Shown here: in pieces, positions 1-64,000 of the stretch
How positions within the stretch are numbered: position 1 is the stretch's first letter
How the letters are laid out: every line of letters starts with the position of its first letter
Origin: Salpingoeca rosetta
Taxonomy: Eukaryota > Protista > Choanoflagellata
Direction of reading: 5' to 3'
Assembly: GCA_033442325.1 (NCBI GenBank)
Contig: JAWQFM010000007.1
Coordinates: forward strand, 234,414-298,413
DNA: 64,000 nucleotides
Translations under genes and position numbers: made by a program
Notes under the pieces: generated by a model
Database searches by the model: none
What the model was told of the DNA's origin: nothing
What the model saw: only the letters and a program-made list of their open reading frames with translations

Positions 1-168
1 GAAGCGTTGGGCAGGGGGAGAGGGAGTGTATGTGTGCATGTGTGTGTATGTGTGTGTGTGTGTGTGTGAGGATATGATTGGATGCTAGCGCGTGTCTCCT
101 TGGTGTACAGGTACCAAACATGGAATGTTGACCACTTGCTTTCTGTTGCTGTGGGTTGGTTGCCTGCA

Positions 169-2442
<2,274 letters not shown>

Positions 2443-2800
2443 TAGAGCAGGTGCACACGCACACAAGCACGTACGCACATGCATCGACACGCACGCACAA
2501 CCATGCATGGGCGCACAGTTGATGGTGGTGATGGTGTACCGATAGAGAATCGAACAACTGAACTTGTGTCGGATGAAGTTCGAGTATTCGTTCATTTGGA
2601 GTTGACGCGGAACATCAACTGGCGGTGACCAGGGACACGAAGACACAACACTATCCCAAAGAGATCAACGGGCAGACATCCATACAGCAGCCAAACACGC
2701 AGCATGACGCGTTAACGACGCACACACACACACACATCTGCACACACGCACACACACACATCTGCACACACGCACACACGCACGCACACACATACACACA

Positions 2801-2838
<38 letters not shown>

Positions 2839-2938
2839 NNNNNNNNNNNNNNNNNNNNNNNNNNNNNNNNNNNNNNNNNNNNNNNNNNNNNNNNNNNNNN
2901 NNNNNNNNNNNNNNNNNNNNNNNNNNNNNNNNNNNNNN

Positions 2939-2976
<38 letters not shown>

Positions 2977-2979
2977 AGG

Positions 2980-4481
2980 CTACAGGGCTGTGCCGCGTTC
3001 GAAGCTGTCCTTGATGTCTTTGCTGTATTTCCCGTAGTACTTCTCCAACTTTTCGTTGTACACGCGGTTCCTGCACACACACACACACACACGAGAAAGC
3101 GAGAGGGAAACGGAGGGAGGGAGAGCAAGGGCGTGATTGTACATATGCGTCAGAATATGTATGGGAGGGAGAGCAAGTGCGTTCGAGTATGTGGTGTATG
3201 CATGCGGCTTTGTGCGTGTGAAGCAGGTGTGTGCACAGAACGAACAGGATGTATCAGGTCACATCAACAAATCGCGAGATAGCACGCATGGCACGCGGGA
3301 CGCACTTTTCGTTGATGTAGTCGATGTCACCGTGCTTGTACACTGCACGCCGCCTCCTGAACTTCTTCTTCTTCTCGATTCTGAAGAAAGTTGATAAAGC
3401 ATGCACGCGGCGGCATTCATTGTGAGCGTTGGACACGATGGGGCACAGCTGATCCATTCACGCGAGCACGTGTCGAAGCAGATAGAGAGGAGCCACACGC
3501 ACACACCGATGCACACACACACACACACACACACAGACCGACGCGCGCGCGCACACACACACAGACACACACACAGACACAGACACACACAGTGCGAAGG
3601 TGCTGCTTGAACGTACTGTGCCTCGACATCGGTGACCAGTGCGTCAACGGCCTCCTTGCGCGGTTTCTTGAAGGGCTCAAGCTCATCGGCCTCCTCTGTG
3701 GCAACGTCTTCCGACACTGTCGGCTTCAGCTGCTTTGTCAAGCGCTCATATTGCCGCCTCGAGTCTGTGAAGCAGCAAACACGGGCAGTAAAGCAGTGAG
3801 CACACGCAAAGGCACACCGACACAGGGGCTGCGCTATCATGAGTGCAATACAATTGCAGAGATGGGTCCACCAAAAACACACACAGATGGACGAACACAA
3901 ACAGAATCGGATTCAGACACACACACACACATACACACACATACACATACACATACACATACACAAACAGACAGACAGACATACTGTGCGACGTACTTTC
4001 GGCCTTTGTGGCGATGCGTTCAGCAGCCATGTTTGGCTTCTTGGAGCGCTTCTTTGAGAACTGTTTTGCGTCCTCCACGGTCATGCTCATGGCACGCACG
4101 CGATCGTAGTCCAGTCCTTTCTCCTCCGCTTCCTGTGCCAAGAGGACAGGAGGACGTTACAAAGGTAAGCAGCGGACACGCGTCAACACCATGCACGCAA
4201 GGAGGACGCACGCGTGCCAATGTTGACGTACATTCGCACGCCCTCTCTCATACTCACACTCAAATAGAGACACAATCATCACACACACACAAATAATGCA
4301 CCTTGCGCTTGCGATCATCCTCCAGTTTCCACTCTGCGCGGGCTTTGCGTGCTTCGTAGTTCTTCGGCAGCTTTGCGCGCCTGTCCTCCTCTGCCACCTG
4401 CTCCTGCGTGTCACGCCTGCCTTGCTCCCTCTTCTTCTTCAGCTCAGCAAGGCGAGCTCGCATCGCCGAACGATCAGCCAT
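2980..4481 (-). CDS. SYF2: Pre-mRNA splicing factor SYF2 (5 exons)
   Basis: [19 protein letters not shown]...[21 protein letters not shown]; [10 protein letters not shown]; [13 protein letters not shown]; [16 protein letters not shown]; [30 protein letters not shown] matches the SYF2 C-terminus. Confidence 0.92.
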
Positions 4482-4514
4482 ATCCGCTACTCTTTGTCGT
4501 GTCGGAGCGCGTAC

Positions 4515-5850
4515 ATGGATATAATGGCCGACCAACAACGCGACACAACGGCTGCGGCAGTGGTGGTGGATGTTGACGGGATGGCGCGGGCGTGTGCGGC
4601 GTGCGTGGATGCCAGGACCCCGACGAGTGACAAGGACTTGGGTGACATCACAGAGAGTGCAGACCAGCTCCTTGCTCGCATCGATGCCTATGGCGGCCTA
4701 CTGCAAGCCGTAAGCCCCTGTGCAGTGCTTGTGCTTTGGGTGCTTGTGCCTTGCGTGCTTGTGCTTTGTTTGTGTTTGTATTCAACGCGCCTCGTTGGTC
4801 GTGAACTGACGCAGCTGTGCATGCCCTTGTGGTTGCGTGTCATCCGACGACAGTTGACAATGGAACGACAAGAGATGGAGACAGCAACCCTGCCCATGCT
4901 CAAGGCCAATTGCGACCGGCTTGTGGAGCTGTTCCACAAGATTGATCAGATTGAAGTGTGTTACAATTGTGCTTGTGCGTATGTGGGTGTGTGGCTGTGT
5001 GTGTATGGGTGTGTGTGTGCTTGTGCTTGTGCTTGTGCTTGTGCTTGTGCTTGTGCTTGCGCTTGTGCTTGTGCTTGTGCTTGTGCGTGTGTGGGTGTGT
5101 GGCTGTATGTGTTGTTGAAGGGATAGCAGGATGGATGGCGTACTATGGAGGGTCTGTACTCGTGTGTCCTTCTTGCTCACGCACGCACGCGCTTGCACGC
5201 ATAGGCTGTGGTGAACATTGTTCGGGGTAGAATGCAGGATGTTGAGGCTGAACTGAACGCGGTAGACAAGAAGCCAAAGAGCACCTCGGTCGTCACTGGC
5301 ATGTTCCGGTCTCTTCGTGCAGGCTTTCTCGGGGTATGCGGTTCTGTGTGTGTGCGTGTGTGTGTGTGTGTGTATGTGTGTGTGTGTGTGCGTGTGTGTC
5401 TGTGTGTGTGTGTCTGTGTCTGTGTCTGTGTGTGTGTGTGTGTGTGTCTGTGTGTGTGTGTGTGTCTGTGTACGCCTGTGTGGTTTTTCTGTGTGTGCCT
5501 GCCTATCTGTGTCCGTATGTGTCAGATGTTCCTGCCCCTCTGTCCATCTCGAATTCTTCCTGCCTGTCTTCTTGATCGTCTTTCTCCACATCTGTGTTTG
5601 CTTGCATCTCCCTGCCGCTCCCATGTCTCACGCTCTGCCATTCCCTCCCCCCTCCCTCCCTCCCACGCCATCCAAACCCCAGCGACGGTCCGCGTCGCCA
5701 TCATCATCATCATCCTCATCATCTTCTTCGAGTGCACCACCGCCTGGCGGGATAGCAGTAGAGCCCGACCCAAACTGGCAGCCGCCGCAACTCTGGTCAA
5801 CACCAGACATATTCCCTGCCACAACACCACCGCCGCCAGCAACCCAATAG
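4515..5850 (+). CDS. BLOC1S4: BLOC-1 subunit 4 (cappuccino)-like coiled-coil protein (about 4 exons)
   Basis: Exons: LLARIDAYGGLLQA; LVELFHKIDQIE; VVNIVRGRMQDVEAELNAVD; terminal WQPPQLWSTPDIF, which resembles the cappuccino C-terminal PxLFxTxDxF motif. ATG at 4515 or 4524. Confidence 0.65.
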
Positions 5851-5981
5851 TGTGGCGTGTGGCATGTCGGCGCACTCCCTGCGCACTTTTTAAGCCCGGC
5901 TCGCTCCAGTTCAACGCTGTGACATGTTACAGGACTAGCCAGCAATGCATGCTTGTATCTCTGAGTATTGTGTTGTGTTGT

Positions 5982-6027
<46 letters not shown>

Positions 6028-6411
6028 GCACCTTAGCAACCCCTCCCCCCCCCCCTGTTGGCATTGCACAAACGAACTGTGCACGATTGTACGGTATACA
6101 TGTGCGAGCTTGATACGTTGTACGTGGGGGATACATGGCAGCACCAAGTTGCAATACCAAGTTGCAATACACACCACAAGAATCATACACAGACGTGCGA
6201 CGTAAGCTGTTCGGTAGACACATTCACAAACATTCAAGCGATGAAGTGGCTGTGATGGGTGATAGTCAGCCCTCACATAACAGTGTGTGTGTGTGTGTGT
6301 GTTGGGGGGGGGTGAGAAACAGATTCACACCAATAACAGCAACCGCGTGTGCGTTGGGACGCGGTAGTTGGGGTGAGAGGGTGACACAAAGGCCAATCAA
6401 TGTCAGCGGGT

Positions 6412-7466
6412 TTACTTCTTCTTGGCCTTGGAGCCGCGGGGAGGAAGCGGCTCGCCAATGTTCTTGCCGCGCAGCTTCACACCAAGCACCCGCTCCATCT
6501 TGCTCAGCGTCTGCTGGTTCGGGATGGCCTTGCCTGTCTCGTAGTCTTGCACAACAGCAGGCTTCTCGTTGATCTTCGTGGCAAAGTCCTTACGGTTCAG
6601 GCCCTTGTCGTTTCGCGCCTTCATGATCGTCTGTCCAACCTGCAGCGGCACCTTCTTGTCTGTTGTGTGTGTGTGTGTGTGCGTGTGTGTGTGTGTGTGT
6701 GCGTGTGTGTGTGTGTATTTTGTGGCATAACGGGTGGTGTTGCAATGATGTGATTGCGAGACACGAGATGAACGGCAGCGTTTTCATCAACCGACACACA
6801 CACACACACACACATATATGCAAGGACACGGAGCGCGGAAAGAAGGCAAACGTACGTGCGAGCTTCTCTGTTTCGGCGTCGAGTACCGCCGTGTTCTTGT
6901 CGGTCGACTTCTGCTTGTTACCGCCCGCACCATCTGACAACGAAGAAGATGCAGTCGAACAAAAAGCAACACGACAGGACGCAGGCGAGGTGAGAAAAAT
7001 ACAGCATACACACCTTGCAACTCATCCAAGCGCCTCTCCTTCACACACACACACACATAGAGCTTGCTCCCAGTTGCTTACACTTCTTCTGTGTCGACAC
7101 GCCAGCACCAGACCGCAGTGCCGCGTTCACGGCCTACACATGCAAGCGCGACAACAGCAGTGAGAAGGCTTGTAGCAAGAAGTGGACAAGAGCGTCTAAC
7201 ATGCATCACAAACGCAGACACACAAAGACACAAAGACACAAAGGCACAGATGCACACACACACACACACAAGCACACACACACACACAAAAACATACACT
7301 CACAGACACAGATGCACACACACACACACACACACAAACATACATACACACTCTCACACACACACACACGCACAAACAAACAGAAACACACCTGCTTGCT
7401 GCGGGCCTGGGATGCATTTGGCTTCTTCTTGCGAATAACCACAGGAGCCCAGTCTTGATCACCCAT
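6412..7466 (-). CDS. MBF1: Multiprotein bridging factor 1 (EDF1/MBF1), 4 exons
   Basis: [14 protein letters not shown]; [13 protein letters not shown]; GAGGNKQ..LDAETE; HTH region [42 protein letters not shown]. Confidence 0.95.
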
Positions 7467-7653
7467 TGTTCTGCGTTGGCTTGTCGATGAGAACAGGAAG
7501 AAAATGTGCTTGCTTGCTCGCTCTTGCTGCTTTGCTTTGCTTCGATGATATTGGGTGGTGGTGGAAGAAATTACGTACACGCACAGCTGCCACGTCAGCG
7601 AAAGATTATTCACAAATTTCTACAATCCAAACAACAGGACTGGGGCTGGTGTT

Positions 7654-10068
7654 ATGGTGCGAGCTCAGCGCCCAAGAGTCGTGTACCTCTTGGTGGCGCT
7701 GGTAGCGCTGGTGCTGGGCTGTTGTGGGTGTTGTTGCAGGGGCACCAGTGAGGTTGGTGGTGGCGGTGTTGCTGATCCCGCGTCATCAACAACCACACGG
7801 CGTGGGCTGCCCGTGTTCACTGAGAAGGACGCCGTGCGTGCAGCGCAGGCACTGGTGCGACGCCGCCTGGGCAGCGACGCGCTCAACCACTTTGAGTTCT
7901 ACCTGATCAACACCACACACGATGAAACGCTGTGCTTTGAGCTGGCAAACAGCAACACCAACGCATCAGTCGTCACCATCGGCGGAACATCGCCCGTGGA
8001 GATGGCGACGGGGCTCAACTTCTTCCTGCGCGAGTACTTGCACATGTCCTTCTCCTGGAACAAGACTGGCGGAGACGTGATCCATCCTCTCCCAGCCACC
8101 ATGCCGGTCGTCCACTCGCACCACGCGCATGTCAACAAGACTACCTTCTACACATACTACCAGAACGTCGTCACCGTCTCCTACTCCATGGTGTGTGCAT
8201 TTGCGTGCGTTGGCGTGTGTTTGCGCATGCATTTGCACAGCAGTGTGCGTGTGTGGCGTGCGCATGACGTATCTCCTCCTCATCGTCATCTTCCTCCTCT
8301 TCCTTCCTCCTGCTTTCTTCCTCCTCTCCTGTTTTGCCGTGATACCGTTGCCGCGCTCTGCAGGTGTGGTGGGACTGGCAGCGGTGGGAAGAAGAGATTG
8401 ACTGGATGGCCATGAATGGCGTCAACCTTGCACTCGCATACACGGGCCAGGAGTACGTTTACCGCAAGGTAAACGCTCACACGCACACGCTTTGCTTGCA
8501 CCACATTCACACGCATTCATGTGATATGAGATCACTCCTGACTACGGCAGCATACGCACGCACGCGCATTGCAAACACACGCACGCGCATAGCAAACACA
8601 CGCACGCGCATAGCAAGCATGCACATTGCAAGCATGCACATTGCAAGCATACACAGCCCTCTTTTCCCCACGTAACCGGCCTCCCCCCCCCCCCTACCTC
8701 AAAATACACAATCAGGTGTATGAGAAGCTTGGCGTGACGCAGGCGCAGCTTGCCGAGTTCTTTGACGGGCCGGCGTACCTGGCGTGGTCGCGTGGCCAGG
8801 GCGCCGCTGGCGTAGGAGGGCCACTGCCGTCACAATGGTACAAGCAGCAGTGGGAGCTGCAACGCGCAATCGTACAGCGGCAGACAGAGCTTGGTATCGG
8901 CAGTCTGCTGCCTGCGTTCCAGGGCAATGTCCCCGCTGCGCTGGCACAGCTGTATCCGCACGCCAACATCTCCAACGGGTGGCTGGACGGCCTCGACCCG
9001 CTCTTCGCAACCATCGCCGACCTCACCATGCAGGAACTCATTGCGGACTTTGGCGCCACCCATTTCTACCAGGCTGACGGCTTCTTCGACCACTCCACAG
9101 GCCCGTGGGTGGATGGCTCCAGCTCACAGCCACCCGCACGCACACGCGCACCATCACAGCGGCAGCAGCACCAGCACCAGCACCAGCACCAGCACCAGCA
9201 CCAGCACCAGCACCAGCACCAGCACCAGCACCAGCACCAGCACCAGCACCAGCACCAGCAGCAGCTACTGCAGCAGTGGCCGGATGCTGGTGTCACGTGC
9301 ACGTTTTCCAATGCCACCCAAGACACATATCTTGCCGGCTGCAGCCAAGGGTGCAAGGCCTTCGCCAGCCTCGCAGCTGCAAAAGCCGCGTGCGCCGGTG
9401 AGATGACGTGTGGGGGCGTCACCTTCAATCCGAGTGTGGGGCACTATGAAATGCGTGCAGGCATGACGCCGCTGCCGTCGCCGTCAAACGAGACGTCCTG
9501 GTTCATCACCAACGTCCTCCAGTGCCGCGACATCCAGCCAGATGCAGCAGCACACGCCCGCGCCAAGGCCGTGTACACCACCATGACAAAGCGCGACCCA
9601 CACGCCATCTGGGTGTACCAAGGGTGGATATGGCTGGACCTCGACAACGCCCAAGGGTTCTCGTTCATGTCCGGCTTCACCAGCGCCGTACCGCGCGGGC
9701 GCCTGGTCATCTTGGATATGGAGGCGGAGTTTGACGAGATCTGGGCGTGGTCGCAGTCGTTCTTCAACACCACATTCATCTGGGCCGCCATGGACAACTT
9801 TGGCGGGAACAACGGCATGTACGGTGACATCCAGCTCGTCTTTGATCGCACGCGTCGCGTGTTTGCACAGAGCGATGCGGTCGTTGGCGTCGGCATCACC
9901 ATGGAAGGCATCGACCAGAACCCAGCATACTACCAGGCGTACGTGGACCTGCCTTTGTTTTTCAACACTGAGTTGTTGTGGCAGTTGTCGCGTTTGGGGG
10001 GGGGGGGCACTTATGGGAAGCAAAGGGCGTTATTTGCTCGATGGTTGCCACGCGACAGGCACACACAC

Positions 10069-10129
<61 letters not shown>

Positions 10130-11754
10130 TATGCTCCACATTCCACGTGCTTGCTTGCTTGTCACCAAACAGGGTGCTGGATACGGCGTGGAAGACAGAC
10201 CTCTCGCTGTCATCGTTCCTCCAAGGATGGGGTCGCTCGCGCTGTGGCATGCAGCCCACCACCACCACCACCACCACCACCACCACCACCACAACCACCA
10301 CCACCACCACCACCACCACCACCACCACCACCACCACCACCACCACCACCACCACCACCACCACCACCACCAGCAGCACTACAAACTACATCTGCCATGA
10401 ACAACCTCATCACTCGGAAGTAGAGAAGACAGAATAGAAGAACAATAACTGCTCCTCTCTATTTACGTGCCCCATTGGCAATTTCGGGCTGTCAGGGATA
10501 GCAAAAAGGACGAGGTGGCGCGGTGAGTATGTGCTCGCGCTGCCACGGAGCGAGAGGAAGAAAACATGGATCGAGTACGATGCGTCGACACTGTCGCGGT
10601 AGGAGACGGGTGAGGCAGTGGGGGAAGGTATGGATGAGTATACATAGTAAACTATGAACAAACGAGCGATGAGAGAGAGTGCAGCCCAGTCTTGAGTAGA
10701 AAGTTACTAGTATGGCCGTGCAGGCACCTGCTTCGAGTGTTGTACAAGGGACCCTACGCTGTGGAAGCACTAGCATGCGTCGATCAGGATCAGTTAGCTG
10801 AAAAGTAGCAGCCGACTGATGCTACGTACCCTTTACCCTACCCATCAAATCTCGCTGCCCATGCAGCTCTAACGATCGGGATCCTAGTCGACCTATGCGT
10901 CATTGGAGGNNNNNNNNNNNNNNNNNNNNNNNNNNNNNNNNNNNNNNNNNNNNNNNNNNNNNNNNNNNNNNNNNNNNNNNNNNNNNNNNNNNNNNNNNNN
11001 NNNNNNNNNACAAAATAACGCTTTTTTTGCTTATTTTGCTTCTCGCCGCTAAGATTTGCTTGATTGTGTGATTATTAGATAAACTACTATATGGCCGATA
11101 AATGTATATATGTGGATGTATGCGCACGTGCGTATGCGTGTGCGTGCGTGTGCGTGCGTGTGCGTGTCGTGTGTGTGTGTGTATGTGTGTGTGTGTGTGT
11201 GCGTGCGTGTGCGTGCGTGTGCGTGCGTGCGTGCGTGTGTGTGCGTGCGTGTGCGTGCGTGCGTGCGTGTGTGTGTGTGTTTGCGAATATGCTCCTTCAT
11301 TTGTCGTATACGTCCGCGCTTGACTGTGGGGATGTGCACGCACTTTGCACGTCAGCACCTTATTGTGTGCACTTGCGTGACAGTGGTGCTCCACTACTCA
11401 CAGCAAACTCCCACCTGCAAACAGAGTGTCCTTTGTTCACTTTTCCTTGCCTCTCTGCCTCCCTGTTCACTATCAACACCACCCTCATTCCCTTCCATCC
11501 ACACCCCCGCGTTCCTTTTGCACCCAAGGATTGCCATGTTCGTTGAGCAAGCTGTTGAAGCGCTCCAGGCATCGACCTCACTGGACACGGGCGCATTCAA
11601 GCAGCAATTTCTTCGGTTCGCCGTGGACTTTGAGAATACCCCATACAATGCCACGCTGTTCCCCCATGTCCCACAGGAGGACCCACTCGCCGTTGCCACC
11701 GAGCTCTTTGCCAAGTACTCCAAGCAACACTCCACCACTTGCTCATGTCTCTAG
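7654..11754 (+). CDS. NAGLU: Alpha-N-acetylglucosaminidase-like protein (GH89), secreted/lysosomal, divergent; part of the C-terminal domain lies in poor sequence or a gap
   Basis: Hydrophobic N-terminus; [37 protein letters not shown]; GPAYLAWSR; LPAFQGNVP; [11 protein letters not shown]; NFGG; TMEGIDQN; final exon 11530-11754 (..[20 protein letters not shown]) resembles the NAGLU C-terminus. Confidence 0.9.
9165..9263 (+). repeat. (CAGCAC)n hexamer repeat encoding poly-(QH) inside the NAGLU reading frame
   Basis: Visible tandem repeat in frame within ORF 8626..10437. Confidence 0.9.
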
Positions 11755-12923
11755 CCCGCATGTGTGCTTGTTATATTCCATCCCCCACCCACCACCACCA
11801 CGCGCTGTTACAGTGTGACCACGCCTGCTCCTTCATGGGTGTGCCTGCTCTCCTTCCCCTCTGGCTGTCCTTCCCAACAGCCGATGTGGCTTTCGTGAAC
11901 GATTTCATATAATTTTCTACAATGCCATCCACACGGCAAACTCCCACAACAACAAAGAAGCAGCACGCACCACGACGACAATCACCACGCACGGTGTGCA
12001 CGCACTGCGTGCTGTCGTGGTGCACGTTACCACTTCCCCTTTGCCCCTTGCTTCAACACAGTTGGAAGCTGCGTGTTCCAGAAACGTACCATCTGCAACA
12101 AGTGTCCTCGCTGGCTAAACCTGGTCAGCAGCTCGCGTCATCACTGCAAGCTCCATCAGCACTGCCACAATTCGTGCCATGTGTTGGTCGCAGTGCCAAG
12201 ACAGAACCCGCCCGTGCAGGCCAACAGCCCATGCAACTTCCCATACGAGCTGCTCACAACCCCGTCTGCATTCACATACCCAAGCCGAGCACGTACCTTG
12301 TCCACTATGCAACAACATCCAAATGCAAATCAGGGACGAGGTGAGCACCGAGGCACACCAACGAGCCGCCCTCCCGTGTTCGTTCACCCTCAACGCGTCT
12401 CGCGCGACGGCCCAGAATGGATGAGACGCCAGCACGTCGTGGGCAAGTCCGTCAGAGTTTTCCATCCACCATCCACGGCCTCAACCATCCCCCCGCCACC
12501 TCAGCACATGAGCACTAACCACTCTGTGATCATGGGTTCAGCACGATGCAACGCACAGCAGCTTTGCACCACACCTAAACAGGGAGACGAACCACCCCAT
12601 CCATCCATATTTGCACGTCCCCACAGCCGTGCACCGATCTGCAACAGCGAGCAGATGCGACAACAAGCTCGGGTATCTCCACATTTTCCTGATTGTACTC
12701 CCAACGTCAACGATCCAAACAAGACGCGCTCACGCAGAAGACGACGACAAGTTGACGACAGATAGCGCACTTGAAAGACGACCCCAAACAGGCAGCTCCA
12801 CACCAACGATTGGAAAGTCAGCAACGGGCAACGCTCGTGAACTGAGTCATCACGTCAGCCACAACTCCTGCCTCAACATCATCGAACACCTTACTTGAAC
12901 GCGCACACAGCCACAGGCAAGCC

Positions 12924-15900
12924 ATGAAGAAGCGTAACAAGAACGCAGCCAAACCACCAGCAGCGACTATGACAACAACACCACCAGCACCGTCACTTCG
13001 CTTCACGCCCACGATGGCGCGTGTTCTCGGCATCATCGCGTCTTGCCTGCTGCTGGCAGCAGGCTCAACTGCACAGTCCCTTCGCGATTTCGAGATTGCA
13101 CACGCCGGATCCACAGACAGCCCTGCTCCTTCATGTCAGACCCGCTACGCCCCACGCGTGTACGCTGCAGACCCGCCGTGTGGGTTCCAAGACAGGGATG
13201 GCACCGTCAGGCTCAGCACAGGCATTGATCCGGCTGTGCAAGGCGATGCGAGGGCCACGTGCGCATTCTGGCTTCCGTTTACCGTCGCCCACAACACCAC
13301 CACCCCTGGCCCCAACGGAACGACAATCATCACCACAACGTCGTCCTTGAAGTGGTCCTGCTCGTGGCACGGGTGCGAGGCGTCTGCGACGGTGGTTGAC
13401 GGGGGCAACGCGATTGTGTGCGCGGTGCCGGGCAACATGCCGACGAACATCACGGCGACGGGGCCGGACGGCAGCCAGGCCGTGCGGGTGACGGTGCGGG
13501 TGTGGCACGCGCAATACGCGGGCGGCAGCGGGGACAGCGCGTGCCAGTCGCACGGCGGAGAGCCACCGGCGCTGTGGGACCAGCACGACTACGTGGTGGC
13601 GCACCGCAGCTGCGGGTGCCCGCCCGGCGTCGGCTACGTCGAGTGCGAGGAGCCCGACATGTGCCGCACGCACCGCTGCCTGGCGCACCCGCGGGCGGTG
13701 TGCGAGGTGAGCCACTGCGGGGTGTGCGCGGTGCGGTTCTACGCGGAGAAGCGCAGCTCGTACGAGGGCGTGGCGCCGCTGGACTGCCTGCCGCGCGACA
13801 AGTGCACGGGCGAGTGCCGCAAGGAGTTTGAGGCGTGCTCGCAGTACACCGGGTGCAGGGAGGCGCTGTACCGGCTGGTGGACGAGCGGGCGTCGTCCGG
13901 CACGTGCAACGGCACATGCCACGAGCGGCTGGCGGTGCCGACGGAGCCCGGCCGCACGCTGTTTGACCGCGTGTGGTCCTGCTACCGCACGTGCGAGGAG
14001 CGGGAGACGGTGCACACGGTGTGCGCGCTGCCGCCGCGGGCCGGGCAGTGCAAGGGGCGCATGACGCGGTGGTACTTTGACAGGATCACGGGCAAGTGCC
14101 GGCAGTTTGCGTATGGCGGGTGCGGCGGCAACGGCAACAACTTTGAGACGAGGGAGGCGTGCGAGCAGCGGTGCGAGCTCGGGGCGTGCTGCACGCGGCG
14201 CACGGTGCTGGACGACGTCGGGTACGACGCCAACGGGTACGACCAGTTTGGGTACGACCGGCGCGGGTATGCGCGGGACGGGTTCTCGCGGCGGCCGTGG
14301 ACATACGCGGAGTTTGTGCGAAACACGTTTGACCTGTTTGGGCTGGACGAGCGCGGGTACGATCCGCGCGGGCTGGACGGGTCTGGGTTCTCCGTGGACG
14401 GCATGTCGCAGAACATGAGCCGCGACGGCCTGCAGTTTGAGTACCTGGAGGAGCAGATGTACGACGCGTGGGGCGTGGACAGGGCCAACATGAGCAGGCA
14501 GGGCTTTGACCTGCGCGGGTACGGCTACAACGGGCTGTACCGGCAGGCAGAGTACACGTGCCAGCAGACGACGCGGGAGCAGTGCCAGGCGCTGGAGGAG
14601 GGCGATCCCAACACAGACGTGGTGTCGTTTGTGCGCGGGGTGGCGTGCGGGGACAGGCAGTGCGGCAACCCGCAGTGGCAGGAGCCGCGGCAGTGCATCT
14701 ACCAGGGCCGGCGGTACAACTACGGCGAGACGTTCCGCTACGCCTGCCAGTGGTGCGTGTGCGGGACAGACGGGGCGGTGACGTGCCAGTGCACGCCGCG
14801 GCGGCGCCGTGAGATAAGGGACCTGACGCTTGACGAGGTGCAGACGTACATTGACGCCATCTGGCGCCTGTACAACAGTGGCAACAGGTGGAACGAGTTT
14901 GTCAACATGCATCTGGGCGCGGCAACCACAGCGCATGGCAACCCGACCTTTCTCCCCTGGCACCGAGAATTCACAAACCAGTTTGAGCTTGCGCTGCGGG
15001 AGGTGACTGGCAACTGCGACTTCACGCTGCCCTACTGGGACTGGACAATCGACAGCAGCTCGCCCGAGACCTCGCCTGTGTGGAATCTCATTGGCGGCAA
15101 TGGCCAGGGTGGCAACAACTGCGTGCAAGACGGCCCCTTCGCCGGCTTTCGTCCGTGCCTCCGTCGAAACTGGGATTCAAGCGTGTCGATTCCTTCGATC
15201 GCAGATGTGACCAACGTGCTGAGAATCCGGGATTACACCACCATGTCGGCACGACTCGAAGCCATTCACGGCAACGCCCACAACTTCATCGGCAGTCAAA
15301 TGTCCACCATGTCTGCACCCTACGACCCTGTCTTCTTCTTGCATCACGCATACGTCGACAAGCAGTGGTACGACTGGCAAGTCGTGCTCGGAAACGGCAA
15401 CGACTTTACACCTGAGCGACTCCACGACACGATGGACCCGTTTCCCAAGACGCCGGCAGACGTGCTTGACAGCGAGGGCCAGCTGTGCGTGGTGTACGAG
15501 CCGCCTGGCCGCACGCCGCCCTGCAACGAGGCACTCTTTGGCGGTTCCTATGAGACAAAGGGATACTACGCACCCGGTGCCCGGCCGCAGTACGACCGCG
15601 ACGGCTACGACAGGGATGGATATGACAGGCGTGGACTTGACAAGCTCGGGCGGAACCGGGATGGGGTGCGTGTTGGCGGGGTCACTGCGACGGGGTTCAA
15701 CACGGCCGGAGTGGACAGCCGCGGGTGCAGCATCATGCATCCGATGCCGCTGTACATGCGCGACGTGTTCCAGGCGCAGCGGGAGCTGTACCGGCGCATC
15801 CAGGCCAACGCATATGTGCAGCCCGCGCGCACGTGCAGCCCACTGCAGCCGCTGCCGGCGTGGTGGAAGGCGTCCATGTGGATGTCGCGCGGCGGGCTGT

Positions 15901-17688
15901 ACGGGGCGATCATGGATGCGTACGAGGCGTACCTCGAGGAGGCGCTGGTGAGGCAGCCGGACGAGTGGCAGCGGGACAGGACGCAGTCGCAGCCGTCGAT
16001 CCTGGAGGACCTGTGCTTTGCGGCGGACGACCTGACGCTGCGGCAGGACGACAGCTGGCGGCCGGGCGACGACTACCAGTGCCCGCCCGGCTTGCCGCGG
16101 CAGAACTGCGAGTGGAATCCCTGTGCGAATGCGACGTGTCCCGGGTCGCCGGACGCGACGTGCTGGGTGAACCCCTGCGGGCGGTGCCGGCCCGAGTTCT
16201 ACCGGGAGGACGGGTCGCGTGCGCGCTGCTACTCGACGTGCCCGGTGGAGGAGGGCACGTGCACGTTTGACCCGTGCGCGTATGCGACGTGCGAGGCCAA
16301 CCCGGAGGCCGTGTGCGAGACGAGCCCCTGCGGCGGGTGCGAGGTGGAGTGGAGCGACCCTGAGACGGGCGAGCCGGTGACGTGCGATGTTGAGCCGGAC
16401 TCGTGCGCTGCGCAGGGCCAGACGTATGTGTGCGGGGAGGACGGGCAGACGTACGACAACGTGTGCTATGCGCGGGAGGCTGGGGTGAAGATTGCGTACG
16501 GGGGGCTGTGCGTTGCGTGCGAGCGGCTGTGCCCGCCGGAGGGGATGGCGGCCAAGGCGTGCGGCGAGGACTGGCAGACGTATGCGTCTGTGTGCCACGC
16601 GCGGTGTGCCGGGGTGAAGGTTGTTGTACACGGGGGCGTGCCGGCCGCTGCCTGTGACGTGTGAGCAGGTGAACTTCTTCAAGGCGTCTGACGCGGGGCG
16701 GCAGCAGCTGTGCAACGAGCACACGTCGTGCCTGACGACGGTGGCGCGGAGCGCGGACAACCGGTGTTTCTGGAACGAGGACACGCGGCGGTGCAGCTGC
16801 CAGCCGTCGGACGTGGTGTGCACGGCTGGTGCGCACGAGTGTGCGCGGTGCTGCAACGACGACCTGCGGCGGTGCCTTCGCTGGGGGCAGGACAGCGTGG
16901 ACACGTGCTGGCGGGAGGCGTACGTTGCGTGCACGGTGCAGTGTGCGGAGGAGTACGATGCAGCCAAGCTGCCGGTAGCCGCGGCCTCTGTTGGCAGTGT
17001 TGATGATGGCGATGGCGGCGATGGCGGCGATGGAGGGATTAACATCTTCCTTGGAGACGATGACATGGTGCACAGCGGTAACGACACGAACAGCACTGCG
17101 CCTGGCCCCACTGGCCCGCTGGACACGGTTGTGTTCCGTGTTGGGCTGCGCGGACGCCCGAGCACGACGATGGACGCGGCGCAGTTTGCGGAGGCGACAA
17201 GCCTTGCTGTTGGGCGGGCGTCGTTTGTGCCGTCGGCGATGCGTGTAGTTGGGGCGAGCGCGATGGCTGCGGAGCGGCTGGGCAACACCACGGCCGGGGT
17301 TGAGCTTGAGGTGAACGCGGAGAGCAGCGACGGGTACGCGGTGCAGGCTGCGCTTGAGGCCGCGGTGGTGGAGGGCCGGCTGGCAAAGGAGGTGGCCATC
17401 TACACCGGCAGCGCCACCACAGACGACGTCATGCTGGTTGGAGCTGTGGAGGTGATTGAGCCACCAACCACGCCTGCACCGACTGACGATCCAAAGGTCA
17501 ACCCACGTGAGTCCGATGCAGCCATCCCGATCCCAGCCATTGCTGGTGTTGTTGCGGCCCTGATTGTAATTGTCGGCTGCATTCTCGCTGTCGCAATTGT
17601 TCGCAAGCGCTCATGTGTCCGCCCGAAAGCGTCAGAGTCGACGTCGCCTGCTGGGCCGCGTGGCGTCACCACCGTTGGCGACAACTGA
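12924..17688 (+). CDS. Intronless multidomain cell-surface tyrosinase, copy A: signal peptide, IPT/TIG-like, Cys-rich, Kunitz, GYD repeats, VWC-like, tyrosinase, GYD repeats, 2 Cys-rich repeats, 2 Kazal, stalk, TM. +1 frameshift near 16624
   Basis: ORFs 12924..16664 and 16621..17688. Kunitz CALPPRAGQCKG..WYFD..C..FAYGGCGGNGNNFET..C; CuA H..AHGNPTFLPWHR; CuB HGNAH..DPVFFLHH; Kazal VCGEDGQTYDNVC; TM IAGVVAALIVIVGCILAVAIV-RKR. Confidence 0.9.
13352..17442. repeat. Left arm of a ~4.1 kb inverted repeat (partner 28777..32865)
   Basis: Reverse complement nearly identical to the copy B coding sequence; many identical shadow ORFs appear on opposite strands in the ORF track. Confidence 0.95.
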
Positions 17689-17700
17689 TCTGAACCATCG

Positions 17701-17769
<69 letters not shown>

Positions 17770-18334
17770 TGTGTGTTCTGATGCTTGCGATTGTGATCCT
17801 TGTACATGCGGTCATTCTTTTTGCTCTTTGCTGTGCATAGTCTCAGTTTCCCGCGCTGCTTACACAACTGTGTTCTGCCTACACGATCGCCCTTGCCCTA
17901 CTGATAGCGCCTGTGTATGTGGGTTTTGTTCTTCCTACCATCGTGGGGTCTCTCTTGTCACCCGTGCGTGCATTGCGGCTGTTTTGTTTGGGAAGCCCCT
18001 CTCAAGATTGCTTCATGATGCGTGCTGCTGGTGCTCTGTTCATCATAGAATGTGCAAACTGTACAATTGCGGCAGATCCTATCAACAGTCATCAAATACG
18101 CGTGGTCAGAGGCAAGGCTAAATGTGTGTATGTGTGTTGGGGGGAGGGGAACATATGGAAGAAAGCATCATCAAGCTAATGAATCTCACAAAAACGACAG
18201 GGACACAAGGCTGGCAAAGCGGAAGCTGTGAGCGGCACAACAAGGCAGAGCAGCAAGAAATGCTCTGCCCACATGATATTAAGGCAAAGTGACATTGGGA
18301 ATGGCACTACAGAAAGGGAATGCGCGCTACACAC

Positions 18335-27234
<8,900 letters not shown>

Positions 27235-28529
27235 GTGAACAGCAGCGAGGAAGCCCCGCAACCGAGAATGTCCGCGCCCGCAGCAGAGCGCGGGTGACAA
27301 GAGCGTCGCGGATGGAATCACAACCACGCGCTTCCAGGCCCCAGCATGCGACTACGCAGGAAGAGCAGGAACAGCGCGCGTAATCAGCAGGCGCAGGAGA
27401 GGGGTGAAGACGGAAACGACACGCCCGAGAGCCGTGCTGTAGATGGGGACGGCGCCGCGCTTCTGCAGTCAACAAGGTGGGATTGTTGCCGTACGCACAG
27501 GCACGTACACGCGTACGATCTGACACGAAGCCAACGCTGATGGGCAAGCAAGAAGCAGGGTACAGAGTGGAGAGCGCCAGACCGTTGTGTGGCCGCAACG
27601 TCAAGCACAGGCTCAGCGCAGGCCGACGCAAAGGTGGAAGCGAGGGGCGGACTTGTCGCAAGATTGTGCGCCCTCTTCGTCTTCTTTGCTTGTTCTTCTT
27701 CTTCTTCGCCTCCTTCAGTCGCTTCACTTGTTGCCGATGCAAGGCACACAATGGAGTCTGATTCTGACGGGTGCGTGCGGTGTGTAGCTCAAGATAGATA
27801 GTTACGTCAATCTGCCACCCTTGTCTCTATGTCTGTCGAGGCATGGGCGAGCGACCTGAGTGAGTGATGTGTGGCTGCTTGCTTGGTTGCTGTGTGTGTG
27901 GTTTGTGTGGTGTGTGTGTGTTTGAATTGGTGGTGTTGCTTGTGCCGTGCGATCACGGAATATTCACGATGCTACCAACAATTCTCAACAAGCACACCAC
28001 CCAACCACACAAACCAAACGCCACAACCAACTGCACGCACGCAACGATGTGTGTGTGTGTGGTGTGTGTGTGTGCGTGCTCCCTTGTTGCTTGCTTGCTT
28101 GATTGCTTGCTTGCTCCCTCCCTCGCTTGGTTTGTGCGACTGAGTGTTTACACGTGAGGTTGACCCCGAATGGTGTGGCGGGGCGGAGCGTGCTGCTGGA
28201 TGACACACCGCCCAAACAGTGCTTGGCTCACGCACACGCCTGGAACGAGTGAGTGGGTGGCTGTGCGTTTATGAACAGAGCGTAGGCACGCAAGTACACA
28301 AGCACGCACGCAAGCGCACGAGACAACGAGAGATGCACGCCGTGCGTACAGTGTCCATCGAAGCACACAACAGTAAACATGATGGACAACCACGTAAGCC
28401 AATTCAAAAACCGATAAGGACGCACATCATCTAACCTTCACACAACATGTGAGACAAGGCATCAGGTACGAACAAGAGAAATGTGCAACATCATCAAGAT
28501 GGCTGTTTCATGTATGCGACAACGTCTCA

Positions 28530-33818
<5,289 letters not shown>

Positions 33819-34662
33819 GTTCTCGAGTTTGCTCCGATCTTTCGCTCCTGTCTTGCCTGTGCCTTTGCCCTCTGGTTCGATGCGTGCCCTCACACACACA
33901 CACATACATACACACAGACACACACACACACTCTCTCTCTCTCTCTCGCTTGAGCAGCTTTGAGCTCTCTTCTGCTCGCTCCTGCTTGTTCCCCTTGCTC
34001 ACCTGTTGGTCTCGATGCGAGTGTGTTGTGCGCTGTGTTGGTGTGATGCACACGGAACGTGTTCTCGAGGATGTGTCTCGCAGAAACCTTGCTCAGATCA
34101 GGTGGTCAAGCCGAGAAATGAACGGTGCAACACGAACCCACCACCCCAGGTTTTCTCATGCGTTGCTTGCGGATAGCTGGCTTCTGCTTGGGCCCTGCGC
34201 TTGTGCGGTTGTGTGCTTGCTTTAAGTGCCGTTGACGAGCCGAGTGGTCAGCACATTGGCGCGGTGTGTCACGTCACACAACGCCCACAGCACACTGCGT
34301 GCAGGCGTGCGTGGCCTTGTGCATGCATCGCGCTGGTCATGGTTGCTGGTGGCGTGCACACTGTTGTGGGAAGGTCGTTTGTGCGTTGTTGTTTTGGTCT
34401 GCGAGGTGCGTGCCAGCAGAAAAATTGTGGTGTCGTTTGAGAAATTTGCCTAAGCTGTTGTTTTGGACAGTTGAACGCATACACTGCTTCTGTCCATCTT
34501 TGGCTGCTGTGTATTTTCGTAAGAGGCACACACCAACGAACGACAAGCAAGGCAAGGCAAGGAAGAAACCAGAGCCAAGACAGGAACATACCAGAACACA
34601 ACAACAAAGCAGGTCTGTAGGCAACGAGGAACAGCGAGCGCAGGTCAAACAAGGCACGTACG

Positions 34663-34750
<88 letters not shown>

Positions 34751-34955
34751 CACAGACACACACACGTTCACAGACACACACACGTTCACACACAAACAGA
34801 CTGTTCACACACATTCACACACACACATTCACAGGCAGTCACCAGCACCGCAGCAGGCCAAGCAAACACCAAACACAGTTCGCGTCCAGGAGAAGGGGGA
34901 AAGGAGGGGGAAGAGACGGATAAAGGAGGAGTGAGAGAGAGGGGGAAACGACCGC

Positions 34956-36013
34956 TCAGACAGAGTCCTGTGCGCCTTCGTCCTGGCTGCGTGCCTTTCG
35001 CGCCATGGCGACGCCAACAACGACGCCGACCAGGAGCAGCACGCCAACGACAATGCCGGCAATGGCGCCAACAGAGAGGCCGGCAGCACCAGCAGCACCG
35101 TCGCTGCCACCGCTGCCATCAGAGTCGGAGACGCGTGGGGCGTTGGCCAGGTCGCTGTCCGTGTTGTTTCCGCGGGCAGTGGTGCTAGGTGCAGCCGTGG
35201 TGGACGGAGCGTGGCTGCTGCTGTAGATCATGGTTGGCTCGCCAGAGCCGGAGCCCATGTCCGAGGTGGTGGAAGTGGTGGTGGTGGCGTTCATGGTCGA
35301 TGTTGTGGTGGGGGCTTCCGTTGTGGACATGCGGCGTGTGTGGCACTCTGCCTTCCAAATGCAATGGCGGTTGCGGCGGCAAAAGTACTCCCGCTGTCAA
35401 GCGCAATATGTATATGTGTGTGAGTGCGTGTGTGAGTGAGTGCGTGTGTGTGTGTGTGTGTGTGTGAGTGAGCAATGCATGCATGCAGCTCCAATACAGC
35501 ACGAGCATGTCCCTCAGTGTTTTCATCCACCGACAACACACGTCAACCACACACGCACCCGCACACACACGCGTACACAAGCACACACACAAGACACAAA
35601 CACACACACACACATGACACGAACAAGCACACCCCTCCGCACACACACACATGACACACATGACACAAACACGCGTACACAAGCACACACACACACACGA
35701 CACAAACACGCATACAACACAAACTGATCCTCACCTCAATGGAGGCGCACGAGTCGGTCGTGGGGTGGCAGCCATTGTGTGGGTGCCAGGCGCAGCGACG
35801 ATCGCGCTCGCAGTACATCCGCCGCGCGTAGTTGCAGTAGTTGAAGCGTGGTGCACAGGAAGCAGACACCGCGCAGCTGTAATCTGCTTTGCATCGGTGC
35901 ATATCTTGTCCGTAAGCCTCGCAGTGGTCGTCTTGGCGCATGCCTCCGGCGGAAACTTGCAGGCACAGCAGAGCCAGTATGGCAGCCGAGATGCAGAGGG
36001 AAGAAGACAGCAT
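34956..36013 (-). CDS. Small type I membrane protein: signal peptide, Cys-rich (PSI-like CxW) repeats, Ser/Thr mucin stalk, TM (2 exons)
   Basis: MLSSSLCISAAILALLCLQVSA; CERDRRCAWHPHNGC; exon 2 YFCRRNRHCIWKAEC, Thr-rich stalk, LSVGAIAGIVVGVLLLVGVVVGVAM-ARK, ends DSV*. Confidence 0.8.
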
Positions 36014-37891
36014 CTTGACGTCTTGCGTGAACGGTTCAGTGATCCAAAAGCGGTGTGAAGACCAGAGTGGCTTTATGGGCGAGAGTCGAAGCAGCGATGA
36101 CTCGCGAAGAAGAAGGAAGCAGTTGCCAGGTATCGGGCGACGGTCTTGCAGTGTGTGCGAAGAGAGATGGGCTTGGTCAGCGATCCAAAGGGAGGGTGGC
36201 TGCAGCTGGCGTCGGTGGAAAATGAACTCATGTCCACACTCCACCTGACATGAAATCCGGGTTGAGCCATGCAGCTGGCCAATGACCAGCACGCTAGCCG
36301 CTGGAGTCAACCCCTCCCCCCCCCCCCCCACACACACACGCAGGCATACATGGTGACCATTCGCCAAAACAAAGGTGCGACCATGGTTTCAGGGCAAGTG
36401 ACACGAGGCCCGTGCGTGGCTGCACCCGGCATTGAAAACATTCACATTGTGAGCGGCCTCGTCAATGTGACAATGCCCAAAACGAAGCAGCATGCGAGGC
36501 CACTGTTTCCGTCGGCCTGCACTCGACTTCAATGTGCTCCTGTCATCACACACACGCGCGGCATTCGTGCAATCGCCAGTGGGCCTACTGAAATGTTAGA
36601 CACTGCTGGACTGCTCCATGCCACGTCGCATCAGGTCACCCCAATTGGTGATGCAGCCAATGCTGTGAGGTGAGATGGGGGGTGTCAGGGATGGCTCTGT
36701 CTTCACGGGAGCCGAAACAATGGGGCGTACTGCAGACACCTCTGCGTGGGTGGTGGCTGATTTTACAAAAATAAGCAGATGAAGCCAAGAGTGCACACAA
36801 AGGTGTGTTTGTCTGTTCTTGTGTGCGCGTGGCACGAACGCGCAAGAGTGGTGCGACGAAGCGACAATGTGCTAATGTATGCTTGCGTGAGGTGGACAAT
36901 GGCCTCAGCTGTGAGGGTGTTTTGTGAGCATGTTCCATCTTTGCATGTGCATTGAAGAAATATGGTTCAAGATTTACAACAATTGTCGACACTGCCACTT
37001 TTCAGTGTCTCAGTGTTCTGGTGTTCCACGTGGTTCGAACCCACCAAGCCACCACAGCACCACCACTCACTCAAAGACTCACCCATGCAGCTCACCCTTA
37101 CTCAGGTCAAGTCAATAATGCAAGCTGCACTGTGTGTATGGGTGTAGGGATAACGGGCGGCGATATGTACAATGGGCAAGGCTCGCAACAATCATGCACG
37201 AGAGGGTGCAGCAAACAGCCCGGCAATCACAAGGCCGTGCAAGCAGAAGCAACAACAAGACAACAATCGAAGTGCAAGAAGGGAAGAAAGGACGTAGAAC
37301 AGGACACCAACGCGAGAGAAGAGTGGAAGGAGAGTGCATCTTGGAACATATGCAAAACAAAAAAGAGCAAAGGCCTTTTTGCTCTTTTGGGCAACAATGA
37401 TCACAAAAGAGTGGAGACGAACAGATGAAGCAATTCCGACATCAGGAAGGAGAGGTTCTAAGATAGGGACGAGAGAGCATGAACTCATGAAGCGATGCAC
37501 TGATGCAGTTCAGGCCAGTATTGTCATGGGGTCACATACAGTAAACTGAAGTCAACGACCCAAGCAAGGTGCGGCGTTTGCACCGCTCCAACAAACAAAC
37601 CTTCAACAAGGAAATGAGTCAGGGGCAGGCGCGTGAACATGGTCAACAGAGACAGTAAGGCTGGAAGGGGGCATATGCGGTGTGGTGGTCACTCTAACCA
37701 GGAAAGCTGGTGATGGAAACCAGCCCATCACACCAGCAAGGATCGAGCCAACAACCCAACGCCAACAACAACGCTCCGCAAGGAGGCAAGATTCAACCAC
37801 ACATGCGAGTATGCAGATGCATGAGGGAAAAAAAAAAAACAAGAGAGGATGTTCAATCAATGAATCAACAAAGCCGCAAGAGACGAAAAGG

Positions 37892-38606
37892 TTAAATTGA
37901 CAGGGAGGCGTCACGAGAGAGGGGGAGGCTGGACGGCGATGACCGGTCATCCGATGACGATGACGAGGATCGGCATCCCTTTCGCCAGGCCACGATGGCG
38001 ACAATGATGATGATGACAAAGCCCAAGCCCGCACCAGCAGAGGCGAGAGGCAGCAACAGATCCCCTGCATCGCCCTGCACACCATCGTTTGTGGTGATTG
38101 GGGGTGGCTGTGAGGATGCGGACGACGGCTGGCCAGCACCAACGCTCCCGCCAGCCGAGCTTGTCGTGGACGTCATTGGCGACGACGAAGACGTAGCATG
38201 TGTTGTCGTTGTGGAAATGCCGGGATTTGTCGTTGTAGTTGTTGTGGTGGTCGTAGTGGTTGTTGTGGTTGTTGTTGTGGTTGTGGTGGTCGTGGTGGTG
38301 GTTGTCGTGGTCGTGGTCGTTGTAGTGTTCGTGGGACAGGTCCATGTGCAGTCGAGGTTCAAGAGACATCCCGTAAACTGCAATGCCAAGCGCAAGAATT
38401 GAGGAAAGTGATCCGTGAGCGCAGCCGCATGATTGAATAGCGAACAGGCGCACGAAGCACAACGAACTAAACTGCATCCATCTCGCACGCACCACCTCCA
38501 CACCTCTACCGCCCCTTCTGTCTCTCACTCACCCACACACTCTCACTCTTTGCGTCTCCCATCTCTCTCGCACTCTCACTTCTTGCATCTCTCTACATTC
38601 TCCGCT

Positions 38607-38657
<51 letters not shown>

Positions 38658-38894
38658 GCACACGCTGAAACGCACCGAGAGGCCGGCGCAGCCAAATCCT
38701 GCTGGGATGCAGCCATCGTTCGAGTCCCAGTCACAGGCAGCATCCAGTTCGCACAGCAGCTGTGTCAGCAGTGTACCGCACAGGGTTGCCTTGTCCTTGC
38801 ATTCGCATGCCTCTGCCTTCTGGTGTCCCATTGTGCACAGTAGCACAAGCAGCACAGGCGCGAGCCAGCTGGAACTGCGCATCATCATCATCAT
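37892..38894 (-). CDS. Small type I membrane protein: signal peptide, Cys-rich CxW module, poly-Thr stalk, TM (2 exons)
   Basis: MRSSSWLAPVLLVLLC; CECKDKATLC..CELDAACDWDSNDGC; exon 2 GCLLNLDCTWTC, poly-T, LGFVIIIIVAIVAW-RK, ends LSI*. Confidence 0.8.
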
Positions 38895-40328
38895 GGTCTG
38901 CTGCTGCTGCCTGCTGCTGTTGCTGTCGAAACAAAGAGGGCGCTGTGTGTGTGTATGTGTGTGTGCGTGTGTGTATGCAGAAGTGGCTGTTCCTTCTTGG
39001 TTGTGCTTGTGCTTCTTCGCTTCCTTTGCTGCTGATGCTGATGCTTCACTTGGGTGTGTGGAGTGATGCACACCGCTTCCTCGTCCTTCCTGTGCTGCTC
39101 CTTGCACTGCTGCTTCTCGCTGCTACAGCTGCTGCTTTTGGCTGGCTGTCTGTCTGTGTGGCTATCTCGTGTGGAGGGAGCTGGTGTTTGTGGGAGAGCG
39201 TTGGTGTGTGTTGTCACATCAAAGGGAGCGGCGGGGAATGTGCTCGTTGTGGTTGTCCGTTCATCGCGTCAGGGTGCACAACGGCAACCAGCCCAGCACA
39301 GATGTGTTGGCTGACGAAGGCAAACCCGTCGACACGGAGCGAGGCGGATTGCTCGCTCGTCTTGCTGTTGCTCGCATTGCTGCGAGCGGCGGGCGCGGTC
39401 AGGGTCGGGTGCTCTGCTGCTGCGGCGATGATATCTGGTGGGATCCTCACGTCCAACATGCATGCTGTGCGCAATACGAGCTCGTGCGCTCTTGTGTTGC
39501 TGGTGGCTGTTTGTTGTGGTGGTTGTGATCGTCGTTGGTTGTTGCTTGCTGTTGTTTTGTCTGTTGTTTGTTTGTTGTTGTTGTTGGTTGTTGCTGTTGT
39601 TGGTTTTGTTTGTTTGTTGCTGGCGTGCCATGTCCTCCTGTCATCTTGCTCGCTGTGCTCACCACACAACCTCGACCATTCCAATGCTTCAGTCGTCAGG
39701 GGTGGGGGCGGAACAGGACAGATTGCTCGCTGCATGTCTGTGACTTGTGTTGCTGGCGTGTTGTTGCTGATGCTGGCGTGGTGTTGCCTTGTTGCTGATG
39801 TTGGTGCATGCACACATCTGGATATGTGCGTGCTTGCGTGCTTGCTTGCTTGCTTGCTCGTCGGCGTTGGTAAGAACGACAAACAAGGCACTAAGGCAGC
39901 ACCACCACCAACACCACAATCCTCTCTTCCTCTTCCTCTTCCTCTTCCTCTCCCTCCTCCTCCTTCTTCTCCTTCTTCACTTCTTCCTCGACCCCATCCC
40001 GTCAGGCCATCCAGCGCGTGACCGTCGCGGCAGCTCTTGCTCTTGCCACTGTTGTGTCGCAAAACTTTGCGTGAGCCACGCTTGCTGCTGTTTGCTTGCT
40101 CGTGAAGTCCTCCCCGCAGTGTAGGCCTATTAATAGGTAGGAAATACTGTATCTAGCACAGGATGCAGCCAAGGAATGGGCGCCCAGCCAGTCGTGTGAA
40201 CTAATGTACTCGTCCTCTCATCCTTCTTTGCATGCTCCTATGGAGTCACCTTGTTCTTGTTGACCCGTTCATGTCTTCGTGTGCTCTTTTGTACTACACC
40301 CCATACAACAGACACATGCGCAAAAGGA

Positions 40329-41267
<939 letters not shown>

Positions 41268-41287
41268 AACACACACGCGGCAGTGGT

Positions 41288-43281
41288 TCATACGTTGTCG
41301 TCTGCCGAGACGGCTGGAGTTGAGGAATGAGAACCAGAAGAGGAAGTCACCAAGGCGCAGCTTGAACCAGAAACAGCAGTCTTGCGAACGACAACAAGCG
41401 CGACCACAGCAGCGACCACGACGACCAAGACGCCAACGACGATGCCGGCAACTGCGCCGCCGGAGAGAGCACTGCTCGACGACGAAGCGGGAGGGCCGCC
41501 CTGGCCACCACCACGCCCATCCCCCGACGTGGTGGTGCTTGCCAGCATTGTTGTTGTCGTCCGCGTGCGCGGCGTGGTGACGGGCTTGCCGAGGAAGTCG
41601 CTGTGGTCAACCGTGGTGCGTGGCGGGGACGGGTACCGAGGCTTGGTAGCATAAGCGTTTGTCGTCGTCGTTGTTGTTTTGGGGGGCCTGTATGGGCGCG
41701 TGGTTGTCGTGGTTGGCGGTTGACGAGTTGTCGTGTATGCGGGCGTTGGCGGTGGCGTCTTGCTTGCTGTCGTTGATCGTGTGTAAGGGCGTGGCGGTGT
41801 TGGCGATGACGGGCTGCTTGGCGTGTACGCAGTTGTAGAGCCTGCACACTCCTCCGTCCACGTGCATTCCGAGTTGTACGCGCACGCTGCCTCGTCCTGT
41901 ATGTGTATGTGTGTGTGTTTGGGCGAGAGAGTGTGTGAGAGAGACAGAGTGAGAGAGTGTGCGAGTGGGTGTGTGGATGAGTAAGTGAGAGTGTGTGTGC
42001 GAGTATGTGTGAAAAGGAACATGTTGAAAGGCAGCAGCATGCCAAAGTGTAGTGATGCATACACACGTTCACTTCATACATACATTCATACGCACATAGC
42101 ACACAACACACCCAACTCTCGCACTCTCGCACACATTGCACACACTTGGACCCGCATGTACCGTGATGTAGGAGCAGTGGTGGGGTTCGGGGCGGCAGAA
42201 GCCAGTGTAGTCCCAAACACAGCCGTCGTGTGCCTCACACTGCGCCTGATACGCGTAGTCGCACGACACGGGATAGGTGGGCTCACACCTGCCAGCTGCC
42301 TCGCACGCCGTTGTGGGGCAGTCCTCAACCAGCATGCAGTGTTCATAATACACACATGAGTCGACCTGGATGTGATGGGCAGAAGAAAGGTGTGTTAAGG
42401 TGGTGTGAGCAGCAGCAATTCAAGGCCTGCGTATCTCGCAGGACGACTGACGGCTTTTTACACACGCACACACGTACACGCACACGCAAACACACACACA
42501 CACACTAACAGACACACACACACACACACTTGCCCATGCACGCACCGGTCTGTTGCTACAGCCCATGTCCACCTCGACGCAGGTGCTGGTGTAATCCCAT
42601 TCGCATGCAGCCTCCGCCTGACACTCCTGCGGGCTATACAGCTGTGAGCATGGCTTGGGCCTGTCCACACACGTGGATGCGCAACGTGAGCGGGTTGTCT
42701 GTTTCGGGTGTTTTGTCGTGGGCCTTCTCGTCGTTGTTGGTGGCGGTGGTGGTGGTGGTGGTGATGGGGTTGTTGTTGGTGGTGGCGGTGGTGGTGGTGG
42801 TGATGGGGTTGTTGTTGGTGGTGGTGTTGGTGGTGGTGGTGATGGGGTTGTTGTTGTTGGCGGCGGCGGTGGTGGTGGTGATGGGGTTGTTGTTGGTGGC
42901 GGCGGTGGTGGTGGTGATGGGGTTGTTGTTGGTGGTGGTGTTGGTGGTGGTGGTGATGGGGTTGTTGTTGGTGGCGGTGGCGGTGGCGGTTGGGATTGGG
43001 TTGTCGTCGTCAACATCATTGTTGTTGTTGTCGTTGAAGTAGTGCGTGCGGTAGTTGTTGTCGAACTCGTGGTTGATGTTGTGGTACTCGTGGTTGTTGT
43101 TGTGGTCGACGTTGTGGTGGTGGTGGTGGTCATGGTCGTGGTGGAAGTCATTGTTGTGCTGGGGCAGTCGCCAACAAGCATGCAGTGTGGGTTTGGCTCG
43201 CATGCCACCAGCTATGATGCACGCCAGAGAATGTGGGTGAGGTGGTGCACAACTCAAATGCCCAGTGCAGGGGCTTGCACG

Positions 43282-43344
<63 letters not shown>

Positions 43345-43576
43345 ATATGATTCAGAGAGACACACGCTTCGCATTCACGTGACACAAGGCACAGCAGATA
43401 GAATAAGAGCAACATGGTGCGACTCACGGGGAGCATGTCGCAGCCCATGTTTGCTTGTTGACAGCCGGGCTCGGCTGGTCCAGAGATCCATTCGCAGGCG
43501 TCCACGGCAGTGCAGGAGGCTTGGTCGGGGAGGTTGCAGTCAAACGGTGCGCGCACGCACACGCAGCCAGATTCAG

Positions 43577-43665
<89 letters not shown>

Positions 43666-43667
43666 GC

Positions 43668-43740
<73 letters not shown>

Positions 43741-44406
43741 GCTGTAGCAGTAGTAGTAGTTGTTGTTGTTGTTGTTGTCGTCGTCATCGTTGTCGTCATC
43801 GTAGTCGTTGTGGTTGTTGTTGTTGTTGTGGTACTCGTGGTTGTGGTACTCGTGGTTATTGTTGTTGTGGTGGTACTCATGGTTGTTGTCGTCGTCGTCG
43901 TCGTGCTTGCGCAGTTGCCCACAAGCATACAGTGTGGATTGGGCCCACACGCCACCAGCTGTTACAAAGAAAGACAAAGGAAATAGCGCAGACCAAGTCA
44001 GGGCAATGAGGTGAGAAGCCAGGCATGGCAAATGTACACTTAGTGAGCAGGATGCAAGCGCCAGGAACTACTACATGGGAGTATCCGCAACACACGTGCA
44101 TGACGCGAGCGAGCAAAGACTCGACGAGGATGTCAGGAAGGTGCGACTCACGGGGAGCATGTCGCAGCCCATGTTTGCTTGTTGACAGCCGGGCTCGGCT
44201 GGTCCAGAGATCCATTCGCAGGCGTCCACGGCAGTGCAGGAGGCTTGGTCGGGGAGGTTGCAGTCAAACGGTGCGCGCACGCACGTGCAGTCAGCTGGCG
44301 TCGTAGAAGCGGTGGTTGACGTCTGGGCTAGCGCGGGGTTGGAGCAAGCCAACAGGCACAGCACTGCCACGCAACCAACTGCAGCTTGAATCGTCGGTTT
44401 GCCCAT
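41288..44406 (-). CDS. Larger type I membrane mucin: signal peptide, about 4 Cys-rich CxW modules separated by poly-Thr and Pro/Thr linkers, TM (5 exons)
   Basis: MGKPTIQAAVGCVAVLCLLACSNPALA; CTAVDACEWISG (twice); CQAEAACEWDY; CEAHDGCVWDY; CAYNSECTW; (PPPPPPTTTPS)n; TM GAVAGIVVGVLVVVVAAVVALVVV-RK; ends DNV*. Confidence 0.85.
43416..44284. repeat. 145-bp direct repeat (43416..43560 and 44140..44284) covering a Cys module and its splice donor
   Basis: The two copies read identically by eye from ggtgcgactcac to gcgcgcacgcac. Confidence 0.9.
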
Positions 44407-46462
44407 GACGGTCCGATGCGCTGGTGAATGCGAGAGAATCTGGCGCCGAAGGCAAGACCAGCATCCACAGCAGCCAACACAGCAGAAGGCTGTCCGTTGC
44501 AGTGGTGGTCGCGGTGTTGGTCGGCTGGCTCGTTCGTTGGTTGGTGCTTTGGCGACAGGCGGTGCTTTGTTGTTGGTTGGTTGGTTGGTTGGTTGGTTGG
44601 TTGGTTGGTTGGTGATGTTGGTGTTCTGATTCCTGTCGTTCCCGTGTAGGTGCTTCTTCGGTGGTTCGCTGGTCTCCTCACGAGCTTCAGTTGGACCAAC
44701 TGCGTGGGGCGGTCTGTGTTGCCTGTCTTGGTCTGTGTTGCCTGTCTTGTCAGCCTTGGAAGTGGTCGGCACTCAGGAAAATGAACCAAACACTCGCACC
44801 AACGCACCAACACACCAGCTCCCGTCAGTCTGGTCATGTCTCACTCTCACGCGCTGGGTTGCTGTGCTTGCGGCCACACTCCTTCACAGCCCGTGCCCTA
44901 CCATGCCTCTGCGCCGCCGTCACGCGCGCAGGCACGCACCACGAGATCACGAGAACGCGTGCCTGTGCGCGGTTGGTTGGTGCCGCTGTCTGATGCATCA
45001 GCTAGCTGGTGCTGATGCACGTGGGAACCAGTCATCGTTGTGATTGTTCCATCACCTCCAAAGACAGGTGCTTGTGTCTCACTGGTAAAGGGTAGAGTGT
45101 GCCAGTGGTATGCAACCCAACCAGAAACTGAAGAGAAGAAGGGGATGTGCCGTCTCTGCAGGGCCGTGACTTGCAGGTTCGGTCAGCCTGTTTCCCAGGG
45201 AACGCTGAAACGTGGAGAAGAGATGTGACAACGCCTTCGCTGGCAAGGGGGGTACGTGCCAATTTGTCGGGGCCACTGCTGCTGTTACCTCTGCTGCTGC
45301 TGCTGCTGCTGCATTCATCAGCATGTGGTGTGAGGACTTGTGTGCTGAGGGAGGGATGGAGGGAGTTTGAGGTGTGTACGCCAGGATCGTTGTGAAGTGA
45401 AGAGACGTGGTGTACGAAGAACATGAAGTCTGGAGGGGCGAATGCTTGTTTGCTCTTCTTGGGGCTTGGGGATCTGGTACGTTCTGCGTCCTGCTTGATG
45501 TTCTTGTCTTCTGAGGGGGATCACATGAGCTCCAACTCGTGCTTGTAGCCTTGAGGCAAGGGCACGTGCTGCGTGTGCTGCTGCATGCCCACGTGCAAAC
45601 ACAGAAACAGCTCATCAGAGAGCAGAGCAGAACAAAGCCGGGGCTCAAACAGCCCTCAGACCTCAGCAGCAGCAGCAGCAGCACGAACTCTGGTGCAGTC
45701 ATGGGTGATGTTCCGTGTCTTGATGTTGTTGCGCGGGGGCAAGACAGTGAGCTGCGTGGTCTCGTGCCCAAACGCAGAAACGTGTCCCATCCCACAAGAG
45801 CGCATCAGACTAAGATGCGGAGGCGTGCAGGGGCCTAACGTGTTTCTCGCGCGCGTGCGTGCTGTGCGTGTCAAGAAACAAGAAGAGGCACGTGTACCAG
45901 TCTACCAGTGACATGAGGAGGAAATGGAGTCTTGGAGTGACCAATTACAAATCTGAAAGATGATGTGATGTGACAATCATGCCTTCACGTGCCGGAGGGA
46001 AGTGGGAGCAATCAACCGTGCAGAAGCGCAGAAGCGCAGAAGCGTACGAACACCCACATCACAGCTTGCTTGAGAGCTTTTGTTGCACTGGCACTGAGGG
46101 GAGACGCATGCGTGCGTGGTGTGCGTTGCGTGCGTTTCAAAAACACGCAGAAACATCAACCCTGTCCTCTTGTCATAAATATAGGACGGGATGGCTTGCA
46201 AACGCTTTGTTGCTTCTTTGCTTTTGCTCCTGACTTGCTGAGTTGATTTGCTGAGTTGACTTGCTGAGTTGACTTGCATTGAAGTTGGCTTGCTTGTTGG
46301 AAGGCTCCATACACACACAGACACGCACGCACGCACACACACACACACATGCACACACAAACACACACAAACACACACACACACACAAACACACACACAA
46401 ACAAACACATGCGGCGGCAAGCAAGGAAGCAACGAAAGCGAGACCATATTGTGACGCAATCA

Positions 46463-51328
<4,866 letters not shown>

Positions 51329-51610
51329 GTTGTGTCCTCTGTTGATGTTGATGTGTGTGTGTGAGTGTGCAATCCGGGGTCGTTGCTTCTTGTCCTCCTG
51401 TCTTGTGTGCTGTTGTTTGGATTTTCACCACTCCAACAACAACCCATACACGAGAGAAGCAAGACTGCGGTTTGTGACTGTGTGTGCAGAGCCACTCAAC
51501 TCCCTCACCCAACTCACGCTCGTCGCTTGCTGCGTGCTTCTTCGAGCCAGCCTCTCGCTTTCCCCCTTCCCCTCCGTCAACCCCCTGGTTTGCGCTGCGG
51601 TAATGGTGGG

Positions 51611-58796
<7,186 letters not shown>

Positions 58797-58807
58797 AGTA
58801 GCGTTGA

Positions 58808-58982
<175 letters not shown>

Positions 58983-59106
58983 CCAGATAGAACACTGCCG
59001 ACCAGCTTCAAGTCGGTGGTCCTTCCAGCGATGATTCGCTGTATTTTCCAATACATTTCACAACAAACGAGAAGACAGAAGCAAGAAGGCTGGCGGTGGC
59101 GCAACC

Positions 59107-60346
59107 ATGAACGTGGACGATGTGGCGGAGCAGGTGTTGCGGGGGGAGAAGGACATCGAGGAGGTCCTGGGCCCTCTGACGGCCCAAGGGAAGAGGGAGC
59201 TCAACACGGGTATAGGCCTCCTGCCACAGAATGTGTTCGTGACTGTGCTGGAAGTATAGTGTTGCTGCAGTTGCTGTTGCTGTTGTTGTTGTCGTTGTTG
59301 CTGATTGAACTCGAACGAGTGCACACAAGTGCACACAGGCCATCACCTGTGCAAACATGCACACTCATGCACTGTCTCTCACTTGCAAACACCCCACAGT
59401 GATGGCGCGATCGGAGGCCCAACACAAGCCATTCGTGACTGCCCCTTCCACCCCCATGCCACCCATCGACGAGTACAACACCAAGGTGAGAAGGCTGACG
59501 TGCATCATGCCGTGCGCTTTGCACCCTCACACACACACACACGCATGCAATGGTTGCTCCAGTGTGGCAAAGACCAACATTGTGCTCATGCCTGATGTCA
59601 CATCACATCACGTCGCAACATTGTTTTGCTGCGCTTTCCTGTTTTGCATCGTGCGTTCATGTCACCACACGCAAGCACGCGGAGTACGTGCACCCAAAGG
59701 ACTACGTGAACCCAACGCCACAAGAAGAGCCATACGATCTGGTGGTTGTTGGAGCTGGTGTCGCCGGCCTGTTGTCCGTCATCATCGGCAACTCGCTTGG
59801 GAAAAAGTATGTGCTGCTCTTGGCACTGCATTGCGGCTCTGGTGGTATCACGATCGAAGTGACGCGCCACGCTCACACAAGCGCATGCGTGCATGCTGGG
59901 TCCTTCGCTGAATCGTTTGCTGCAGTTGTGATCCCCAATCCACATCGTCCACGTCATTCGCATGATTTGATTTGCATCGTTCACACTATTCACGACATTC
60001 ACATGATTGCATCGCACCGATGTTGTTCAGATGCGTGCTGATTGAAGAACACTACATGGGCGGGGATTGCCTGAACGTTGGGTGCTTCCCGTCAAAAGTG
60101 CTCATTGCCAGTGCCAAGCGTGCCCATCAAGTGAGGACCGCGTCAGACCTGGGTGTCCGCCTTGATCCATCCCAGGGTAATCACGCATGTAGCTATTTGT
60201 TGTTTGTGTCTGTGTCTGCGTGTTTGATTGTGTGTGTGTGTCTGTTTGTGTCTGTGTTTGATTGTGTGTGTGTGTGTGTCTGTGTCTGTGTGTTTGTGTC
60301 TGCGTGTTTGGTTGTGTGTGTGCGTATGCCTGTGTCTGTCTGTGGC

Positions 60347-60408
<62 letters not shown>

Positions 60409-60978
60409 TGTGTGCGGTATTTGCGCAACCTTTGGTGTGTCAAGGTCACACCTCTCAAATTCCTGTGAACTTCATCACGTGTCGCTCTCAGTTCAAGTTG
60501 ACTTTCCAGCCATCATGCAGCGCATGCGACGACTGCGCAGCGAGTACGGCCTGCTCTCTGCAGCTTAGTGTGTGTGTGTGTGCGTGTGAATGTGCGTGTG
60601 TGTGCTGTTTGCACTACAATGCAGGCTTTCGTTTTGTTGTCACGTCCGCTCAGCCATTCCAAGAGACCCTCCCGGGTGCACCACTCACGTCTCACGTACG
60701 CAGCGCACACTCCTTGATGTTGCTCACTTTGCGTCAGAATTGCGCCCATCGATTCTGTTGAGCGGTACAAACGCGATTTCTGCCACGAAATCTTCATGGG
60801 TCACGCAACGTTCACGTCTCCGTCAACCATCGACGTGGACGGAAAGACAATCAGGTTCCACAAAGGTGCGCAGTGACTGCCTCGCTTTTTGAATGTCAGG
60901 TGGCGAGCACATCGATGACTGCGTGGGGTGGTCTTGTCACCGGATTGCGACGGGTGTCATTTTGTTTGTGCTTTGAAG

Positions 60979-61043
<65 letters not shown>

Positions 61044-61739
61044 CGCTCGCCTANNNNNNNNNNNNNNNNNNNNNNNNNNNNNNNNNNNNNNNNNNNNNNN
61101 NNNNNNNNNNNNNNNNNNNNNNNNNNNNNNNNNNNNNNNNNNNNNNNNNNNNNNNNNNNNNNNNNNNNNNNNNNNNNNNNNNNNNNNNNNNNNNNNNNNN
61201 NNNNNNNNNNNNNNNNNNNNNNNNNNNNNNNNNNNNNNNNNNNNNNNNNNNNNNNNNNNNNNNNNNNNNNNNNNNNNNNNNNNNNNNNNNNNNNNNNNNN
61301 NNNNNNNNNNNNNNNNNNNNNNNNNNNNNNNNNNNNNNNNNNNNNNNNNNNNNNNNNNNNNNNNNNNNNNNNNNNNNNNNNNNNNNNNNNNNNNNNNNNN
61401 NNNNNNNNNNNNNNNNNNNNNNNNNNNNNNNNNNNNNNNNNNNNNNNNNNNNNNNNNNNNNNNNNNNNNNNNNNNNNNNNNNNNNNNNNNNNNNNNNNNN
61501 NNNNNNNNNNNNNNNNNNNNNNNNNNNNNNNNNNNNNNNNNNNNNNNNNNNNNNNNNNNNNNNNNNNCATGCGCGCGTGCGTGTTTTAGGGCGGGAGGAT
61601 GAGGACGCGTGCCAACTGCTGCTTGACTCTCTCCGAAAGGACGGCTTGACCGTGATGGTGCGATGTCCGGGCTTGGCTGTGCTGTTTGCGTGATGCATGC
61701 TGACATCATGTCAAGTTCTTGTCGCGATCATCAACTTTA

Positions 61740-61819
<80 letters not shown>

Positions 61820-64000
61820 ACACACACACGTACACAAACACACACATCATCATCATCAACATCAATGGCCACTGCACCATACGTCACAACACAACACCAT
61901 ACGTGCAGCTCAACACAGACGTCACGGAAGTGAAGCTCGTCAGCGATAGGGATGAAACGCATTTAACAAAAGCGCCCTTTCACGAGTACCGCGTGACGTG
62001 CAAAGGAAAGGATGGCCAGGTGCACACCATCACATGCAATGCCGTTCTAAATGCGACTGGCCGCATTCCAAACGTTCAAGACCTCAGTCTCGAAAAGGCA
62101 AATGTGGAGGTGCGTTGAAATGTTTGAACGCACTGTCTGCATTTGGCTCTCTTCTTCCAATGCTCGTGAGGGTTCATCCGCTCGACGTACACGTGCACAC
62201 ATGTTTGCAAGCTGACTTGGTTGCTCATGTCGCCTGCAACAATCACACAACCGAGTTGTTCTTCAACCTACTCATCACCCTCACTCTTTCTCCCCCCCCC
62301 CGCGCCAACCAACACATCAATGCCAGTACGACACACTGCGCGGCGTCCGCGTGAACGAGTTCTATCAGTCTTCAAATCCGAACGTGTACGCGTGCGGCGA
62401 CGTTGCCAGTGGCTTCAAATTCACGCACAGCGCCGACTGGGGCGCGCGCATCGCCGTCAGGTACTAGCGCAATGCGTCTGCGTATACGTGTGTGTGCGTG
62501 TGTGTGTGTGTGTGTGTTGTGGCTGTTTGTATGTACGTTGTGGCTGTGTGTGGCTGTGTGTGTGTTTGTGTATGTTGTGGCTGTTTGTGTGTGCGCTTTG
62601 TGTGTAGTCCACATTCGCTGGTCCATTCCATTTCACTCATGAATGCATGCTTCCTTGTGCTCTTTAAATCCACAATTCCTTTTCACAGGAACATGTTTCT
62701 GGGGATGTTTCACAAGGAGTCACAGCTCGTGATTCCGTGGTGCACGTACACGGATCCAGAGGTACTGTGTTCACACGTGCATCTGTCCGTCTTCCTCGAT
62801 GCCCCTGTTGATGTGTGGATGACGCAAGCACAACTGTGTGACATATCCCATGTCAATCTATCTCTGCCTTCACGACCGCACACCACACCACGCACTTGAC
62901 ACCACCACGACCACAACAACCACATTCATGAACGACAGGTTGCACACGTTGGCAAGTATGCGCGTGACCTTGAGCGTGATGGCGTTGCGTATGAGGTGCT
63001 GCGTCGGGACCTCTCCCACGTCGACCGCTGCAAATGTGATGGCGATACGGTTGGTGGCGCGCGTCATGCAATGCAACATATGAACACCCTTTTGGTGTTG
63101 GAAGTGATATGGTGTTTGTTGTGAGAAAGCCAGCACTGTTGGCAGCGAGCGTCTTGATCAAAGTGGCAGCATGAGTGGCAGTAAACGTGTAATGCACTGC
63201 GCTGTCCACGAACCCTTTCCTCCTCAAGGACCAATTCCCCTGTGTCGTTTACCTCCACCTCTCTCCAACATGGCTGACTGGCTGGTGTGCAGGTTGGGTT
63301 TGTGAAGCTGCTGGTACGGGCCGGGGGTGATGAGATCCTGGGCGCGACCGTTGTTGGTGCTACAGCCGGTGACATGCTCTCCGAAATCACCATGGCAATG
63401 CAGGTAGGGTGTGTGTGTGTGTCTGTGTGTGTGTGTGTCTGTGTGTGTGTGCGTGTATGTCTGTCTGTTTGTGTGTGTGTCTGTCTGATTGTGTGTGTGT
63501 CTGTCTGTTTGTGTGTGTGTCTGTCTGTTTGTGTGTGTGTGTGTGTCTATCTGTCTGTTTGTCTGTTTGTGTGTGTGTGTGTGTGTCTATCTGTCTGTTT
63601 GTCTGTTTGTGTGTGTGTGTGTGTGTGTCTATCTGTCTGTTTGTGTGTTTGTGTGTGTGTGTGTGTCTGTGTGTGCAGGTCACACCTCGTGCTGTGAGCG
63701 TTTTCATGCGCACTCCGCCCTCACGTCCACCACACATGCTGTTCACACGCCGGTAGTACAACATTGGTGCGACGAAGATCGCTGGCGTGATGCATCCATA
63801 CCCAACAAGACAGGAGGCAGTGCGACAGGTCTGTCATAGCTCTGCGTGTAAACATGCGTGTGCATGTGTGTGTGCATGTGTGTGTGTGCGTGTGTGTATG
63901 GTGTGTATGGTGTGTGTGTGTGCGTGTGTGTGTGTGTGTTCAATTCCAGTGCAACCTTCATATTTTCGTCTTGCGCAATCTCACATGCGTTGTCCTGTTC
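59107..64000 (+). CDS. MerA-like / dihydrolipoamide-dehydrogenase-family flavoprotein disulfide reductase (multi-exon; 3' end probably beyond window)
   Basis: [13 protein letters not shown] (FAD binding); [14 protein letters not shown] (redox CxxxxC); ATGRIPN; VYACGDV..KFTHSAD; [14 protein letters not shown]; ILGATVVG; HPYPTRQE. Confidence 0.9.

What the first reader, a model, noticed from the sequence alone, without database searches (positions are those of the whole stretch)
13020..17688. Unusual architecture: membrane-anchored tyrosinase with flanking Tyr-rich repeats and protease-inhibitor domains
Seen: the tyrosinase domain is flanked on both sides by G[YF]Dxx pentapeptide repeats (GYDANGYDQFGYDRRGYARDGF; YDRDGYDRDGYDRRGLDKLG). 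The chain also has a Kunitz domain with Lys at the P1 position (GQCKG), a VWC-like domain, Cys-rich repeats, two Kazal domains and a TM helix. An RRRR cluster precedes the catalytic domain. Established: tyrosinases convert protein Tyr to DOPA/quinones for adhesion and sclerotisation in animals. Inference: a self-crosslinking, protease-protected surface or ECM protein in a unicellular animal relative, possibly for theca, stalk, substrate attachment, cyst wall or phenoloxidase-like defence.
Basis: partly seen in the sequence, partly recalled or inferred. Interest (0 to 1): 0.8.

Follow-up and report, generated by a model that had tools for sequence, protein, structure and literature searches.

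The report
Choanoflagellate membrane tyrosinase with inhibitor domains
This is a real, transcribed gene of the choanoflagellate Salpingoeca rosetta for a large cell-surface protein that joins an apparently working copper tyrosinase to protease-inhibitor modules. The same module order survives in animals only with a decayed copper site, so the gene is worth a bench test but is not a new kind of system.

Summary
The stretch is Salpingoeca rosetta gene PTSG_11341, annotated as a hypothetical protein.

- **Architecture:** signal peptide, N-terminal module, three six-Cys "CGxC" modules, Kunitz domain (P1 Lys), period-5 G[YF][DN]xx repeats on both sides of a compact tyrosinase, two Kazal-type domains, a Cys-rich domain, a juxtamembrane alpha/beta domain, one TM helix and a short tail.
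- **Catalytic site:** all six copper-binding His are present.
- **Gene model:** the reference carries one extra T at 16624/16625, which breaks the frame. RNA reads and a DNA contig lack it, and no read splices the annotated 79-nt intron. The true product is one continuous chain of about 1,587 aa from a single exon.
- **Relatives:** four paralogs in S. rosetta, and a collinear cassette in hemichordate, bivalve, spider, bryozoan, shark, hagfish and teleost kielin/chordin-like proteins. In the animal cassettes aligned, 3-5 of the 6 His are lost.
- **The repeats:** they persist in those dead homologues, often with Phe, and occur in tens of copies in bacterial proteins. That argues against "self-substrate" as their main role.
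- **Expression:** two paralogs are strongly upregulated in thecate cells (Fairclough 2013 supplement), which fits theca or attachment-matrix oxidation.

The scan reached the same reading before, on the inverted paralog in this window (s1-432456).

The parts
12924..17688 (+). Coding region of PTSG_11341. It is a single exon of about 1,587 codons once the extra T at 16624/16625 is dropped. Alternative start ATG at 13014.
   Evidence: ORFs. 100% match to P0001. No RNA joints anywhere in 12800-17800, and stranded RNA reads in the sense direction.
13014..13079 (+). Signal peptide (MARVLG...STAQS)
   Evidence: Hydrophobic 19-mer with KD 1.71. Coordinates.
13131..13610 (+). N-terminal Cys-containing module with no Pfam match. 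It is repeated three times in paralog P0004.
   Evidence: No hit and no atlas hit. The repeats are seen in the P0004 sequence.
13611..13742 (+). Six-Cys 'CGxC' module 1
   Evidence: Internal alignment with modules 2 and 3 and with the fish and spider C-terminal modules.
14022..14174 (+). Kunitz/BPTI domain. P1 Lys lies in GQCKG (14043-14057).
   Evidence: Pfam PF00014, E 9e-21. AF2 pLDDT 75-87.
14217..14546 (+). G[YF][DN]xx pentad repeat region 1
   Evidence: Period-5 spacing and enrichment. AF2 pLDDT below 55 with no regular secondary structure. Conserved in the animal homologues.
14553..14792 (+). Small alpha/beta 'CQ' domain followed by a VWC-like / FnI-like Cys module (14694-14792)
   Evidence: AF2 strands and helix with pLDDT 77-85. 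FnI_RECK 21 bits and VWC2L_2nd 12 bits, both below threshold.
14808..15539 (+). Type-3 copper tyrosinase domain. The six His codons are at 14910, 14934, 14961 (CuA) and 15267, 15279, 15345 (CuB; the 'HH' pair is at 15342-15347).
   Evidence: Pfam 125 bits. His alignment. VIA-align Z 27.3, rmsd 1.6-1.7 A over 232-233 residues to B. megaterium tyrosinase. Streptomyces tyrosinase E about 1e-31.
14866..15665 (+). Segment where this copy differs from the inverted paralog (67-94% identity), while the flanks are 99.7-100% identical
   Evidence: Sliding identity. dS 0.50, dN 0.128, dN/dS 0.26.
15561..15728 (+). G[YF][DN]xx pentad repeat region 2
   Evidence: Low AF2 confidence.
15729..16028 (+). Helical linker with the conserved C-P-x3-LP-x2-W motif
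   Evidence: AF2 helices at model residues 584-651, pLDDT 84-89. Conserved columns in alignment A2.
16080..16385 (+). Six-Cys 'CGxC' modules 2 and 3
16383..16641 (+). Two Kazal-type domains. The second spans the reference frameshift.
   Evidence: Pfam Kazal_2. Kazal 2 is continuous in all other family members.
16624..16625 (+). One extra T in the reference. It causes the frameshift and the stop at 16662-16664.
   Evidence: Copy A versus copy B alignment. One letter is left out in 11 of 12 (X21) and 7 of 10 (X22) RNA reads. DNA contig X14 carries the single-T form. The genome was assembled from 454 plus Sanger data.
16590..16668 (+). Annotated 79-nt intron of the public gene model. The reads do not support it.
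   Evidence: Deduced from P0001 against the window. No joint appears in two RNA runs although reads cover its middle at the depth of the flanks.
16660..16944 (+). C-terminal Cys-rich domain (frame +1 of the reference)
   Evidence: Conserved Cys columns in alignment A3.
17119..17460 (+). Juxtamembrane alpha/beta domain (beta-alpha-beta-beta-alpha-alpha-beta), SEA-like
   Evidence: AF2 on the paralog as proxy, pLDDT about 55-70, low confidence.
17524..17601 (+). Transmembrane helix, followed by a 28-aa basic cytoplasmic tail (17602-17685)
   Evidence: KD 3.14. AF2 helix. Coordinates.

Best explanation
PTSG_11341 encodes a type I membrane protein of S. rosetta whose ectodomain carries a catalytically competent di-copper oxidase of the compact, bacterial-like tyrosinase type.

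**Shown**
- The gene is a single exon, is transcribed in the sense direction, and gives one continuous chain.
- All six copper His are present.
- The predicted fold superposes on solved tyrosinases.
- The oxidase sits in a conserved cassette of about 700 aa: Kunitz, pentad repeats, CQ/VWC-like module, tyrosinase, pentad repeats, helical linker, CGxC module. AF2 packs this cassette as one unit.

**Inferred**
- The enzyme is loaded with copper in the secretory pathway and is displayed at the surface, or shed into the matrix.
- There it oxidises phenolic groups (protein Tyr/DOPA or small phenols) to quinones. These quinones harden or glue extracellular material of the substrate-attached thecate cell.
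- The Kunitz domain (P1 Lys) blocks trypsin-like proteases nearby.
- The G[YF][DN]xx repeats are a flexible structural or binding element inherited with the cassette, not mainly the enzyme's own substrate.
- In animals the same cassette became a copper-less module of kielin/chordin-like proteins.
For: - **Identity and gene model:**
- **Copper site:** six His are kept in P0001, P0003, P0004, P0007 and P0013.
- **Fold:** Z 27.3, rmsd 1.6-1.7 A, 36% identity to B. megaterium tyrosinase; Z about 26, 40% identity to Streptomyces tyrosinase. Sequence E about 1e-31.
- **Cassette packing:** AF2 pTM 0.72 with confident Kunitz, CQ, VWC-like, tyrosinase and linker parts.
- **Selection:** purifying selection acts on the catalytic core of both inverted copies (dN/dS 0.26).
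- **Both copies are expressed:** 9 of 22 and 8 of 17 reads carry copy-B letters at 17057-17061, and there is depth on the copy-specific core.
- **Cell type:** paralogs PTSG_12389 and PTSG_06045 are thecate-upregulated (log2 fold 5.5 and 3.75, P 7.8e-24 and 1.8e-13). The same list holds a DUOX-like haem peroxidase, a DUOX maturation factor, prolyl-4-hydroxylase and collagens.
- **Animal cassette:** collinear homologues at 30-35% identity over 96-99% of the region, with lost His.
Against: - No biochemical data exist.
- The residue after the first CuB His is Gly, not the Asn that some studies tie to monophenolase activity (own knowledge). The enzyme may therefore oxidise only diphenols.
- PTSG_11341's own cell-type profile could not be read. 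The stored supplement tables are cut, and the two copies are near-identical.
- Depth in the two RNA runs is only 2-19x from a quarter of each run.
- The repeats have no confident fold, so their role is a guess.
- The Kazal P1 residues look non-canonical.
- Since animal homologues do without copper, the cassette has some non-catalytic function that may also be the main one here.
Confidence: 0.5

Rival explanations
1. Self-crosslinking protein. The tyrosinase hydroxylates Tyr in its own flanking GYD repeats, in cis or on neighbouring molecules, and the DOPA/quinones crosslink the protein into theca, stalk or glue.
For: - The repeats flank the enzyme on both sides and are Tyr-rich in S. rosetta: 7 Y against 2 F in strict motifs.
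- The regions look flexible, so they could reach an active site.
- Paralogs are thecate-enriched.
- Streptomyces tyrosinase is known to act on a Tyr of its caddie protein (own knowledge; compare the PDB titles).
Against: - The repeats are equally conserved in animal homologues without a copper site, and in the dead paralog P0006 (10 Y / 1 F).
- Phe or Trp often replaces Tyr.
- Identical pentads occur in 40-114 copies in bacterial helicase and zinc-ribbon proteins.
- The conserved Gly and Asp/Asn point to a structural repeat.
Confidence: 0.15
2. Surface defence or feeding oxidase. The enzyme makes quinones or melanin-like products against bacteria, while the Kunitz and Kazal modules neutralise microbial or prey proteases, in the manner of a phenoloxidase.
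For: - The oxidase is intact and sits beside protease-inhibitor modules.
- S. rosetta lives on bacteria.
- Several paralogs have diverged catalytic cores under purifying selection, which could reflect different substrates.
Against: - There is no zymogen lid and no conserved activation site. RRRR is not conserved.
- Paralog expression follows cell type (thecate) rather than the bacterial diet in the 2013 tables. Thecate values are high with mixed bacteria and lower with Algoriphagus alone, but always far above colonies.
Confidence: 0.15
3. Mainly non-catalytic scaffold. As in animal kielin/chordin-like proteins, the cassette is a binding or adhesion unit, and the copper site is a retained but dispensable ancestral feature.
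For: - The cassette is conserved for its whole length in animals that lost the His ligands.
- One S. rosetta paralog (P0006) has also lost two His.
Against: - Four of the five S. rosetta genes and the environmental relative P0013 keep all six His.
- dN/dS is 0.26 across the core at dS 0.5, which indicates selection on the catalytic domain.
Confidence: 0.12
4. The reference frameshift is real. This copy would then make a truncated secreted protein ending after Kazal 2, without a membrane anchor, or it would be decaying.
For: The reference sequence has a stop at 16662-16664. Up to 1 of 12 and 3 of 10 reads were not scored as carrying the deletion.
Against: - 11 of 12 and 7 of 10 RNA reads lack one T. 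Most of them are not the copy-B form, so they come from this copy.
- A 2013 DNA contig has the single-T form.
- The downstream frame stays open for 355 codons and is 96-100% identical, per 100-column window, to the paralog.
- 454 data were used in the assembly.
Confidence: 0.05

Closest known systems
Compact bacterial tyrosinases (Bacillus/Priestia megaterium TyrBm; Streptomyces MelC2)
   Same: Same core fold and size. VIA-align Z 26-27, rmsd 1.6-2.0 A, 36-40% identity. Six His ligands, no Cys-His thioether and no C-terminal lid domain.
   Different: The bacterial enzymes are free-standing proteins of about 280 aa, and MelC2 works with a caddie protein. Here the core is embedded in a membrane-anchored multidomain chain of about 1,587 aa. 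The residue after the first CuB His is Gly instead of Asn.
Animal membrane-bound tyrosinase / TYRP1 (the gamma subclass of Aguilera et al. 2013, PMC3658974)
   Same: Type I topology: signal peptide, Cys-rich module before the tyrosinase domain, one TM helix and a short tail. TYRP1 aligns at Z 24 over model residues 199-603, a range that begins in the CQ/VWC-like part ahead of the tyrosinase domain (only first and last aligned residues are given).
   Different: Sequence affinity is weak (E about 1e-7, against 1e-31 for Streptomyces). The animal enzymes have no Kunitz, Kazal or pentad repeats and are melanosomal. That paper found no type-3 copper protein in Monosiga or Capsaspora and took membrane-bound forms to be metazoan-only. 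S. rosetta was not surveyed.
Animal kielin/chordin-like proteins carrying a Kunitz plus tyrosinase-like cassette (Ptychodera, Mactra, Dreissena, Caerostris, Watersipora, Chiloscyllium, Myxine, teleosts)
   Same: Collinear Kunitz, pentad repeats, CQ/VWC-like, tyrosinase fold, pentad repeats, helical linker and CGxC module. Identity is 30-35% over 96-99% of the region.
   Different: The animal copies aligned (Ptychodera, Caerostris, Metynnis, Thunnus) have lost 3-5 of the 6 copper His. Some animal members are joined to EGF, VWC repeats and VWD. The sequences read have no Kazal pair or TM anchor of the S. rosetta type. Apart from a passing mention of long outliers in PMC11667028, I found no description.
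Secreted adhesive or sclerotising tyrosinases (mussel byssus, tubeworm cement, fluke eggshell)
   Same: They are a functional analogy: an extracellular type-3 copper enzyme acting on Tyr-rich matrix proteins (PMC11667028 abstract; otherwise own knowledge).
   Different: Those enzymes are separate secreted proteins whose substrates are other proteins. No enzyme-substrate fusion is established, and none is shown here.
Membrane-anchored or matrix multi-inhibitor proteins (papilin, agrin, HAI-1/SPINT1, RECK)
   Same: Kunitz and/or Kazal modules within a large extracellular chain. Papilins appear among the Kunitz-only hits.
   Different: None carries an oxidase. Here the homology is limited to the inhibitor modules.

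Membership tests
Type-3 copper tyrosinase / catechol oxidase (Pfam PF00264) | Profile match above the curated cut-off | tested here: met
   125.3 bits against 22.6.
Type-3 copper tyrosinase / catechol oxidase (Pfam PF00264) | Three CuA and three CuB histidines | tested here: met
   His 663, 671, 680, 782, 786 and 808 (the HH pair is 807/808) are aligned with paralogs and solved enzymes.
Type-3 copper tyrosinase / catechol oxidase (Pfam PF00264) | Four-helix-bundle tyrosinase fold | tested here: met
   Z 27.3, rmsd 1.6-1.7 A over 232-233 residues to TyrBm. The model's pLDDT is 84-94 in the core.
Type-3 copper tyrosinase / catechol oxidase (Pfam PF00264) | Copper binding and oxidase activity; monophenolase versus diphenolase | not testable with these tools
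   Only a sequence hint is available: Gly rather than Asn follows the first CuB His.
Animal membrane-bound (gamma) tyrosinases | Closest sequence affinity to TYR/TYRP | tested here: not met
   TYRP1 E 1.8e-7, against 7e-32 for Streptomyces tyrosinase.
Animal membrane-bound (gamma) tyrosinases | Signal peptide plus a single C-terminal TM helix | tested here: met
   Continuity of the chain rests.
Kunitz/BPTI inhibitor (PF00014) | Profile match, six Cys, basic P1 after the second Cys | tested here: met
   74.2 bits against 21. The GQC-K-G loop is read directly from the sequence. Inhibition itself was not tested.
Kazal inhibitor (PF07648 / PF00050) | Profile match for two domains | tested here: met
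   24.5 bits on ORF1. 41.4 bits with two stretches on the continuous paralog.
Kazal inhibitor (PF07648 / PF00050) | Canonical reactive-site loop | tested here: inconclusive
   The Cys spacing of domain 1 is atypical. By the Cys2+2 rule, P1 would be Ala and Pro (sequence reading plus own knowledge).
VWC / chordin-like cysteine-rich domain (PF00093) | Profile match above the cut-off | tested here: not met
   Only FnI_RECK at 21 bits (cut-off 30) and VWC2L_2nd at 12.2 (cut-off 27). The module should be called VWC-like.
Kunitz plus tyrosinase-like cassette of animal kielin/chordin-like proteins | Collinear alignment over the whole cassette | tested here: met
   30-35% identity over 96-99% of residues 330-900. 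28-sequence alignment A2 with 25 invariant columns.
Kunitz plus tyrosinase-like cassette of animal kielin/chordin-like proteins | VWC repeats and a VWD domain in the same chain | tested here: not met
   Absent from PTSG_11341 and present in hagfish P0127.
Pfam PF25296 'Decapeptide repeat region' | Profile match | tested here: not met
   No hit for residues 420-630 at E up to 5. Even the bacterial proteins are below threshold, at 40.5 bits against 45. The similarity is at motif level only.
SEA domain | Juxtamembrane beta-alpha-beta-beta-alpha-beta fold with an autoproteolysis motif | tested here: inconclusive
   AF2 topology fits, but pLDDT is 55-70 from a 5-sequence alignment. There is no Pfam hit and no clear G/SVVV motif.

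The most novel reading that the evidence does not exclude
The roughly 700-aa cassette (Kunitz, pentad repeats, VWC-like, tyrosinase, pentad repeats, linker, CGxC) was already present in the common ancestor of choanoflagellates and animals as an active surface oxidase used to harden attachment matrix. Animals kept the cassette but let the copper site decay, turning it into a pseudo-enzyme module of kielin/chordin-like BMP regulators. The G[YF][DN]xx pentads are an undescribed structural repeat shared with bacteria.
Probability: 0.3. Interest if true: 0.75.

Novelty: new variant of a known kind. Interest (0 to 1): 0.55.

Why it matters
- **Gap in the literature:** a survey of type-3 copper proteins found none in the two unicellular holozoans it sampled and took membrane-bound forms to be an animal invention (PMC3658974). 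S. rosetta has five such genes, four with intact copper sites, so that picture needs revising.
- **Enzyme-to-pseudoenzyme transition:** the collinear but copper-less cassette in animal kielin/chordin-like proteins offers a clear case of this change at the origin of animals.
- **Testable function:** S. rosetta can be genetically manipulated, and paralogs are thecate-enriched. A role in theca or attachment chemistry can therefore be tested directly.
- **Gene model:** the public model for PTSG_11341 should be corrected. It needs no intron, one T fewer and a complete second Kazal domain.

Tried and rejected
- **Literature searches with nothing useful:** PTSG_11341/11343 gave no paper. 'Choanoflagellate + tyrosinase' gave two irrelevant papers. 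'GYDKY' had no occurrence, so my recollection of a schistosome eggshell GYDKY repeat could not be checked and is not used. A paper on exon shuffling does not mention these domains.
- **Unassigned regions:** Pfam at E up to 5 on the N-terminal module, the helical Cys region, the linker and the C-terminal region gave nothing. The ESM Atlas on the N-terminal module gave no usable hit.
- **Weak structure model:** AF2 of the C-terminal half reached a mean pLDDT of only 56.7 from 5 sequences, so I did not search folds with it.
- **Third word search:** the cassette alone returned six proteins and no named choanoflagellate. This says nothing about absence.
- **Rejected: positive selection on the active site.** dN/dS is 0.26.
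- **Rejected: the divergent core was imported from a third paralog.** The two cores are each other's closest relatives, at 75% against 62-64%.
- **Rejected: the 79-nt intron is real, or there is alternative splicing between secreted and anchored forms.** No joint was seen.
- **Rejected: RRRR is a conserved furin site**.
- **Rejected: the repeats are classical pentapeptide-repeat (A[DN]LXX) proteins.** The order of residues differs (reading of the sequences plus own knowledge).

Full report
**What is there**

The window is Salpingoeca rosetta DNA. The finding is gene PTSG_11341, a 'hypothetical protein' that matches P0001 at 100%. On the + strand, an ORF of 1,246 codons runs from 12924 to a TGA at 16662-16664. 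A second ORF in the +1 frame runs from 16621 to 17688.

Pfam finds these domains:
- Tyrosinase at residues 654-819 (E 5.8e-36, 125 bits).
- Kunitz at 366-418 (E 9e-21).
- Kazal_2 in two stretches.

A VWC-like module scores only below threshold. The strongest hydrophobic segment is the predicted TM helix (Kyte-Doolittle 3.14), and the second is the signal peptide starting at the ATG at 13014.

Three stretches of about 45 aa share one six-Cys pattern ending in CGxC. The same module closes the cassette in fish and spider homologues.

**Gene model**

The public model joins the two ORFs with a 79-nt intron (16590-16668). That intron deletes the second half of Kazal 2.

The inverted paralog in this window, PTSG_11343 at about 28771-32865 on the - strand, reads straight through. 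It has GTTG-C-GTAC where this copy has GTTG-TT-GTAC. Every other family member also has an uninterrupted second Kazal domain.

I laid two raw stranded RNA runs and two sets of DNA contigs on 12800-17800. The results were:
- No RNA joint appears anywhere in the stretch, including at the annotated intron, and reads cover the intron's middle at the depth of its flanks.
- At 16624/16625 one letter is missing in 11 of 12 reads (X21) and 7 of 10 reads (X22).
- From the T>C counts, about five reads per run carry the deletion without the paralog's C. They read GTTG-T-GTAC, an in-frame Val codon.
- A 2013 DNA contig (X14) carries exactly that single-T form.
- At nearby copy-discriminating sites, both copies contribute reads.

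The genome was assembled from 454 and Sanger data, and 454 data are prone to indel errors in runs of one base (own knowledge). I conclude that the extra T is a reference error and the intron was an annotation patch. The true product is one chain of about 1,587 aa (1,557 from the second ATG), encoded by a single exon.

Reads lie with the first mate on the - strand. In the usual stranded libraries this means the RNA is of the + strand.

**The enzyme**

An alignment of the catalytic domains shows all six copper His in PTSG_11341, PTSG_11343, P0004, P0007 and the environmental relative P0013. P0006 ('mantle protein 9') has lost two of them (Tyr and Arg in their place).

- **Sequence:** the best single-domain match among solved structures is Streptomyces tyrosinase (E about 1e-31), then B. 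megaterium tyrosinase. Human TYRP1 reaches only 1e-7.
- **Model:** an AF2 model of residues 360-1110, built on a 28-sequence alignment, has mean pLDDT 69.6 and pTM 0.72, with pLDDT 84-94 in the core.
- **Superposition:** the core fits B. megaterium tyrosinase at Z 27.3, rmsd 1.6-1.7 A, 232-233 residues, 36% identity. Streptomyces tyrosinase gives Z about 26 and 40% identity.
- **Site details:** there is no Cys two residues before the second CuA His, so no thioether bridge. The residue after the first CuB His is Gly. From the literature as I recall it, an Asn there favours monophenolase activity but is not strictly required, so true tyrosinase versus catechol oxidase stays open.

**The repeats**

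Strict G[YFW][DN] motifs occur 9 times against 1.4 expected (maximum 7 in 2,000 shuffles). Spacing is mostly 5, in two blocks: residues 432-541 and 880-935. AF2 gives both blocks low confidence and no regular structure.

Three observations bear on their role.
1. They are conserved in the animal homologues, whose copper sites are dead, and in the dead paralog P0006.
2. The aromatic position is often Phe or Trp: Thunnus has 5 Y / 7 F / 1 W, and Ptychodera 27 Y / 16 F.
3. A search with the Ptychodera cassette pulled out many bacterial proteins (Firmicutes and Chloroflexi bins). They carry 44-114 of the same pentads, fused to UvrD-type helicases, zinc ribbons or nothing recognisable. Pfam's 'Decapeptide repeat region' matches them just below threshold.

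Whether the bacterial arrays are homologous or convergent is open. Either way, this is a general structural repeat, which weakens the idea that its purpose is to supply Tyr to the neighbouring enzyme.

**Relatives**

S. rosetta has five genes of this type. P0004 is intronless too (5,040 nt for 1,679 aa), while P0006 has introns.

The region from Kunitz to the CGxC module aligns collinearly at 30-35% identity over 96-99% of its length with proteins from:
- the hemichordate Ptychodera (two cassettes);
- spiders;
- the bivalves Mactra, Dreissena and Tegillarca;
- the bryozoan Watersipora;
- the shark Chiloscyllium;
- the hagfish Myxine;
- many teleosts.

In hagfish the cassette sits in front of seven VWC domains and a VWD domain, which is the make-up of a kielin/chordin-like protein.

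In the animal cassettes I aligned (Ptychodera, Caerostris, Metynnis, Thunnus), 3-5 of the 6 His are replaced. This agrees with the earlier follow-up on the paralog (s1-432456), and I reached it from my own alignment.

I found no paper describing the family. One study of spiralian tyrosinases mentions very long outliers with kielin/chordin-like domains in passing. Aguilera et al. 2013 found no type-3 copper protein in Monosiga or Capsaspora, did not sample S. rosetta, and inferred that membrane-bound forms are metazoan-only.

**Function**

The supplement of Fairclough et al. 2013 lists paralogs PTSG_12389 and PTSG_06045 among genes upregulated in attached (thecate) cells.

| Gene | Thecate FPKM (three samples) | Swimmers | Colonies | log2 fold, P (attached vs colony) |
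|---|---|---|---|---|
| PTSG_12389 | 22.7 / 189.5 / 151.6 | 35.3 | 0.5-6.3 | 5.5, P 7.8e-24 |
| PTSG_06045 | 6.6 / 38.2 / 29.0 | 8.5 | 0.8-3.6 | 3.75, P 1.8e-13 |

The stored file labels are shifted by one, so I went by the column headers. The top of that list also holds a DUOX-like haem peroxidase, a DUOX maturation factor, prolyl-4-hydroxylase, collagens and VWA proteins. That is an oxidative matrix-building programme.

PTSG_11341 itself is not in the stored parts of the tables, which are cut, so its own profile is unknown. The 2026 RNA runs show that it is expressed, including on its copy-specific core.

The most likely reading is a surface or shed oxidase that makes quinones in extracellular material of the attached cell type, with a trypsin-directed Kunitz module. 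This is inference. I put it at about 0.5, with these rivals:
- self-crosslinking: 0.15;
- defence oxidase: 0.15;
- mainly non-catalytic scaffold: 0.12;
- real truncation: 0.05.

**The inverted pair**

The two copies lie head to head, about 11 kb apart, with a tyrosine-kinase-like gene between them.

- **Identity:** they are 99.7-100% identical over 13352-14865 and 96-100% per 100-column window over 15666-17365. Over the catalytic core, 14866-15665, they are only 67-94% identical.
- **Core divergence:** in the core dS is 0.50 and dN/dS 0.26. The two cores are each other's closest relatives.
- **Base composition:** the identical flanks have GC 0.67-0.70 (GC3 0.80-0.94), against 0.60 (GC3 0.57-0.75) in the copy-specific parts.

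This is the pattern expected from ongoing GC-biased gene conversion that stops at, or is selected against in, two old and functionally distinct catalytic cores. It confirms the first-stage notes s1-432457, s1-438729 and s1-432713. It corrects the implication of adaptive change at the active site, since all copper ligands are kept and selection is purifying.

**Verdict**

The gene is a new variant of a known kind: a type-3 copper oxidase in an undescribed membrane-anchored multidomain setting. It has an evolutionary link to animal pseudo-tyrosinase cassettes. The scan had already reached this reading on the paralog in the same window.

Noticed in passing
window 16624-16625 and 16590-16668: The reference has one T too many, and the public gene model hides it with a 79-nt intron that no RNA read supports. 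The model for PTSG_11341 lacks 26 residues of Kazal 2.
   Followed up: yes
window 28771-32865 (- strand), N run 31562-31781: Inverted paralog PTSG_11343. A 220-N assembly gap falls in its first repeat region, which explains why its public protein model skips that segment.
   Followed up: yes
window 13352-14865 and 15666-17447 versus 14866-15665: The flanks are near-identical between the inverted copies and GC-rich (GC3 0.80-0.94). The catalytic core is old (dS 0.50), under purifying selection (dN/dS 0.26) and less GC-rich. This looks like GC-biased gene conversion that spares the core.
   Followed up: yes
P0126, P0129, P0135, P0145, P0183, P0226 and similar proteins (bacterial metagenome bins): These bacterial proteins carry 44-114 tandem G[YF][DN]xx pentads, fused to UvrD-type helicase domains, double zinc ribbons or nothing known. 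Pfam PF25296 'Decapeptide repeat region' matches only below threshold. The fold and function of the repeat are unknown.
   Followed up: partly
P0006 (S. rosetta 'mantle protein 9', locus L003): This paralog has lost two copper His (second CuA His to Tyr, second CuB His to Arg), so a pseudo-enzyme exists within S. rosetta as well. It has introns, unlike PTSG_11341 and P0004.
   Followed up: partly
window 12924-17688; locus L002 3001-8040: These coding regions of 4.8 kb and 5.0 kb have no intron. Their neighbours' gene spans are far longer than their products need, which implies introns.
   Followed up: partly
window 15496, 15582, 15613: RNA reads that run on into unlike sequence here spell AAPGQSPPCN and EGYYVNTT. 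They are reads of paralog P0004 or P0007 mapping across conserved edges, not splice variants.
   Followed up: yes
window 17700-17776 and many other places (e.g. 2212-2288, 22433-22516, 58802-58978): Long (CA)n/(GT)n microsatellites lie just after the gene's stop codon and are scattered through the window.
   Followed up: no
PMC4054682 supplementary files as stored: The captions are shifted by one file. The file labelled 'upregulated in colonial cells' has Attach/Colony columns and is the thecate list. That list also holds DUOX-like peroxidase PTSG_06098, DUOX maturation factor PTSG_12394, prolyl-4-hydroxylase and collagens.
   Followed up: partly
window 13131-15128 and 15177-17399 (- strand): Antisense ORFs of 665 and 740 codons lie opposite the gene. 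They are Arg/Pro/Ala-rich and look like a by-product of the high GC3. The few reads of opposite orientation (at most about 3x in any bin) are far below the sense reads.
   Followed up: partly
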